Source: Candidatus Komeilibacteria bacterium RIFOXYD1_FULL_37_29
Lineage (GTDB): Bacteria; Patescibacteriota; Patescibacteriia; UBA1558; GWA2-36-10
Direction: 5' to 3'
DNA: 64,000 nt
Assembly (NCBI GenBank): GCA_001818495.1
Contig: MHKS01000004.1
Location: forward strand, 1,421-65,420
In this document: in pieces, positions 1 to 64,000 of the stretch
How positions within the stretch are numbered: position 1 is the stretch's first letter
Layout: the number at the start of each line of letters is the position of its first letter
Notes under the pieces: generated by a model
What the model saw: only the letters and a program-made list of their open reading frames with translations
What the model was told of the DNA's origin: nothing
The model's database searches: none
Program-made: the position numbers and the translations under genes

Positions 1-70
1 AGGCAATGTTCTTATTTGCGAATGTAAGATTTGGGGAGGTCAAGCTCTTTATGGAAAAACAATCGACCAG

Positions 71-307
71 TTGCTCGGATATTTAACTTGGAGGCAAAAT
101 TTTGGAATAATGATAACTTTTGTTAAACAAAAAAACTTTTCAAAAATATTAAATGAGGTGCAAGGTATAGTTACTCAACACGCAAGTTATAAATCGGGTT
201 TTCAACAAATATCTACAACTCATTTTCTCTCCCATCATGCATTAAGCCAGGATGAATCAAAAAGCGTAGAGATTCACCATCTTTTTTATAATTTGTTTTG
301 TGAATAA
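71..307 (+). CDS. hypothetical small protein (78 aa)
   Basis: ORF only; no recognisable motif; immediately upstream of and possibly co-transcribed with 310..615. Confidence 0.2.
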   Translation: MLGYLTWRQNFGIMITFVKQKNFSKILNEVQGIVTQHASYKSGFQQISTTHFLSHHALSQDESKSVEIHHLFYNLFCE

Positions 308-309
308 TT

Positions 310-615
310 ATGCAAACCGAATCAAAACAACAAATTTTAGAACGCCGGAAAGAGATTGAACGGGAACTCGTGGATATGCTCAAAGAGACCAAGAGTGATT
401 TTACTTTGGATCATATCCGAGATGTCATTTTTCACGAAGATGATAACGACGATATGATGAAAGTTGTGGCCATGTTCGATCGTGGCGGTGACGCTTCAGA
501 ATTGAGTAATGTTCTTGAATTGGTAACAGATGCTTGGAATTATTTTCCACATAAAATCCTTGGTGGTATTTCTCCAGCTGAAAAACTGTTGGAATATCAA
601 AATAAAAAGAAGTAA
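310..615 (+). CDS. hypothetical acidic protein (101 aa)
   Basis: Intact ORF abutting the next gene; no recognisable motif; first of three tightly packed small genes. Confidence 0.35.
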   Translation: MQTESKQQILERRKEIERELVDMLKETKSDFTLDHIRDVIFHEDDNDDMMKVVAMFDRGGDASELSNVLELVTDAWNYFPHKILGGISPAEKLLEYQNKKK

Positions 616-617
616 TT

Positions 618-794
618 ATGGCTGATGATAATAATCCAATAGAAAACGAAACAGAAGAAGCTCCGGACGAGGAAGTCGCCGAGCTTATGGAAGCTCACGA
701 TCTTGATAAGGACACGGCCGAGCGTGTGCAAGAGATCATGGAAGATTTAGGTGTGGACGAGGATGATGCCGTCGAAATCGAAGAAAGTCTTTAA
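618..794 (+). CDS. small highly acidic protein (58 aa, MADDNNPIENETEEAPDEE...)
   Basis: ATG 2 nt after stop of previous gene, stop 5 nt before next ATG; below the ORF-track length cutoff; GC-elevated relative to flanks. Confidence 0.3.
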   Translation: MADDNNPIENETEEAPDEEVAELMEAHDLDKDTAERVQEIMEDLGVDEDDAVEIEESL

Positions 795-799
795 TTTTT

Positions 800-1090
800 A
801 TGATTCCATCAAAAAAGAAAATCGACGAGTTAAAGGAATTGGTCAAAAGAGATTTTGGTGTTGAATGGACGGATCAGGAAGCCTCGGATGAAGCATTTAA
901 CTTGCTTAACTTTTACGATGCTCTGGGGAGATTCGCTATGGAGGATATCCAGAAGTATATCGACACCGGTGGAGAACCGAGTTTTGCAGGACCGGACTAT
1001 GATAAGTGGCTAGCAGAGCAGGCGGAAATCGTTAAAAAGATTCAGGCAGATCGGAAGGAAGTCTCTAAATCAAAAAAACGAAAAGGTTAA
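800..1090 (+). CDS. hypothetical protein (96 aa), lysine-rich C-terminus
   Basis: Intact ORF tightly packed with upstream small genes; contains internal copy of TTGCTTAACTTTT motif. Confidence 0.35.
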   Translation: MIPSKKKIDELKELVKRDFGVEWTDQEASDEAFNLLNFYDALGRFAMEDIQKYIDTGGEPSFAGPDYDKWLAEQAEIVKKIQADRKEVSKSKKRKG

Positions 1091-1109
1091 GCAAACATGA
1101 CTCAGCGTA

Positions 1110-1140
1110 ATTTGCTTAACTTTTCCGAAGTTAAGCAAAT
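1110..1140. promoter_or_regulatory. perfect 13-bp-arm palindrome ATTTGCTTAACTT-ttccg-AAGTTAAGCAAAT (operator-like or RNA hairpin)
   Basis: Read directly; a third half-site GTTAAGCAAA at 1086-1095; related copies at 903-915 and 47960-47973. Confidence 0.35.
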
Positions 1141-1392
1141 CGTTCTAGGCTCGCAAATTTCGTCAAACCGGTGGGCTATGTTTGCAAGAGGTGTCAAAGG
1201 TCTATTCGGGGTGCAAAGCTCGCCCCAAGGGCAGACACGGGGCAACAACGTTTTACTTTTTGGCTAGGAGGAGGTCGTAGTTGTAAAACTTGGCAACTTT
1301 CTTGATGTTATTCATTTTTTCGCGTAAAGTAACCATATACTCTTTATCCTCGAGCACTGTTATAAGACCCGACAGTGCCTGACCCCACAAGA

Positions 1393-1420
1393 ACACCTCC
1401 CTCTGGGGAGGTGTTTTTTT
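1393..1420 (+). terminator. Rho-independent terminator (CACCTCCC-tctg-GGGAGGTG + T7)
   Basis: GC stem-loop followed by T-run; followed by extended -10 TGGTATAAT at 1431-1439. Confidence 0.6.
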
Positions 1421-1430
1421 AGGTTTTTTT

Positions 1431-1439
1431 TGGTATAAT
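1431..1439 (+). promoter_or_regulatory. extended -10 promoter element TGGTATAAT upstream of 1483 gene
   Basis: TGnTATAAT consensus; same TTTTTTGGTATAAT module recurs at 13552, 19911, 21244, 24109, 35002. Confidence 0.4.
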
Positions 1440-1482
1440 AATTTTATGAGTTGGAGTATTAAAACTCACTAAAATTTAGGTT

Positions 1483-2823
1483 ATGAACATAGATCACTTG
1501 AGAAAATATAAATTTTTTATATGGGTTACCAGGCCATATTCCATATCTAGAGAATTTACATTTTTGCAACAATTTAACAAAGAGGGTCTCAAATGTTTTC
1601 TTCTAGTACCAGAAAGTAAATATATAGGTAATTATTATCTTGATGAGCATTCTTATAATATTGTTTTAAAAAAGGTGTATAAACGAATACTTAAATCTTC
1701 TGATTTGCATTTGAATGATTATGACAAAAAAGTTAAAGATCTCTTACAAAAATCAATGGATTTAGGTTCGTCAGCTGGTGTAGTGGCCGATCAGCAGTTA
1801 TTAGAAAAGTACTATCAATATTTAGTAAGCACCAATAATTTTTTTGATTATATATTCTTACCATTTGCTTTAATACAATATACGGAGCCAGAATTAAAAA
1901 GAAAATTTGCTAATAATTTTGAAACTATTATAGCCCCAGAAAAAGCTACTAAGTATCAATTAATGGAGCAAATGCTTTTGACTGAATCATTAGAAAAAGT
2001 ACAAAAAGAGTGGGGGTGGTTAAATGCTTATCATGTAGCTGAACCGTCTTATTCTATAGCGGAGCTAGAAAAAATTAAGACTGCTTTGGATAAAAATATA
2101 GTAGAAAAGTTATTTAGTAGTTTTTCAAAGAACAAAGTAGAATTTGATAAATTTATTAAACAAGTTAAAAATTCAGAAGACAAAGTAAAATGTATTTTGT
2201 TTCATCAATATGCATATTTGAGAAACGATAGAGTTGATATTTGGAAACGAGGGCTTTATTTAACAAGACCATTTTTTAAGTATTTACAATCAAAGTTTAC
2301 CAATATATCTCTTAGGGCAGCTTCAAATTTGACTTACGAAGAAATAGAGAGAATTCTTTTGAATCAAAAAATACCCAAAGAATCAGAAATAAAAAAGAGA
2401 GATAGCGCTTTTATTTATTATTTTACAGATAGTATGCACATAGTAACAGATAAACAAGATATTATTGATATACAAAATATGTTTAAGCACAATGTATCTC
2501 CAGTGCAAGAGTTTACAGGAACCATAGCTAATGAGGGGATAGCTAAAGGGGCAGTAAAGATTGTTAATTCATATCAGGAGTTAGAAAAGGTAAATAGAGG
2601 GGATATTTTAGTTGCCAAAGTTACAGATCCCCGTTATACCCCTTATATGCGTATAGCATCAGCTATTATCACAGACGAGGGAGGAGTTTTATCACACGCT
2701 TCTATTACTAGCAGGGAACTCAATTTGCCCTGTATAGTTGGTACTAAGATAGCTAGCAAAGTATTAAAAGATGGCGATATGGTTGAAGTGGATGCTAATC
2801 ATGGAATAGTTAGAAAATTATAG
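1483..2823 (+). CDS. protein with C-terminal PEP-utilising-enzyme mobile (phosphohistidine swivel) domain; N-terminal ~360 aa unknown
   Basis: C-terminus GGVLSHASITSRELNLPCIVG matches the phosphohistidine swivel domain signature of PEP synthase/PPDK/rifampin phosphotransferase; no ATP-grasp GGK motif seen. Confidence 0.6.
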   Translation: MNIDHLRKYKFFIWVTRPYSISREFTFLQQFNKEGLKCFLLVPESKYIGNYYLDEHSYNIVLKKVYKRILKSSDLHLNDYDKKVKDLLQKSMDLGSSAGVVADQQLLEKYYQYLVSTNNFFDYIFLPFALIQYTEPELKRKFANNFETIIAPEKATKYQLMEQMLLTESLEKVQKEWGWLNAYHVAEPSYSIAELEKIKTALDKNIVEKLFSSFSKNKVEFDKFIKQVKNSEDKVKCILFHQYAYLRNDRVDIWKRGLYLTRPFFKYLQSKFTNISLRAASNLTYEEIERILLNQKIPKESEIKKRDSAFIYYFTDSMHIVTDKQDIIDIQNMFKHNVSPVQEFTGTIANEGIAKGAVKIVNSYQELEKVNRGDILVAKVTDPRYTPYMRIASAIITDEGGVLSHASITSRELNLPCIVGTKIASKVLKDGDMVEVDANHGIVRKL

Positions 2824-2843
2824 TTTAGTAACACGAATTAAAA

Positions 2844-2922
2844 TTTTGACCAATCTAGGGTTCGGAATTCATCCCACAAGTGACCCCATCAGAAAGTAAG
2901 CTAATTTAAGCTTATTTTTTGA
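2844..2922. repeat. intergenic repeat copy A: conserved ~55-nt core (TTTTGACCAATCTAGGGTTCGGAATTCATCCCACAAGTGACCCCATCAGAAAGT) + palindromic hairpin TAAGCT-aattt-AGCTTA + T-run
   Basis: Near-identical to 5317-5393, related to 8243-8323, 9080-9146 and partial 6428-6470. Confidence 0.55.
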
Positions 2923-2980
2923 TAAGGTATAGTTTATTATAGAATTAAAATATAAATTTTGCTATACTTTCTATGTAAAT

Positions 2981-3835
2981 ATGAAATTTATGAATAAAGA
3001 AAATCCCACACAAAATAATAGTAATGAAATATTTCTAACCAGGCACAGTGAGGCTGAATATAGGACCAATAGAGCCATTCTAGAAAATGATCCAGAAGGT
3101 TCGTTAGATCCAGAAGATCAAATTTCGCCCGATTTATCAGAAAAAGGGAAAAAACTTGCTAGGGAAAAAGCAGAAGAATTTTTTTCTAAATTAAATCACC
3201 AAGAAGATTCTTTGTTTTTTGTTTCTAGTAATCAGATAAGAGCTATTGAGACAGCTAATATTTATCGGGAGGTTGCTAAAGAGAAAGGATTTGAGATACT
3301 AAAACCAGAGCATACTAGGAGTGAATATTCAGAAGATATGAGTGGTGGAGATATAAGAGTTGTCCAAAGTTTATCATTGCAGGTTCCCAATATGATTATT
3401 CAACATGTATTTTCTAGGGAGGAAGCTTTAAAAGGAGTTGATTGGGATAAGGTTTCAGAGGAAACAAAAGAAAAATGGGATAGGGCTAGAAAAATTATTG
3501 AAGCCGATGATCATGGTTCATGGGGGGCTAATTATTATTATCATTCTGAAGAAATAAAAAAGATTTTTCCTGAATTAAAATCGGCTAAAGATTTAGATGA
3601 AGCACAGTTTAAGAACGTATTAAGGCTTGTTAAATTTGCCGATAAAAAGATAAAAGAGTCGGGATCAGAGAAAAAGATTAAAATTCTTGGTTTTGGACAT
3701 GAAAACTATTTAGGTGTAGCATTGAACGAGTATTTTCAAGATCATGAAATCAAGAATTGTGAGACAGTCAGTTTTCAAGTTGATGAAGATAATATAAAGG
3801 CATCATTTAGGGGGCAGGAAAAAGATATAAGTTAA
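2981..3835 (+). CDS. histidine phosphatase superfamily (phosphoglycerate mutase-like) protein, divergent
   Basis: N-terminal LTRHSEAEY (RHG-type catalytic motif variant) and SSNQIRAIETA second motif; sits between the two swivel-domain paralogues. Confidence 0.45.
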   Translation: MKFMNKENPTQNNSNEIFLTRHSEAEYRTNRAILENDPEGSLDPEDQISPDLSEKGKKLAREKAEEFFSKLNHQEDSLFFVSSNQIRAIETANIYREVAKEKGFEILKPEHTRSEYSEDMSGGDIRVVQSLSLQVPNMIIQHVFSREEALKGVDWDKVSEETKEKWDRARKIIEADDHGSWGANYYYHSEEIKKIFPELKSAKDLDEAQFKNVLRLVKFADKKIKESGSEKKIKILGFGHENYLGVALNEYFQDHEIKNCETVSFQVDEDNIKASFRGQEKDIS

Positions 3836-3856
3836 TTATATTAATATTTTAGTCTT

Positions 3857-5296
3857 ATGAAAAATAAAAATTGGAATTTTGTATATAGTGAAGGACATTC
3901 ATTGCTTCTTAATGAAGTATTTTTTAATGCCTTTACTAATTTTCCCCAAATTCCTGGTATTTTTAAAACCATCCTTTATATAAATAGACACGGGGATCAG
4001 ACTTGTTATGTACCCCCATCTGAAATGACTCGCGTGCGTCAACAAGGTAAAATCTTTTTTGACGTTAAGTATCGGGCACAATTTAAGAAAAATATAGCCA
4101 ACCAAGCAGCAAAATTTAATTTATTTTGGCAAAAGTACAAAAAAACAAAGATTTTATTACTTAATAATGATCAGCTACTTTCTCTTTTTAAAGAATATAT
4201 AGATAATTTAACATTAATGTGCGCTTATTATCAGGTTTCAGGCGGAAGGTCTTACCCATTATTGGAAGAATATGTTAAACAAGAAATGTATTCTTATTTT
4301 AATAAAAATGACGTACCTAAATATTATTCTTTAGTTTTAACATCTACAAAAATTGATTTATTGGAGCGCGAGGAAATAGCTTTACTTAAATTATCAGCAA
4401 AAAAAGCAATCAATTCAAAACAACTTATTGATCATGCTATTAATTATGCCTTTCATTATTTATGTGGATATAATGATGAGAAAATACTGAGTTCACTTAA
4501 GCAGCGTATTTTAGATTTAAAGAAAAAATACAAGTCCGATTCTCTTTATATCAATAAATTTAGTAAAGAGAGAAGATCACTTATGAATCAACGTAATAGA
4601 ATAATGAAAAAATTAATCAAAAATAAACAATTGGTTAACACTATCCAATTTTTAAGAGAGCAAGGGAGATTACGTTTCGAATATAAAGAGTGGTTTTTTG
4701 GAGCGGAGTATAAATTTTTATATATATTTAAAGAGATTGCCAAGCGTTTAGGAATTTCATTGGAAGATTATTTTCTTAGTTATCGTATTGATGATACTAT
4801 TAAATTTTTACAAAATGATATTAAAGTTTCTCAGACTACAATATACGAAAGATCAAAGATATTTATATTTTATCAAAACAAAGGGAAGAAATATTTTTAT
4901 AGTGGTAAATCTGCTGAAGAAAAAGAGGAGGTACTAATGGGTACAGCCATTAAGCAAGAGAGCGTAGTGAGGGGTGTATCGGCTAATCCAGGGAAAGTTA
5001 GTGGAAAAGTCAGAATCATTTTACCTAAAAGTTTTGAGCATATTCAAAGAGCTTTAACATATTTTCAGCAAGGTGAGGTATTAATTACTACAATGACACA
5101 GCCCAGCCTTATTTCTATTATGAAGAGAGCATGCGCGATGGTAACAAATCAGGGTGGTATAACTTCCCACGCAGCCATCATATCAAGAGAGTTTGATATC
5201 CCTTGTATTGTTGGCACGCATATTGCGACAGAGGTATTTAAAGATGGCGATATGGTTGAAGTGGATGCTGATCACGGAATAGTTAGAAAATTATAG
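3857..5296 (+). CDS. paralogue of 1483..2823: unknown N-domain + C-terminal PEP-utilising mobile phosphohistidine domain
   Basis: C-terminus GGITSHAAIISREFDIPCIVG...KDGDMVEVDADHGIVRKL; last ~60 nt and 3' flank almost identical at nucleotide level to 2761-2900. Confidence 0.6.
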   Translation: MKNKNWNFVYSEGHSLLLNEVFFNAFTNFPQIPGIFKTILYINRHGDQTCYVPPSEMTRVRQQGKIFFDVKYRAQFKKNIANQAAKFNLFWQKYKKTKILLLNNDQLLSLFKEYIDNLTLMCAYYQVSGGRSYPLLEEYVKQEMYSYFNKNDVPKYYSLVLTSTKIDLLEREEIALLKLSAKKAINSKQLIDHAINYAFHYLCGYNDEKILSSLKQRILDLKKKYKSDSLYINKFSKERRSLMNQRNRIMKKLIKNKQLVNTIQFLREQGRLRFEYKEWFFGAEYKFLYIFKEIAKRLGISLEDYFLSYRIDDTIKFLQNDIKVSQTTIYERSKIFIFYQNKGKKYFYSGKSAEEKEEVLMGTAIKQESVVRGVSANPGKVSGKVRIILPKSFEHIQRALTYFQQGEVLITTMTQPSLISIMKRACAMVTNQGGITSHAAIISREFDIPCIVGTHIATEVFKDGDMVEVDADHGIVRKL

Positions 5297-5316
5297 TTTA
5301 GTAACACGAATTAAAA

Positions 5317-5393
5317 TTTTGACCAATCTAGGGTTCGGAATTCATCCCACAAGTGACCCCATCAGAAAGTTAGCTTAAAAGGCTAATTTTTTG
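5317..5393. repeat. intergenic repeat copy B (core identical to copy A, different terminal hairpin TTAGC-ttaaaag-GCTAA + T-run)
   Basis: Direct sequence comparison with 2844-2922. Confidence 0.55.
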
Positions 5394-5444
5394 ATACACT
5401 CTAATGGGGTATCGAACTAAATTATAATTTGATATAATAATTTT

Positions 5445-6311
5445 ATGAAAATACCCACAAAAAAACTTAAAAATGGATTTGAGTTACCAGATTTAGGGCT
5501 TGGTACTTGGAAAATTGGTGGCGGTCGGGAGGTTGATACGTCACGCGACAGCGGGTCTATAGAAGCGGTCAAGAAAGCTATAGCTATGGGCTATATCCAT
5601 ATTGACACGGCTGAAGTCTATGGAGCCGGTCATTGTGAAGAGCTAATTGGTCAAGCTATTAAAGATTTCCCTAGAGAAAATTTAATTATTACCAGTAAAG
5701 TAGCCAGAGTTAATTTGGCCTATGACGATGTACTTAGAGCCGCTGAAAAAAGCTTGCAAAAACTGGACATAGATTATATAGACCTTTATTATATTCACGC
5801 GCCAAATCCTGAAATTTCTCTGAAAGAAACAATAAGGGCAATGGACAGGTTAGTGAGTGATAAATTGGTAAAAAATATAGCGGTTAGTAATTTTACAGTT
5901 GATTTATTAAAAGAAGCACAAGCTTATTCAGATAATAAAATTGTAGCTAATCAAATAGAATACAGCTTACTTACTAGAAACAAAGGTAGCCACGGATTAC
6001 CATATGCTGATAACGTAGATATGGAGTCTAAGACTTTACCATATTGTCAGGAGAATGATATTTTGGTCGTGGCAGAAAGGCCTTTAGAAAGAGGTATATT
6101 ATTAGAAAAAAATGAGTTGATGGGTAAGATGGTTAAAAAGTATAATAAGTCGTATGCACAAATTGCTATTAACTGGTTAATATCACAAAAAAATGTAGTT
6201 ACTATTCCCAAATCAGATAATATAGAGCATTTAGAAGAAAATTTGGGAGGAGTAGGATGGAAAATGGAAGAGGAAGATATTGAGCTTTTAAGGCAAAAAT
6301 ATAACAATTAG
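5445..6311 (+). CDS. aldo/keto reductase family oxidoreductase
   Basis: LGLGTW, IDTAEVYG, and overall AKR (TIM-barrel NADP-dependent oxidoreductase) motif order. Confidence 0.85.
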   Translation: MKIPTKKLKNGFELPDLGLGTWKIGGGREVDTSRDSGSIEAVKKAIAMGYIHIDTAEVYGAGHCEELIGQAIKDFPRENLIITSKVARVNLAYDDVLRAAEKSLQKLDIDYIDLYYIHAPNPEISLKETIRAMDRLVSDKLVKNIAVSNFTVDLLKEAQAYSDNKIVANQIEYSLLTRNKGSHGLPYADNVDMESKTLPYCQENDILVVAERPLERGILLEKNELMGKMVKKYNKSYAQIAINWLISQKNVVTIPKSDNIEHLEENLGGVGWKMEEEDIELLRQKYNN

Positions 6312-6427
6312 TTTTAACCTAAATTATCAAATACTACTGAGTGGCATTTCATAAGGTTGGAATATCACTTTTGGTATGTCAAAATCGTCTGAAATAAACA
6401 TCAAGCTGGTTTTTATACGCTCTACTG

Positions 6428-6470
6428 TGGCACCCTATCAGAAAGTTAGCTAACGATAGCTAATTTTTTG
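6428..6470. repeat. partial copy D of the intergenic repeat (GTGGCACCCTATCAGAAAGT + hairpin TTAGCTA-acga-TAGCTAA + T6); bidirectional terminator between convergent genes
   Basis: Sequence similarity to 3' half of copies A-C. Confidence 0.45.
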
Positions 6471-6472
6471 TT

Positions 6473-7078
6473 TTAATTAAATTGTATGAGTTTATGCTTA
6501 TTTTTATCAGTATTTTCTATAATAGCAATAGCTCCATTTTTTAATTTATATTTTTTATAGTTGTCTTTAGTAATAGGTAAATTTAGTATTTTTAAAATTA
6601 ACATAGCAATAGCCCCCACATGGCTGACTATCAATATCTGATTATTTTTATGTTTGCCTATTAAAGATAAATAAAAATTATATATTCTTTTTTGTAAATC
6701 AAGATAGGACTCTCCTTCAGGAAAACGCTGTGTTCCAAAAATTTCACCGCTAGATTTCTCTAGTGCTTCTCTGTCTTTTCTTAAGATACCGCCATGTATG
6801 CCGTGATTTCTTTCTTTGAGTTCCGGACAAGGAATAATTTTTAATTTAGAGTGATTTTTGATTACTTCCTGAGCAGTTTCCAGACATCTTTTCATATCGC
6901 TACTATATAGATAATCTATTTTTTGGTTTTTCAAAACATTAGCTATATTTATAGCCTGCTTTATTCCAACATCATTAAGATTACTATCAATGGTCTGACC
7001 CATAGATATACCTACAGTGTTTTCATATGTTTGCCCGTGGCGTATAAATATTGCTTTCATATTATATATATTTGACAT
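6473..7078 (-). CDS. histidine phosphatase family protein (phosphoglycerate mutase-like)
   Basis: IFIRHGQTYEN (RHG motif), SSDMKRCLETAQ second motif, C-terminal His region. Confidence 0.75.
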   Translation of the reverse strand: MSNIYNMKAIFIRHGQTYENTVGISMGQTIDSNLNDVGIKQAINIANVLKNQKIDYLYSSDMKRCLETAQEVIKNHSKLKIIPCPELKERNHGIHGGILRKDREALEKSSGEIFGTQRFPEGESYLDLQKRIYNFYLSLIGKHKNNQILIVSHVGAIAMLILKILNLPITKDNYKKYKLKNGAIAIIENTDKNKHKLIQFN

Positions 7079-7148
7079 ATAAAACAGTATTGTTATAATA
7101 TCACATTGAATCGTTACTTAACAATCATAATAAATCGGAGGAACACAA

Positions 7149-8099
7149 ATGTCCAAGATTAACAAAAAGCTGCTGGACATACACACGGAGCTTGACAGAG
7201 CAATTCTAGATTTAGCTTTTTTTGGAAAGTTGAATCACAATTTTCATCCTGCTGCGGCAGGGGATGTTAGTCAGGTTTTTTCCAGTGAAGCAAGTACGGA
7301 ATTAGCATCTCGTTTTCACAGTCAAGCCAGCAAATGGTTTCCAATTTCCAAAATAGAGGAGTTGGCATATATTAGGGCTGACGGACGCACAGATTATAGA
7401 AGCGAGGGAGTTAGCAACACTTCTTTCTATGCTTATTCCAAGTGTCTTGCCAATAGAGTGATGCTCATTACCAGAACAGGATCACAAATCCCGGCTATTT
7501 CACAAACCATTTTAGAGGGTTTAGAAGGCACATTACTTGTTCTTCTGGAAATCAATGATGCTGGTGATGCTATCAGAATTTTGTTTGGCAACAAACAGTT
7601 TGGTTCTATTCCCTCCATAGAAACACATGTTCATATTTTAGGAGGAGCCATAGGAATTAAGGAGGGAATAGAAACGCCAGCTTTGGTTCACGCTCATCCC
7701 TTAGAACTTATTCTGTTGGCATCGCACCCCAGAATCAAGGGTAACCAAGATCTCTTCAACGCTATTTTGTATACCCAAGTAGAGGGAATTAACAGAATAG
7801 AGCCAGGCTTAGTAGCTCTTGTGCTTTACAAGCCATCTGGATCAGCTATTTTAGTAGAATCTAGCATATCTTCTTTGGAGAGGCATAAGATAGTTATCTG
7901 GCTAAACCATGGAGTTGTAGTTAGAGCTTCAAGTATCGAGCGTGGTTATGCAGTCATGGCCTATGCAGATAGAGATGCTAAGGTGGCTCTCCAGGCTCTA
8001 GCTGGGAAGTTTGTGGGTTTGCCGTTTGATGTCGTGGAAAGTTTTTTACGACAGCACAATTTGTTAGATTCTTATAACCATCTGGGATTGAATAAATAA
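7149..8099 (+). CDS. class II aldolase/adducin-domain protein (RhaD/FucA-like) with N-terminal extension
   Basis: VHAHP (HxH metal ligands) and later WLNHGVVVRASSIERGYAVMAYADRDAKVA resembling class II aldolase His/Ala-rich helix; good SD (GGAGGAACACAAATG); GC-elevated (~43%). Confidence 0.45.
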   Translation: MSKINKKLLDIHTELDRAILDLAFFGKLNHNFHPAAAGDVSQVFSSEASTELASRFHSQASKWFPISKIEELAYIRADGRTDYRSEGVSNTSFYAYSKCLANRVMLITRTGSQIPAISQTILEGLEGTLLVLLEINDAGDAIRILFGNKQFGSIPSIETHVHILGGAIGIKEGIETPALVHAHPLELILLASHPRIKGNQDLFNAILYTQVEGINRIEPGLVALVLYKPSGSAILVESSISSLERHKIVIWLNHGVVVRASSIERGYAVMAYADRDAKVALQALAGKFVGLPFDVVESFLRQHNLLDSYNHLGLNK

Positions 8100-8109
8100 G
8101 GAGGACACA

Positions 8110-8205
8110 ATGATTATCCCAGAGGAAGGTCGCATAATTTTATGCGACCTTTTTCTTAATCAGATAAACCACCAGCGATTAGCCGGAGGTATGTTCATTT
8201 TATAA
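8110..8205 (+). CDS. possible 31-aa small ORF (MIIPEEGRIILCDLFLNQINHQRLAGGMFIL)
   Basis: Consensus SD AAGGAGG 5 nt upstream of ATG, directly after aldolase-like gene; no homology inferable. Confidence 0.2.
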   Translation: MIIPEEGRIILCDLFLNQINHQRLAGGMFIL

Positions 8206-8242
8206 AAATTAATTTAATTGTATTTCAGGAATACTATATTGC

Positions 8243-8323
8243 AATTTTGACCAATCTAGGGTTTTGAATTTATCCCATAAGTGACCCCATCAAAAAGTTA
8301 CCTAACAATAGCTAATTTTTTGT
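8243..8323. repeat. intergenic repeat copy C (core with 7 substitutions + hairpin + T-run)
   Basis: Alignment to copies A/B: TTTTGACCAATCTAGGGTTTTGAATTTATCCCATAAGTGACCCCATCAAAAAGT. Confidence 0.5.
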
Positions 8324-8373
8324 TTGTTAGAATAAGTGATATAATTGGTATATTAAAATTAGAAATTAAAATT

Positions 8374-9060
8374 ATGAAACTTATATTATTTGATATTGAT
8401 GGGACACTTATTGGAGGAAAACACGGACATCCCAAATCATATAGTGATGCTATAAAAGCTATTCACGGTATTGATATTGAAATTGACTGGAAAGGTGTTC
8501 AGGGTATGACTGACCAGCAGATATTAACAAAATATTTAGTGGTTAATAATATTCCAGAAAATATCATTAGTAAGAATATGGTCAGTTATATGAAGGAGAT
8601 GGAGAAATCTTTTAATGCTAGTATTGGTAACAGTACAATACATCCTTTAGATGGCGTAGAAAAATTATTAATAGAATTGAAATCTAAAGGAGCATTATTG
8701 GGATTGGTAACAGGAAATATAGTTTCCATTGCTCGGGCTAAGTTAGAAAAATTGAATTTATGGGGATACTTTAATGTGGGTGGTTTTGGTAGCGATGATA
8801 TTAGCAGAGCCAGACTAGTTAAATTAGCAATTCAAAGAGCAGAAAAAAAATTTAATTTTGTTTTTGATAAGAATGTAATTCTATTTGGAGATGCACCGCA
8901 GGATATGAAAGCAGGTATTGATGCAGATATATATACAATTGGGGTTACAACGGGAGTGTATTCAAAAGAAGATTTAAATAAGGTGGGTGCAAAGGTAGTT
9001 GTAGATTCACTTAAAAACACTAAGGAAATCGTAAAACTTATAGATAGTATTTTATTGTAA
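8374..9060 (+). CDS. HAD-superfamily hydrolase (phosphatase/beta-phosphoglucomutase-like)
   Basis: MKLILFDIDGTLI (DxDGT motif I), later GDAPQD motif IV; ORF-track start 8281 would read through the repeat, so internal ATG 8374 chosen. Confidence 0.75.
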   Translation: MKLILFDIDGTLIGGKHGHPKSYSDAIKAIHGIDIEIDWKGVQGMTDQQILTKYLVVNNIPENIISKNMVSYMKEMEKSFNASIGNSTIHPLDGVEKLLIELKSKGALLGLVTGNIVSIARAKLEKLNLWGYFNVGGFGSDDISRARLVKLAIQRAEKKFNFVFDKNVILFGDAPQDMKAGIDADIYTIGVTTGVYSKEDLNKVGAKVVVDSLKNTKEIVKLIDSILL

Positions 9061-9079
9061 ATATTTTATAGAACATTTT

Positions 9080-9146
9080 TAGGGTTCAGAATTTGTCCTC
9101 CAAATTATGCCATCTAAAAACTCGGGTCTAAAACCGAGTTTTTGGT
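9080..9146. repeat. degenerate copy E of intergenic repeat (TAGGGTTCAGAATTTGTCCTCCAAATTATGCCATCTAAAAA) fused to bidirectional terminator AAAACTCGG-gtctaaaa-CCGAGTTTTT
   Basis: Pattern match to core of copies A-C; hairpin + T-run between convergent genes. Confidence 0.4.
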
Positions 9147-9183
9147 TACAAAAAATTGAAAGAAATTTAGCCACTAAACTGAT

Positions 9184-11028
9184 TTATTCAATATCCCACG
9201 GAATTGATAGCTGACCGACAAAATCATAATCACCAAATAGTACATCAGCTACTCCAGAGCCTTCACTACCTGGTAGCCAGGCAGCTACGATGGCATCCCA
9301 ATCATTGCTTACAGCACTAATATCCAAGGGTCGACCGGATATAATAATAACTACCAATTTTTTACTGGCCGTTTTGACTCGTGTAATTCTGGCTAGGTCT
9401 TCGGTACTCAATCTAGGATGCTGATTGTCGCCCCAACCCTCGGCATAAGGTTTTTCGCCAACTACGGCAATACCTATATCAGCCAAGTCGTCGCTTACGG
9501 TAAATTTTCCTTCAAGATTATAATCAATGCTTGTGTTAGCCGAAACAGCCTGTTTGATTCCCGACAAAATAGTAGTACCAGGTACCCAGTTGCCGTCGAT
9601 ACCTTGCCATTCTACAGTCCAAGCGCCCATCTGCTGGCCAAGATTATCGGCCGCCGAACCAGCCACTACAATTCTCTTAGCATTGTTTGCCAGGGGCAAA
9701 GTATTATTTTTGTTTTTTAGTTCTACCAATGATTTGCGGACAGCTTCTCGAGCTAGCTTACGGTGAGCTGGAGCGCCGAGTATAGACAGATCAATTTTCG
9801 TCTGGTTTTGATCAAAAAGTCCCAAACTAAATTTGGCTCGCAAAATTCTACTGACGGCATCATCTAACCGCGCTGGGCTGATATCATGGTTTCGAAGGGC
9901 TTTTTGAAGGTCGGCGGTAAATTGCTGGTAATCAAACGGCAACATCACTAGATCAACTCCGGCATTGATGGCTGTGACAATGGATTGATACTTATTGTTA
10001 GATATTTCGTAAACGCCATACCAATCAGATACTACAAAACCTTTGAAGTCCAATTCGTTTTTTAAAACATCGGTCAATAAATAACGCTGGGCGGCCATAT
10101 TTTTTCCTTGCCAGTTATTTAAGCCGGCCATGACGCTCAGAGCGCCCTCATCAATTGCCGCTTGAAACGGCGGTAGGTGAGTGAGTCGCAACTGCGCTTC
10201 GGTTATTTGACTGTCGCCTTGATCAATTTTAAAGTTTTCATTAATTGAAGTTCCCCAAGTCATAGCACCGGTACCGACATAGTGTTTAGCTGTACCTAAA
10301 ACCATCGGCCAGTCACTGTTTGGATTTTGTAAACCGTTTAAATAAGCGCGTCCTAGTTTGGTCACTGTTTGAGTGTTGCTTCCAAAAGTTTCATAGACCC
10401 TGCCCCAGCGTATGTCTTGAGGCACATCTAGATTCGGACCAAAAGTCCAGTGAATGCCTGTGGCTAGCAGCTCTTCTCTGGTAGCCTGGGCCACTCTTTT
10501 GACCAACTCGGTATCGTTGGTAGCTCCTAGACCAATGGCCTGTGGGAAAACCACAGATCCCGGAACATTGGCATGACCATGGTTGGCGTCGACGCCGTAA
10601 AGCAAGGGAATTTTTAGACAGGTTTTTAAAGCTACGGCATTAAAATTTTCTACCATTTTAAGCCAAGCCTCCGGCGTATTTGGATTGGGTTTTGCTCCGG
10701 CTCCGCTCAGTAATGCACCCAAGTGGTAATCAGCAATGTCTTGTGGTTTTAGGAGACTGTTTTTTTCCACCAAGGCCAATTGGCCGATTTTTTCCGCCTC
10801 GGTCATACGACCAAGTAAATCCTTTATTCTTTCTTCAGTTGGAATACTGGGATCTAAATACTTAGCGCTAGCAGCAAGACAATTTCGTGTTTCAATGGCT
10901 GGGCTGGTGGTTCTAGCGGGATTTTTTGTAATTAACTGGTCAAATATAATAAAAGCCAGAGCGATTAATCCTATAGCCAAGATCATTGGGGTATAAAAAT
11001 TTTTTTTCTTTTTTTTCGCTTTGCTCAT
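9184..11028 (-). CDS. glycoside hydrolase family 3 (beta-glucosidase/BglX-like), N-terminal membrane anchor
   Basis: KHYVGTG (GH3 N-domain), GFVVSDW catalytic nucleophile motif, C-domain VVIIISGRPLDI; N-terminal polybasic + TM segment. Confidence 0.85.
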   Translation of the reverse strand: MSKAKKKKKNFYTPMILAIGLIALAFIIFDQLITKNPARTTSPAIETRNCLAASAKYLDPSIPTEERIKDLLGRMTEAEKIGQLALVEKNSLLKPQDIADYHLGALLSGAGAKPNPNTPEAWLKMVENFNAVALKTCLKIPLLYGVDANHGHANVPGSVVFPQAIGLGATNDTELVKRVAQATREELLATGIHWTFGPNLDVPQDIRWGRVYETFGSNTQTVTKLGRAYLNGLQNPNSDWPMVLGTAKHYVGTGAMTWGTSINENFKIDQGDSQITEAQLRLTHLPPFQAAIDEGALSVMAGLNNWQGKNMAAQRYLLTDVLKNELDFKGFVVSDWYGVYEISNNKYQSIVTAINAGVDLVMLPFDYQQFTADLQKALRNHDISPARLDDAVSRILRAKFSLGLFDQNQTKIDLSILGAPAHRKLAREAVRKSLVELKNKNNTLPLANNAKRIVVAGSAADNLGQQMGAWTVEWQGIDGNWVPGTTILSGIKQAVSANTSIDYNLEGKFTVSDDLADIGIAVVGEKPYAEGWGDNQHPRLSTEDLARITRVKTASKKLVVIIISGRPLDISAVSNDWDAIVAAWLPGSEGSGVADVLFGDYDFVGQLSIPWDIE

Positions 11029-11097
11029 GAGCTAATTATACCACTTATTTTTTCAAACAAAAAATAAGTGGTATAATTAAGATATTAAAATTCAAAT

Positions 11098-12015
11098 ATG
11101 AAAAAGATCATTCTGGGAATCGGAGCAGTGTTAGTAGTTTATCTAGCTTTTATTTTGATTAAATCATTTTTAACAGAAGCAGAAATACCGCAGACTAACA
11201 TTCAAAAACAAACAGAGGCCAAGGTTTTTTTGCAAGAATTTAAAGAAGAAAAAATAAAAGAATTTCAAAAATTAGGAGTTAATTTGGAAGATTGGCAAGC
11301 GGCTTATTTTTATTTTATCAGTGCACCAGAAAATGGATATTATGCAGAGGTCAGCGGAAGACAGGAACCAACTATAATATATGGTCCAAATGATAGAATT
11401 TTGCCTCGTAAATTTTCCTGGCAGGAGAGTATAGGTGGCATGAGTAAAATGGCTGGTTTACCAACAATGTACAATAATGTTTTATATTTTGTGAATAGTG
11501 GATGTACTGAAACAGCCAATAGTTTTAATTGTTTATCAGAACAATATTTAGAATATTCCAACGACTATGGCAAATCTTGGCAACAATCTTCTGTCCCTAT
11601 CCCTCAGCGTATTAAAGAAACTTATTTTGTTATTCATAACGAAACTTTATATCATATATATTCAAGCTGGTGTGACAATATTAGTATATTTCCTGCTCTC
11701 GGATATGATTGTGGAGAAGTATATATCAGAAAACTGGAAGAGGGCGATAGATGGAGTGAACCTAAAAAATTATTTTCAACCGCTCGTTCTTTATTGGGAG
11801 TTTATAGTAGTGAAGATTCATTGATGTTAATATGGCAAGATACCAGGTTTAATTGGGCTAATTGGTGTGGGTTTATACCGAGTATAGGTTGTGTTGACGG
11901 AGAGCCTACGAGCGGGCCATATGTATTATATCTTGGTCAATACAATGTACAAGCCGATACATTTGATGAATATATTATTCAGAATCAATATGATAAAGAT
12001 TTAAGGTTGTATTAA
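11098..12015 (+). CDS. hypothetical membrane-anchored Cys-containing protein (305 aa)
   Basis: N-terminal TM helix, several spaced Cys pairs; no family recognised. Confidence 0.4.
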   Translation: MKKIILGIGAVLVVYLAFILIKSFLTEAEIPQTNIQKQTEAKVFLQEFKEEKIKEFQKLGVNLEDWQAAYFYFISAPENGYYAEVSGRQEPTIIYGPNDRILPRKFSWQESIGGMSKMAGLPTMYNNVLYFVNSGCTETANSFNCLSEQYLEYSNDYGKSWQQSSVPIPQRIKETYFVIHNETLYHIYSSWCDNISIFPALGYDCGEVYIRKLEEGDRWSEPKKLFSTARSLLGVYSSEDSLMLIWQDTRFNWANWCGFIPSIGCVDGEPTSGPYVLYLGQYNVQADTFDEYIIQNQYDKDLRLY

Positions 12016-12032
12016 GCAAATTTTTTATAACA

Positions 12033-12056
12033 AAAACCCCCTCTCGGGGGTTTTTG
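12033..12056. terminator. bidirectional Rho-independent terminator AAAAACCCCC-tctc-GGGGGTTTTT
   Basis: Perfect GC hairpin flanked by A-run and T-run between convergent genes. Confidence 0.7.
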
Positions 12057-12081
12057 ATGCTTTAAAATAAGCTTTAATCAA

Positions 12082-13344
12082 TTAAATGTTTTTTCTCCAG
12101 TCGCGTTTAAATGGTTGGTGTCGACGTTTTTTAGAATGAAAATTATTACTTGGTCTAGTTCTATTACCAAAACCTCTTTTACGAGGCGCTTCTTTAGGAG
12201 CAACAATAATTTTATCCATTTTTGGTAAAGACCTGATAGGCAAACGGGTGCGAATCAGTTTTTCAATAGTAAAAATATCTCTTTTTTGTTCGGGAGCAGC
12301 AAACGATATGGCTTTGCCGTTTTTACCAGCGCGACCAGTCCGACCAATGCGGTGGACATAATCTTCTGGATTATCTGGCAGATCATAGTTGATAACCAAT
12401 TCTATGTCTTGGACATCAATACCACGAGAAGCAATATCAGTGGCTACCAAAACTCTAGTTAAACCTGATTTAAAATCTTTGAGAGCCTTGGTGCGTTGCA
12501 TCAATGATTTATTAGAATGTATTTCGGCGGCCGGATAACCCATAGCGTTTATAGAGCTAGTAATCTTTTTGGCACCATGTTTGGTTCTACTAAAAATAAG
12601 CACCCGCTGACCATATTCGGCCAGTAATTCGTTTAGTAAAGAAAGTTTTTGGGCTTGGGATACAATAAATACTTCTTGAGTTATACTAGCCAGAGTAGTT
12701 CCAGCTGGCGCCACTTCCACTCGTAGTGGAGAACGCATGTAGTTTTTAGCCAGTCTAGTTATTCTTTCGGGCATAGTAGCTGAAAAAAGCATAGTTTGAC
12801 GCTGACCAGTTGGTATAGTAGCTAAGATTTTTTTAATATCTGGTTCAAAGCCCATATCTAACATCCGATCAGCTTCGTCTAATACCAAAATTTTTACATT
12901 ACCAAGAATAGATCTTTTCTTACTGAGATGATCTATCAAACGACCAGGGGTAGCTATAATAATATGTGGTCGATTAGCCAGAGCTCTAGTCTGTGGGCCA
13001 ATGGCTGTACCACCGATAATGATAGCGGTGCGCAAACCAAAAGTACCACCCAAAGCCTTGAGAGATTGGTCCACTTGAGCAGCTAATTCACGAGTCGGTA
13101 AAAGCACTAGTCCAGTACCTTTGTTGTGAAACAAACGTTGAATCATAGGAATACCAAAAGCCATGGTTTTACCGGTGCCTGTTTGGGCAATACCCATAAG
13201 ATCCTGGCCAGTAATAGCAATGGGGATAGTTTGTTGTTGTATAGGTGTAGGTTTATTAAAGCCCAATTTTTGCAATTGGCTCAATATACTTGGAAGGATA
13301 TTTAATCCAGTAAAAGATAAGTTTTCGTTACTTGTTTTTGTCAT
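12082..13344 (-). CDS. DEAD-box ATP-dependent RNA helicase
   Basis: Q-motif, AQTGTGKT (Walker A), DEAD, SAT, HRIGRTGRAG motifs in order; basic C-terminal tail. Confidence 0.9.
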   Translation of the reverse strand: MTKTSNENLSFTGLNILPSILSQLQKLGFNKPTPIQQQTIPIAITGQDLMGIAQTGTGKTMAFGIPMIQRLFHNKGTGLVLLPTRELAAQVDQSLKALGGTFGLRTAIIIGGTAIGPQTRALANRPHIIIATPGRLIDHLSKKRSILGNVKILVLDEADRMLDMGFEPDIKKILATIPTGQRQTMLFSATMPERITRLAKNYMRSPLRVEVAPAGTTLASITQEVFIVSQAQKLSLLNELLAEYGQRVLIFSRTKHGAKKITSSINAMGYPAAEIHSNKSLMQRTKALKDFKSGLTRVLVATDIASRGIDVQDIELVINYDLPDNPEDYVHRIGRTGRAGKNGKAISFAAPEQKRDIFTIEKLIRTRLPIRSLPKMDKIIVAPKEAPRKRGFGNRTRPSNNFHSKKRRHQPFKRDWRKNI

Positions 13345-13551
13345 ATATAAAAATTACGACCCGATATTCCATCTGGTCGTATTTATATAAAACGAGAGGT
13401 TCCGAGCCCTGCTCCTTAAAATCGGAGCTTAATAATTGGCTATTATATACTATAATAGTATATTTGTCAATAGTAGAGGCATCTTCCCTCACTATCTGCC
13501 TGTCGGTCACATTCCGCCAAAGGTGGCTAGTTTTTTATTTGAAAGAATAGG

Positions 13552-13560
13552 TGGTATAAT
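13552..13560 (+). promoter_or_regulatory. extended -10 TGGTATAAT upstream of NYN gene
   Basis: Consensus match 29 nt upstream of ATG 13589. Confidence 0.35.
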
Positions 13561-13588
13561 AAAAATATAAAAATTAGGAATTAAAATT

Positions 13589-14119
13589 ATGGAAGAGCAA
13601 AATCAGATAAATCAAAAAATAAGACAACGGATTATCAATCAATCGGTCGCTATACTTTGCGATGGTAATAATATTGAAAGAAGTATTCACGCGATTTCTA
13701 ATAACAAAAATGCCATGATTGATTTTGATGCCGTTATTCCCAAGCTATTAAACGGCCGAGGTTTGAATAGATTACTATATTTTCGTGAAGGCACCTCTAT
13801 TTCAGCCAAGTTTGCTGAAAGACTGCATGAAAATTATTATGGTTCAGTGATTCCCTGCCATAAATCAGCTGACATTCCTTTGACAATCAAAGCCACTCAG
13901 CTGGCTTCCAAGGTTGACACTATTATAATAATGTCTGGTGATTCTGATTATGTAGATTTGGTGTCATATATGAAAGGTGAGGGTGTCAGAGTAGAGATAG
14001 CAGCTCTTAAAAAAACTACCTCCAAAGCGTTGATTGATGAAGCTGATTATTTTCATGAGATTGTTAAAGAAGATTGGTTTGTCTACAAAGCTCCTAGTAA
14101 ATATGTTAAGAGAGTGTAG
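13589..14119 (+). CDS. NYN-domain (LabA/DUF88-like) putative RNA nuclease
   Basis: AILCDGNN near N-terminus and IIIMSGDSDYVDLV matching NYN/LabA aspartate motifs. Confidence 0.55.
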   Translation: MEEQNQINQKIRQRIINQSVAILCDGNNIERSIHAISNNKNAMIDFDAVIPKLLNGRGLNRLLYFREGTSISAKFAERLHENYYGSVIPCHKSADIPLTIKATQLASKVDTIIIMSGDSDYVDLVSYMKGEGVRVEIAALKKTTSKALIDEADYFHEIVKEDWFVYKAPSKYVKRV

Positions 14120-14158
14120 TATATTGCATGAGTAAAAAGATAAAATAATAGATATTTT

Positions 14159-14905
14159 ATGGAGGCAGATAAAATCAAACAAGTTGTTCAAAAAAGTTAT
14201 GCCAACATAGCCACCAAGCCCAGTGGTGGTTGTAAGTGTAGCTGTAGTTCAGATAACAGTGAAGCAATTTCCAAAAGCATTGGCTACTCTGACGAGCAGA
14301 TAGCAGTCGCACCAGAAGCCAACCTTGGTCTGGGTTGTGGCAATCCAACGGCTATTAGTAAAATAAAAGTCGGGGAGACTGTTTTGGATCTTGGCTGTGG
14401 TGCCGGCTTTGATGCTTTTTTAGCCGCCAAAAAAGTTGGCGATACTGGTAAGGTTATTGGTGTAGATATGACTCAGGAGATGATTGATAAAGCCAAAGTA
14501 TTGGCTGAAAAATATAATTATAAAAATGTCGGATTTAAGTGGGGGGAAATTGAAAATTTACCCATAGCTGATAATTCTATAGATGTTGTAATTAGCAATT
14601 GTGTGATTAATTTGGCTCCAGATAAATTAAAGGTATTTAAAGAAGCCTATAGAGTTTTAAAAACCGGAGGTAAAATGTACGTTTCCGATATTGTTTTATT
14701 AAAAGATTTGTCTAAAGAACAGAGAAACAATGAAGATTTAATAGCCAGCTGTGTCGGTGGAGCGCTTTTAAAGGATGATTATATAGACAAGGTTAAACAA
14801 GCTGGTTTAACAGTAAATATTTTAAGTGAAAATAAAGATATTAGTAAAAAACAGTACCAAGGTTTACCTCTTGAAAGCTTATCTTTAGAAATTATTAAAA
14901 TATAA
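14159..14905 (+). CDS. SAM-dependent methyltransferase, arsenite methyltransferase (ArsM)-like
   Basis: Cys-rich N-terminus (GGCKCSCSS), GCGNP motif, [14 protein letters not shown]-binding motif I, conserved Cys later (NCVINL, SCVGG). Confidence 0.55.
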
Positions 14906-15051
14906 GTAAAATTTAAAATAAAATTTACGTCAGCATTTATTTTTTTGTCTATTAATATTAATTGACAAAATATCAGGTAATCGTTAATGTGTAAGTAGCT
15001 GATTGTAGTTATTTCACAACCCTAAACCGCCTTATTTTAGGAGGCTAACTA

Positions 15052-15186
15052 ATGAATAGTAAGAAAGTAGCTATTCGTGCCGTTGAGATATGCCAAAAGG
15101 AGCATATCTCGCCAGAGGGTGCTGTTGTTCTCGCTGCCAGAGAACTTCACATTCCCCTGACGCCAGCGGCGAAGGGGGCAACATGA
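15052..15186 (+). CDS. small protein (44 aa) at start of GC-rich island
   Basis: SD GGAGG 7 nt upstream; stop overlaps start of next gene (ATGA); ~50% GC versus ~33% flanks. Confidence 0.35.
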   Translation: MNSKKVAIRAVEICQKEHISPEGAVVLAARELHIPLTPAAKGAT

Positions 15187-15758
15187 GGCGAGCCCTCTGG
15201 GTACTGTCCTTCAGTATCCTCATAGTCACTGGGATAATCATTGCCTGCCAGGACGGATCAGTCCCGACGGCAATGTCTACCCAAACCAATGACACTCCCA
15301 CGATGTTAGGCGCGGCAACGTCTTTTGTCGCCGGAGCGTCATATTCAGACTCACACCGTAATGCGATTTTTATCCCTCGAAACGAAACTGACAGCGGTGG
15401 CGTGTATGCATTCGATATTAGAATTGATGGCAGCCATCAATTCCAGGCCGAAATTTCTTTGGCAGCTTTCATCGTCTTTTCTGAAGCCCTAGATCTTCAG
15501 CAGATCGCAGATGTTGGAACACCCAAAGAAACGACGTTTCCTGTAAACACTCGGGCCATTCCAGGCACTATCTGGAAACATCGTACTTTAGACGCCTGGA
15601 TTATTATCGAGGACGTAGAAGGCGATGTCTACACTTGTGACATCCGCATAAATGGTTCGAGTCAACTTTTGCCGGTTAAGGTATCGGTCCAAGCTCTTCA
15701 GCAAACGCTATCTATCGCGTTTTTCACCGATCTCCTTTCGGAACGTTCTATCCAATAA
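15183..15758 (+). CDS. lipoprotein (191 aa) with internally duplicated ~70-aa domain
   Basis: Signal peptide + lipobox IIAC-Q; AFDIRIDGSHQ... and TCDIRINGSSQ... tandem domain repeat; ORF-track start 15090 is in-frame upstream but ATG 15183 is translationally coupled and begins the signal peptide. Confidence 0.5.
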   Translation: MRRALWVLSFSILIVTGIIIACQDGSVPTAMSTQTNDTPTMLGAATSFVAGASYSDSHRNAIFIPRNETDSGGVYAFDIRIDGSHQFQAEISLAAFIVFSEALDLQQIADVGTPKETTFPVNTRAIPGTIWKHRTLDAWIIIEDVEGDVYTCDIRINGSSQLLPVKVSVQALQQTLSIAFFTDLLSERSIQ

Positions 15759-15785
15759 CTCCCCACAGCTACAATCAGCCACCTG

Positions 15786-15817
15786 GGAGGATGTATAACA
15801 CGCATCCTCCTCTTTTT
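15786..15817 (+). terminator. Rho-independent terminator GGAGGATG-tataacac-CATCCTCC + T-run
   Basis: 8-bp GC-rich stem then TCTTTTT. Confidence 0.55.
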
Positions 15818-15855
15818 AAATAATGGAAAATAGAGTAAAATATAAGTAGATTATT

Positions 15856-16857
15856 TTGATAAAAATGAAAGAAAAATCCACCAATTTATTTCACAAGGCC
15901 AGTGCCGGCAGTCTGATGACCACTAGCGTACCTACCACCTTTTTAGATAGTACTATTTTTTCTATTGAGGAGTATTTATTAATAAATACCAAGCAGCTCA
16001 AATCAATAAATTATGTTTATATTTTGAGTAAAACAGGTGTCCTCAAGGGGGTTATTTCTATTAAAGAGATTTTTCGTCAGCCCAAAAGCAAAAAAGTATC
16101 GGAAGTAATGATTTCTGAATTAGTAGTAGCCCATCTTCATACCAGTCAGGAAAGAGTAGCTTACTTGGCTTTAAAACATAATATCAAAGCCATACCAGTG
16201 GTGGATAAAGAAGGTAAATTTTTAGGTGTAGTTTTAAATGATGATATCCTACGAGTTATTTATTCTGAAGCCCAGGAAGATATTTCGCACTTTGCCGGTG
16301 TACCACACCACTCATCAATTAATATTGATGATGTTACTAGTTTGTCACTGTTTGTTTCATTGAAACATCGTTTGCCTTGGTTGATTATTGGACTTTTGGG
16401 GGGACTTTTGGCGGCCCGAGTGATTGGTTTTTTTGAAAGCACCTTAGCGCAAAATATAATTTTAGCCGCTTTTATTCCACTAGTAGTTTATATGGCCAGC
16501 GCAGTGGGGACACAGGTAGGATTTTTTATTATCAGAGACCTAGCTATTAACCCCAAGATAAATTTTTTAACTTATACTGTACACCAACTTAAAGTTATTT
16601 TACTCATTGGCATAATCATCTCTTTGGCGGTTTTTGGTATCACTTGGATTTTTTACAGTGAACTGATGATTGCTTTTGTTTTAGCTTGGGCTATGTTTTT
16701 GGCCATCCTATCATCGGTCATTACGGGTCTTTTTATACCTTATGCTTTTAGTCGGGTAAAACTTGATCCGGCCAATGCCAGCGGGCCAATTGCTACTATT
16801 ATTCAGGATTTGATGAGTGTTACTATATATTTGCTGGTAGCCAGCAGTTTGTTGTAA
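15856..16857 (+). CDS. mgtE: magnesium transporter MgtE (CBS pair + MgtE membrane domain; lacks long N-domain)
   Basis: CBS-type region followed by TM domain containing DPANASGPIATIIQDLMSVTIYLLVA, matching the MgtE DPAxxxGPxxTTxxD signature. Confidence 0.75.
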   Translation: MIKMKEKSTNLFHKASAGSLMTTSVPTTFLDSTIFSIEEYLLINTKQLKSINYVYILSKTGVLKGVISIKEIFRQPKSKKVSEVMISELVVAHLHTSQERVAYLALKHNIKAIPVVDKEGKFLGVVLNDDILRVIYSEAQEDISHFAGVPHHSSINIDDVTSLSLFVSLKHRLPWLIIGLLGGLLAARVIGFFESTLAQNIILAAFIPLVVYMASAVGTQVGFFIIRDLAINPKINFLTYTVHQLKVILLIGIIISLAVFGITWIFYSELMIAFVLAWAMFLAILSSVITGLFIPYAFSRVKLDPANASGPIATIIQDLMSVTIYLLVASSLL

Positions 16858-16874
16858 AAATGATTTAGTTAATA

Positions 16875-16907
16875 AAAAACAACTCCCCTAATGGAGTTGT
16901 TTTTTTG
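16875..16907. terminator. bidirectional terminator AACAACTCC-ccta-ATGGAGTTGTT flanked by A/T runs
   Basis: Hairpin between convergent genes. Confidence 0.6.
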
Positions 16908-16926
16908 TATGGCCAGGTCTCAATTT

Positions 16927-18297
16927 TTATTTATTTTTTCCTTTATTGTTAGTATTTTTTGGGGAAATAATCTTTTTTATATTTTTATTTATTTTTTTGA
17001 TTATTTCTGATTTACTTTGAGAGTACTTTTTGTCATCGTCATCATCACTATCATCATCATGTCTTTCACTAGTCCAATATTTTGGAGCTTTTCTAGCCTT
17101 GGTAGTAACCGTGATAGTGTTGGAAGCAGCAGACATATCGCCGTCTTTGTCATAGGCCTTAACTGTAAAGGTATAGGTAGTACCGGGATTAAGTCTGATA
17201 TTGTTAAAGTGTGGTCTTTTTACTTTAGCAATTTGTACGCCGTCTTTAAAGACTGCATAACCTGCGATATTGGTTTTATCAGCTGGAGCTTTCCATTTTA
17301 AATTTACATGTTTATAAGAAACCACATGAGCTTTAAGTTGACTAGGGGCAGTGGGGACAGTAGTGTCAGGGGGTGCTGTATAGGTGGTAGCGGTAGCTGT
17401 ATTGGAATTAGCAGAAGTATTGCCAGCTCCATCATAAGCTTTGATGGTATAAGAGTAAGTAGTTGAAGCGGTTAGACCAGTATTGTGGTAAGTATTAGTA
17501 GTGACATTGGCAATTTTTGTGTTGTTTCTAAAAATAGAATAACCAGTAACACCGACATTATCAGTGGAAGTGGTCCAACTCAAATTGATTTGAGAAGCAG
17601 AAACTGGGTTGGCTGTTAAGTTCGTTGGTGCACTAGGTGCTGTATTGTCAGTGGAAGTAGCTAAAGTAGTAGCGGAAGCCGTGTTAGAAAAATTTGATCT
17701 ATTGCCAGCTCCGTCATAAGCTTTGACAGTATAAGAGTAAGTAGTTGAAGCTGTTAGTCCCAAATCATTAAAAGTTGAGCCAATGATATTGGCAATTTCT
17801 GTATTGTCTCTAAAGATAGCATAACCAGTCACAGCTACATTGTCAGTCGAGGTATTCCAAGCCAAGCTTATTTGAGCAAATGAAACAGCATTGGCTGTCA
17901 GATTAGTTGGTGCGCTAGGAGCTGTAGTATCACTAGTGGCGCTTAGAGTGGTAGCCGAAATAGAAGTCGAATGAGCAGAAGCATTTCCAGCTCCGTCATA
18001 AGCTTTGATAGTATAAGAGTAAGTAGTCGAAGCTGTTAGGCCGATATTATAGAAAACCGTGTTGGTGGTGTTGGCGATTTGTAGGCCGTTTCTAAAAATA
18101 GAATAGCCAGTGACACCAACATTGTCAGTGGAAGTTACCCAACTCAAATTTATTTGTGAAGCCGAGACTGGGCTAGCACTTAGATTGCTTGGTACAGAAG
18201 GAGAGACGATATCGTCTACAGCTTGGGCTGAATTTATCATTACCAAAGAAAATACTCCGATGAGTAATGATCCCAAGATTAATACTACTTTTTTCAT
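16927..18297 (-). CDS. secreted protein with four tandem fibronectin type III-like repeats and acidic/lysine-rich tail
   Basis: Signal peptide; ~90-aa repeats PSAPTNLTA..SWxTSTDNVGVTGYxIFRN...GLTASTTYSYTxKAYDGAGN x4; DDDSDDDDD then K-rich C-terminus. Confidence 0.7.
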   Translation of the reverse strand: MKKVVLILGSLLIGVFSLVMINSAQAVDDIVSPSVPSNLSASPVSASQINLSWVTSTDNVGVTGYSIFRNGLQIANTTNTVFYNIGLTASTTYSYTIKAYDGAGNASAHSTSISATTLSATSDTTAPSAPTNLTANAVSFAQISLAWNTSTDNVAVTGYAIFRDNTEIANIIGSTFNDLGLTASTTYSYTVKAYDGAGNRSNFSNTASATTLATSTDNTAPSAPTNLTANPVSASQINLSWTTSTDNVGVTGYSIFRNNTKIANVTTNTYHNTGLTASTTYSYTIKAYDGAGNTSANSNTATATTYTAPPDTTVPTAPSQLKAHVVSYKHVNLKWKAPADKTNIAGYAVFKDGVQIAKVKRPHFNNIRLNPGTTYTFTVKAYDKDGDMSAASNTITVTTKARKAPKYWTSERHDDDSDDDDDKKYSQSKSEIIKKINKNIKKIISPKNTNNKGKNK

Positions 18298-18545
18298 AGT
18301 TATTTTAATAATTATTTGATTAATTAAAATCGCTTATATAAATTAATACAAAGCAACAATCTGTATGTTACATGGTATATTAATAGGTGGGCGGCGATAG
18401 TCATAAGAGGGGGTTAAAAATTGTCTAATATTAGGCAAATAGTGGTATTTTTAAATCCGTTCGGGGAGGAGAGATTAGACAAGAATTGTTATTTTGCTAT
18501 ATTAAGGTGAGACAATTGGTTAACTTATTTGTATATTATATAGCT

Positions 18546-19034
18546 ATGGGGGTTGGTCAGGACAGTTTTATTAGTTATTATGAGAAATATAAAGATAAGA
18601 TTTATCTATATTTTTTGTATCGGGTCAATTTTAATCGGGATACAGCCGAAGATCTTACCTCAGAAGTTTTTTTGAAAGCCTTAAAAAGTTTTGAAAATTT
18701 TGATCATAATCGTTCTTTCCAAGCCTGGATTTATGCCATTGCTCACAATCACCTGGTCAATTATTATCGAACTGCCAAGCGGGAAGTAGAGTTAACAGAA
18801 AATATTTTTAGTACTAAAGAGGATATCAAAAAAATTGAAGTAAATTATGAACTGGATCTGGTTTTAAAAGAAATTAATGGTTTGGAGGATAGCGACAAGG
18901 AAATATTATTAATGCGTTTTGTTGACGAGCTAACCAATCCAGAGATTGCCGATTTATTGGACAAAGAAGAGGGAGCAATTCGCACCAAAATAAGCCGTAG
19001 TTTAGATAAATTGAGAAAAAAATTAGAAAAATAG
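18546..19034 (+). CDS. ECF-type RNA polymerase sigma-70 family factor
   Basis: Region 2 (DTAEDLTSEVFLKA...AWIYAIAHNHLVNYYR) and region 4 HTH (LTNPEIADLLDKEEGAIRTKISR); ORF-track start 18486 is TTG, ATG 18546 preferred. Confidence 0.8.
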   Translation: MGVGQDSFISYYEKYKDKIYLYFLYRVNFNRDTAEDLTSEVFLKALKSFENFDHNRSFQAWIYAIAHNHLVNYYRTAKREVELTENIFSTKEDIKKIEVNYELDLVLKEINGLEDSDKEILLMRFVDELTNPEIADLLDKEEGAIRTKISRSLDKLRKKLEK

Positions 19035-19036
19035 CT

Positions 19037-19861
19037 ATGGATAATTTAGAAAAATATTTATCAAATTTACCAAAGCCAAAGCTTAGCCGTCTGGTCGATC
19101 TTAAAATTCGGTTTAGAATTTATCGTTTTATGATTTGGAAAGGTATGGGGAATTCAATGTCCACTCTTTTACATCCACATTCTTTTTGGCTTAGGGTTTC
19201 TTATATGACTTTGATTATTATGATTGTTTTGGGTAGTAGCGCAGTTTATGCAGCCAACAATGACAACATTACTCCCGGACATTCACTTTATCCCTTGAAA
19301 AAAACTATTGAGACAGTTGAACAAAATCTATCTTTGACCAAAAATGCTCAGGTCAATACTTTGAATAAACTATCTGAGCGTCGCTTAAAAGAAGCTATTA
19401 ATTTGGCTAGTGAAGATATTGAGAAAAATGACAATGAGCAGGAGTCTAATAGTAATATTAAACAAAATCTTGATGAATTGGTAGAAAATTTGAATGAGGC
19501 AGTTACTATTTCTCAGGAAATAGGCGATCAGGATAAAGCCCAGCAAGTTAAGGAAAATATTAAAGAGAAAAATGAAAATGTTATAAAGTATTTGGAAGAT
19601 TTGGGAGATATTGCTCGCCAAAAAAGAGACCATGAAATTTCTGATAAAGTTGATGAAGCCAAACAGGCCATCAGGAAGTATCAAAAAATATTGGAAGATG
19701 ATGAAAAATCTTCCAATAAAAAAGAAGACTCTAAAAAAAGTCTTTGGGAAAGACGTTCTGATAATAATGATGACAATGATGAGCCATTAAAAAATAGCAA
19801 CGAGTCAGGCCGAGATGATTTTTCAGATGAAGGCCGAGACGAAGATAATGGTAGTGATTAA
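19037..19861 (+). CDS. membrane protein downstream of sigma factor (putative anti-sigma factor), coiled-coil and acidic C-terminus
   Basis: Start 3 nt after sigma stop; single TM (LIIMIVLGSSAVYAA), then charged/coiled-coil region; context only. Confidence 0.4.
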   Translation: MDNLEKYLSNLPKPKLSRLVDLKIRFRIYRFMIWKGMGNSMSTLLHPHSFWLRVSYMTLIIMIVLGSSAVYAANNDNITPGHSLYPLKKTIETVEQNLSLTKNAQVNTLNKLSERRLKEAINLASEDIEKNDNEQESNSNIKQNLDELVENLNEAVTISQEIGDQDKAQQVKENIKEKNENVIKYLEDLGDIARQKRDHEISDKVDEAKQAIRKYQKILEDDEKSSNKKEDSKKSLWERRSDNNDDNDEPLKNSNESGRDDFSDEGRDEDNGSD

Positions 19862-19910
19862 TCAACAATATTATCAATAACCAAAAGCCATCTACAAAAA
19901 GGTGGTTTTT

Positions 19911-19919
19911 TGGTATAAT
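19911..19919 (+). promoter_or_regulatory. extended -10 TGGTATAAT upstream of 19949 gene
   Basis: TTTTTTGGTATAAT module. Confidence 0.35.
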
Positions 19920-19948
19920 ATAATTACTTATCAGTAAGCAGGGCAATT

Positions 19949-20839
19949 ATGGCCAAAAAAATCATTTTTATATTTTCTTTCAGCCTTTTATTTTGGGCGT
20001 TACCCAGTGTTTCTCAGGCAGGACTTTTAGATGGCTTGGCTTGTGTAAAATGTGGCAATTGCGGTTTTGCGGATATTGCCACAGCTTTTTATGATTTAAT
20101 AGTAATATTACTGGGAGCGATTGGTGCCGTGGCCTTGGTCTATTTTGTCTGGGGTGGTACTCGTTGGATGATTTCTGGTGGTAATATGGAAAGAGTGAAT
20201 GAAGGCAAATCTATTATGATTAATACTGTTTTTGCTATTATTTTGGCCTTTAGCAGTAATATTATGATCAAGTTTTTTATTGAAGATATTTTAAATGTTA
20301 ATATGGAGGAAATTCGTTTGGGGGCAGCCGGTGTCTGTGACGAAGCACTTAATGTTACCCAGAACCGGGCTAATAATGCAGTTGGTTGTACTTCGGCTTG
20401 GGAGGGAGGAATCTCTTGTGGTGGCAGTTGTGGTGGTATTAACACCAGCGGTATAAACACCCAACAATGTTCCGATGCTTCACCGGCTTTGACAGATTTA
20501 CTTACTTGTTTGACACAGGGTGTAAATAATAGTCAGGTTTTAGATCCTAGTGATTTGATTATTACTTCTATTAGTCAAGATATTGGTCTGGCAACTTGTC
20601 GAGACAATTGGGTAGATGCTACTTGTGTGCATGTCAGAAATTCTTGCCATTATGGCGGACCAGCCAAAAATATGGACGGATCTTATGCCGCTGATTTAAG
20701 GAGCACTCATTTAAGTGATAGTCAGAGAGATGTTATTAGAACTATTATTGTTTCTTGTCATGGAAATTATTTATACCATCCGCCGTCTGATCCACCAACC
20801 CATATTCATATTAGTGCCGCTGGTTGTGGTGGTACCTAG
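19949..20839 (+). CDS. secreted/membrane protein with VirB2/TrbC-pilin-like topology and Cys-rich C-terminal extension
   Basis: Signal peptide (..SVSQA), then two hydrophobic helices separated by short polar loop (VALVYFVWGGTRWMISGGN...INTVFAIILAFSS), 170-aa tail with about 20 Cys; topology argument only. Confidence 0.3.
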   Translation: MAKKIIFIFSFSLLFWALPSVSQAGLLDGLACVKCGNCGFADIATAFYDLIVILLGAIGAVALVYFVWGGTRWMISGGNMERVNEGKSIMINTVFAIILAFSSNIMIKFFIEDILNVNMEEIRLGAAGVCDEALNVTQNRANNAVGCTSAWEGGISCGGSCGGINTSGINTQQCSDASPALTDLLTCLTQGVNNSQVLDPSDLIITSISQDIGLATCRDNWVDATCVHVRNSCHYGGPAKNMDGSYAADLRSTHLSDSQRDVIRTIIVSCHGNYLYHPPSDPPTHIHISAAGCGGT

Positions 20840-20885
20840 ATAATTATCATGGTGGCTAGTAAATTAAATTTTAATTGTTTAATTT

Positions 20886-21200
20886 ATGAATCTAAATAAA
20901 ATGTCCCCGGTCCTTGTTGGATTTTTGCAGTCAGTTGGTGTGGCTATTTACTGTGCTCTGGTCTCTTTATTTTTCTGGTCAATGGGGAATAATCTTGACG
21001 AACCACCACAGATTTTAGGAATGGCCACAATGTTATTTTTATTGGTTTTTTCGGTCGCTGTTTGTGGCACTTTGGTTTTTGGCTACCCAAGTTATTTAAT
21101 GATCGGCCAAAATATCAAAAGAGCTTTACATATTTTAGCTTATACTTTGCTGTTTTCCATACTGATATTGGGAATTGTTTTGTTAGCAATTGTTTTGTAG
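20886..21200 (+). CDS. small integral membrane protein (3 TM)
   Basis: Hydrophobicity pattern only. Confidence 0.35.
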   Translation: MNLNKMSPVLVGFLQSVGVAIYCALVSLFFWSMGNNLDEPPQILGMATMLFLLVFSVAVCGTLVFGYPSYLMIGQNIKRALHILAYTLLFSILILGIVLLAIVL

Positions 21201-21220
21201 TTAATTATTTAGAATAATAG

Positions 21221-21246
21221 AAATCGCCAGTTGGGCGATTTTTTGG
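21221..21246 (+). terminator. terminator AAATCGCC-agtt-GGGCGATTT + T-run, fused to -10 TGGTATAAT (21244-21252)
   Basis: Hairpin + T6; same stem sequence recurs at 24086. Confidence 0.6.
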
Positions 21247-21275
21247 TATAATAAAGGCATTATTAAATCATTACT

Positions 21276-21803
21276 ATGAACAAAGTCATTATTTCATTAT
21301 TTTTAATACCCCTCTTAGCCGGTTGTAGCCTATGGGGGAAAGATAAACAAACCAATCCAACAGGGGAAAATAATAATAATCAAGTTGAGGACAATAAAGT
21401 TGTAGAAGGCGATTTGGATTATTCGGATCTTAACTCAGCGGTTGGTTTGGAACTTCCACAGGCCTTAAAAGGTGATTTACGTTTAGGGGCTATTCGGTCA
21501 TCAGAGGGACTTGATCTGCCGGAGAGTATGGAAGGAGATCTTTATCTTTTTAGTCTGACTTCCGCTGAGGGATTAAATCTGCCACAGACAGTCAAGGGTA
21601 ATCTTTATTTAAATAGTCTGACTTCCGCCAAAGACTTGGTTTTACCAAAGAATATTTCCGGAGATCTTGATTTATCTGGACTACTTTCGGCAGATAGTCT
21701 CAATCTTCCAGAAGAGGTGGGGGGCATTGTCTATTTGCGTAGCTTAAAAGATAGCGAGAAACAAACCATAAAAGATCAATACCCACAGCTAAATATTCTA
21801 TAA
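21276..21803 (+). CDS. lipoprotein with five tandem ~20-aa repeats (LxLPxxxxGDLyLxSLTSAEG)
   Basis: Lipobox LLAGCS; repeats readable in translation. Confidence 0.5.
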   Translation: MNKVIISLFLIPLLAGCSLWGKDKQTNPTGENNNNQVEDNKVVEGDLDYSDLNSAVGLELPQALKGDLRLGAIRSSEGLDLPESMEGDLYLFSLTSAEGLNLPQTVKGNLYLNSLTSAKDLVLPKNISGDLDLSGLLSADSLNLPEEVGGIVYLRSLKDSEKQTIKDQYPQLNIL

Positions 21804-21908
21804 ATTAAAATAAAGCGAAAAAAGATTAGCTGGGGCACAGTCAACTAATCTTTTTGTTACCTTTTAACTTTTTATTCGTTATATATTAGTGAGAGAAGAT
21901 AAAAATCC

Positions 21909-22460
21909 ATGGATAATAAAGAATTAGCGCTAATTCAGGCCTGTCAAAGCGGAAACAATGAAGCTTTTGGACAATTATATGACCAGTATTTTAAAAAAAT
22001 ATACAGTTTTATCTATTATAAGGTTAGCCACAAGGAAAGCGCGGAAGATTTGGTAGCGGATACTTTTTATAAAGCTCTGGCTAATTTAAAAAAATTTAAT
22101 AGCGCTCAAGGAAATTTCAACGCCTGGATTTATCGAATAGCCAGGAATACAGTGATTGATCACTACCGCGGTAGTAAAGATGTTCAAGATTTGGGGGCTT
22201 TACCGGATTTTTCAGAGATAGATAGTACTATAGATCAAAGATTATCTTTGGAAGAAGTGCGTGATAAATTATATAAGTTAAATGAAACCCAGAGAGAAAT
22301 AATTATTTTACGGGTTTGGCATGATTTATCATATCAAGAGATAGCCGAAATAGTCGGCAAGTCAGAGGATAACTGCAAAATGATTTTTTCCCGGGGTATT
22401 AAAGAACTTAGATTATCACTAGCTAGTCTCATAATATTATTTACTATGTTGATCAATTAA
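21909..22460 (+). CDS. ECF-type RNA polymerase sigma-70 family factor
   Basis: Region 2 (AEDLVADTFYKA...AWIYRIARNTVIDHYR) and region 4 (LSYQEIAEIVGKSEDNCKMIFSRG). Confidence 0.8.
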   Translation: MDNKELALIQACQSGNNEAFGQLYDQYFKKIYSFIYYKVSHKESAEDLVADTFYKALANLKKFNSAQGNFNAWIYRIARNTVIDHYRGSKDVQDLGALPDFSEIDSTIDQRLSLEEVRDKLYKLNETQREIIILRVWHDLSYQEIAEIVGKSEDNCKMIFSRGIKELRLSLASLIILFTMLIN

Positions 22461-22464
22461 AAAT

Positions 22465-23982
22465 ATGACAGAAAATATAAAAATTTTTTTAGATGACTTA
22501 TATGCAGTGGACAGTAGCTTTAAAAAACACGAAAGAGAATTGATTGATATTATAGAAAAATTATTATCTTCTAAACCAGATATAAAATTTAATAAATCTT
22601 TCCAAAGCCGGTTGCGCGCCGAGCTTTTGGAAAAATTAGCCCAAAAAGAAAATAAAAAAATTAATTTTAATTATATGAATAACAAACTATTTTATGCTTT
22701 TGGTGCATTAGCACTATTTTTATTGCTAATTATACCAAGCTTATCTCCAGAGAGTTCTTTCAAGAATACCAAGACAGCCAAAGTCAATTTTGACTTACAG
22801 GTTAATAAGGTCAGTAAAAATGCTTTTGGTCCATTGGTGGCTCAAAATGCTGCTACAGCCGGATCAGAAGTTTCTTATGCCGTTGGTCGTGGTGGTGGCG
22901 GTGGTGGAGTAGCCGCAGCCGGGGATATGGCTGTTGAAGCGGACAGTAAATTAATATACCCTCAGCCCGTAGAGTACAAATATGTTTATGCCGGAGAAGA
23001 ATTTTCTCTTGATAATGCTCAAATGGAAGTTTTGAAAAAGATCAAAGGTTCAGGTTCTCAAAACGAGATGGCTCAATTTTTACAAAACGTAAATTTTGAT
23101 AATATCAGTTTACAATCTTTGGACGATCCTAAACTAAGAAACTTTACTATCTACGAGGACAAAGACTTTGGTTATTCTATTTATGTTGATTTGTATGAAG
23201 GTATGATTTCTATCAATGAAACTTGGGAAAGATGGCCAATCTATAATTACAATACTTATCTTGAGCCGATGAAGATAGAAAATATTCCTGGCGACGAACA
23301 ACTGATAGGCATGGCCAATAAATTTTTAAATGATTATGGTATCAGTACCGCTAGCTATGGCGAGCCACGGGTAGACAATAGTTGGCGCGAAATTTATATG
23401 CGGACTGAAGATAAGAGTATGGTCTATGTGCCGGATGTAATGACTATTGTTTACCCATTGATTATTAATGGGCAGGAAATTTATGAAGAATGGGGTGGAA
23501 CTATGGGGCTTCGAGTGTCTATAAATGTTAGATATAACAAGGTCAGCAACATGTGGAATTTGAGCAATCAGAAATATCAGAGCTCAATTTATGACATGGA
23601 AACAGATGTTAATAAAATATTAGACTTAGCCTCACGTGGCGGAAATTATTATTACTACTATCAGGATCCTAGTGCTAAAACAGTAGAAATAACTCTGGGT
23701 ACTCCACGCTTGGGCTATATGCAGACCTGGCAGTATACTGATAATGTTAGCCATGAGTTATTGGTCCCAGCTTTGATTTTTCCGGTCACCAATATTCCTA
23801 CCGATGCCGAGTATTTTTATCGGGAGAGCGTAGTTATTCCACTGGCCAAAGAAATTATTGATCAAAGGATGCAGGGTGGTGATTTGCCAGTACAGATTAT
23901 GGAGGATCAAACAGTGTCATCAGAAGAGACAGCTCCAGCCGAGCCAGTAGTTGACTTACCAGCCGTAAAATTGGAAGAATAA
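22465..23982 (+). CDS. membrane-anchored protein downstream of sigma factor (putative anti-sigma/sensor), Gly-rich linker and large extracytoplasmic domain
   Basis: Start 5 nt after sigma stop; N-terminal cytoplasmic segment, one TM, GRGGGGGGVAAAG linker; context only. Confidence 0.4.
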   Translation: MTENIKIFLDDLYAVDSSFKKHERELIDIIEKLLSSKPDIKFNKSFQSRLRAELLEKLAQKENKKINFNYMNNKLFYAFGALALFLLLIIPSLSPESSFKNTKTAKVNFDLQVNKVSKNAFGPLVAQNAATAGSEVSYAVGRGGGGGGVAAAGDMAVEADSKLIYPQPVEYKYVYAGEEFSLDNAQMEVLKKIKGSGSQNEMAQFLQNVNFDNISLQSLDDPKLRNFTIYEDKDFGYSIYVDLYEGMISINETWERWPIYNYNTYLEPMKIENIPGDEQLIGMANKFLNDYGISTASYGEPRVDNSWREIYMRTEDKSMVYVPDVMTIVYPLIINGQEIYEEWGGTMGLRVSINVRYNKVSNMWNLSNQKYQSSIYDMETDVNKILDLASRGGNYYYYYQDPSAKTVEITLGTPRLGYMQTWQYTDNVSHELLVPALIFPVTNIPTDAEYFYRESVVIPLAKEIIDQRMQGGDLPVQIMEDQTVSSEETAPAEPVVDLPAVKLEE

Positions 23983-24085
23983 CTTGAAAAATTTTTCATG
24001 AAACACCCAAAATTGGTATTTTTTTCTGAAAATATAGACATCTTAAAACCTAAAGACAGTTAATTTTTATAAATTTTTTTAATAA

Positions 24086-24109
24086 AAATCGCCTCTAGGG
24101 CGATTTTTT
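24086..24109 (+). terminator. terminator AAAATCGCC-tcta-GGGCGATTTTTT fused to -10 TGGTATACT (24109-24117)
   Basis: Same stem as 21221 terminator. Confidence 0.6.
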
Positions 24110-24141
24110 GGTATACTAAGTGTATTATTAATATAAAAAAT

Positions 24142-24861
24142 ATGAAAAATATAGTATTTATTTTAGCCATAAGCTTGCTTTTGTCTGGTTGCTCTTTGAT
24201 TAGATCCGTTCCCAAAATAGAGCCAAATACTCAATCACCAGATGGTATAAACACCAATTCGCCAGCGCCAGTGGTTACCGTTAAAGATAGTCTTGATTTG
24301 AGTGGGCAAGGCTTGAGCCAGGTTGATCAATCAGTTTTTAAGCAAAGCAATTTACGTCAGTTAGATGTTTCTGACAACCAATTGACCGGGGCTTTGCCAG
24401 CTGAGATTAGACAGTTACAAAATTTGCAGATTTTAAGAGCGACCAATAATCAAATGACTGGTGTACCAGCGGAGATTGGACAACTTAGTAATTTGATAGA
24501 ACTGGATTTATCAAACAATCAATTGACTGGTTTACCTTACGAACTCGGAAATTTAAAAAATTTAAAAATATTAAATTTATCAGGTAATAACGTATCACAA
24601 TATGATCTAGATATTATTCGTCAGAGCTTATCGGCGGATGTAAATATTATTATGGACAGCCAGCAAAATGTGGCAGTGATTTATTGTCAGCCAGAGCAAA
24701 GACAGGCTGAAGTATGTACGACTATTTATAGTCCAGTGTGTGCCACAGTTAATATCCAATGTATCAAAGCGCCCTGTGATCCTATTAAGGAAACTTTTTC
24801 TAATAGTTGTGTAGCTTGTCAAAATAGTTTAGTAGAATCTTATGTTACTGGGGAATGTTAA
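24142..24861 (+). CDS. lipoprotein with leucine-rich repeats and C-terminal Kazal-like Cys-rich domain
   Basis: Lipobox LLSGCS; LRR units LxxLxxLDLSNNQLTGLP x5; C-terminal C..YSPVCATV..C..C..FSNSCVAC..C pattern resembling Kazal inhibitor domain. Confidence 0.5.
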   Translation: MKNIVFILAISLLLSGCSLIRSVPKIEPNTQSPDGINTNSPAPVVTVKDSLDLSGQGLSQVDQSVFKQSNLRQLDVSDNQLTGALPAEIRQLQNLQILRATNNQMTGVPAEIGQLSNLIELDLSNNQLTGLPYELGNLKNLKILNLSGNNVSQYDLDIIRQSLSADVNIIMDSQQNVAVIYCQPEQRQAEVCTTIYSPVCATVNIQCIKAPCDPIKETFSNSCVACQNSLVESYVTGEC

Positions 24862-24995
24862 ATTATGGCTCAATAGTATTTTTAAAAAGAAAAGGGGATT
24901 TTTGGAAAAGTTGGAGAAAATATTTTAGAAATTAATAGAGTAAGGCGTTTTGGCGTCTCACTCTATTTTTGATTTCCGGGCGAGTAGTGTAGAGT

Positions 24996-25172
24996 TTAAC
25001 GCTCTTCTCGTTCGAAATCTTCAACCGGCTCTTCGTCTGATGTAACAGACACTGGCGGAAGATGGTCTGGCCGTCCATGATTTTGTCTAGCGCTTTTGGC
25101 GCCAGTACAACTACATTGGAGGCCCACGGGCACACCAACATGACAGAACGGGCAAGTGTCAATCTCGGCCAT
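24996..25172 (-). CDS. small Cys4 zinc-ribbon-like protein (58 aa) with acidic tail
   Basis: SD AAAGGAG 7 nt upstream of ATG; CPFC...C.C motif; GC-rich (~50%) island; longer 85-aa ORF-track version overlaps upstream small gene. Confidence 0.4.
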   Translation of the reverse strand: MAEIDTCPFCHVGVPVGLQCSCTGAKSARQNHGRPDHLPPVSVTSDEEPVEDFEREER

Positions 25173-25209
25173 AAAATACTCCTTTCGGGCAAGAGACATG
25201 GTTGGGTAT

Positions 25210-25320
25210 TTAGTGGAGAATGCCTGGAAGGTATAGGTAGGCAAGGAAAGCAAGTATTATGCCTACCATACTAACCAATAAGTAGATACTGCCATGAATT
25301 AGGTCTTTACGAATACCCAT
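25210..25320 (-). CDS. 36-aa hydrophobic membrane peptide (MGIRKDLIHGSIYLLVSMVGIILAFLAYLYLPGILH)
   Basis: Consensus SD AAAGGAGGA 7 nt upstream; single predicted TM helix; immediately upstream of the zinc-ribbon gene on the same strand. Confidence 0.35.
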   Translation of the reverse strand: MGIRKDLIHGSIYLLVSMVGIILAFLAYLYLPGILH

Positions 25321-25503
25321 CTTTTAATCCTCCTTTCAAGCCAAGATACTTTGTGATATAGAACGGGGATATAATTTTGAAGTTTAATTGAAAACTTAGA
25401 GCTAGTCAATATTTATAGTTTGACAAAATAGTTTTTAGAGAGTAGTTTAGGTAGTTGAGAAGAAGTTTTTTTACATAACCTATGACTATGAAAGGAGTTT
25501 GTC

Positions 25504-26211
25504 ATGAAAGCTGTATCGAGATGGCTTTATGACTGCCTCAGTCATATGGTCTTAATTGTTGGCTGGCTATGGGCTTATTACATTTTCCGTATCAAAAACA
25601 AGGTCGAGATAATCGGCCGAGAAAATATACCCCATAGTACCAATGCACTATTCCTTTCCAACCATCAAACACTGATCGACTCTTTCCTAATTGGATTGGT
25701 TACGGTCAGTTTTTGGGAGACGCTTTTTCATCCCGAGCGTATTCCTTGGAATGCCCCTGATCGAACCAACTTTTTGACGCATAGGGTCTGGAAACACCTT
25801 TTCCAGCTTTTGAAAAATGTACCAGTAGAGCGTAAGATTACTAATCTAGAAACCATCAATCATCAGGTAGAGCTTTTTTGTGAAGCTCTAACTGGTAGTA
25901 ATCTGTTATTATTTTTTGAAGGCACTCGGACCAGGAATGGCGATATCGGCGAATGTCGTCCAGGGGTATCTGAGACCATCCGCTTAGCTAAACCACGTTT
26001 TGTCGTTCCAATATTATTGGAAGACATACAGGTAATCATGCCAATTGAAGTAGGTTTCAGCTACAAAGGTATTTCTGGTGGCCACAAAGGTCGCATTGTT
26101 ATCGGGCAGCCGATTGATTTTTCCGACCTGGATATGTCAGGTCGAGTGAGAAAAGAGATCGGACATCGTGTCCGGCAAGCAGTGATTGATTTAAAAACTC
26201 ATCGTCAGTAG
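25504..26211 (+). CDS. 1-acyl-sn-glycerol-3-phosphate acyltransferase family (PlsC-like LPLAT)
   Basis: NHQTLIDSF (HX4D motif), FFEGTRTRNG (FPEGTR motif), N-terminal TM; SD AAAGGAG; GC-elevated. Confidence 0.7.
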   Translation: MKAVSRWLYDCLSHMVLIVGWLWAYYIFRIKNKVEIIGRENIPHSTNALFLSNHQTLIDSFLIGLVTVSFWETLFHPERIPWNAPDRTNFLTHRVWKHLFQLLKNVPVERKITNLETINHQVELFCEALTGSNLLLFFEGTRTRNGDIGECRPGVSETIRLAKPRFVVPILLEDIQVIMPIEVGFSYKGISGGHKGRIVIGQPIDFSDLDMSGRVRKEIGHRVRQAVIDLKTHRQ

Positions 26212-26226
26212 CGATGAGTTTTAATT

Positions 26227-26958
26227 TTATTGATTTAAGGCCGCTAAAAATAGATCTTCATTGGGTTTGTGGGGGAGATGGCCGATATTATTTATATAGT
26301 TTATTTTTATATAGCCATCACGATCAATGACAAGTTTCGTCACTGATGATTGATATATTTCCATTGATAAAAAGCCAATAATATCAGTATTTAAAATACT
26401 GGTGATCATCGCGCGGATTAAGTTGCCATGGCAAAAAAGTCCAACCCTTTGGCCTTTATTTTTTTTATAGATATCAGCTAAAATACGGCGGGATTTTTCT
26501 TGTAGTTTGTTCATCTTATCATTCATAGATGTATATTCCCGGACTTTTTTAATACGGGTTTTTTCAGACATTCTAAAATATTTTACTTTATACCATTCAG
26601 TCCAATCTACTTCATCTAGACGTTTATCTATATACATCTTTTTTTTGTGTTCTTTGGCAAATTCCTGAGCTGTTTCTTTGGACCTGACAAATTCACTGAT
26701 ATATATTTTTTCCAGCCCAATCTGTTTTAATTTATTATTAAGTAATTTCCTTTGTTTTTTACCCAATTTAGACAAAGGCATACCTTTGTCACCTAATTTT
26801 TTTTTGAGAGAATAGTCAGGATGGCAATGTCGTATCAGATAGATTCTGGTGTAGGGGCCATTAATTACCTGTCGGGTTTTAGCATAAGGAGTCTGCTCTT
26901 CTACCGATGGTTCTTTAAGGCCAAGCTTTACAAAAGGAATTGTTAATTTTATACTCAT
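26227..26958 (-). CDS. histidine phosphatase family protein
   Basis: IYLIRHCHPDY (RHG-type motif), SEFVRSKETAQ, CHGNLIRA C-terminal His motif. Confidence 0.6.
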   Translation of the reverse strand: MSIKLTIPFVKLGLKEPSVEEQTPYAKTRQVINGPYTRIYLIRHCHPDYSLKKKLGDKGMPLSKLGKKQRKLLNNKLKQIGLEKIYISEFVRSKETAQEFAKEHKKKMYIDKRLDEVDWTEWYKVKYFRMSEKTRIKKVREYTSMNDKMNKLQEKSRRILADIYKKNKGQRVGLFCHGNLIRAMITSILNTDIIGFLSMEIYQSSVTKLVIDRDGYIKINYINNIGHLPHKPNEDLFLAALNQ

Positions 26959-27065
26959 AATTTCATTTTACAGTATGTATTTTAATGTTATTTGATAAAA
27001 AAAGCAACCTTGTGGTTTGAAATAAAATGTGTTTTAATACGTATTAGATAAAAGCCCACTCACAC

Positions 27066-27647
27066 ATGTCAATTGTCCAAAATCCAGACAAATTATCGGA
27101 CGAAGAAATCGTTAGGCTTACTTTAAAAGAGAAAGACAATTTTTTGTATTTGATTAAAAGATATGAAGGTAAACTAAGCCGTTATATCAGTCGTATCGCT
27201 GGGCTAAATAAAGAAGACACGGAAGATATTTTGCAAGAAGTTTTTATAAAAACTTATCAAAATATCAATAGCTTTGATAAAGATTTAAAATTTTCTTCCT
27301 GGATTTATCGTATTACTCATAATGAGGTGATTGATAATTATCGCAAAAAACAAGCTAGGCCACAGATGATTACTTATGATAATGAATTAATACTAAATAA
27401 TATCATTGGTGATTTGGATATTTCTCGCGAGCTTGATCGTAAGTATTTGCAGACACATATTAGTCAGCTTCTTAGCAGTTTAGATTTGAAGTATCGGGAA
27501 GTGTTGGTTTTAAAATTTTTGGAAGAAAAAGAATATAAAGAAATATCGGATATTTTAAAAAAACCAATGGGCACGGTAGCTACTCTGATCAATCGGGCCA
27601 AAAAGCAGTTTCTGGAAAAATTAAAAAAACAAGATATTAAATTATAA
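27066..27647 (+). CDS. ECF-type RNA polymerase sigma-70 family factor
   Basis: Region 2 (TEDILQEVFIKTYQNI...SWIYRITHNEVIDNYR), region 4 (KEYKEISDILKKPMGTVATLINRAKK). Confidence 0.8.
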   Translation: MSIVQNPDKLSDEEIVRLTLKEKDNFLYLIKRYEGKLSRYISRIAGLNKEDTEDILQEVFIKTYQNINSFDKDLKFSSWIYRITHNEVIDNYRKKQARPQMITYDNELILNNIIGDLDISRELDRKYLQTHISQLLSSLDLKYREVLVLKFLEEKEYKEISDILKKPMGTVATLINRAKKQFLEKLKKQDIKL

Positions 27648-27650
27648 TAT

Positions 27651-28412
27651 ATGGAGGAAAAAGATATTTCTCAAGAAATACTTGATAAAATAAAGGAAGT
27701 TAAACCAAAACCCCGTTGGCAATTTTTGCTGAATGATTATTTGATTTGGTTTTTGGCCAGTTTCTCCTTGATTGTTAGTAGTCTAGCCTTTGCCGTTGTT
27801 TTATATATGTTGGTAGATAATGATTGGGATGTCTATACTCGTATCAGCAACAGCCTATTGGAATTTGTATTTTTGACATTTCCTTATTTTTGGTTGATAT
27901 TTTTGGGAGGATTTATTTTAATTACCTATTATAATTTTCGGCATACTAAAAATGGATACAAGTATCCGCTTAGTAAAATATTTTTAGCTTCGTTTTTAAT
28001 AAATATATTGCTCGGCACATTTTTATATAATGTCGGAGTCGGCCAAGCTATTGATAATGCGGTAGCCAAACGTGTGCCTTTTTATAAAGAATTTATTAAT
28101 AAAAGAAAGCACATTTGGTCTAGAATTGATGATGGTCTTTTGGGGGGAGTGGTCACGGCTATTGAAGAAGAATATATACTTATAAAAGATATAGAGGGAA
28201 ATGTTTGGACTATAAAGCATTTTAATACTACTACTCCAGAATTTGTTCGTTTGCAACTTGGTCAGCCGGTTCGCATTATTGGTCAAAAAATAGACAGTCA
28301 AAATTTTGAAATGTTTATAATGCTACCGATGCGCGGTATGCATTGGATGAGGGGGCAAAATTTTCCGCCAGCTGTACCACCACCTATGATCAATGAAAGA
28401 AATTTTAGATAA
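27651..28412 (+). CDS. membrane protein downstream of sigma factor (putative anti-sigma)
   Basis: Start 4 nt after sigma stop; 3-4 TM helices then soluble domain; context only. Confidence 0.4.
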   Translation: MEEKDISQEILDKIKEVKPKPRWQFLLNDYLIWFLASFSLIVSSLAFAVVLYMLVDNDWDVYTRISNSLLEFVFLTFPYFWLIFLGGFILITYYNFRHTKNGYKYPLSKIFLASFLINILLGTFLYNVGVGQAIDNAVAKRVPFYKEFINKRKHIWSRIDDGLLGGVVTAIEEEYILIKDIEGNVWTIKHFNTTTPEFVRLQLGQPVRIIGQKIDSQNFEMFIMLPMRGMHWMRGQNFPPAVPPPMINERNFR

Positions 28413-28480
28413 AAGCGTATTAATAAAATAGAAAGCCCGATCGATCGCTTTTATTTAATCAACCTAAGAGAATAATTAAC

Positions 28481-28927
28481 ATGAAGAAAAGTAAATTTTA
28501 TTTACTCAGTGGATTTTTGGGTCTAGTGGCTACCACGCTTATCGTATCTTCTTTAGCTTCGGCCCATGGTTTGGGCGGACAATTTGATCGGGGCAATATT
28601 TCTCCTGAGCGACAACAGGCCATGGAGGAAGCTCGTCAAGAAATGGAGACATATCATAATGTCATTGTCACAGCTTTAGACAATGGTGATTATGAGGCTT
28701 GGAAAACAGCCATGGATAGTCATCCTAGAATAACCGATATTATCAATGCTGATAATTTTGGGCAGTTTGTCCAAATGCATAACTATATGCAAGAAGGAGA
28801 TTTTGAGGCAGCTCAAGAAATACGAGATGAATTGGGCTTGGAAAAAGCTGGACCAATGATGGGTATGGGATTTGGCCGAGGCTTGAGAATGGGGCATCAA
28901 TTTAGAGGAGAAAATTTAGTCGAATAA
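28481..28927 (+). CDS. secreted small protein with Met/Gly-rich C-terminus (possible metal-binding)
   Basis: Signal peptide; GPMMGMGFGRGLRMGHQFRG tail; SD AAGAGAATAATTAACATG weak. Confidence 0.4.
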   Translation: MKKSKFYLLSGFLGLVATTLIVSSLASAHGLGGQFDRGNISPERQQAMEEARQEMETYHNVIVTALDNGDYEAWKTAMDSHPRITDIINADNFGQFVQMHNYMQEGDFEAAQEIRDELGLEKAGPMMGMGFGRGLRMGHQFRGENLVE

Positions 28928-28954
28928 TAAAAGAAGTAAGGAGATTTTCATAAC

Positions 28955-28988
28955 AAAAAAACACCCGGGCGCGATGGGTGTTTTTTTA
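28955..28988. terminator. bidirectional terminator ACACCC-gggcgcgat-GGGTGT flanked by A7/T7
   Basis: Hairpin between convergent genes. Confidence 0.55.
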
Positions 28989-28993
28989 TCTTT

Positions 28994-29539
28994 TTATTTT
29001 AACCAGGGATTATTTTTTACCAAAGGGCATTTTTGCCACTGCTGACCCAGTCCCAAATTATTACCGGCCTCATCAATGTATAGTCCCATCAAAATTAAAA
29101 TATAAATTATATGCTCGTCTACTAGGGGGTTATGCTCTGGTGGTAAAACAGCCAGATACATGAGTGCAAACATCATAGCTCCACCTAAGGTAGCCAAACG
29201 GCTAGCAATACCCAGTATGAGTGCTAGACCGATGAAAAGTAAGCCCAACATAAATAGCCAATCGACTAGGGGTTGGCCGGCCATCGCCTGGAAGATTTCT
29301 TTAAAAGGTCCACTACTGCCAAATTTTAAAAAGCCCAAAGTGGGTGAAGTGCCACCGAGCCAGGACTTATCAGCTTCGGTGGTAAAACTCAAGCCAAAAA
29401 CTTTATCCAAAAATGCCCAGAGTAAGAGCCAACCGAGAAAAATTCTCAGTAGTCCCTTGGAGTATTTTAATTTATCTTTCATTTTTTTGTGGGTTAATTT
29501 TTTTATTAGTAAAAGGAACACATTTTTTTGATAGATCAA
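28994..29539 (-). CDS. DoxX-family membrane protein
   Basis: LRIFLGWLLLWAFLDKV...4 TM layout typical of DoxX; start may be the internal Met. Confidence 0.5.
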   Translation of the reverse strand: MIYQKNVFLLLIKKLTHKKMKDKLKYSKGLLRIFLGWLLLWAFLDKVFGLSFTTEADKSWLGGTSPTLGFLKFGSSGPFKEIFQAMAGQPLVDWLFMLGLLFIGLALILGIASRLATLGGAMMFALMYLAVLPPEHNPLVDEHIIYILILMGLYIDEAGNNLGLGQQWQKCPLVKNNPWLK

Positions 29540-30161
29540 CTGATAGACGAAATATTATTACCACTATGACAAAAACAGTCAACAGTAAGCGAGGTGGAGG
29601 AAATCCTTCGGGAGAATTGAGATACTCTAGCCATACAGTTTTTTCTATAAAATAAGCTCTCAGCGCTAAAAGTAACCAGGCCAAATAGCCCAAGCGCAAC
29701 ATTTGGCGCCATATTTTTGGCCCTAGCCGCAACATCATCTTGTCCGTAGAAATAATGGCTAGGAAAGTAAAAATAGCCATGGAAATAGTGCCTAGTAAGA
29801 TGTCGGCTGAAAATAGATTATCAAAAAAATGGAATAAATATTTGTTCTGGTCTACTAGTAAAAGTGATAAGCTATAAGCTAGAGCCAGCCAATAAGCCGC
29901 CAGACCGATTTGTTTGCGATAGCCGATTTTGGTATCTAAAAAATCCCACCAATAACAAAACCCACTGAGCGAAAAAGAGATACCCAAAAGTAAAGCAGAA
30001 GTACCAGCTAAAGCCTTGGAGATAGTAAGAAAATTAAAAGATTTATCTAACCAATAGGTCAGCCCTAGTAGACCAATATAAATCACCAAAGCCAAGATCC
30101 AGCTATGTATCCATATTTTTCTTTTGATATGCTTTTGAAATATGTCTTTTGTTTCCAACAT
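29472..30161 (-). CDS. polytopic membrane protein (about 6 TM), hypothetical
   Basis: Hydrophobicity; overlaps 3' of next gene by up to 68 nt. Confidence 0.4.
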   Translation of the reverse strand: MLETKDIFQKHIKRKIWIHSWILALVIYIGLLGLTYWLDKSFNFLTISKALAGTSALLLGISFSLSGFCYWWDFLDTKIGYRKQIGLAAYWLALAYSLSLLLVDQNKYLFHFFDNLFSADILLGTISMAIFTFLAIISTDKMMLRLGPKIWRQMLRLGYLAWLLLALRAYFIEKTVWLEYLNSPEGFPPPRLLLTVFVIVVIIFRLSVDLSKKCVPFTNKKINPQKNER

Positions 30162-30229
30162 TGTCTATATTATACTAAATTATGCTTTATTTACAAAATA
30201 GTGTTTTCAGGTATAATATAAAAGTATCT

Positions 30230-30607
30230 ATGAAATTGAAGCAAAGTAGAATAGTTATTTTTTCTTTATTTATCTCTTTGGTTAATTTATTAGCCGTAGG
30301 CTGCTTTTTTGCTGGGCAAAGTCTGATGGATACCCATGATCATACACCTATGGTTAGTGAGTGTTGTAGCATTAGCAGTAGCGATTCATCAGAACATGTT
30401 GGCTACGGTCTAGAATACAATTTAACGGATATCGATTATTTATTATTGAATGTAGGGCTGTTGGTAGCCTTGATGCTGGTCGTATATGTAAAAGAAATAA
30501 ATTTTTTAAATTATTATACTATTAAAGATCGTTACGGCGGTTTCAAATTATTTTATAAATTTATTCTTTTGTTTAAAAAGGGGATACTCAATCCGAAAAT
30601 CTACTAG
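30230..30607 (+). CDS. small membrane protein with Cys/His-rich segment (possible metal-related)
   Basis: TATAAT at 30212-30217 only 12 nt before ATG 30230 (near-leaderless); TM helix then HDHTPMVSECCSISSSDSSEH. Confidence 0.35.
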   Translation: MKLKQSRIVIFSLFISLVNLLAVGCFFAGQSLMDTHDHTPMVSECCSISSSDSSEHVGYGLEYNLTDIDYLLLNVGLLVALMLVVYVKEINFLNYYTIKDRYGGFKLFYKFILLFKKGILNPKIY

Positions 30608-30697
30608 CCCGTATTATCTAGGCCTTGCTTTTGTATTTTTTAGTAATTTAATTAAAGTGGGCTTTTTTGATAGTTAAAATAATGATAATTTATTAAT

Positions 30698-32032
30698 ATG
30701 AAAAATAAACAAAGTAAATCTATATATATATCGGGCATGACTTGTACTTCTTGTGAGGTCTTGATAACGGACGTTTTGAAAGAGGAGGGCGTTAAAGACA
30801 TTAAAATTAGTCATAGCCGCGGGCGAGCTGATGTTGAATATGAAGCTGGCCAAATATCTTGGGATCGGATTTTTAAAAAAATTAAAACTTTGGGATATGG
30901 TACTTCTTTTGAACCCATTAAAGAAGAAAAAGTTAGAGTCACAGGTGAACAGTGGTTTTACGCTGTGTTAATAGTTTTTGGTTTGTATTTAGTTTATAAA
31001 TACTTACAGTGGATCGGGCTACTAGATTGGCTTAAAGTTGATACTAATAATATAAATTATGGAGCAGCCTTTATTATTGGTGTTGTGGCCTCACTATCTA
31101 CTTGTTTGGTAGTGGTCGGGGCGGTGGTCGTTTCTTTTGCCGCTAAATATCAGTCTTATGGTACGTTTTATCAGCGTAATGTAAAGCCACATTTATTGTT
31201 TCATCTGGGACGACTACTAACATTTTTTGTCTTAGGCGGAGTTTTGGGTTTAGTCGGCTCATGGTTTAATATTTCAGATTTTTTTGTTAGCTGGTTTACT
31301 ATTTTTATTGCACTTATTTTATTATGGTTAGCTTTAAATATTTTAGGGCTAGTGCCGTCTTTAAGTGTTTTGGGTATTAGGATGCCCAAAAATAGTTTGG
31401 CTTTATGGAAAAAATTACAGACATCAGAGCATGCTTTGGCACCCTTTGTTTTAGGAGGGTTTACTTTTTTTCTGCCTTGCGGCTTTACTCAGAGTATGCA
31501 GCTTTTTGCTATGGCTTCAGGCGATTTTATGACCGGAGCCATCACTTTAACTTTATTTGCCTTAGGCACTACGCCGGTTTTGTTTGGTTTAGGAGTAGCT
31601 ACTACTCGGTTTAATAATATGAAAGCGGTGGTCTTACAAAAAGCTATTGGTTTTATAGTATTATTATTTGCTTTTTATACACTATCTTCTGGATTGGCCA
31701 TCAGAGGCATAAATATTGATTTGTTCTCCAACCAGGCTACTACTATCAGTAGCGCAGTCAGAGAAGATAATGTTCAAGTGATCAATATGAAGGTAGATTA
31801 TAGTGCTTATACCCCTAGTACCTTTAAATTGGAAAAAGGTGTGCCAGTTAAATGGATTATTGATGGAACTGAAGCTGTTGGATGTACCAATGCAATTATT
31901 GTGCCGGACTTAGGAATTAAAAAAACTCTTACGGCCGGAGAAAATATTATTGAATTTACACCACAGGAAGTTGGAACAATTAATTTTTCTTGTTCAATGG
32001 GCATGGTGCGCGGTAAGTTTATTGTTGAATAA
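30698..32032 (+). CDS. fusion protein: N-terminal heavy-metal-associated (HMA) domain + polytopic membrane domain with conserved Cys + C-terminal beta-rich domain
   Basis: GMTCTSCE (MxCxxC) HMA motif; TM segments with STCLVV and FFLPCGF cysteines (CcdA/DsbD- or MerT-like); immediately upstream of copA. Confidence 0.5.
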   Translation: MKNKQSKSIYISGMTCTSCEVLITDVLKEEGVKDIKISHSRGRADVEYEAGQISWDRIFKKIKTLGYGTSFEPIKEEKVRVTGEQWFYAVLIVFGLYLVYKYLQWIGLLDWLKVDTNNINYGAAFIIGVVASLSTCLVVVGAVVVSFAAKYQSYGTFYQRNVKPHLLFHLGRLLTFFVLGGVLGLVGSWFNISDFFVSWFTIFIALILLWLALNILGLVPSLSVLGIRMPKNSLALWKKLQTSEHALAPFVLGGFTFFLPCGFTQSMQLFAMASGDFMTGAITLTLFALGTTPVLFGLGVATTRFNNMKAVVLQKAIGFIVLLFAFYTLSSGLAIRGINIDLFSNQATTISSAVREDNVQVINMKVDYSAYTPSTFKLEKGVPVKWIIDGTEAVGCTNAIIVPDLGIKKTLTAGENIIEFTPQEVGTINFSCSMGMVRGKFIVE

Positions 32033-32047
32033 TTTATTATAAAATAT

Positions 32048-34210
32048 ATGGAAAGTATAAATTTAAAGATTTCGGGGATGCATTGTGCTTCCTGCGCTCT
32101 CAATATAGAGAAAAACATCAAAAAAAAGCCAGGGGTAAAGAACGTTAGTGTTAACTATGCCAATAATCAAGCTAGGGTAGAATTTGATAATGCTCAGATT
32201 ACTCGTCAGGATATCGAGGTAGCTGTTTCGCAGGCTGGTGATTATAAAGTGGTAGGAGAACATGAGCACGGTCTGGAGATTGATTTAACCAAAAAAGCTT
32301 ATAAAAAGTTTATCTGGGCACTTATTTTTACTCTACCACTTTTAGTCACTATGTTTTATAGGCCAGATTTTAATGTGATGATTTCTGGTATTGGTTTGGA
32401 AGAATGGTTAGTGCACAATTTAACTTTTATTGTGGTCTTTATCAGCGGTTGGCAGTTTCATCGGGGTATGTGGTTACAGCTGAAAAGACTAAGAGCCAAT
32501 ATGGATACACTGATTTCCATTGGCACACTAGCGGCTTATTTTTATAGTTTATATGCTATGTTTTCTGACAAGCATGTTTATTATGAAACCGCGGCAGTGA
32601 TTATTACTTTGATATTACTAGGTAAATATCTGGAAGAAAAAAGTAAGGGTCGGGCCTCTACCGCTATTAAACAACTTTTGTCTTTAGGAGTAAAAATGGC
32701 TACGGTTTTAATCGGAGTAAAGGAGGAAAAAAGAAATGTTGAGCATCTAAAAATTAATGATGTTGTTTTAGTTAAGCCGGGAGAAAAAATTCCACTAGAT
32801 GGTGAGATTATAGCTGGTGAAACCTCTATTGATGAATCAATGCTCACCGGAGAAAGTGTACCAGTAGAGAAAAAAATCGGTGATTCTGTCTATGGAGCAA
32901 CTATTAATAATCAGGGAGTGATTAAGATAAGAATTACTAAAATTGGTGCCGACACTGTCTTGTCCCAGATTATAAAATTGGTTGAAGATGCCCAAGCTTC
33001 TAAAGCGCCAATTCAAAAATTGGCTGATAGAGTTTCGGGGATTTTTGTACCGGCGGTCATTGCTATAGCTATTTTTACCTTTGTGGTATGGTTTTGGCTA
33101 GTGGGAGCTGGATTAGAAATTAGCTTAATAAATGCTGTCGCGGTTATTGTGATTGCTTGTCCTTGTGCTTTAGGATTGGCTACGCCGACAGCTATTATGG
33201 TGGGTTCTGGGCATGGTGCGGCTAACGGAATATTGATCAAAGATTCACAAAGCTTAGAGGTGGCCCATAAGATTGATGTGGTAGTTTTTGACAAAACTGG
33301 TACTTTGACCGAAGGACAGCCGACAGTGACAGATATAAAAGTTTTAGACTCCAATTCATCAGAAGACAAAATTATGTCTTTGGCCTGCTCTTTGGAAGCT
33401 AGTAGCGAACATTCTCTAGCCAATGCTTTTTTAAAGTATGCGCGTTATAAAAAAATAAAACTAGAAAATACCAGTCAGGTAACTGCTTTAAAAGGTAAGG
33501 GCATTAGTGGACTAGTAGGTAGTAAAAAAATATATTTAGGCAATAAGGAGCTTTTAAAAGATCTGGGTATAAAATCTACTGAGCTACAGGATAAAATTTT
33601 TGAAAATTATGCTAGCCAAGCCAAAACACCAATTTATTTTGTAAAAGATAATCAAGTAGTAGCAGTCATAGCGGTCGCCGATATTATCCGTTTATCTTCT
33701 CGCGAGGCAATTAAAAAATTACAGCAGAGCATGGAAGTATATATGCTGACTGGTGATCACAAACTAACCGCTCAGGCTATTGCCAAGGATTTGGGGATTA
33801 AAAATGTTATCGCTGAAGTTTTACCAGATCAAAAAGTAGCCAAGATTCGTGAGCTTAAAAAACAGGGCAAGGTCGTGGCCTTTGTGGGAGATGGCATCAA
33901 TGACGCTCCAGCGTTGACTTTGGCTGATTTGGGTATTGCAGTCGGTGGCGGTACAGACATTGCTATGGAAAGCGGTAATATTGTGCTCATGAATAGCGAT
34001 CCAATGAAAGTAATTAGTGCCATTAATTTATCTAAAAAGACCTTTAGAGTTATTAAGGAAAATTTATTTTTTGCTTTTATTTATAATGTGATTGCTATTC
34101 CGCTAGCAGCTTTGGGGCTACTGAGTCCTATGATTGCTGCTGCTGCTATGAGCTTTAGTAGTGTTTCGGTAGTGGTCAATAGTTTGAGAATCAGGCGCGC
34201 TAAAATATAA
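32048..34210 (+). CDS. copA: copper-translocating P1B-type ATPase
   Basis: N-terminal [16 protein letters not shown] motif, DKTGTLT phosphorylation site, GDGINDAP hinge. Confidence 0.92.
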
Positions 34211-34225
34211 CTATTATATTTACAA

Positions 34226-34256
34226 AAACACCCCCAGGGGTGTTTTTGTTTTTTGA
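34226..34256 (+). terminator. terminator AAAACACCCC-cag-GGGTGTTTTTGTTTTTT
   Basis: GC hairpin + T-run. Confidence 0.65.
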
Positions 34257-34299
34257 CTAAAAATGCTATACTTTTTAAGTAAATATTAAATATAAATAT

Positions 34300-34896
34300 A
34301 TGTCTGTTAAGAAAAAAGCCAACAAATCTTCAGTTAGAAAGCTAAAATTACCGACTAAAACTATTGGTTATTTGGAAAAAGCTGGCGTTAAACACAATCT
34401 TTTACAGCACAAGACAATTTATACAGCTGTTGACGCCGCCAATACTATGAAGAAAAAAATGGCCGAAATCGCCAAATCACTTTTGGTTAAAGCCGATAAA
34501 GATTATTATATGGTACTTTTGCCAGCGGATCATAATTTAGATATGGATAAAATCAAAAAAGTTTTAAGTAAGGGTAAACAAAAACAAGTTAAAGTAGTCA
34601 AGATTCCCGGAGAGTCGGTGGCTCGAGATTTTTTGAAAGTAAAAAATGATGCTATTGCTGCTTTTGGGTCACTTTATAAATTGCCGGTGATTGTAGAAAA
34701 AAGGTTAGCCAATATTAAGAAGGCAGTTTTTTCCTCAGAAAGTTTTAATCATTCAGTGGAAATGACGGTTAAAGATTTCATTAATTTGGAGAAAGCCCTG
34801 GTGGACTCTTTTGGCATTAAAAAGAAAATTAAAAAAGTTCCAGCCCCAACCAAGAAAAAATCTACTAGTAAAAAAGTCCGCAGAAAAAACAAATAG
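34300..34896 (+). CDS. YbaK/ProX-family aminoacyl-tRNA deacylase-like protein with lysine-rich tails
   Basis: HKTIYTAVDAANTM...KSLLVK...YMVLLPADHNLDMDKIKKVL pattern matching YbaK/ProX deacylase domain. Confidence 0.5.
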   Translation: MSVKKKANKSSVRKLKLPTKTIGYLEKAGVKHNLLQHKTIYTAVDAANTMKKKMAEIAKSLLVKADKDYYMVLLPADHNLDMDKIKKVLSKGKQKQVKVVKIPGESVARDFLKVKNDAIAAFGSLYKLPVIVEKRLANIKKAVFSSESFNHSVEMTVKDFINLEKALVDSFGIKKKIKKVPAPTKKKSTSKKVRRKNK

Positions 34897-34920
34897 TTAG
34901 TCGTTGAGTTATAAAAATAA

Positions 34921-34949
34921 AACACCCAGCTTTTAGGCAGGGTGTTTTA
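34921..34949 (+). terminator. terminator AACACCC-agcttttaggc-AGGGTGTTTT
   Basis: Hairpin + T-run; followed by -10 TGGTATAAT 35002-35010. Confidence 0.5.
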
Positions 34950-35054
34950 AGTAGGAGAGATTTAGCCATAGAACTTTTATTTTGTCTAAAGGGGCTATTT
35001 CTGGTATAATTTAAGTATACTTGCCTGTTGTTAGGTAGCATAATAAATTTCACT

Positions 35055-36785
35055 ATGTCATCTCATTTACCAATATCTCAAGAAGAACTAAAAAAGATTC
35101 TTTTTGATTCTAAAGCAATCAAAGAGAATGATTGGAATGAAGCTCAGGACAACGCTCACCGTCGTCGTCGGGGGATTGAGGAAGTTTTGATAGAGCGGGG
35201 CTTTTTAAATATTAATTATTTGTATGAATTGATCAGTGATTATTTACAGGTTCCTTTTATCAATTTACGTAAAAGAAAATTGGATCACGAAGTTCTCAAC
35301 ATAATTGATGAAAAAACCGCTAGAAAAGCCCGTGCCATTCCTTTTGCTTTAGAAAAAGGCAAACTTAAGGTAGCTTTTGTTGATCCTAGAAATAAAGAAA
35401 AATTGGAGATGGTGAAAAAAGTCAGCAAAAAGAAGGTAGATGTCTTTTTTACCAATTATAAAAATTTCCTTTTTGCCTCTCGTCTTTATCAAAAAAATAT
35501 CCAAGAGGAGCTTAATCAGATATTGGATAGCAAGGTATTAAAAGTAGATGGTAAGCCTACTGAGGTAGAAATACCGATTATTAAAATTATTGACACTATT
35601 TTAGAGTCAGCTCTTTTCGATCAGGCCTCAGATATACATATTGAGGCCTTGCCTGATGCAGTAGTAATTAGATTTAGAGTAGACGGTGATTTACACGATG
35701 TAGTAGAATTACCCTCATCAATTCATGATGCGGTGGTGGCCCGTATTAAGATTCTGTCTAATCTTAGGATTGATGAACATCGCGTTCCTCAAGACGGTCG
35801 TTTTTCTTTTAAAATAGAAGATGAAGAAGAATCAGTTAGAGTCTCAGTTTTACCGGCTTTTTATGGAGAAAAAATAGTTATGCGTCTGATGACCGATGAT
35901 GCTCAAAACCTTAGCTTGGAAGATTTGGGTTTTTTACAACACAACCAGGATATAATGATGCGCCAGATTAACAAGCCATTTGGTATGATCTTAGTGGTCG
36001 GTCCAACCGGCTCTGGTAAAACCACTACCCTATATTCTATTTTAAATATTTTAAATACTGAAGAGGTAAATATCTCCACCATTGAAGATCCTATTGAATA
36101 TGGCGTTCATCGGGTTAATCAAACGCAAATTAATCCCAAGGCCGGTTATGACTTTGCCAATGGACTGCGCGCTTTGCTTAGGCAGGATCCAGATATTATC
36201 ATGATTGGCGAAATTCGTGATAATGATACAGCTCAAGTAGCAGTCCGAGCTGGTTTGACTGGACATTTGGTATTGTCCACACTACATACCAATAATGCTA
36301 CCGGAGCTCCACCTAGACTATTGGATATGGGAGTAGAACCATTTTTGGTTGCTTCCACTCTCAATTTAGTAATTGCTCAAAGATTGGTTCGACGCATTTG
36401 TTTAAATTGTATTGAGAGTTTTAAATTAAATAAAGATCAGCTCAAGGCCTTAAGTAAAGAATTTGATCTAGAGGCCATGTTTCATCGTTTTAAGGGATTA
36501 AAAGTCATAGAAAGTAAAGTTGACTCTTTCGCTGATCTGACTTTTTACAAAGGCAAGGGTTGCTCTCGCTGTAATAGTTCTGGTTATAGCAAAAGAATAG
36601 CCGTTTTGGAATTATTGGAGAATACTAAAAAAATTCAGGACTGTGTTATTAAAAGTAGTAGTTCTTCAGAGTTAAAAACTATAGCTAAAGAGGATGGTAT
36701 GATTACTATTTTTGAGGATGGTATGCAAAAAGTTCTTTTAGGTATGACGACCATTGAAGAAGTATTACGTATAAAAAGAGAATAA
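35055..36785 (+). CDS. pilB: type IV pilus assembly ATPase PilB / GspE family
   Basis: GspII_E N-domain, Walker A GPTGSGKTTT, Asp/His boxes, tetracysteine CLNC...CSRC; ORF-track start 35028 is TTG, ATG 35055 preferred. Confidence 0.9.
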   Translation: MSSHLPISQEELKKILFDSKAIKENDWNEAQDNAHRRRRGIEEVLIERGFLNINYLYELISDYLQVPFINLRKRKLDHEVLNIIDEKTARKARAIPFALEKGKLKVAFVDPRNKEKLEMVKKVSKKKVDVFFTNYKNFLFASRLYQKNIQEELNQILDSKVLKVDGKPTEVEIPIIKIIDTILESALFDQASDIHIEALPDAVVIRFRVDGDLHDVVELPSSIHDAVVARIKILSNLRIDEHRVPQDGRFSFKIEDEEESVRVSVLPAFYGEKIVMRLMTDDAQNLSLEDLGFLQHNQDIMMRQINKPFGMILVVGPTGSGKTTTLYSILNILNTEEVNISTIEDPIEYGVHRVNQTQINPKAGYDFANGLRALLRQDPDIIMIGEIRDNDTAQVAVRAGLTGHLVLSTLHTNNATGAPPRLLDMGVEPFLVASTLNLVIAQRLVRRICLNCIESFKLNKDQLKALSKEFDLEAMFHRFKGLKVIESKVDSFADLTFYKGKGCSRCNSSGYSKRIAVLELLENTKKIQDCVIKSSSSSELKTIAKEDGMITIFEDGMQKVLLGMTTIEEVLRIKRE

Positions 36786-36791
36786 AATAAT

Positions 36792-38138
36792 ATGGAATAT
36801 ATCAAAGATCAAACTAAAAAAGATGATACTACTGGCACTTTGGATCTTAGTAAATTAAGTGGCGAGGGAGAATTGACCAAAGGAGCTTCTCAGATGTCTT
36901 CTTTTAAGTTTTATTTAACTAAGCCATCGGCTCAGTGGGTAAAAAAAGAAGTCGTTGATAAAAATAAAGACACTGAGGTTAATAAAGACACTGCGGTTAA
37001 AAAAGACACTGAGAATAAGAAAAAGGAACTACCCAAGAATGTTTCCAAGGAATTATTAAAAAAGCCGATTCATAAAAAAGCTATTTTTCTATTTAAACGG
37101 GTTTCTTTAACGGATAATATGCTTTTTATGGATAATATGTCTACTATGCTAAGAGCCGGTCTATCACTCACACCATCTTTAAAAACTATTAGAAATGAGA
37201 TAAGAAATAAATATTTTAAGGAGGTCTTAGAGTATTTATATAATCATATTGAAAATGGTCAAACTTTGTCTACTGGTATGAAACACTATCCCAAAGTTTT
37301 TCCTGATATGGTCATAGCGACAGTAGAAGTAGGAGAAAATACTGGCATGTTGTCTGATACTTTTGGTCATTTGGCTGATATTATGAAAAGACAAAAAGCT
37401 CTTCGTAGCAAAGTACTGGGAGCAATGATGTATCCGTCTATTGTTATATTAGCTTTGTTGGCAGTAAGTGTGTTTTTATCTATGGTTATATTTCCCCAGT
37501 TGATTGGATTATTTGAAGCTTCGGGAGTAAAATTACCTTTTATTTTAGTGGCTGTTAACGCCATAAATTTTACTATTAGTAACTACTGGCCATACGTATT
37601 AGGGGTTTTTGTGGTTATAATAATTTTGACTAAAGTAGTGTTTTCTAAACCAGGTCCCAAGTTATTATGGCACACAGCTTTATTAAGAGTGCCTTTTATT
37701 GGAAAATTAGTCAGAGAATTAGCCCTGACCCGTTTTGCTGGTAATCTGCAAGCTCTTTTGGCTGCTGGTTTGGCCATTGTTCAATCTATGGAGATAGTGG
37801 CTAAAACTTTAGGCAACATGAAATATAAAAAAGAAATTTTAATAATGGCCAAAGAACTGGAAAAAGGAAAAACTTTGCAAAGTGCCATGGCCAAAAGACC
37901 AAAGTTATTTCCATCTTTGACTATACAATTAACGCAAGTGGGTGAAACAACTGGCCAGCTAGAAGAAATATTATCAAAAATTGCAAGATTTTATGAGGAT
38001 AGAGTTAATGGTGTTTTGAATAATTTATCTACAATTTTAGAACCAGTTTTATTGGTAATTGTGGGCATAGCAGTGGGCTTTATCGCAGTTTCTGTTATTG
38101 GGCCAATGTATGAATTAACTAATTCTTTCGCTGATTAA
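36792..38138 (+). CDS. pilC: type IV pilus inner-membrane platform protein PilC / GspF family with N-terminal extension
   Basis: Two T2SS-F repeats (…GLSLTPSLKTI… and …GKTLQSAMAK…), 3 TM segments. Confidence 0.8.
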   Translation: MEYIKDQTKKDDTTGTLDLSKLSGEGELTKGASQMSSFKFYLTKPSAQWVKKEVVDKNKDTEVNKDTAVKKDTENKKKELPKNVSKELLKKPIHKKAIFLFKRVSLTDNMLFMDNMSTMLRAGLSLTPSLKTIRNEIRNKYFKEVLEYLYNHIENGQTLSTGMKHYPKVFPDMVIATVEVGENTGMLSDTFGHLADIMKRQKALRSKVLGAMMYPSIVILALLAVSVFLSMVIFPQLIGLFEASGVKLPFILVAVNAINFTISNYWPYVLGVFVVIIILTKVVFSKPGPKLLWHTALLRVPFIGKLVRELALTRFAGNLQALLAAGLAIVQSMEIVAKTLGNMKYKKEILIMAKELEKGKTLQSAMAKRPKLFPSLTIQLTQVGETTGQLEEILSKIARFYEDRVNGVLNNLSTILEPVLLVIVGIAVGFIAVSVIGPMYELTNSFAD

Positions 38139-38143
38139 TTTTT

Positions 38144-38620
38144 ATGCTTATAAAAAACAGAGATGGCGTCACGATGTTGGAATTGTTAATAGTGATTATG
38201 TTGGTATCTTTGATTGCTAGCATGGGGTTTGGTGCTTATAAAATTTGGCAGAGAAAAATATTACTTATAAATACTCATGATGAAATAAAAAGTGCATTAA
38301 TCAGAGCTCAACAATTAGCTACAGCTGCTTCTGGTAGTAGTGATTGGGGGCTGCATTTAGCTACTTCATCTTATACTATTTTTCCTGGTAGTGTTTATAA
38401 TCCTCTTAATGCCAATAACAAAATTTGGAATTTGGAAAATGTAGAAATTCAAAATCCAGAAAACACATTTTCTAATGCTTGGGGAGTTTATGGCCCAGAT
38501 GTAATTTTTTCCAAATTTGATGGAGAGGCTAATAATACCGGCACAGTGTCAATCATTTTGGGCACGGATTCTAGTTATAATAAAAGTATAGAGGTTAGAG
38601 CACCTGGTCAGATTGATTAA
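38144..38620 (+). CDS. prepilin-type (type IV pilin/pseudopilin) protein
   Basis: N-terminal RDGVTMLELLIVIMLVSLIA: G/TMLE cleavage-methylation motif + hydrophobic helix. Confidence 0.65.
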   Translation: MLIKNRDGVTMLELLIVIMLVSLIASMGFGAYKIWQRKILLINTHDEIKSALIRAQQLATAASGSSDWGLHLATSSYTIFPGSVYNPLNANNKIWNLENVEIQNPENTFSNAWGVYGPDVIFSKFDGEANNTGTVSIILGTDSSYNKSIEVRAPGQID

Positions 38621-38623
38621 ATT

Positions 38624-40534
38624 ATGACAAAAATAAAAATAAAAAATCTTCAGGGGTTTTCTATGATGGAGTTATTGGTGAGTATATCTTTTATAGCTTC
38701 CATGATCGTTTTGGTATTATCCGTTAATGTTTCCAACAATAAATTGAGATATATTAACGAAGAAAAAACCAAAGCCCTTTTCTATACCATAGAATCAATG
38801 GAGGCCATCAGACTGGTGGATTGGGTTAATCTATTACCGGGGGATTACGCTATTAATTTAGTGGGCAATAATTGGGTAGTGAGTGAGGGTAGTCAAGTTT
38901 TAGATGGTGTCTATACTAGAACTATTACAGTTTCTGATGTTTATAGAGAAAGTTATGGTAACGGCCAAGTTTATGGTGATATTGTGGAGGCGGGGGGTTA
39001 TTTAGATACAGATACTAAAAAAATTACTATTAATATCAGTTGGAATAGTAAGGCTGGTATAACCGAGCAAGAGGAAATGGAAACCTATTTACATCGCTGG
39101 GCAGCTAATCGTTGGGTCCAAACCGATTGGGTTGGCGGAGCAGGACAAATAGATTGGTTGGATGAAACTAGGTTTTTTTCTAAAGAGCAAGGCGTAGATG
39201 TTTCTGTAGCTGGCATTACTACTTTACAGCTTGGTTATATTGATTGGAGCAATACCACCACCACGGATAATTTTGATACGCCTAGTAATTTTGATGACAA
39301 TGATGTAACTGAGAAAGATGGGATTGCTTACCTAATCACAGAAAATAATCCTTCTGGAGCTGAGCTATTTATATTAGATGTCAGTGATCCTTATAATGTT
39401 TTTGAAATATCATCTATAGATGTTGGCGCCTCTATTAATGGTATTAAAGTAGATGACCATTATGCATATTTGGCGACCTCTGATAATGTGGCTGAATTTA
39501 AAATTATAGATATTAATAATTTGGCCAATCCTTATATATATAACAGTTATAATTTGCCGAGCAATGATGACGCTATTGATTTAGCTCTGACAGGAACAGA
39601 GATATACATAGTCCAGGGTGATGATTTATATTCTTTAAGTATTTTAAATCCGGCAAATATTCAGCTATTAGATTCATTGGATTTAGATGAAGGCCTGGAT
39701 AAATTATTTTTTTCAGACACCTATGTTTATCTGGCCACCTTAGATAGTGAAGCGGAATTTCAAATAATTAATGTAGTCAATCCGGCGGATTTAAATTTAG
39801 TGGGCATCTATAATTTACCTGGTGCACTCAAAGGAACAGACGTAGTGGTCAGAGGAGATAAGGCTTATATATCAACACAAAATAATGGTAGCGGATCTGA
39901 ATTTTTTGTCCTAGATGTTAATAATCCGGCCACGCCTATTTTTTTGGGTGAATACGAAGTTAATGAAACAGTGCACTCTTTTGCTTTAGTAGGCCCTTAT
40001 GCTCTTTTGGGGACCAATTTTTTAGAGGAAGAATTAAATGTTTTAAATGTTACTAACCCAGGTAGTATTTTAAAAGAATTTGGTTTTAATTTAGAGGGTT
40101 ATGTATTAGGCATGTCAGCTAATTGCTCTATGATTTATGCCGCTACATCCAGTAACATCGGGGAGTTCTTTATTATTTCCACAGAAATAACAGATTGTGA
40201 TTATTCTACTAGTGGTATTTTAGAATCTTCTACCTTTGATGCTGGTAATGCCACTAGTTCTTATAATTGGATTTCATGGTCTGGTCAGGAGCCACTAAAC
40301 ACCGATATCCGTTTTCAAGTGGCTACTAGCGATAACGCTGGTGGACCTTGGGTGTTCACAGGGCCAGATGGCACTAGTGCTACTTATTATACAGATAGTA
40401 ATGGTGAATATATAGATTATGCCAGCCATGCTTCCAATCGATATATTAGGTATAAACTTTTTTTAGATAGCCAAGCGGATTTACAAACGCCCATTTTAGA
40501 TGAGGTAGCCATTAGTTATTCAGAAAATCAATAG
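38624..40534 (+). CDS. large prepilin-type protein (minor pilin/tip adhesin candidate) with repetitive beta-rich domain
   Basis: N-terminus QGFSMMELLVSISFIA prepilin motif; ~600 aa extracellular region with recurring YxAT../FxILDV.NP motifs. Confidence 0.55.
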   Translation: MTKIKIKNLQGFSMMELLVSISFIASMIVLVLSVNVSNNKLRYINEEKTKALFYTIESMEAIRLVDWVNLLPGDYAINLVGNNWVVSEGSQVLDGVYTRTITVSDVYRESYGNGQVYGDIVEAGGYLDTDTKKITINISWNSKAGITEQEEMETYLHRWAANRWVQTDWVGGAGQIDWLDETRFFSKEQGVDVSVAGITTLQLGYIDWSNTTTTDNFDTPSNFDDNDVTEKDGIAYLITENNPSGAELFILDVSDPYNVFEISSIDVGASINGIKVDDHYAYLATSDNVAEFKIIDINNLANPYIYNSYNLPSNDDAIDLALTGTEIYIVQGDDLYSLSILNPANIQLLDSLDLDEGLDKLFFSDTYVYLATLDSEAEFQIINVVNPADLNLVGIYNLPGALKGTDVVVRGDKAYISTQNNGSGSEFFVLDVNNPATPIFLGEYEVNETVHSFALVGPYALLGTNFLEEELNVLNVTNPGSILKEFGFNLEGYVLGMSANCSMIYAATSSNIGEFFIISTEITDCDYSTSGILESSTFDAGNATSSYNWISWSGQEPLNTDIRFQVATSDNAGGPWVFTGPDGTSATYYTDSNGEYIDYASHASNRYIRYKLFLDSQADLQTPILDEVAISYSENQ

Positions 40535-40535
40535 T

Positions 40536-41072
40536 ATGAAAATTTTTGTAAAAAATAAACGCGGATTCACTTTATTAGAAACTATAATGTATTTATTTAT
40601 AGCCACTATTTTGATGATAACGATTTCTGGTTTGGTTTTATCTATTTTTAATGCTCGTCGATATTTTATATCAATAAACGATGTTAATCATAATGCTAGA
40701 TTTATTATTCATTATTTAACTAATCGGATGCATAATGTGGATAATATTGTAGATGTTAGCCCAGCAGTTGAAAAATTTCATTTTTATCAGATACCTAGTA
40801 CTCGTTTTAGTATGGAAATTTCCGGAGAGGATTTTGTATATCGCGAAGGGCAAGACACTGGAGCTGGTTTCCCAGAGCAGCCAAGTTTAGCACCAGTTGT
40901 ATTGAATAATTCCAATATTATAGTTTCCAATTTGTCGTTATTAGCAGTCAATGATTATCAAGGCGCCACTAATCAAGGAGTGCAGATAAATTTTACTCTA
41001 AGCACTGGATCGGCCAATGATCAATTTGGGTATTATCAAAAAAATTTCTCAACTTTTATTAGTATTAGATGA
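40536..41072 (+). CDS. prepilin-type protein
   Basis: N-terminus KRGFTLLETIMYLFIATIL cleavage/methylation motif. Confidence 0.65.
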   Translation: MKIFVKNKRGFTLLETIMYLFIATILMITISGLVLSIFNARRYFISINDVNHNARFIIHYLTNRMHNVDNIVDVSPAVEKFHFYQIPSTRFSMEISGEDFVYREGQDTGAGFPEQPSLAPVVLNNSNIIVSNLSLLAVNDYQGATNQGVQINFTLSTGSANDQFGYYQKNFSTFISIR

Positions 41073-41479
41073 TGTATATTTATTTTTTAAAAAATAAAAA
41101 AGGTGCCGCTACTCTCATATCAGCTATTTTTGTAGCTTCGGCTATGCTGTCTATATCTTTGTCTTTATCTTTGATTTCTATTAATATGAGAAGCAGTCTT
41201 AATTCATTTGTAGATGCCACACATACTTTTTACGCGGCTGAATCTGGAGTAGAAGAATCTTTAATCCAGTTGAGGAAAGAGCCAAATAATTATATTTTTG
41301 AAGACCTTTTGATTAATGGTATATCAATTCAACGTAATTTCATTGAAAATTATTGTGAAGGTGAGTCTTGTCGCTCTTTGATAGAAGCAACAGCTTCCAC
41401 TACCCAAGCGACTAGAAAAGTAAGGTATTCTTGTGCCAAGGATATATCCAATTGTACTTGGAGTGAACTTATTCCCTAA
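41069..41479 (+). CDS. pilin-like membrane-anchored protein (degenerate prepilin N-terminus)
   Basis: KKGAATLISAIFVASAML hydrophobic N-terminus, overlaps upstream pilin gene by 4 nt. Confidence 0.35.
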   Translation: MMYIYFLKNKKGAATLISAIFVASAMLSISLSLSLISINMRSSLNSFVDATHTFYAAESGVEESLIQLRKEPNNYIFEDLLINGISIQRNFIENYCEGESCRSLIEATASTTQATRKVRYSCAKDISNCTWSELIP

Positions 41480-41577
41480 CTATTTTTTGGGTGTTTATAA
41501 ATTATTGACAATCTTTTGTAAAAAGCTAATAATGAAAATGGCTAAGGGTAAAAACCCTTATTTTAATCAATAAAAGT

Positions 41578-42306
41578 ATGTTTAATAGAAGAAATAAGCT
41601 AGTTTTTGGTAGCGTGGTGATATTATTAACTTTGTTTTTAGTTGGCTGTCAAAGAAACAAGGCTCAAGATTTAAATTTAGATAGTAATGATCAAGCTTCA
41701 ACAACTGACGAGTCTCAGAGCGAAGATCAAAAATTAATCGGCGGTGATCAGGATGCCCACGGTTGTCTGATAGCAGCTGGTTATTCTTGGTGTCAGTCCA
41801 AAAATAAATGTTTGCGAACTTGGGAAGAAACTTGTCCGATTGAGCAAACAGAGGCCAGAGAGTCAATTATTTTTGAAGATTTAGAATGGAAAAAGTATAG
41901 TAATGATTTTTTTGCTTATAGCGTTGACTATCCAACTATTGTCAATATCATGGGTAATAACTTGGATGAGCATGTAGAATTTAATGGCCAGTTAGTAGAT
42001 AATGAATGGTGGCCTCAAATTTCTATTTCTCATTATAATAATGATTTTTATCGTCCCAGTACCGGGGCTGATGTTAGTCAGTGGGTCAAACCATTTCCTG
42101 GTTATGGGCAAGGAGAAAAGATTAGTATTGCCGGGCTAGATACTGTCCATTATGTCCAAGAAAAGACTAGCACAGCTTGGGCAACTGATTATTTTTATTT
42201 TATCAAAGATGGTCAGCTTTATAACATCACCATTATCCATACCAATGATCAAGAGAATTGGCAGATTTACAAAAAGATTTTAAATAGCTTTTCCTTTGAA
42301 GATTAA
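41578..42306 (+). CDS. lipoprotein, hypothetical
   Basis: Signal peptide + lipobox LVGCQ. Confidence 0.45.
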   Translation: MFNRRNKLVFGSVVILLTLFLVGCQRNKAQDLNLDSNDQASTTDESQSEDQKLIGGDQDAHGCLIAAGYSWCQSKNKCLRTWEETCPIEQTEARESIIFEDLEWKKYSNDFFAYSVDYPTIVNIMGNNLDEHVEFNGQLVDNEWWPQISISHYNNDFYRPSTGADVSQWVKPFPGYGQGEKISIAGLDTVHYVQEKTSTAWATDYFYFIKDGQLYNITIIHTNDQENWQIYKKILNSFSFED

Positions 42307-42329
42307 AAATATTTTAAATAGTTTTAAAT

Positions 42330-42359
42330 AAATCTCCTTTTAGGGAGATTTATTTTTTT
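42330..42359. terminator. bidirectional terminator AAATCTCC-tttta-GGGAGATTT + T7
   Basis: Perfect hairpin between convergent genes. Confidence 0.65.
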
Positions 42360-42360
42360 G

Positions 42361-43137
42361 TTAAATTTTTTTCAGATAATTTTTGGCTCCGGCTCTGGTT
42401 TGAAAATGGAGAGCGGCTTTTATATGTTCGCTTTGCGCGCCAGTAGATTTTAATTGATAGGCCAGAGTATTTCTCAGTATTTGCGGGTTGATATTAACTG
42501 CTGGTTTGATATTTTTGGAGTATTGAGAAATTATTCTCTCTACTGAGCGGACGCTTAAGGATTTATTTTTTGATTTATTTGATCTATCGAAATTTATGAA
42601 TAGATAATCAATATCATCATGACGACTATCTAAGTATTTTTTAAGATGCATCCAAACGTGGGGGCTGAGATAGATAGAATTATTTTTTGATAAAAATAAT
42701 TCTTGGCGGATGTCATCTACTTGTTGTTTTTTTACTTCGATTAAGCGCCCGACTTTTAAACCGGAGTGATAGAGTAATTCCAATAAAGCTTTGTCGCGTA
42801 AAGCTAGGTGACTATTTTTTTTGAGGGGGTTTTCTAAAAATTGGTTCAATATTTCATTATCCAATATTTTTAACTCCAGATTATGGTCAGATAAAAGGTC
42901 AAATTGGAATTGTTGATGTATAAAGTGTAGATAATTATTAATAATTTTTAAACGTAGATTTATAGTATTAATTTTTTGATATTTTTTTAGTAAATATTTA
43001 AAATAATTTTTTAGTTCACTGGCCGTCGCTTTTTTATTATTTAGCCAATGCAAAAACTGTCGGACATGCCAAAGGTAATTTTTGATGGTGGAATTTTTGA
43101 GATTTTTTGATTTTAAATATTTTTTATAATTATCCAT
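42361..43137 (-). CDS. tyrosine site-specific recombinase (XerC/XerD / phage-integrase family)
   Basis: RDKALLELLYHSGLKVGRLIEVK (box I Arg), HVWMH, LRNTLAYQL (HxxR), C-terminal Tyr region; N-terminal SAM-like core-binding domain. Confidence 0.7.
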   Translation of the reverse strand: MDNYKKYLKSKNLKNSTIKNYLWHVRQFLHWLNNKKATASELKNYFKYLLKKYQKINTINLRLKIINNYLHFIHQQFQFDLLSDHNLELKILDNEILNQFLENPLKKNSHLALRDKALLELLYHSGLKVGRLIEVKKQQVDDIRQELFLSKNNSIYLSPHVWMHLKKYLDSRHDDIDYLFINFDRSNKSKNKSLSVRSVERIISQYSKNIKPAVNINPQILRNTLAYQLKSTGAQSEHIKAALHFQTRAGAKNYLKKI

Positions 43138-43336
43138 AAGTTTATTTTAACATAAAACGACACAAAAGTAATTATATAGTCTTGGCTTCCAAACCTTGAC
43201 TTTTAAAGATAAAAATGTTAACATAAGTCCGTATTTCGGCTGATAGCTGAGTATATAATTAATTTCCCAGTACTGGGCTTAGCCTGACCAAGTCTAATTG
43301 AGACCAAGCTCGGATTCGGGAGTAGAAAGGATAAAT

Positions 43337-43693
43337 ATGTTAGACAAAAAGAAAAAACAGCGGATTATTGAAAAATTTAAGATTCATAAGAGCGATACCG
43401 GTTCAGCTGAGGTGCAAATTGCCATTTTGACCGAAGAGATCAAAGAGCTGACTAAGCATCTTAGAGAACACAAAAAGGATTTTTCTTCTAGACGCGGGCT
43501 ATTAGCCAAAGTATCTCTTCGTCACAAACTGTTGCGTTATTTGGAGAGAGAAGATGAAAAGAGATTTACCAAACTGGTTAAAGTATTAAAGCTTAAGATC
43601 AGCAAGAAAGAAAGATTTGATATAGAAGAAACTATAGAATTAGCAGCTGAAGAAGTGGATGGAGAAGAGGAACAAGAAGAAATCAAAGAATAA
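43337..43693 (+). CDS. rpsO: 30S ribosomal protein S15 with acidic C-terminal extension
   Basis: DTGSAEVQIAILTEEI...HKKDFSSRRGLLAKVSLRHKLLRYL matches S15; SD GAAAGGA; ORF-track start 43298 extends upstream. Confidence 0.85.
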   Translation: MLDKKKKQRIIEKFKIHKSDTGSAEVQIAILTEEIKELTKHLREHKKDFSSRRGLLAKVSLRHKLLRYLEREDEKRFTKLVKVLKLKISKKERFDIEETIELAAEEVDGEEEQEEIKE

Positions 43694-43697
43694 ATTT

Positions 43698-43746
43698 AAA
43701 ACCCCGGACCATTTTGCCTCAAGGAGGCTGTGTTACGGGGTTTTAA
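43698..43746 (+). terminator. stem-loop/terminator between rpsO and pnp (AAAACCCCG...CGGGGTTTT)
   Basis: 9-bp arms with 29-nt loop followed by T-run; classic position of rpsO terminator / pnp leader processing hairpin. Confidence 0.55.
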
Positions 43747-43855
43747 TAAAATAATTAACAGTCGAGAGTTGGTAGGTAAGTATTAGATTGTCAGTGGTCT
43801 AATAATCTAATATTTGCCATATCAGCTCGACGACCATTTTGAAAGGAGCTCAAAT

Positions 43856-46060
43856 ATGAGTATCAAACAATTTAACACACAAGTTGCCGGGCAAGAACTA
43901 AAGGTAGAAGTCGGTAAATTAGCCAAACAAGCTCATGGAGCTTGTACAGTTACCTATGGTGAGACTGTAGTTTTAGCTACGGTTGTCAGTTCAGGCCAAC
44001 CAAAAGAAGGAGTAGATTATTTTCCTTTGATGGTTGATTATGAAGAAAAAATGTATGCCGCCGGTAAGATTAAGGGATCTCGTTTTATCAAACGAGAAGG
44101 TCGGGCTACCGATGATGCGATACTTACCGGTCGTTTAATTGATCGTTCTATTAGGCCGTTGTTTAAAGAAAGTGAAAGAAACGATATACAAGTCGTAGTG
44201 ACGGTTTTGTCTTATGACGGCATAAATGATCCAGTTTTTCCGGCTATCATGGCTACTTCGGTGGCCTTGGGGATTTCTCCTATTCCTTGGGGCGGTCCTT
44301 TAGCTGGACTGCAGATTGGCCGAGTCGAAAAAGAGTGGGTCATCAATCCTAGCGTTGAAGCTAAGAGTAAAAGTGATATTGATTTATTTGTTTCTGGTTC
44401 CAAAGATGAAGTGATTATGATTGAAGCTGGCGCTAACGAAGCTTTGGAAGCTGATATTTTTGAAGCGATTAAGTTTGCTGGTAAACACATTGCTAAAATC
44501 ATAGATTTTGTAGAAGATATTATCAAAAATGTTGGTGCTAAAAAGCAGGAGTCTTTAAACAACCCAGAAAAAGAAGCGGTTATTTCTTTGGTCAAGGCCA
44601 AGGTAGATCAAGTTTTAGCTCAATATGATTTAAGCAATTGTTTTCATCCTGATAAATCTAAAATGAAAGCCTCGATTGATGAGGTGAATGAAAAAGTAAA
44701 CCTAGTTTTAAAAGAAGATAATGAGGTTTCCAAGGATATGCGGGCTATGGGCTTGGCTATGATTGATGAAGCTCTCGTCAAGGCTTTTAAAGATTTGGTT
44801 TTAAAGCAAGGACAGCGACCAGACAAAAGAAAATTTGATGAGATCCGCGTATTGGAAGCCGAAGTAGGCTTATTGCCACGTACTCACGGTAGTGGCTTGT
44901 TTGCTCGTGGTGAAACTCAAGTATTGTCAGTGGTTACTCTTGGCTCTCCGGGAGACGAACAGACTCTAGATACTATGGAAGAATCTGGTACTAAAAAATA
45001 TATGCATCATTACAACTTCCCTGGCTATTCTGTCGGAGAAGTAAAACCGCTACGTGGTCCTGGTCGTCGGGAAATTGGTCATGGTGCTTTGGCAGAAAAA
45101 GCTTTGGTGCCAGTTTTGCCTAAAGACGAAGATTTTCCTTATACTATTCGGGTAGTTTCGGAAGTATTGGGCTCTAATGGCTCATCATCTCAAGCTTCTA
45201 TTTGTGGGTCAACATTATCACTGATGGATGCTGGCGTACCGATTAAAAAACCAGTAGCTGGTATTGCTATGGGAGTAGTGGTAGATGATAACAACAAGAA
45301 TAATTATAAAATTTTGACCGATATTCAAGGTATTGAGGACCATGCTGGCCATATGGATTTTAAAATTGCTGGCACCAGAGACGGTATTACGGCTATTCAG
45401 TTAGATATAAAATTGGGTGGTATTAGTTATCAGGTGGTTGAAGAGACCTTAGCTAAAGCCAAGGTAGCTCGAGAGAAAATTTTAGATGTTATGGCGGCAG
45501 TGATTTCAGAGCCACGAGCCGAACTTTCTCCTTATGCTCCTCGTATTACTACTTTACACATTGATCCGGAAAAAATTCGAGAAGTGATTGGTACGGGTGG
45601 CAAAATAATCAATGAAATAATCGCCGCTTGTAATGTTAGTATTGATATTGAGCAAGACGGCTTAGTCATGATTACTTCTACTGATGGTGAAGGAGCCAAA
45701 AAAGCCCAGGCTTGGATTGAGGGGATTGTTAAGGAGATAGTGCCGGGAGAAATTTATGAAGGACAAGTTTTAAAAATCGTTACCGATAAAAATAAAGGCA
45801 CAGAAATAGGGGCCATTGTTCAATTGACCCCCAATAAAGATGGTATGGTGCACATATCACAAATTGCCTACGAGCGAGTTAACAAGGTTTCCGATAAAAT
45901 CAAGGTGGGTGATGTGGTTAAGGTCAAGGTAGTTGAGGTTGATAAGGAAAAAAACAGAGTTAGTCTTTCTATCAAAGACTTATTGCCTAAGCCAGAAGGA
46001 TTTACTCCACCAGCTGACAGAACATCAAAGTTTAAAAAACCAGGATTTTTCAAAAAATAA
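43856..46060 (+). CDS. pnp: polynucleotide phosphorylase
   Basis: Two RNase PH domains, KH and S1 domains; SD GAAAGGAG; synteny rpsO-pnp. Confidence 0.95.
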   Translation: MSIKQFNTQVAGQELKVEVGKLAKQAHGACTVTYGETVVLATVVSSGQPKEGVDYFPLMVDYEEKMYAAGKIKGSRFIKREGRATDDAILTGRLIDRSIRPLFKESERNDIQVVVTVLSYDGINDPVFPAIMATSVALGISPIPWGGPLAGLQIGRVEKEWVINPSVEAKSKSDIDLFVSGSKDEVIMIEAGANEALEADIFEAIKFAGKHIAKIIDFVEDIIKNVGAKKQESLNNPEKEAVISLVKAKVDQVLAQYDLSNCFHPDKSKMKASIDEVNEKVNLVLKEDNEVSKDMRAMGLAMIDEALVKAFKDLVLKQGQRPDKRKFDEIRVLEAEVGLLPRTHGSGLFARGETQVLSVVTLGSPGDEQTLDTMEESGTKKYMHHYNFPGYSVGEVKPLRGPGRREIGHGALAEKALVPVLPKDEDFPYTIRVVSEVLGSNGSSSQASICGSTLSLMDAGVPIKKPVAGIAMGVVVDDNNKNNYKILTDIQGIEDHAGHMDFKIAGTRDGITAIQLDIKLGGISYQVVEETLAKAKVAREKILDVMAAVISEPRAELSPYAPRITTLHIDPEKIREVIGTGGKIINEIIAACNVSIDIEQDGLVMITSTDGEGAKKAQAWIEGIVKEIVPGEIYEGQVLKIVTDKNKGTEIGAIVQLTPNKDGMVHISQIAYERVNKVSDKIKVGDVVKVKVVEVDKEKNRVSLSIKDLLPKPEGFTPPADRTSKFKKPGFFKK

Positions 46061-46110
46061 TTTTTGGCCATTTTAAAGGCGTTAATTTAACAGAGTATTA
46101 AAATTATTCT

Positions 46111-47421
46111 GTGGATTTTCTTAAACTAGTACAAAAAAAAGAGCAGATAGCTGACAATAAGATAATTATAGCCACGGTTATTTTGGTTGTTTTGATAATG
46201 TCGGCTATAGTATTTTGGCCAGGGGCCTCTCAACATAAATTACTCACTTATTTGCCGGAAGGAGCTTCTTTTTATTGGCACTGGACTAGTAAAAATTATT
46301 TTTCTCAGGATTTTTTAGCTCAGACCGAGGTAGATAGCCGGATGGATGAGCTAAAAAACATCTTGGGTAGTAATTTTTTGAATTTACAGGAAGTTTTGTG
46401 GTTTCAAGTAGATAATAATTCGGCCAATGATAATTATCTATTGAGGTTTTCCAGACTGCCACGGTCATATGTCAGAGATTTAGAGGATAGGAGATTGGAT
46501 TTTAGGGTTTATAGCCCAGCCAAAAATATTTTGCTGATAAACAAAGGAAAAAGTATAGATAATTTGATAGCCAACCCAGACAAAACTGATTATTTTGACG
46601 CTGGTATGAGTATTTATTGGCAGAAAAATCAGGCACCGGATTTTTTACAAGAATTGGCTGGTACTTTAGAACCTTTATTTTCCACTAATGACGTTTTGAT
46701 AAATTGGCAAAAGGTTTCGCTACAAAGAAACAAGCTTGTTTTATTGGAAGAACGAGCGGTCGGAGTCAAAGATTTCAAAAATTTTTTTACTCCGGCCGAT
46801 TTTGAGCTAGCTTTTGGTTTTGGTAGCCAAATGTCTGATGATTTGGCGGGAAAAATATCCAATGATTTACTAAAACCATTTTTTGATTCCTTGCCTTATT
46901 ATCATTTGAGTAAAACAGCCATTAAAGAACGTATTTTAAAGGATACTATTGTTTGGCAAAAAGGTGACGGCTGGCTTTTGGCTAGCCATCAGCCCTTCCG
47001 AGAGAATATTTTGGATTTTATCCATAATTTAAAAGTGGAAGAAGTAGCTAGGGTATTGTCTGATGGTACGGCTTATACTGAGCTGGTGGCCGCCAAGGAT
47101 CAAACTATCATTGAACAGCAGATTAATGGTCAAAAAATCTTGCAAATTGATCAAATATTTCTTTGGGATATCGGCGAGCAGCATTATTTGACTAATCGTA
47201 GAGAAATGATTGAAAATTTAAGCTCTGATAACCATTATTTAGTCAATATTTTGCAAGATTGTGTTAGTATGGACGCTCAAATAGGAGATTTTATTTATTT
47301 AGCCACAGCCAATTTGCCGACTGGGCAAATAAAAGACTATTTATTGGATAATCAGGTATCTAAACTAGAAATGTTTTCCTTTGCTACTGGTACTATTTCC
47401 GGTCTAAACATTTGTTTTTAG
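46111..47421 (+). CDS. hypothetical membrane-anchored protein (436 aa)
   Basis: N-terminal TM helix; no family recognised. Confidence 0.4.
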   Translation: MDFLKLVQKKEQIADNKIIIATVILVVLIMSAIVFWPGASQHKLLTYLPEGASFYWHWTSKNYFSQDFLAQTEVDSRMDELKNILGSNFLNLQEVLWFQVDNNSANDNYLLRFSRLPRSYVRDLEDRRLDFRVYSPAKNILLINKGKSIDNLIANPDKTDYFDAGMSIYWQKNQAPDFLQELAGTLEPLFSTNDVLINWQKVSLQRNKLVLLEERAVGVKDFKNFFTPADFELAFGFGSQMSDDLAGKISNDLLKPFFDSLPYYHLSKTAIKERILKDTIVWQKGDGWLLASHQPFRENILDFIHNLKVEEVARVLSDGTAYTELVAAKDQTIIEQQINGQKILQIDQIFLWDIGEQHYLTNRREMIENLSSDNHYLVNILQDCVSMDAQIGDFIYLATANLPTGQIKDYLLDNQVSKLEMFSFATGTISGLNICF

Positions 47422-47429
47422 GTCAATAT

Positions 47430-48140
47430 TTATAACAATAGTGCTTGCACCCTATACTGAGCGTAGCGAAGTTGTACCATGTGGATAACTTGTTGATATA
47501 TTTAAATTATATTTTTACTTTCTGTCAAATTATATTTTAATATGTTATTTTTTTAGCTAATATTAGTTAATATTCTACATTGACAGAAAAGTTATTATAT
47601 GATATACTTACTATGTTGATAAGTAGATCTTTAATATCATTTTGAGAAAAAGGATTGTATATTAGCCAATTTAGTGTATAACCCTTTTCATTTTACTGTT
47701 CTATTTAAAAAATGGGAAAATGCCTTGACCATTTCCAAAAATAAAACAAAAATAAAAACATAAAAAGGACTATCCTTTCTACACGAAAGAATTGAGTATT
47801 TCAGCCAGAGGCTGATCCGCCTTTGGCGGAAATTGATTAGAAGTATTCAGCTCTTTCGTGTAGAGGAGTTAGCTCCATAGCACGGTAAAATGAGTAGCTC
47901 TGAGTCAAGATGAGCATCAAAATTACGCTTTTGCGAAAAAGTATTTGTCAATTCGACTTACAAAAAAGTTAAGCAAATCATAATTTGCATAAGCGCTAAA
48001 AGCGCACACACCAGCCACAAAAACAACAGTTTAAGGGCACCGGAGGTGCGCTTTTTCATTTGGGTCAATAACCTTGATTTGTTAGGGTTTATTTGCTAAT
48101 ATGTAAGGGTATTTTTAGGCTTAGTTTTAATCAACAAACC
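47430..48140. other. 710-bp non-coding, highly structured region (candidate ncRNA/leader)
   Basis: No ORF >40 aa with RBS; 12-bp inverted repeat CTACACGAAAGA (47782/47856) enclosing direct repeats; 9-bp stem AAAGCGCAC...GTGCGCTTT + T-run at 48000-48060. Confidence 0.25.
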
Positions 48141-48141
48141 T

Positions 48142-48504
48142 ATGAAAATGGACAAAAAATTTATTGAAGAGAGAAAAAATGATTTAGAAGCTAGAAAGAC
48201 TCAGCTAAAAAAGGAGCTGTTTACTTCAGCTGATCAGGTGACAGAGAATGATTATGATGCTAAATTTATTGATTTAGGAGAAAAAGAGGATGAAAATGCA
48301 GCTGAGGTAGAAATGTTTGAAAAGAATTTATCAATGGAAAAAACCTTGGAAGTGTCTTTATATAATGTTAATCTAGCCTTAAAGAAGATTGAAGAAGGAA
48401 ATTATGGTCTTTGCGAAAAATGTGGTGGACCGATTAATCCTGACCGTCTAAAAGCTTTCCCGTCAGCGACAGCTTGTATGAAATGTAAAGAAAAATCATT
48501 ATAA
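48142..48504 (+). CDS. DksA/TraR-family C4 zinc-finger protein
   Basis: Coiled-coil N-region, C-terminal CEKCGGPI...(17)...CMKC C4 finger. Confidence 0.65.
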   Translation: MKMDKKFIEERKNDLEARKTQLKKELFTSADQVTENDYDAKFIDLGEKEDENAAEVEMFEKNLSMEKTLEVSLYNVNLALKKIEEGNYGLCEKCGGPINPDRLKAFPSATACMKCKEKSL

Positions 48505-48945
48505 ATGATTAAACATTTTTTTATAGTATTATTACTTTTTGTTGTTGATAGATTTACTAAAATTTATATTCTAGAAAATCCATCACCAGAAGTTTGGGGT
48601 GGTTTTTTTGATTTACATATCAATCAAGAAATAGCTTTTTCTTTGCCGTTGACCTATTTGGTTCTTTACCCGATTATTATAGCTATTTTGGTGGTGTTAT
48701 TTATATCTTGGAAAAAAGATTTTGCTAAGAAAAGTATCTTGATCTGGCCCTGGGCCTTAATTATTATTGGGGCGATTAGTAATTTATTGGATCGTGTCAG
48801 CTATGGCGGGGTGATAGATTTTATTAGGGTACCTTATTTTACGGTTTTTAATTTAGCCGATGTTTATATATCAGCGGGAGTGGTTTGGATATTATGGTAT
48901 TATTGGTTTTATGGAAAAAATAAACAGGAAAATAAAGTAGCTTAA
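48505..48945 (+). CDS. lspA: lipoprotein signal peptidase (signal peptidase II)
   Basis: SNLLDRV and FNLADVYIS catalytic-Asp motifs, 4 TM. Confidence 0.85.
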   Translation: MIKHFFIVLLLFVVDRFTKIYILENPSPEVWGGFFDLHINQEIAFSLPLTYLVLYPIIIAILVVLFISWKKDFAKKSILIWPWALIIIGAISNLLDRVSYGGVIDFIRVPYFTVFNLADVYISAGVVWILWYYWFYGKNKQENKVA

Positions 48946-49148
48946 TTTTTTAAGTAAGATATTTAAGAAGATGTGACTTGACATATCTTCTTTTATTTTC
49001 TAAGATACCAATAACCAAGAAAAGCGATTTGAGAGTAGCCGGCTTTTGTCAGCTAGGCACGGGTTAGTTTTTGTTTTGATTTTCAGCGGGGGCTAAAGTC
49101 AAGGCAGATCATTTAAGTCGCTTTTCTTGGGTAGAAAAGTGATTTTGT

Positions 49149-50663
49149 ATGAAAAGAGTATACAGTATAGCGCCTTATGGACTCAAAGGCATATTAGTAG
49201 AAATTGAAGCCAATTTGAGTCGGCATTTACCTAAAATTATTATAGTCGGATTACCCGATGCGGCCGTTTGCGAAGCCAAAGAAAGAGTTTGGGCAGCTAT
49301 TGAAAATAGCGGCTTTAATTTTCCGCGCCAGAAAGTAGTTATTAATTTAGCGCCGGCTCAAATTAAAAAAGAGGGAGGTTCTTACGATTTGCCGATGGCT
49401 ATGGCTATATTATTGGCTAGTGGAGTTATAAAAAATATTGAGCAAAACAGCGCCTTTATTGGTGAGTTGTCTTTAAATGGTGATTTAAAATCTGTGCCAG
49501 GTATTTTGGTCATGGTCGCTAGCTTAAAAAAGATGGGATTTAAGCAAGTATTTTTGCCTAGAGTAAATAGCAGAGAAGCTTCGGTGGTGGAGGGGATTGA
49601 TATTTTCCCAGTACAAAATCTTTTAGAGCTAGTCAATCATTTAAATGGTGATAAAAAATTATTGGTCAGTGAAAACATAGCTTTTTGTCCAGAAAAATCT
49701 TTAGGGGAAGTTGATATGGCTGATATCAAAGGGCAAGCTCAGGCTAAAAGAGTTTTAGAAATTGCCGCCTCTGGCGGACACAATGTTCTTATGGTCGGCC
49801 CACCTGGTGTTGGCAAAACACTACTAGCCAAAGCTTTCTTATCTATCTTGCCGGATATTAGTTCGTCGGAAGCTTTGGACACCAGTAAGATATACAGTTT
49901 GGCTGGCCTTTTGTCCGATGATCGGCCAATGATAAATAGTCGGATAATGAGAAAACCACATCATTCGGCTTCGGTAGCGGCTATTATTGGTGGTGGCGCT
50001 TGGCCTAGACCAGGAGAAATATCTTTGGCCCACAATAATGTTTTATTTTTAGATGAGATTTTGGAATTCCCCAGACAGATACTAGAATCTTTAAGACAGC
50101 CACTTGAGGATAAGATAATTACTGTTTCTAGAGCTAAAAGCAGTTTAGATTTTCCAGCCAATTTTATATTACTAGCTACTGCCAATCCCTGTCCTTGTGG
50201 TTTTTTAACTGATAGACACAAAACTTGTCGTTGTAAAGATAGTGATATAAAAAAATATCAAAAAAAGTTATCCGGTCCGCTTTTAGATCGGATAGATTTG
50301 CAGCTATTGTTGGACAGAGTAGAGCAGGATGATTTGATCGCCGGCCCGTCTTATGGTGAGTCTTCCACTTTGATAGCGGGTAGAGTAAAAAGAGCCAGAG
50401 CCATTCAACAGCAGAGATTTTCTCAGAGTAACAATCAGTTAAATAGTGATCTAAATAATAAATTGGTTTATAAATTTTGCGATATTTCTGAGTCTAGTCG
50501 GCAGATATTAGCTCAGGCTATTAGAACTTTGGATCTGTCGGCACGGGCTTATTTTAAGATTTTAAAGGTAGCTAGGACCATCGCGGATTTAGAAGCCAGC
50601 TCCAAAATAGAGGATAGTCATATTTTAGAAGCTTTACAGTATCGAGCTAAAATTTTTAATTAA
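49149..50663 (+). CDS. YifB/ComM-family Mg-chelatase-like AAA+ ATPase
   Basis: N-terminal Lon-like domain, Walker A GPPGVGKT, sensor motifs, C-terminal ChlI-type helical domain. Confidence 0.9.
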   Translation: MKRVYSIAPYGLKGILVEIEANLSRHLPKIIIVGLPDAAVCEAKERVWAAIENSGFNFPRQKVVINLAPAQIKKEGGSYDLPMAMAILLASGVIKNIEQNSAFIGELSLNGDLKSVPGILVMVASLKKMGFKQVFLPRVNSREASVVEGIDIFPVQNLLELVNHLNGDKKLLVSENIAFCPEKSLGEVDMADIKGQAQAKRVLEIAASGGHNVLMVGPPGVGKTLLAKAFLSILPDISSSEALDTSKIYSLAGLLSDDRPMINSRIMRKPHHSASVAAIIGGGAWPRPGEISLAHNNVLFLDEILEFPRQILESLRQPLEDKIITVSRAKSSLDFPANFILLATANPCPCGFLTDRHKTCRCKDSDIKKYQKKLSGPLLDRIDLQLLLDRVEQDDLIAGPSYGESSTLIAGRVKRARAIQQQRFSQSNNQLNSDLNNKLVYKFCDISESSRQILAQAIRTLDLSARAYFKILKVARTIADLEASSKIEDSHILEALQYRAKIFN

Positions 50664-51112
50664 TTTGATTTTTTATATTTTTTATGTTATAAGGAAAGTG
50701 TCGGTAGTTCTTTAATAAAATAATTCTCTTCAGGACTTCAGACGGGAGTTATTCCTTTCTGGTGTCCTGAAGAGAATTTCTTGGACACTGTTAGTGTTTG
50801 GGGATACTTGTCGAAGGTTTCCTATAGAGTATTCTCTACCCAGGCCTGGCAGTCTAATCAACAAGCATATGTTTCGTGCACTTTACGGATTTTTTAATCT
50901 GATATTTATGTTGATACTGTTCAAGATATTTGCCCCCGAGGTTTTTGATTTAGCAATTCAATTGCTAATTACTATTCTAAGCTTCCTCAATGAAGCCGCT
51001 GGTTCTTTGTCCACCGAGGGCATGCCAAACACTTTTCCAGAGGGTTTATAACCTCTGGTTTAGCTAGAAGTATGAGGTCCGATTCACATCGGCCTCTTCT
51101 TTTTATAAATAG

Positions 51113-51142
51113 AAATCGTCGCAAAAGATTTTGCGACGATTT
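51113..51142. terminator. bidirectional terminator AAATCGTCGCAAAA-g-ATTTTGCGACGATTT
   Basis: 14-bp perfect inverted repeat flanked by AT runs. Confidence 0.6.
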
Positions 51143-51172
51143 ATTAGCTGGTTGAGCAGCTTGACGGGGGCA

Positions 51173-51466
51173 TCAGCTATACTTGTGCTCTTTTTTGTAG
51201 ATGTTTCGGTTGGACCGAAGCATTGACCAAAAGAGTAAAGCACACAATGAGTTGCTGGCGATATTGATGCTGGCCGTCAGGTTGTTTGGAGAGGCAATAT
51301 GCCAGATAAAGGAGATGAGTGCCACCAGGAAACAGACAATAGCCAAATAGGCTTGACCGTCTTCCAAGCGGTTGGTGGTCCAGGTCTTTTTCCTTTTGTC
51401 GACCTGGACCATCCAGCTGACTATATTGAAAATAAAAGCCAGCGACATGAAGAGCCATAGCCACAT
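51173..51466 (-). CDS. small membrane protein (3 TM), hypothetical
   Basis: SD GGGAGG 8 nt upstream of ATG; hydrophobic; alternative overlapping frame 51177..51464 rejected. Confidence 0.4.
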   Translation of the reverse strand: MWLWLFMSLAFIFNIVSWMVQVDKRKKTWTTNRLEDGQAYLAIVCFLVALISFIWHIASPNNLTASINIASNSLCALLFWSMLRSNRNIYKKEHKYS

Positions 51467-51589
51467 AGTCGATTCCTCCCTATGAGTGGGTGGTTTAGAG
51501 TACAGGATAATTAATTGTATATTATATTATAAATATAGTTATTTGTCAATAATATAGGTGAATAGCTAAAATTATGTTACTATACTTTT

Positions 51590-52399
51590 ATGAAAAAATA
51601 TATTTTAGCTATTATAATAATCATTGGTCTGGGTTTGTGGTGGGCTTATCAAAGTAGCCGTCCGGAAATAATAAAAATAGAATTACCAGTCGCTCAGGAT
51701 TTTGATAATTTTGCTAATGAAAATTTTAATCCAGAGTTAGTAGTCAATGATGTGCCCGAAGAGCTAGAGGTAACTGAAATACCAGAAACAGCCGATGAAA
51801 TTATGGAGCCAGAACCAATAGTCAAACAAATAAACGATGTTAATTTGGCTGTACCTTTTACATCTCAGGCGCCCACGGCCAATTGGGAGCAACCTTTTCA
51901 GGACGCTTGTGAAGAGGCTAGTATACTAATGACGGTTTATTATTATCAAAATAAAAAAATGCCGTCAGCCCTAGAGGTAGAGAGTATTTTAAATAGTATG
52001 GTAGATTGGCAGGCTGAATTTATGAATGGCACTCATGATATTACTATTGAAGAAACTGGTCAATTGGCGCAGGGATTTTTTGATTACCAGGCCAAAGTAA
52101 TACCCAATCTTACAGCCGAAAAAATCCGGGAGTTTTTAAGAATGGGGCAGCCAATGATTGTGCCGGCTAACGGTCATATTTTGGACAATCCTTATTTTAG
52201 TGGTGATGGTCCAGATTATCATATGTTGGTGGTCAAAGGATTTGTGGGTGACAAATTTATTACCAATGATCCTGGTACCAAAAGGGGGGCGGACTTTATC
52301 TATACAGAAGAAAATTTGTTGGCCGCCATAGCTGATTGGGATAAAGAAAAGGCCCTGACAGTCGGGCCTAAGGTTGGTTTGATTTTGTATAAAGACTAA
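51590..52399 (+). CDS. membrane-anchored C39-like cysteine peptidase family protein (Peptidase_C39_2-like)
   Basis: N-terminal TM; QDACEEASILM (Gln/Cys catalytic pair context) and YHMLVVKGF (His) spaced as in C39-like peptidases. Confidence 0.45.
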   Translation: MKKYILAIIIIIGLGLWWAYQSSRPEIIKIELPVAQDFDNFANENFNPELVVNDVPEELEVTEIPETADEIMEPEPIVKQINDVNLAVPFTSQAPTANWEQPFQDACEEASILMTVYYYQNKKMPSALEVESILNSMVDWQAEFMNGTHDITIEETGQLAQGFFDYQAKVIPNLTAEKIREFLRMGQPMIVPANGHILDNPYFSGDGPDYHMLVVKGFVGDKFITNDPGTKRGADFIYTEENLLAAIADWDKEKALTVGPKVGLILYKD

Positions 52400-53061
52400 G
52401 CTAGTTTCGTATGGTTTATGTTTAGATTAAAATCATATTTTAAATACTCGGCAGCTTTTTGGCAGTAGTTCATGCGCTCTACAAAGATAGAGAAATAGTC
52501 CATAATATTGGTGACCTTGGTATCAAGGGTTAAAGACAAAGTAATGGTCTTTTTTTTGTTGTTTATATTTAGATGATTAGCCGTGACAGCATAATTTACT
52601 CGATCATGGATATCTTCTTTTATTTTTTTGTTATTTTTAATAACCACGCGGTTTCTATGCACATCAGATTTATCGGCGATAATTAAACAGGCTGTTATTT
52701 TATCTACTATTTTTAAATCATCTTTATCGTGAGAAACTATGGCTTGGATGATTCTAGATATTTGGACTGGGTCGGCTTGGTTGATGTAGCATTGAGAAAA
52801 AAGCATACCTGCCCAATAATGATGCTGAGTGCGTCCCAAAAAATTGCCCATATCATGACACCAGCCCGAGATTGCAGCAATTTCTTGGTCTTTGGCGCTT
52901 AGGCCTACGGCTTTGGCCAGTATTTTAGAGCGGTCACCGACAATATCCAAATGACGACGACCGTGATCAGTGTAACCCAAAGAATGCATATATTTATCCG
53001 TTTGATCTATAAAAGAATTGATCCGCGGATCTTTTTTTATATCTTTTAATTTTAATTCCAT
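52396..53061 (-). CDS. HD-domain phosphohydrolase
   Basis: RRHLDIV...CHDMGNF (H...HD metal motif) and later SHDKDD. Confidence 0.5.
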   Translation of the reverse strand: MELKLKDIKKDPRINSFIDQTDKYMHSLGYTDHGRRHLDIVGDRSKILAKAVGLSAKDQEIAAISGWCHDMGNFLGRTQHHYWAGMLFSQCYINQADPVQISRIIQAIVSHDKDDLKIVDKITACLIIADKSDVHRNRVVIKNNKKIKEDIHDRVNYAVTANHLNINNKKKTITLSLTLDTKVTNIMDYFSIFVERMNYCQKAAEYLKYDFNLNINHTKLA

Positions 53062-53067
53062 CAGGAC

Positions 53068-53346
53068 TTATTTTTTTAGGGCGTCTTTTAAAGTTTTTCC
53101 AGCTTTAAATTTTGGTACCACTACCTTGGGTATCTCTATACGTTCTTGGGGGTTACGAGGATTGACACCCATCCTGGCGTGTCTTTCTCTGGCAGAGAAA
53201 GTTCCAAAACCAGTTAGTGTCAACTCTTTGCCACCCTTTAGCCTTTCGATAACTAAATCTTCGAAAGCCTGGAGGACGTCCTCAGTCTCTTTTTTACTGA
53301 TGCCGGCTTTGATAGCCACTGTTTCTATGAGCTGAGCTTTATTCAT
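53068..53346 (-). CDS. hup: DNA-binding protein HU
   Basis: MNKAQLIE...GFGTFSARERHARMGVNPRNPQERIEIP matches HU/IHF fold signature. Confidence 0.9.
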   Translation of the reverse strand: MNKAQLIETVAIKAGISKKETEDVLQAFEDLVIERLKGGKELTLTGFGTFSARERHARMGVNPRNPQERIEIPKVVVPKFKAGKTLKDALKK

Positions 53347-53355
53347 AGAGTTATG

Positions 53356-54159
53356 TTAATTGATTATTTCTCTTAATAATTTTATCTTCTTAGTTTGATG
53401 AGTCTTATTATCTATTTCTAATAATACTGCATTTACTTCGATTTGACCAGATGTTGGTAAATCATGTCTAATTTTGGTTTCAGTTAAAAATTTTTCAATA
53501 ATTATATCAGCTTTTACACCTAAGACCGAAGGGTGGGCTCCAACCATACCAATATCGGTGATATAGCCAGTACCCTGGTCTAAAATTTGAGCATCAGCTG
53601 TCGGAACATGAGTATGAGTACCCAGGACAGCAGATACCCGACCGTCTAAATAAAGACCCATGGCTCTTTTATCGCTAGTAGCTTCAGCGTGCAGATCGAT
53701 GATAATATTGCTGTCTTTGGGTATTTTTGTTAGTAAGTAATTTATTTCAGTAAAAGGATTGGCCAGAGTTGTTTCGTTGTCCATAAAAGTGCGGCCATTT
53801 AAATTTATGACAACTAGCTTGGTGCCATTTACTTCACTAATTTGGAAAAGATATTTTTGGGGACAACGACTATCATTGGCTGGAGCAGCTATCTGATAAT
53901 TTGTTTCTTCGGCTAGTTTGTCTAATTCGTATTTTTTCCAAATGTGATTGCCACCAGTAAATATTTTAACACCAGCCCCCGATACTTCTTGTAGTGTCTT
54001 CGGTGTGACGCCTTTATTGTGGGCCAGATTTTCTACATTAGCAATAATAATATCGGGCCGATATTTTTTCTGCCAAAGGGGGGATATATCTTTGACGCCT
54101 TTTCTACCCAACGATCCGGATATATCGCCAAAAAATAATACTTTAGTACTACCTAGCAT
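53356..54159 (-). CDS. ymdB: YmdB-family metallophosphoesterase (2',3'-cyclic nucleotide phosphodiesterase, TIGR00282)
   Basis: VLFFGDISGSLGRKGV N-terminus, GNHIW, calcineurin-like metal motifs; downstream of rny as in Firmicutes. Confidence 0.8.
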   Translation of the reverse strand: MLGSTKVLFFGDISGSLGRKGVKDISPLWQKKYRPDIIIANVENLAHNKGVTPKTLQEVSGAGVKIFTGGNHIWKKYELDKLAEETNYQIAAPANDSRCPQKYLFQISEVNGTKLVVINLNGRTFMDNETTLANPFTEINYLLTKIPKDSNIIIDLHAEATSDKRAMGLYLDGRVSAVLGTHTHVPTADAQILDQGTGYITDIGMVGAHPSVLGVKADIIIEKFLTETKIRHDLPTSGQIEVNAVLLEIDNKTHQTKKIKLLREIIN

Positions 54160-55663
54160 ATTCAGTTATTCTTTTTTCTCTAATAATAGTTACTTTGATT
54201 TCGCCAGGATATTTGAGGTCATTTTCTATTTTATTGGCAATATCTCGGGCCAATTTTTCACTAGCATAATCATCAATTTGCTCTGGAGAGACAAAAACAC
54301 GGATTTCTCGGCCAGCCTGGATAGCATAAGCTTTTTCTACTCCAGCAAATGATTTGGCAGTATCTTCTAGTTCGGTTAGACGCTGGATATATTCTTCAAA
54401 AGAATCGCGACGAGCACCCGGTCTAGATCCAGAGATGGCATCGGCTATTTTTACAATAGTTCCTTCCAGTGTCTTGGGGTGATCTTCATGATGGGCTAGT
54501 GACATATAAGCCACTTCTTCTGGTAAACCAAATTTTTTCATCAGATCATAACCAATTTCTGGATGAGATCCTTTGATTTCATGGTCTAGGGCCTTACCAA
54601 TATCATGGAGTAAACCACCTTTTTTACAGACACTGACATCAGCCTTAAGCTCAGCAGCCAAAAGACCGGCCAAATAGGAGACTTCTAAGGCGTGTTGTAA
54701 TTGATTTTGTCCGTAGCTAGTACGGTATTTTAAGCGACCGAGTATTTGTAGTAATTTATTATCTAGGCCGACTATGCCAGCTTTGTAAGCAGCCTCTTCT
54801 CCAGCTTTTTTTATATCAACAGCCAATTCTTTTTTGGCGGTATTAACAGTTTCTTCTATTCTACCCGGGTGAATACGGCCGTCAGCCATCAGTTTGTCCA
54901 GAGTTCTTTTGGCCAAGTGGCGGCGGATAGGATTAAAAGCAGAAACTAAGATAGTATCTGGAGTGTCATCAATGATGATTTCTACGCCAGTTAACTGTTC
55001 AATTGATTTGATGTTTCTACCTTCACGGCCAATGATACGTCCTTTCATTTCTTCATTAGGTAAAGACACAGAAGTAGTGGTAGTCTCGACAGTGTGGGGA
55101 GCAGCACAACGTTCAATGACGGAGCTAAGCATTTCTTTGGCTTTAGCTTCCATTTCTTCAGAGCCTTGCTCTTCCAATTTTCTCATGCGTTGCAACAAGT
55201 CATCTTTGATACGCACTTCGGTATTTTTGATCAGTATCTCTTTGGCTTCTTCTTGAGAAAGGGCAGCCACTTTTTCCAGTTTATCCAACTGTTGTTGGCG
55301 GATTTCTTTTATTTCCGCCTTGTTTTTTTCTAATTGTTTTTTATCGTTAGCTATTTTTTGCTTATCGCTTTCTAACTCCATCAGTTTTTGGTCAAATAGA
55401 CTTTCTCTTTTGGTTACTCTATTTTCCAAATCCTGTAAATTTTTACGACGTTCTTTTTCTTCGCCTTTAGCTTCTTCGATAACTTTTAAAGACCGTTCTT
55501 TTGCTTCCAAAAGAATATCAGCCGATTTCTGATTGGCTTTGGCTAGGATTGTTTCGGCTTTTTTTTCAGCCGAGCTTACTCTTTGACTAGTAAATAGTTT
55601 TTTTATAAAAAAACCAAGAATCGCACCAATGATTAGGGCGCCAATTAATTGAAGTGGGTTCAT
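54149..55663 (-). CDS. rny: ribonuclease Y
   Basis: N-terminal TM, long coiled-coil, KH domain (GRIIGREGRNIK), HD domain (HDIGKA...). Confidence 0.92.
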   Translation of the reverse strand: MNPLQLIGALIIGAILGFFIKKLFTSQRVSSAEKKAETILAKANQKSADILLEAKERSLKVIEEAKGEEKERRKNLQDLENRVTKRESLFDQKLMELESDKQKIANDKKQLEKNKAEIKEIRQQQLDKLEKVAALSQEEAKEILIKNTEVRIKDDLLQRMRKLEEQGSEEMEAKAKEMLSSVIERCAAPHTVETTTTSVSLPNEEMKGRIIGREGRNIKSIEQLTGVEIIIDDTPDTILVSAFNPIRRHLAKRTLDKLMADGRIHPGRIEETVNTAKKELAVDIKKAGEEAAYKAGIVGLDNKLLQILGRLKYRTSYGQNQLQHALEVSYLAGLLAAELKADVSVCKKGGLLHDIGKALDHEIKGSHPEIGYDLMKKFGLPEEVAYMSLAHHEDHPKTLEGTIVKIADAISGSRPGARRDSFEEYIQRLTELEDTAKSFAGVEKAYAIQAGREIRVFVSPEQIDDYASEKLARDIANKIENDLKYPGEIKVTIIREKRITEYAR

Positions 55664-55689
55664 TATTTATAAACTTTCCAGTTTACTGT

Positions 55690-56150
55690 TTGTAGATTGC
55701 AGCCAATGGCTAAAAAATCTATCTCAATTGATAGCTATACTTATAAATAGAGATTATTTTTTTGGTATGCATTTGCCAGATTGGCTTTGAAATATTTTGA
55801 AATTATAAGAGAATTTTCCAGAATAAAACTTCAACAAAGTTCAAAACAGTAAATTAATTTTATTAAATTTAGTGAGGATTTTACTATTTTTCCCTTAATT
55901 TATAGTATTTGATAGTATCCTCATTGCTGAGAATAACATAATCCCTATTAAAAATCAAGACCATAGGTGCTGTCATAAATTCAAAGACCATCAGCTTAAT
56001 GTATGACATCAGTTGAAGTTTTTCAACTATCAATTGGTGCTATACGCTGATGGTCCAGTGATGAGTTGTTTAAAACTAGAGTTTAAAAACTCTAACACTC
56101 ACCTTGAGCAGAATATTAGCATATTTTGAAAATATTGAAAAGTATTTTTA
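55690..56150. other. 460-bp non-coding region with cruciform-capable inverted repeats (GACCATCAGC...GCTGATGGTC) upstream of rny
   Basis: No ORF; 10-bp IR 55981/56046 enclosing second hairpin CAGTTGAAG-ttttt-CAACT. Confidence 0.25.
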
Positions 56151-56154
56151 AAGA

Positions 56155-56727
56155 TTATTTTATTATCTTGTCTATCAGTCCGTAAGTTAGTGCTTCCTCG
56201 GCCGTCATGTAGTAATCTCGGTCAGTATCTTTTTCAATTTTAGTTATTTTTTGGCCAGTATGATACTGCAGTATTTTATTTAGGCGATCTTTTAGTTTGA
56301 GGATTTGCTCGGCTTTTATTTTTATATCACTGGCTTGTCCGCTAGCGCCACCCATGACTTGATGAATCAAAATTTCTGAGTTGGGCAGAGCAAATCTTTG
56401 GCCTTTGGCACCACCAGCTAAAAGTACGGCCGCCATAGAAGCGGCTAGTCCGACACAGATGGTTGAAACCGGACTTTTGACATGTTGGATGGTGTCGTAT
56501 ATTGCTAGTCCATCGGTGACCGATCCGCCCGGGCAGTTGATATACATCTTAATCGGATTTTTGTTGTCTTGAGCATCTAGAAAAAGCAGTTGGGCAATAA
56601 CCAAATTGGCGATCCGGTCGTCAATGGCGTCGCCTAAAAAGATAATCCGGTCTTTTAAGAGGCGAGAGTAGATATCATAAGCTCTTTCACCGCCGGGGAC
56701 TTTTTCAATGACAGTTGGTATAAGCAT
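56155..56727 (-). CDS. clpP: ATP-dependent Clp protease proteolytic subunit
   Basis: Full-length match to ClpP including catalytic Ser ([11 protein letters not shown]), His (HQ) and Asp regions. Confidence 0.95.
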
Positions 56728-56733
56728 AAGTTT

Positions 56734-57699
56734 TTATATTATTTTTAATTTATTATTATCATAAACCAGACGGCCTGACAAGGAGAACCCAGCGGCTTTT
56801 TTATGGCCACCACCGCCAAAAATTTTGGCTAGCTGTGTCAGGTCAATATTCAAAGTAGTGCGCAGCGATCCTTTGATGACATTGTTTTTCATTTCTGTCA
56901 GGACCATTAATATTTTAGCATCTTTTAGAATATGTAAGAAGTTTATTATACCCTCGGTGGCTGTTTCATCAACTTGGCATTCTTTAAAATCTTCTTGATT
57001 AAACCAGGTATAAACAATGCCGTGATGTTTGGACTCACGTAATCTCTCCATGGCCCTACCCCATAGGCGCAGATGAGCTATATTGGTGTTGGTTAAGGCG
57101 TTTTTTACAATGCGATGTGGTTTGGCACCTTGCTTAGTCATTTCTGAAATAGCATTAAAACAGTGATAGCTAGTAGCTGCATTGGTAAAGCCATTGGTGT
57201 CAGTAATCATGCCACAGCTTAGTCCGGTCGCTATGTCGCTGTCCCAATCAATTTGCCAGTCCCTAAACAATCGATAGAGGACCTCAGCATTGGAAGATGC
57301 TTCTGGTATGACCAGATTCATATCGCCAAAATGGGGATTGGTAATATGATGGTCAATGTTTATTAATTTGTAGCCTTGGGGTAAAGCAGTCATCAGTTTG
57401 TCTACGCCGGCGTATTCCAAACTGGCGCAATCAACAGTGATTATTAGATCGTATTTTTTGGTAAATAATCTATGATCATCGCTAATCAAATGAGCATTGG
57501 GTAAAAAGGAAAATTTTTCTGGTAAAGGGTGCAGACAAAAACTAAAAACATTTTTACCTAATCTTTTAAGATAAGCCAATAAAGCCAAATTTGATCCCAG
57601 CGTATCACCGTCGGGTTTTTGGTGGGAAATAAGTAAAATATTTTGAGCAATATTTATTTCCTGTCTAATATTTTCACTGATGGTTTTGTGATTTTCCAT
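56734..57699 (-). CDS. nrnA: DHH/DHHA1 phosphoesterase (NrnA-like bifunctional oligoribonuclease/pAp phosphatase)
   Basis: HQKPDGDTLGS, DHH (NIDHHITN), DHHA1 GGGGHKKAAG. Confidence 0.8.
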   Translation of the reverse strand: MENHKTISENIRQEINIAQNILLISHQKPDGDTLGSNLALLAYLKRLGKNVFSFCLHPLPEKFSFLPNAHLISDDHRLFTKKYDLIITVDCASLEYAGVDKLMTALPQGYKLINIDHHITNPHFGDMNLVIPEASSNAEVLYRLFRDWQIDWDSDIATGLSCGMITDTNGFTNAATSYHCFNAISEMTKQGAKPHRIVKNALTNTNIAHLRLWGRAMERLRESKHHGIVYTWFNQEDFKECQVDETATEGIINFLHILKDAKILMVLTEMKNNVIKGSLRTTLNIDLTQLAKIFGGGGHKKAAGFSLSGRLVYDNNKLKII

Positions 57700-57830
57700 A
57701 ACGAGGTAGTTTAGCGGAAAAATAAGCTTTCGTCAATGATTTGGCTATAGATATTGACATAATGGTCGATATTTATTAGTATAGACAATTGGTTTGTACT
57801 ATACATTTTTAGCTATAGAAAGGAGCTCTT

Positions 57831-58235
57831 ATGTGTCAAAGTGGTCCGCCGACAGAACCAACTGGTTTTGCCAGGCTATTAGGGGTTAATACTTTGGGTA
57901 TTTATTTTCCCGAGGAGAATAAATATGTGGTGGAAATCGATTCTTTGAATCGAGAGGCTACCAATTTCTTCGGGACTTTGCACGGTGGCGTTATCTTGGG
58001 TCTGTGTGACGACTTCTGTGGTATGCTTATTTACCATAAATATGGTATAAATACTGCCGTGACCATTGAGGTCAAATCGCACATTGTCTATCTTTTGCCG
58101 GTTCGGCCGACATCTAAGCTCACATTTGTTTGTGGCATCGGCTCGGAGATGTCGGGCATAATTTATTTGTATGTTAATGTGATATCAGGTGAAAAGAAGG
58201 TAGCAGAGATGACAGCCAAATGGCATCGCCGCTAA
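57831..58235 (+). CDS. PaaI/YbgC-type hotdog-fold thioesterase
   Basis: GTLHGGVILGLCDDFCGM motif; SD GAAAGGAG. Confidence 0.65.
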   Translation: MCQSGPPTEPTGFARLLGVNTLGIYFPEENKYVVEIDSLNREATNFFGTLHGGVILGLCDDFCGMLIYHKYGINTAVTIEVKSHIVYLLPVRPTSKLTFVCGIGSEMSGIIYLYVNVISGEKKVAEMTAKWHRR

Positions 58236-58284
58236 GCTTCAACAATCAAATAGCCCACCGCGTCAGACGTGGTGGGCTTAAAAT

Positions 58285-58623
58285 TTATTCTTTTAAAGCT
58301 TCATCTATAGCACTGTATTTAAGAGCTCTTTCGTCTAGTTGCCAATTTATTTTTGGAACAACCCTTAGTTTTATATTTTTACCCAAATTTTTTTGGACAT
58401 GGCCAGCAAATTTTTGGATCACTGCCAGTCCGGTACCGATTTTATTTTGGGGGATGATACTGAGATAGGCCGTAGCGTTTTTTAAGTCATCAGAAACAGT
58501 TACTTCAGAGACGCTGATTAACATACCGATAGGCGGCTCAAAATCACGGATAATTATTTTGTTTATTTCTGCACGCAATAGTTCGGCTACTTGAGGGATA
58601 CGTTTATTCATATATTTCTTCAA
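58285..58623 (-). CDS. rbfA: ribosome-binding factor A
   Basis: KH-like RbfA fold pattern LKNATAYLSIIP...; directly downstream of infB (overlap 20 nt). Confidence 0.75.
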   Translation of the reverse strand: MKKYMNKRIPQVAELLRAEINKIIIRDFEPPIGMLISVSEVTVSDDLKNATAYLSIIPQNKIGTGLAVIQKFAGHVQKNLGKNIKLRVVPKINWQLDERALKYSAIDEALKE

Positions 58624-60586
58624 AAAATTCTAAAGTGTCACCAATGGCAATAATCGGCTCGCCTTTATATTCCAGTCCGGCTTCATTTCCTTCGACTACT
58701 TCAGAGACCGCTTCTTTGGCTGATTGTAAGCTTAGGAGTTCTCCTAAGGCCTCAACTTGGCCATTTTTTAGTACTTTTATTTTACTCTTTTTGGTAATTT
58801 TACCAGCTGTTATTTTACCGCCGACTATCATAGAGTTTTTGGTAGATTTAAAGATTGCCAAAACCTGCATTTTACCAAGAAATTTGTGAATAGTTTTTTT
58901 ACCTTTGATACTTTTTAAAATTTTCTCCACTTCTTCTAGTAATTTATAAATAATATCAAAATGGAGGATAGTAACATGTTTTTCATCAGCCAAAGATTTT
59001 AGATTTTTATTTTCTTTGATATGAAAACCAATAATCAAAGCATTGGTGGCGGCGGCATTTAAGACATCGTCTTCAGTAATTTGTCCTAATCCTTTTTTTA
59101 GTATTTGAATATTAGTATTAGGTACGTTTATTTTTGATAGTGATTCTTCAATGGCCTCGGCTGAGCCCAAGACATCAGATTTTATAATCAAGTTTAAATT
59201 TACGGCATTTTCATTGTTTTCCTTATCGCTATTTTTATTGATGCTAGAAGAATTCCTCATAGCCTTGCTTTGGGAACTCATTTCTTTGAGGCGAACTTTA
59301 TATTGTTTTTTATCCGTAATAACTTCTAGTATTTCACCAATGCTTGGCAACTGTTTCAAACCTAGTATTTTAACTGGTGTAGCTGGGCCAGCTGTAGGCA
59401 TTGCTTGTCCTTTCCAGTCCTGCATGATTTTTATTTTTCCTGGTACAGAGCCAACTAGAAACATGTCGCCTATTTTTAGTATACCAGCTTGAACCAAGAC
59501 AGTGGCTACTGGTCCGGCGCTTTTATCAACGTGTGATTCAATAATAGTACCAACGGCATCACCAGATGGGTCAGCTTTTAATTCTTCCATGTCGGCTACT
59601 AGTATAATAGTATCTAAAAGTTCGGAAATATTTTTTTTGAATTTGGCGGAAATAGGTTGGCAAATAGTTTTACCTCCCCAGTCTTCGGGAATCATATTTA
59701 TTTCTGACAATCCTTGTTTGACCCTATCGACATCTGCCCCTTCTTTATCAATTTTATTAATGGCTACTATATAAGGAAGTTTCTCTTTTTGAATAACGGA
59801 GATACTTTCTAGAGTCTGTGGTTGGAGCCCATCATCAGCGGCCACTACTAAGACTGCTATATCAGCGATTTGTCCACCACGACTACGCATGGCTTTAAAA
59901 GCTTCGTGGCCGGGGGTGTCTAAAAAAGTAATTAATCGATCTTTTTTACGTACTTGATAAGCACCAATGTGCTGGGTAATTCCACCAGCTTCTTGATCAA
60001 CTATATTTGTTTCTCGGATTGCGTCTAGCAGTTTGGTTTTGCCATGATCAACATGGCCCATCACTACTACTACCGGTGCTTTGATTTCTTGTTGGTGTTC
60101 CGGACGATTGGTTAAGAGTATTTTTAATTTTTCTCTTTTGCTCTGCTCTTCTAAAATTTCTTCATTAGACCTAGTAACCTTAAATCCCAAATCCTCAGCA
60201 ATGATAGTAGCCGTATCAAAATCAATTCTTTCATTTAAAGAAACCATAATGCCATTTTTCATCAGTTCGGCCATTAGTTTGGCAACGGGTAATTTCATTT
60301 TTTCGGCCAAGTCTTTTACGACGATAGTTTCGGCAATACTAAGTTCTTTGCTGACTGGTAGATTTTTGGCGCCTTGTGGTTCTTTGCCACGCTCTTCTAT
60401 CTTAGATAATTCTTTTTGAAAGACTTCTTTTTTGGTGGCTTTTTTCCAAGCGGCCATAATTTTTGGTGCTAGCTTATCATCTACCTTGAGAGCTCTGGCA
60501 CCAATATCAAAACCGAGTCCGGGTAGTCTTTCCAGGAGCTCATTAACGGTGACTTTGAGTTGTCTAGCTAAGGTGCTTACATTCAT
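58604..60586 (-). CDS. infB: translation initiation factor IF-2
   Basis: G1 [13 protein letters not shown]3 [13 protein letters not shown]4, C-terminal IF2 beta-barrels. Confidence 0.95.
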
Positions 60587-60760
60587 GATAGTAGAATGAA
60601 ATAATTAAATACACGGTGCTAGAGTGTATGGTTAGTAAAAAATAGTATTTCGTGCTTACTTTACTAGAAATTACTAAAAAAGTCAATCATCTATGGGGTT
60701 TTTGGTCTTGACAAGGGTGGGTCATTTAGTGTAAATTTAACAGTCAAAATTAAAAAAGTC

Positions 60761-61870
60761 ATGGATTTGTCAAATAAAGAATTGAATAGGTTGGTCAGCT
60801 CTTCTAATAATATATTGATTAGTGGACCCAGCAACCCTCATTTAGATGTTTTGGCTTCAGCTATAGCCTGGCAGTTTTTTTTATTGAAGGAAAATAAAAA
60901 GGTTGATCTTTGTTTTGATGGTCAGATTTCTCAATATACTTTCTTGCCGGAAAAGGTGGAGATTTTACAGACGCTAGGCAATTTGAATAAGTTTAAGATT
61001 ATTTTAGATATTTCTAAGACCAAGGTGAAACAGCTTAGTTATGATATGGACAAGGACAATCTGACTATTGATGTGGTGCCAGAGGGGGGAGTTTTTAATG
61101 CTCAGGATGTAACGACCGATCGGGGAGAGTATAAATATGATTTGATTATTACTTTGGGCGCCGATGATTTGGAGTCTTTGGGTAAAGTATTTTCTGAAAA
61201 CAGACATTTTTTCTATAGCCGACCAATTGTCAATTTGGATATCTCGGTGCTCAATGAAAATTTTGGTCAGCTTAATATCATAGAATCAAGCAGCACTTCT
61301 TTGGCCGAAGTATCTTATAATATTTTGTCAAAAAATATTGATCGTGATATGGCCACCTGTCTTTTGGCTGGCATGATCATGGCCACCAATAGTTTTCAAT
61401 CTCCCAAAGTTACTCCCAGCAGTTTAGAGATTGCTTCTCAGTTGATTATCAAAGGTGCCAAGCGTGAACAAATCATTGAAGGATTGTATAGGACCAAAGA
61501 CATCAGGACGCTGAAGAGCTGGGGTAAGGTTTTGTCTCGTTTACAAAAACAGGGCAGTATTATTAGTGCCCATCTCAATCACGATGAACTAGAAAATTTG
61601 CCCAAGGATTTTGCGGATATGGTCAAGGATTTGATACTGTCTACCCCAGGTGCGCAGGTGGCGGTTATATTTTATCAATTAGAGCTTGGTCAAACCGAAG
61701 CTTGGGTTTATAGTATTACCAATATCAATGCTTTTGATTTGGTCAAGGATTTGAGAGCAACTGGTAATCGTTATTTAGCCAAAGTAATAATAGATAAAGA
61801 CCTGATTACCAGTCAGACTAAGGTGATAGAAATTTTGGCTAAAAAATTGGATATCATAAACAGTCTTTAA
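60761..61870 (+). CDS. DHH-family-like protein with degenerate catalytic motifs (possible inactive NrnA paralogue)
   Basis: ILISGPSNPHLDVLASAIAW aligns to ILLISHQKPDGDTLGSNLAL of 56734..57699 but DGD->NPH and no DHH/GGGH motifs. Confidence 0.35.
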   Translation: MDLSNKELNRLVSSSNNILISGPSNPHLDVLASAIAWQFFLLKENKKVDLCFDGQISQYTFLPEKVEILQTLGNLNKFKIILDISKTKVKQLSYDMDKDNLTIDVVPEGGVFNAQDVTTDRGEYKYDLIITLGADDLESLGKVFSENRHFFYSRPIVNLDISVLNENFGQLNIIESSSTSLAEVSYNILSKNIDRDMATCLLAGMIMATNSFQSPKVTPSSLEIASQLIIKGAKREQIIEGLYRTKDIRTLKSWGKVLSRLQKQGSIISAHLNHDELENLPKDFADMVKDLILSTPGAQVAVIFYQLELGQTEAWVYSITNINAFDLVKDLRATGNRYLAKVIIDKDLITSQTKVIEILAKKLDIINSL

Positions 61871-61939
61871 AATACTTCACAAAAAATGGTTGGTAGTTTA
61901 TAATGTCTATGTTTTCCGTCAGAGGCGGACGGGTATTTA

Positions 61940-62015
61940 CGTCCTGTAGCTCAGCTGGTTAGAGCATCACTCTTATAAAGTGGGGGTCCCGGGTTCAAAT
62001 CCCGGCAGGACGACC
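61940..62015 (+). tRNA. tRNA-Ile (anticodon UAU), CCA encoded
   Basis: Cloverleaf folded by hand: acceptor CGTCCTG/CAGGACG, D-arm GCTCAGCTGGTTAGAGC, anticodon stem TCACT/AGTGG with loop CTTATAA, T-arm CCGGGTTCAAATCCCGG, 3' ACCA. Confidence 0.85.
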
Positions 62016-62085
62016 ATTTAATTAAATTGACACACTTATTGGTTTTTGGTAAAATTGTATAGTTAAACTAAACAAATACAAATAT

Positions 62086-62178
62086 ATGGGTACAAAATTA
62101 AAAAATAAAAGACTATCAGTTAAAAGACGACGTAGAAAGAAACTCAGAAGAAGAAATAGTCAGAAAAAGAAGAAATAG
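62086..62178 (+). CDS. possible 30-aa polybasic peptide (MGTKLKNKRLSVKRRRRKKLRRRNSQKKKK)
   Basis: ATG ORF ending 30 nt before a strong terminator; no SD; no match to bL34/bL36 motifs recognised. Confidence 0.2.
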   Translation: MGTKLKNKRLSVKRRRRKKLRRRNSQKKKK

Positions 62179-62210
62179 ATTTTAAAACACATAACTTTTA
62201 AATTTTTAGT

Positions 62211-62240
62211 CCCGCCGCGTTTAACGCGGCGGGGTTTTTG
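62211..62240 (+). terminator. strong Rho-independent terminator CCCGCCGCG-tttaa-CGCGGCGGG + GTTTTTG
   Basis: 9-bp GC stem, T-run. Confidence 0.8.
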
Positions 62241-62297
62241 TAAAGTTTAAACCCCTAGCTTCGGCCAGGGGTTTAGGGGTATGTCTCCAAACAGTCT

Positions 62298-62522
62298 TTA
62301 GGCGGCAGGGTTTTTATGGATCCGGCCGTAATCAATCCAAGAAACACAATGGGTTTCGACATATCGATTTTGGAAACAATCAATCTGTCCTAAAAGTGTG
62401 TCTTGGAAGTAGACGCCTTTTTCTACCCCGACTGTTTTGATGTCAAAATCATACCGCTTATTAGCTTCAAAGGTAAATCCTTTGATAGAAACTGGATGGT
62501 GGAAAAGAACAACTTGTCGCAT
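62298..62522 (-). CDS. hypothetical small protein (74 aa)
   Basis: Intact ORF with terminator hairpin (62255-62285) downstream; no family recognised. Confidence 0.35.
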   Translation of the reverse strand: MRQVVLFHHPVSIKGFTFEANKRYDFDIKTVGVEKGVYFQDTLLGQIDCFQNRYVETHCVSWIDYGRIHKNPAA

Positions 62523-62570
62523 GGCTATGCTCCTTTTACTATATGTAATGACAATTTTACTGATGTAAAA

Positions 62571-62599
62571 AAATAACCCCTAAATTATTAGGGGTTATT
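62571..62599. terminator. bidirectional terminator AATAACCCCTAA-atta-TTAGGGGTTATT
   Basis: 12-bp perfect hairpin flanked by A/T runs. Confidence 0.6.
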
Positions 62600-62810
62600 G
62601 GCTAGACAATAGTTTTTAAAAAATAAAAGTCTAAGGGGGTAGGAATACTTAAATGGATTTCGTATAAATATTAGCTTCATAAAACATTTTTATTAGTATA
62701 GCTTATTTTTTGAAAATTAAAAAGTTTAACTTGTGGATATTTTTATGAATTAGAAATTTTAGGACGAAGTATAATAAATATGTTATAATGTATATATTAA
62801 TAAAAAATAT

Positions 62811-63203
62811 ATGAATAAGACAATTTATTTTGCCACTCGGGGATTTGCTATATTATTTATACTGATGACTGTTTTATTTGCCTTTGATTTAGGCAAATTT
62901 TCTTGGTTGGGATTATTGATGCATCTTTTGCCAACTTTGGTATTGGTGATAATTTTAGGCATTTCTTGGGTGCAGGAGAAAATTGGTGGTATCTTGTGGA
63001 TTTTAGCGGCCCTAACTTATGTAGTAATAGCTTGGGGTGATGTCAACTGGCTGGCTTATCTACTGATGGCTGGCCCAGCTATAGTGATTGGTGGCTTATT
63101 TTTATGGTCTTCATTTATGAGCGGGGGAAATACTAGTTTACCAAAATTACCCAAACTATTTCCCAACGCTACTCCTTCTTCAAAATTAATGGAGAAAAAA
63201 TAG
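62811..63203 (+). CDS. integral membrane protein (4 TM), hypothetical
   Basis: Hydrophobicity pattern. Confidence 0.45.
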   Translation: MNKTIYFATRGFAILFILMTVLFAFDLGKFSWLGLLMHLLPTLVLVIILGISWVQEKIGGILWILAALTYVVIAWGDVNWLAYLLMAGPAIVIGGLFLWSSFMSGGNTSLPKLPKLFPNATPSSKLMEKK

Positions 63204-63268
63204 AATTAATTATATTTTGAATAAAATGTCCTATCTAAATAAGGGCATTTTATTTTTGGAAAGTATTG

Positions 63269-63304
63269 ATCCAGCCTTTCGCGAAAAGCTGGATTGATTT
63301 TTTA
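63269..63304 (+). terminator. terminator ATCCAGC-ctttcgcgaaaa-GCTGGAT + TGATTTTTT
   Basis: 7-bp stem + T-run. Confidence 0.5.
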
Positions 63305-63366
63305 CGAAAATTAGTGTATAATATTCCTGTTTTTTGTTAATTAATTAAGTAAATAGGAGAATAATA

Positions 63367-64000
63367 TGCAAGACAAACTCAAGGAACTATTTATTTTCGC
63401 CTTAGAAGTAGCTGTTATTTCAGCTGTTTTGTATTTTGTCAGAGGACAGCTAGTAGAGAGTCATCACCGAGAGGTTAGTCATTATTTACCGATGTTGATT
63501 GATATTTCGTTTTTGGCATTATTTGCTAGTTTTGGTAGTCGGATGGCCAATGCTTTGGGCATCGCGCCAATGGCTGGCAAAATAATCATGGGCATTATTG
63601 CTGGTCCAGCAGTTTTGGGTGTACTCCAACCAGATGCTGAGGGCGTTGAGTTTGCCCGACTTATCGGTGTGTTATTTATTCTTTTTGAAGCAGGTCTTCA
63701 TTTTGATATGGACCTTTTGAAAAAGAATATTATCATCGCCACTGTTGTGGCTTTCTGTGGCGTCTTGGTACCACTCATATCTTTTGCTGCTTTGGGTCAC
63801 TATGTGATCGGATTGGACTGGGTACCCAGCATTTTCTTAGGGGGTATTTTTACCGCTACTTCCGTTGGTTTGTCGGTTGAGGCTCTCAAAAGAGCTGGTA
63901 AGTTGGACACCAATCTGGGTAATCAGATAGTGGGGGCGGCAGTAATTGACGACATTTTGGGTGTTATTATCTTGACCGTCTTGGCTAAGATATCTGATGC
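63367..64000 (+). CDS. monovalent cation:proton antiporter (CPA1/CPA2, Na+/H+ exchanger family), 3' truncated by window end
   Basis: Multiple TM helices; IVGAAVIDDILGVIIL matches Na_H_Exchanger family signature; SD AGGAGAATAATATG. Confidence 0.8.

What the first reader, a model, noticed from the sequence alone, without database searches (positions are those of the whole stretch)
24930..26220. Second GC-elevated block: tandem tiny genes (36-aa TM peptide plus 58-aa Cys4 zinc-ribbon protein) next to a PlsC-like acyltransferase
On the minus strand there are two very small genes, each with a textbook SD (AAAGGAGGA and AAAGGAG) at ideal spacing.
- The first encodes a 36-aa single-helix hydrophobic peptide.
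- The second, 37 nt downstream, encodes a 58-aa protein with a CPFC-(9)-CSC zinc-ribbon-like motif and a strongly acidic tail.

Both lie in sequence of about 48-50% GC, as does the adjacent PlsC-like gene (about 44%), against a roughly 33% background.

Pairs of a small membrane peptide and a small zinc-ribbon protein are typical of uncharacterised toxin/immunity, membrane-stress or phage-derived modules. The ORF track merges the two into an implausible 85-aa frame.
Basis: partly seen in the sequence, partly recalled or inferred. Interest (0 to 1): 0.62.

Follow-up and report, generated by a model that had tools for sequence, protein, structure and literature searches.

The report
Small orphan zinc-finger gene, optional leader ORF
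One of the two tiny genes, a 58-residue four-cysteine protein, is a real and selected gene found only in a few close relatives of this groundwater Komeilibacteria genome, but the 36-residue membrane peptide is an optional add-on, so the supposed toxin/immunity pair and foreign-DNA island are not supported.

Summary
The sequence features are there: two minus-strand ORFs (36 aa at 25210-25320, 58 aa at 24996-25172), each behind GAAAGGAG, diverging from a PF01553 acyltransferase gene.

- **Source.** The window is Candidatus Komeilibacteria RIFOXYC1_FULL_37_11. GenBank lists the 58-aa gene as a 67-aa hypothetical protein.
- **58-aa ORF: a real gene.** Four diverged orthologues keep its frame, start, ribosome-binding site, promoter and terminator. 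dN/dS is 0.09-0.20. The 85-aa, 67-aa and alternative-frame readings are not conserved. AlphaFold gives a roughly 30-residue Cys4 hairpin-plus-helix mini-domain and a disordered acidic tail. No family, structure, phage, plasmid or defence match was found.
- **36-aa ORF: optional.** It sits in a ~150-nt insertion present in only two of four lineages. It evolves neutrally (dN/dS 0.81).
- **GC rise: not foreign DNA.** In the 58-aa gene it comes from amino-acid composition (GC1 0.68, GC3 0.41). The acyltransferase orthologues are GC-richer than their flanks in every relative examined, which argues against recent transfer.

Verdict: an ordinary but genuine lineage-restricted small zinc-finger protein gene of unknown role. 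It is not a toxin/immunity or phage module. Interest is low to moderate.

Caveat: an off-by-one error spent my only exhaustive protein search on the wrong reading frame.

The parts
24996..25172 (-). 58-aa small protein gene (MAEIDTCPFCHVGVPVGLQCSCTGAK...DEEPVEDFEREER): an N-terminal Cys4 mini-domain and a disordered acidic tail
   Evidence: Four diverged orthologues have the same start and stop. dN/dS is 0.09-0.20, and 14-24 of 22-37 differences per pair fall at the third codon position. C7, C10, C20 and C22 are invariant. AF2 pLDDT is 80-89 for residues 1-30 and about 57 for the tail. GenBank lists it as the 67-aa hypothetical protein OGY94340.1.
25179..25186 (-). Shine-Dalgarno GAAAGGAG of the 58-aa gene, 6 nt before the ATG
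   Evidence: Identical in window, L007, L011 and L012.
25210..25320 (-). 36-aa hydrophobic ORF (one predicted TM helix): an optional upstream cistron or leader ORF
   Evidence: Present in window/L018 and L011, absent in L007 and L012. dN/dS is 0.81, with differences at codon positions 1/2/3 of 7/4/4. It is not called by any source.
25330..25337 (-). Shine-Dalgarno GAAAGGAG(GA) of the 36-aa ORF
   Evidence: Conserved in L011.
25195..25346 (-). About 150-nt lineage-specific insertion (SD + 36-aa ORF + spacer), bounded by imperfect direct repeats TCTTGGCTTGAAAGGAG (25330-25346) and TCTTGCCCGAAAGGAG (25179-25194)
   Evidence: Alignments, repeat coordinates. There is no other copy in the window and no similarity to the 58-aa gene beyond the SD. 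The boundaries are approximate.
25381..25409 (-). Sigma-70-type promoter of the small-gene transcript: TTGACT-17-TAAACT
   Evidence: Promoter scan. The hexamers are conserved with a variable spacer in L007, L012, L017 and L018.
25420..25448 (+). Likely acyltransferase promoter TTGACA-17-TAGTTT, back to back with the small-gene promoter (the two -35 boxes are 10 nt apart)
   Evidence: Read from the sequence. TTGACA and TAGT(T/C)T are conserved down to the 61%-identity relative L019. It falls below the scan tool's threshold, so this part is inferred.
24935..24966 (-). Intrinsic-terminator hairpin followed by UUAAUUUCU, shared with the convergent LRR gene
   Evidence: Fold energy -16.6 kcal/mol, z -4.4. 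Conserved in L007, L011 and L012 with wobble or compensatory changes. Also present in L010 and L019, which lack the small gene.
25504..26211 (+). Divergent lysophospholipid acyltransferase family gene (PlsC-like, 235 aa) with its own GAAAGGAG SD at 25490-25497
   Evidence: PF01553 E 2e-13. TIGR00530 scores 35.8 bits, below its cut-off of 102.95. HX4D lies at residue 54 and FFEGTR at residue 137. Orthologues occur across Patescibacteria.

Best explanation
This is a short transcription unit on the minus strand of a Candidatus Komeilibacteria genome.

**Anatomy.**
- It starts at a sigma-70-type promoter placed back to back with the promoter of the divergent acyltransferase gene.
- It ends at a conserved hairpin terminator.

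**The constant product.**
- It is a 58-residue, soluble, acidic protein.
- Its first ~30 residues form a four-cysteine, presumably zinc-binding, hairpin-plus-helix mini-domain.
- The rest is a disordered proline-rich linker and an acidic tail (DEEPVEDFEREER).
- The gene is real, under purifying selection, and restricted to a narrow clade.

**History.**
- More distant relatives have only the acyltransferase promoter followed directly by the same hairpin. The small gene therefore arrived as an insertion between the two.
- In the window's sub-lineage a further ~150-nt insertion added a second ribosome-binding site and a 36-codon hydrophobic ORF upstream.
- That ORF is probably translated, but it shows no selection on its sequence and is not an obligate partner.

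**Inferred, not shown.** Like other ~60-residue zinc-finger micro-proteins, the 58-aa protein most likely acts by binding a partner macromolecule through the metal-stabilised knuckle and the acidic tail. This would be a small regulatory or adaptor role. Nothing identifies the partner. The divergent acyltransferase is only a positional candidate.
For: **Shown**
- Four diverged orthologues have the same start, stop and SD. dN/dS is 0.09-0.20, with third-position bias.
- The alternative frame is broken by a stop in L007. The 67-aa and 85-aa extensions are lost or frameshifted in relatives.
- Promoter TTGACT-17-TAAACT, with conserved hexamers and a variable spacer.
- Terminator hairpin at z -4.4.
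- All four cysteines are invariant.
- The AF2 model has strands at residues 4-6 and 13-15 and a helix at 23-30. pLDDT is 80-89 there, and the tail is low-confidence.
- L010 and L019 have the promoter followed directly by the hairpin, with no small gene.
- The 36-aa ORF lies within an indel present only in window/L018 and L011. Its dN/dS is 0.81.

**Inferred**
- Zinc binding.
- The partner-binding role.
Against: - No function-bearing homologue was found by any method, so the mechanism rests on analogy.
- Only four orthologues exist, all 79-86% identical. Conservation of individual residues therefore says little.
- The structure model rests on three sequences (pTM 0.37).
- Foldseek found nothing better than E 0.8.
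Distant homologues may have been missed.
- L017 keeps the promoter but not the gene at that position. The promoter may therefore have a role that does not depend on the gene.
- The neutral-evolution result for the 36-aa ORF rests on a single pair with 15 differences. The peptide stays hydrophobic (GRAVY 1.36 and 1.19).
Confidence: 0.75

Rival explanations
1. Toxin/immunity or toxin-antitoxin pair: the 36-aa membrane peptide is a toxin and the 58-aa zinc protein neutralises it.
For: A small hydrophobic peptide is co-transcribed with a small soluble protein, and both have strong ribosome-binding sites. An antitoxin left without its toxin can persist, so finding the 58-aa gene alone does not strictly exclude this.
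Against: - The pair is not conserved. L007 and L012 have the 58-aa gene alone. By dS these are the outgroups, so the 58-aa gene came before the peptide.
- The peptide evolves neutrally.
- No hits in PADLOC, Pfam, NCBIfam or PHROGs.
- No mobile-element genes were identified among the neighbouring genes scanned against Pfam.
- No relatives in viral, phage or plasmid collections.
Confidence: 0.05
2. In the window's sub-lineage the 36-aa ORF is a real, functional membrane micro-protein. It may work with the 58-aa protein or the neighbouring membrane acyltransferase.
For: - A strong SD at good spacing, in a genome where SDs are rare.
- The ORF is intact and of the same length in both lineages that carry it.
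- Hydrophobicity and the N-terminal K/R are retained.
- Single-pass helices tolerate many substitutions, so a high dN/dS is not decisive.
Against: - dN/dS is 0.81. Eleven of 15 differences are non-synonymous, against 11.5 expected under neutrality.
- Divergence is 13.9%, against roughly 10% in the non-coding flanks by my own count on the alignment.
- It is absent in two lineages.
- No homologues were found anywhere.
Confidence: 0.25
3. Horizontally acquired GC-rich island that covers the small genes and the acyltransferase.
For: - GC is locally 49% in 24950-25249 and 43% in the acyltransferase, against 36% overall.
- SD-led genes in this window tend to be GC-richer.
- The 58-aa gene is an insertion relative to L010 and L019 and has no known source. 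A foreign origin for that gene alone is therefore not excluded.
Against: - The acyltransferase's named homologues are all Patescibacteria.
- A histidine-phosphatase gene lies next to or near the acyltransferase in L007, L010 and L013 as well.
- Its orthologues are 3-9 GC points above their flanks in all seven relatives examined, so the excess is old and belongs to the gene.
- The 58-aa gene's GC3 is 0.41, about 1.2 sd above the gene mean. Its GC1 is 0.68, which means the excess comes from amino-acid composition.
- No integrase or transposase gene was identified among the neighbouring genes scanned against Pfam.
Confidence: 0.1
4. The conserved element is a non-coding RNA or regulatory leader, or the true product is the 85-aa, 67-aa or alternative-frame 86-aa ORF.
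For: - Gene callers chose the 67-aa start in most assemblies.
- An 86-aa ORF overlaps in another frame.
- A hairpin inside the 36-aa ORF keeps pairing in L011 through one compensatory change.
Against: - The substitution pattern is that of a protein in the 58-aa frame.
- The alternative frame has a stop in L007, and its database hits are repetitive junk.
- The 67-aa ATG is out of frame in L011 and absent in L007 and L012.
- Rfam finds nothing.
- The leader fold is not significant, at z -0.2 and -1.6.
Confidence: 0.03

Closest known systems
Small zinc-finger micro-proteins of prokaryotes, e.g. Halobacterium Brz (PMC2253796) and Haloferax HVO_2753 (PDB 6ydh, which appears among the non-significant Foldseek hits)
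   Same: About 60 residues, stand-alone, with a C(P)xC knuckle. Encoded in a short gene next to a gene it might regulate. Presumed to act by binding a partner, not by catalysis.
   Different: Those are archaeal proteins with CPxCG pairs. There is no detectable sequence or significant fold similarity. This protein has CPFC plus CxC and a long acidic disordered tail. No function has been tested.
NblD, a 66-aa cysteine-motif protein of cyanobacteria (PMC7865187)
   Same: A small bacterial protein with cysteine motifs that works as an adaptor by binding a partner protein.
   Different: No homology was found. It comes from a different phylum and context, and its partner is known (per that paper's abstract it acts in phycobilisome degradation).
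YacG-type zinc-finger gyrase inhibitor (from memory, not tested beyond Pfam)
   Same: A bacterial protein of about 60 aa with one Cys4 site followed by an acidic C-terminal tail.
   Different: Pfam reported no family at all for the 58-aa protein, which would include any YacG model. The cysteine spacing also differs. This is a resemblance only.
Type I toxins and other small hydrophobic membrane peptides (for the 36-aa ORF)
   Same: 30-40 residues, a single hydrophobic helix, positive N-terminus.
   Different: No family match, no evidence of an antisense RNA, neutral evolution, and present in only part of the clade.
Lysophospholipid acyltransferase (LPLAT/PlsC) family, PF01553 (the neighbouring gene)
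   Same: The HMM match is above the gathering score. HX4D and EGTR motifs are present.
   Different: It scores below the TIGR00530 PlsC cut-off, so the substrate is unassigned.

Membership tests
Zinc ribbon (two CxxC knuckles on two beta-hairpins) | First knuckle CxxC on a beta-hairpin | tested here: met
   CPFC at residues 7-10 lies between the modelled strands 4-6 and 13-15.
Zinc ribbon (two CxxC knuckles on two beta-hairpins) | Second CxxC knuckle on a second hairpin | tested here: not met
   The second pair is C20-S-C22 (CxC), immediately before helix 23-30 in the AF2 model. This looks more like a treble clef or a simple knuckle. The model comes from only three sequences, and there is no Pfam zinc-ribbon hit.
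Zinc ribbon (two CxxC knuckles on two beta-hairpins) | Metal actually bound | not testable with these tools
   Needs a metal analysis of purified protein.
Toxin-antitoxin or toxin-immunity pair | The two genes co-occur as a conserved pair | tested here: not met
   L007 and L012 carry the 58-aa gene without the 36-aa ORF.
Toxin-antitoxin or toxin-immunity pair | Homology to known toxin, antitoxin or defence families | tested here: not met
   No hits in PADLOC, Pfam, NCBIfam or PHROGs.
Toxin-antitoxin or toxin-immunity pair | Toxicity of one partner relieved by the other | not testable with these tools
   Needs an expression experiment.
Phage-derived or mobile module | Relatives in phage, viral or plasmid sequence, or flanking mobility genes | tested here: not met
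   Nothing significant in phage records, plasmid records or IMG/VR. The neighbours are LRR, acyltransferase, histidine phosphatase and ECF sigma genes.
Recently transferred genomic island | Atypical synonymous-site composition | tested here: not met
   GC3 is 0.41 for both the 58-aa gene and the acyltransferase. The gene mean is 0.318 with sd 0.072, so both are about 1.2-1.3 sd above it.
Recently transferred genomic island | Patchy or foreign phyletic affinity | tested here: inconclusive
   For the acyltransferase this is not met: the homologues that carry a source name are all Patescibacteria, and the GC excess is shared by the orthologues examined. For the 58-aa gene the origin is unknown, because it is an insertion relative to L010 and L019.
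PF01553 acyltransferase (LPLAT) | HMM above the gathering score, with HX4D and EGTR motifs | tested here: met
   50.7 bits against a cut-off of 23. HQTLID at residue 54 and FFEGTR at residue 137.
PlsC (TIGR00530 1-acylglycerol-3-phosphate O-acyltransferase) | Score above the curated cut-off | tested here: not met
   35.8 bits against a cut-off of 102.95.

The most novel reading that the evidence does not exclude
The locus may record the stepwise birth of a small-protein operon in a reduced Patescibacteria genome.

1. A ~300-nt cassette (promoter, SD, Cys4 micro-protein) landed between the acyltransferase promoter and an older terminator hairpin.
2. A second ~150-nt piece later added an SD-led hydrophobic proto-gene.

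In this reading the zinc micro-protein, alone or with the membrane peptide, regulates the divergently transcribed membrane acyltransferase. That would be a new kind of micro-protein control over lipid acylation in organisms that scavenge lipids from their hosts.
Probability: 0.08. Interest if true: 0.55.

Novelty: new member of a known kind. Interest (0 to 1): 0.25.

Why it matters
**Practical value.**
- It corrects an annotation: the start gives 58 aa, not 67 aa, and there is an unannotated 36-codon ORF.
- It shows that a small ORF in a candidate-phyla-radiation genome is a real gene under selection, in a family that no database describes.

**Evolutionary value.** The presence/absence series across close relatives is a clean small example of how tiny genes are gained in a streamlined genome:
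- no gene (L010, L019);
- the 58-aa gene alone (L007, L012);
- the 58-aa gene plus the 36-aa ORF (window, L011, L018).

**Limits.** It opens no long-standing question, and no function can be assigned.

Tried and rejected
**1. A frame error of mine.** In some searches I gave window:24996-25171:- for the 58-aa ORF.
- That range is one base short and translates the overlapping alternative frame.
- This cost one of three word-indexed protein searches and the only exhaustive HMMER search (result).
- Those results serve only as a negative control for the alternative frame. Its two hits are repetitive junk.
- I repeated the family scans with the correct sequence.

**2. Searches for relatives of the 58-aa profile that found nothing.**
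- GTDB genomes, JGI metagenome contigs and IMG/VR.
- The 5.8-billion-protein search gave only three clusters, all at least 79% identical.

**3. The 36-aa profile.** No relatives in JGI metagenome contigs or IMG/VR.

**4. The acyltransferase as a single query against GTDB genomes.** No relatives.

**5. Structure-based and related searches.**
- The PDB sequence search gave E of at least 0.22.
- Foldseek against PDB gave E of at least 0.8.

**6. The 36-aa cassette as a tandem duplicate of the 58-aa gene or a repeat element.** No similarity beyond the SD and no second copy in the window.

**7. L017 as a degraded remnant of the 58-aa gene.** The similarity I saw by eye is not above shuffled controls.

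**8. A structured leader RNA that hides the second SD.** The folds are not significant.

**9. Literature on SD usage in Patescibacteria.** The search found nothing useful.
Full report
**What is in the sequence.**

The minus strand between the LRR gene (24142-24861, +) and the acyltransferase gene (25504-26211, +) carries two small ORFs.

- The first is a 36-codon ORF at 25210-25320 (MGIRKDLIHGSIYLLVSMVGIILAFLAYLYLPGILH). It follows GAAAGGAGGA.
- The second, 37 nt further on, is a 58-codon ORF at 24996-25172 (MAEIDTCPFCHVGVPVGLQCSCTGAKSARQNHGRPDHLPPVSVTSDEEPVEDFEREER). It follows GAAAGGAG.

The C-terminal half has 9 D/E against 3 K/R, and the pI is 4.7.

The GC figures need correcting.

| Feature | GC |
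|---|---|
| 58-aa ORF | 52% |
| 36-aa ORF | 39.6% |
| Acyltransferase | 42.8% |
| Whole window | 36% |
| Mean of 63 large ORFs | 36.4% (sd 4.3) |

The 85-aa ORF is the 58-aa frame extended upstream to a TTG. It is not a fusion of the two genes.

**A mistake of mine.**

In some searches I used 24996-25171, which is one base short. That range translates the overlapping alternative frame.

- This spent one word-indexed protein search and the only exhaustive HMMER job (result).
- Those outputs say nothing about the zinc-finger ORF.
- The two hits of the alternative frame are repetitive junk.
- I repeated the family scans with the correct sequence.

**Where the window comes from.**

An exact look-up places the neighbouring proteins and the 67-aa version of the small gene in Candidatus Komeilibacteria bacterium RIFOXYC1_FULL_37_11. 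There it is hypothetical protein A2406_02910, OGY94340.1.

- The same 644-nt region occurs unchanged in six other assemblies.
- It is also unchanged in a groundwater contig whose acyltransferase is 98% identical (L018).
- No source calls the 36-aa ORF.

**The 58-aa ORF is a real gene.**

Three diverged orthologues were recovered.

- L007 came by synteny. Its acyltransferase is 84% identical.
- P0060 (locus L011) and P0061 (locus L012) came from the protein search with a two-sequence profile.

The evidence for a protein-coding gene in this frame:

- All orthologues keep the same ATG, the same stop position and the same GAAAGGAG.
- Protein identity to the window is 79-86%, and all four cysteines are invariant.
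- Pairwise dN/dS is 0.09-0.20. Between 14 and 24 of the 22-37 differences per pair fall at third codon positions.
- The alternative-frame 86-aa ORF has a stop in L007.
- The ATG of the 67-aa version is out of frame in L011 because of a 1-nt indel. It is absent in L007 and L012.
- The region of the 85-aa TTG is deleted in L007 and L012.

**The transcription unit.**

- *Promoter.* The scan finds TTGACT-17-TAAACT at 25409-25381 on the minus strand. Across L007, L012, L017 and L018 the two hexamers are kept while the spacer sequence varies.
- *Acyltransferase promoter.* Ten nucleotides from the -35 box, on the other strand, lies TTGACA-17-TAGTTT (25420-25448). It is conserved down to the 61%-identity relative L019. 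I read it as the acyltransferase promoter. It is below the scan tool's threshold, so this is an inference.
- *Terminator.* Downstream of the 58-aa stop, a hairpin at 24966-24935 followed by UUAAUUUCU folds at -16.6 kcal/mol, z -4.4. It is conserved in all orthologous loci with wobble or compensatory changes.

**History of the locus.**

- In the more distant relatives L010 and L019 (acyltransferase 63% and 61% identical), TTTTGTCAAAA of the acyltransferase promoter is followed directly by the same hairpin (TAGAGTAAGG...CCTTACTCTA). There is no small gene.
- In L008 and L009 (67%) a methyltransferase gene occupies the slot.
- A profile search of the six-frame translations of all loci found the 58-aa protein only in window-type contigs, L007, L011 and L012.
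- L017 (80%) keeps the minus-strand promoter, but unrelated sequence and then a scaffold gap follow it.

The 58-aa gene is therefore a lineage-restricted insertion between an older promoter and an older terminator. It has been lost or replaced at least once.

**The 36-aa ORF is an optional later addition.**

It lies in a ~150-nt segment present in window/L018 and L011 and absent from L007 and L012.

- The segment is bounded by imperfect direct repeats that include the two ribosome-binding sites (25330-25346 and 25179-25194).
- By dS, window and L011 are each other's closest relatives (0.43). L007 (0.68) and L012 (0.80) are further out. One gain is more parsimonious than two identical losses.
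- The segment has no second copy in the window and no similarity to the 58-aa gene beyond the SD.
- Between window and L011 the ORF has 15 differences, spread 7/4/4 over the codon positions.
- Eleven are non-synonymous, against 11.5 expected under neutrality. dN/dS is 0.81.
- Divergence is 13.9%. The non-coding flanks show about 10% by my own count on the alignment.
- The peptide stays hydrophobic (GRAVY 1.36 and 1.19), and the ORF is unbroken in both lineages.

Translation is plausible, but nothing shows selection on the product. This rests on one sequence pair, so it is weak evidence in either direction.

**Composition and transfer.**

- The 58-aa gene has GC1 0.68, GC2 0.48 and GC3 0.41. 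Gene GC3 in the window averages 0.318 (sd 0.072). Its high GC is therefore mostly a consequence of a protein rich in Gly, Ala, Pro, Arg, Glu, Asp and Val.
- The acyltransferase's homologues that carry a source name are all Patescibacteria (Komeilibacteria, Falkowbacteria, Patescibacteria group).
- A histidine-phosphatase gene lies next to or near the acyltransferase in L007, L010 and L013 as well.
- Its orthologues are 3-9 GC points above their flanks in all seven relatives examined.

That argues against recent transfer of the acyltransferase. The source of the 58-aa gene remains unknown.

**What the 58-aa protein looks like.**

- *Sequence searches.* There is no match in Pfam, NCBIfam, PHROGs or PADLOC, nor in PDB sequences, where the best E is 0.22. 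Phage and plasmid records gave nothing significant. IMG/VR, GTDB genomes and JGI metagenome contigs gave nothing.
- *Structure model.* AlphaFold2 with three sequences gives pLDDT 80-89 for residues 1-30: strands 4-6 and 13-15, then a helix at 23-30. The rest scores about 57.
- *Reading of the fold.* CPFC lies on the hairpin and CSC just before the helix. This resembles a treble-clef or simple knuckle more than a two-hairpin zinc ribbon.

**Mechanism.**

- *Shown:* a selected small gene with its own promoter, SD and terminator, whose product has four invariant cysteines and a disordered acidic tail.
- *Inferred:* it binds zinc and acts by binding a partner, as described for other ~60-residue zinc-finger micro-proteins such as Brz (PMC2253796) and for NblD (PMC7865187).

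The back-to-back promoters make the acyltransferase a positional candidate for a functional link. No data support more than that.

**Rivals.**

- A toxin/immunity pair is unlikely. The pairing is not conserved, the 58-aa gene came first, the peptide drifts neutrally, and no defence or toxin-antitoxin family matches.
- A phage or island origin has no support for the block as a whole.
- A non-coding or alternative-frame reading is contradicted by the substitution pattern.
- The most serious open alternative is that the 36-aa ORF is a real young membrane micro-protein in its sub-lineage. I put this at about 0.25.

**Verdict.**

This is a genuine, lineage-restricted small Cys4 protein gene, mis-started in GenBank, with an optional upstream hydrophobic ORF. 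It is a new member of the known kind "small zinc-finger micro-proteins". It is not a toxin module and not a foreign island. Interest is low to moderate (0.25).

Noticed in passing
whole window; SD-led starts at 7149, 25504, 43856 (approx.), 51466(-), 57831, plus the two small ORFs: Shine-Dalgarno sequences are rare in this genome. Only 4-6 of 63 large ORFs have AGGAG/GGAGG at -18 to -4, and most starts sit in plain AT-rich sequence. The few SD-led genes tend to be GC-richer (0.41-0.46), and three of them cluster in this locus.
   Followed up: partly
window 61940-62016 (+): The only tRNA in the window is tRNA-Ile with anticodon TAT. This is an unusual way for a bacterium to read AUA.
   Followed up: no
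window 8110-8205 (+) and 62298-62522 (-): Two more SD-led small ORFs. One is 31 aa (MIIPEEGRIILCDLF...), right after the stop of the 7149-8099 gene and behind AAGGAGGA. The other is 74 aa, behind AAAAGGAG. I did not check either for conservation.
   Followed up: no
window 15090-15758 (+) and 51173-51466 (-): These are the strongest composition outliers among the large ORFs. The 222-aa ORF has GC 0.495. The 97-aa hydrophobic ORF has GC3 0.653 and a GGGAGG SD.
   Followed up: no
L007 1816-2723: In the closest diverged relative, two extra genes (TspO/MBR and a pyrimidine-dimer glycosylase, Pyr_excise) sit between the LRR gene and the small gene. The slot downstream of the terminator hairpin is therefore a variable region.
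   Followed up: partly
L017 ~459-754: A relative whose acyltransferase is 80% identical keeps the minus-strand promoter TTGACT-17-TAAACT. Unrelated sequence and a scaffold gap stand where the 58-aa gene should be. The promoter is more widely kept than the gene.
   Followed up: partly
window 25231-25271 (-): A 12-bp hairpin inside the 36-aa ORF (GUAUGGUAGGCA...UGCCUACC-U-AUAC) is kept in L011 through one compensatory G-C to A-U change. Five of the 15 differences between the two ORFs fall in its loop. It may be chance.
   Followed up: partly
window 24932-25192 (-): An 86-codon ORF overlaps the 58-aa gene in another frame. It is broken by a stop in L007, and its only database hits are repetitive proteins.
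   Followed up: yes
window 24142-24861 (+): The LRR lipoprotein-like gene ends in a cysteine-rich segment with a weak Kazal-type inhibitor match (E 0.018, below the cut-off). The same C-terminus is conserved in L012.
   Followed up: no
window 21909-23982 and 27066-28412: Two ECF sigma factor genes, each followed by a gene for an uncharacterised protein (possibly an anti-sigma factor), flank the locus within 5 kb.
   Followed up: no
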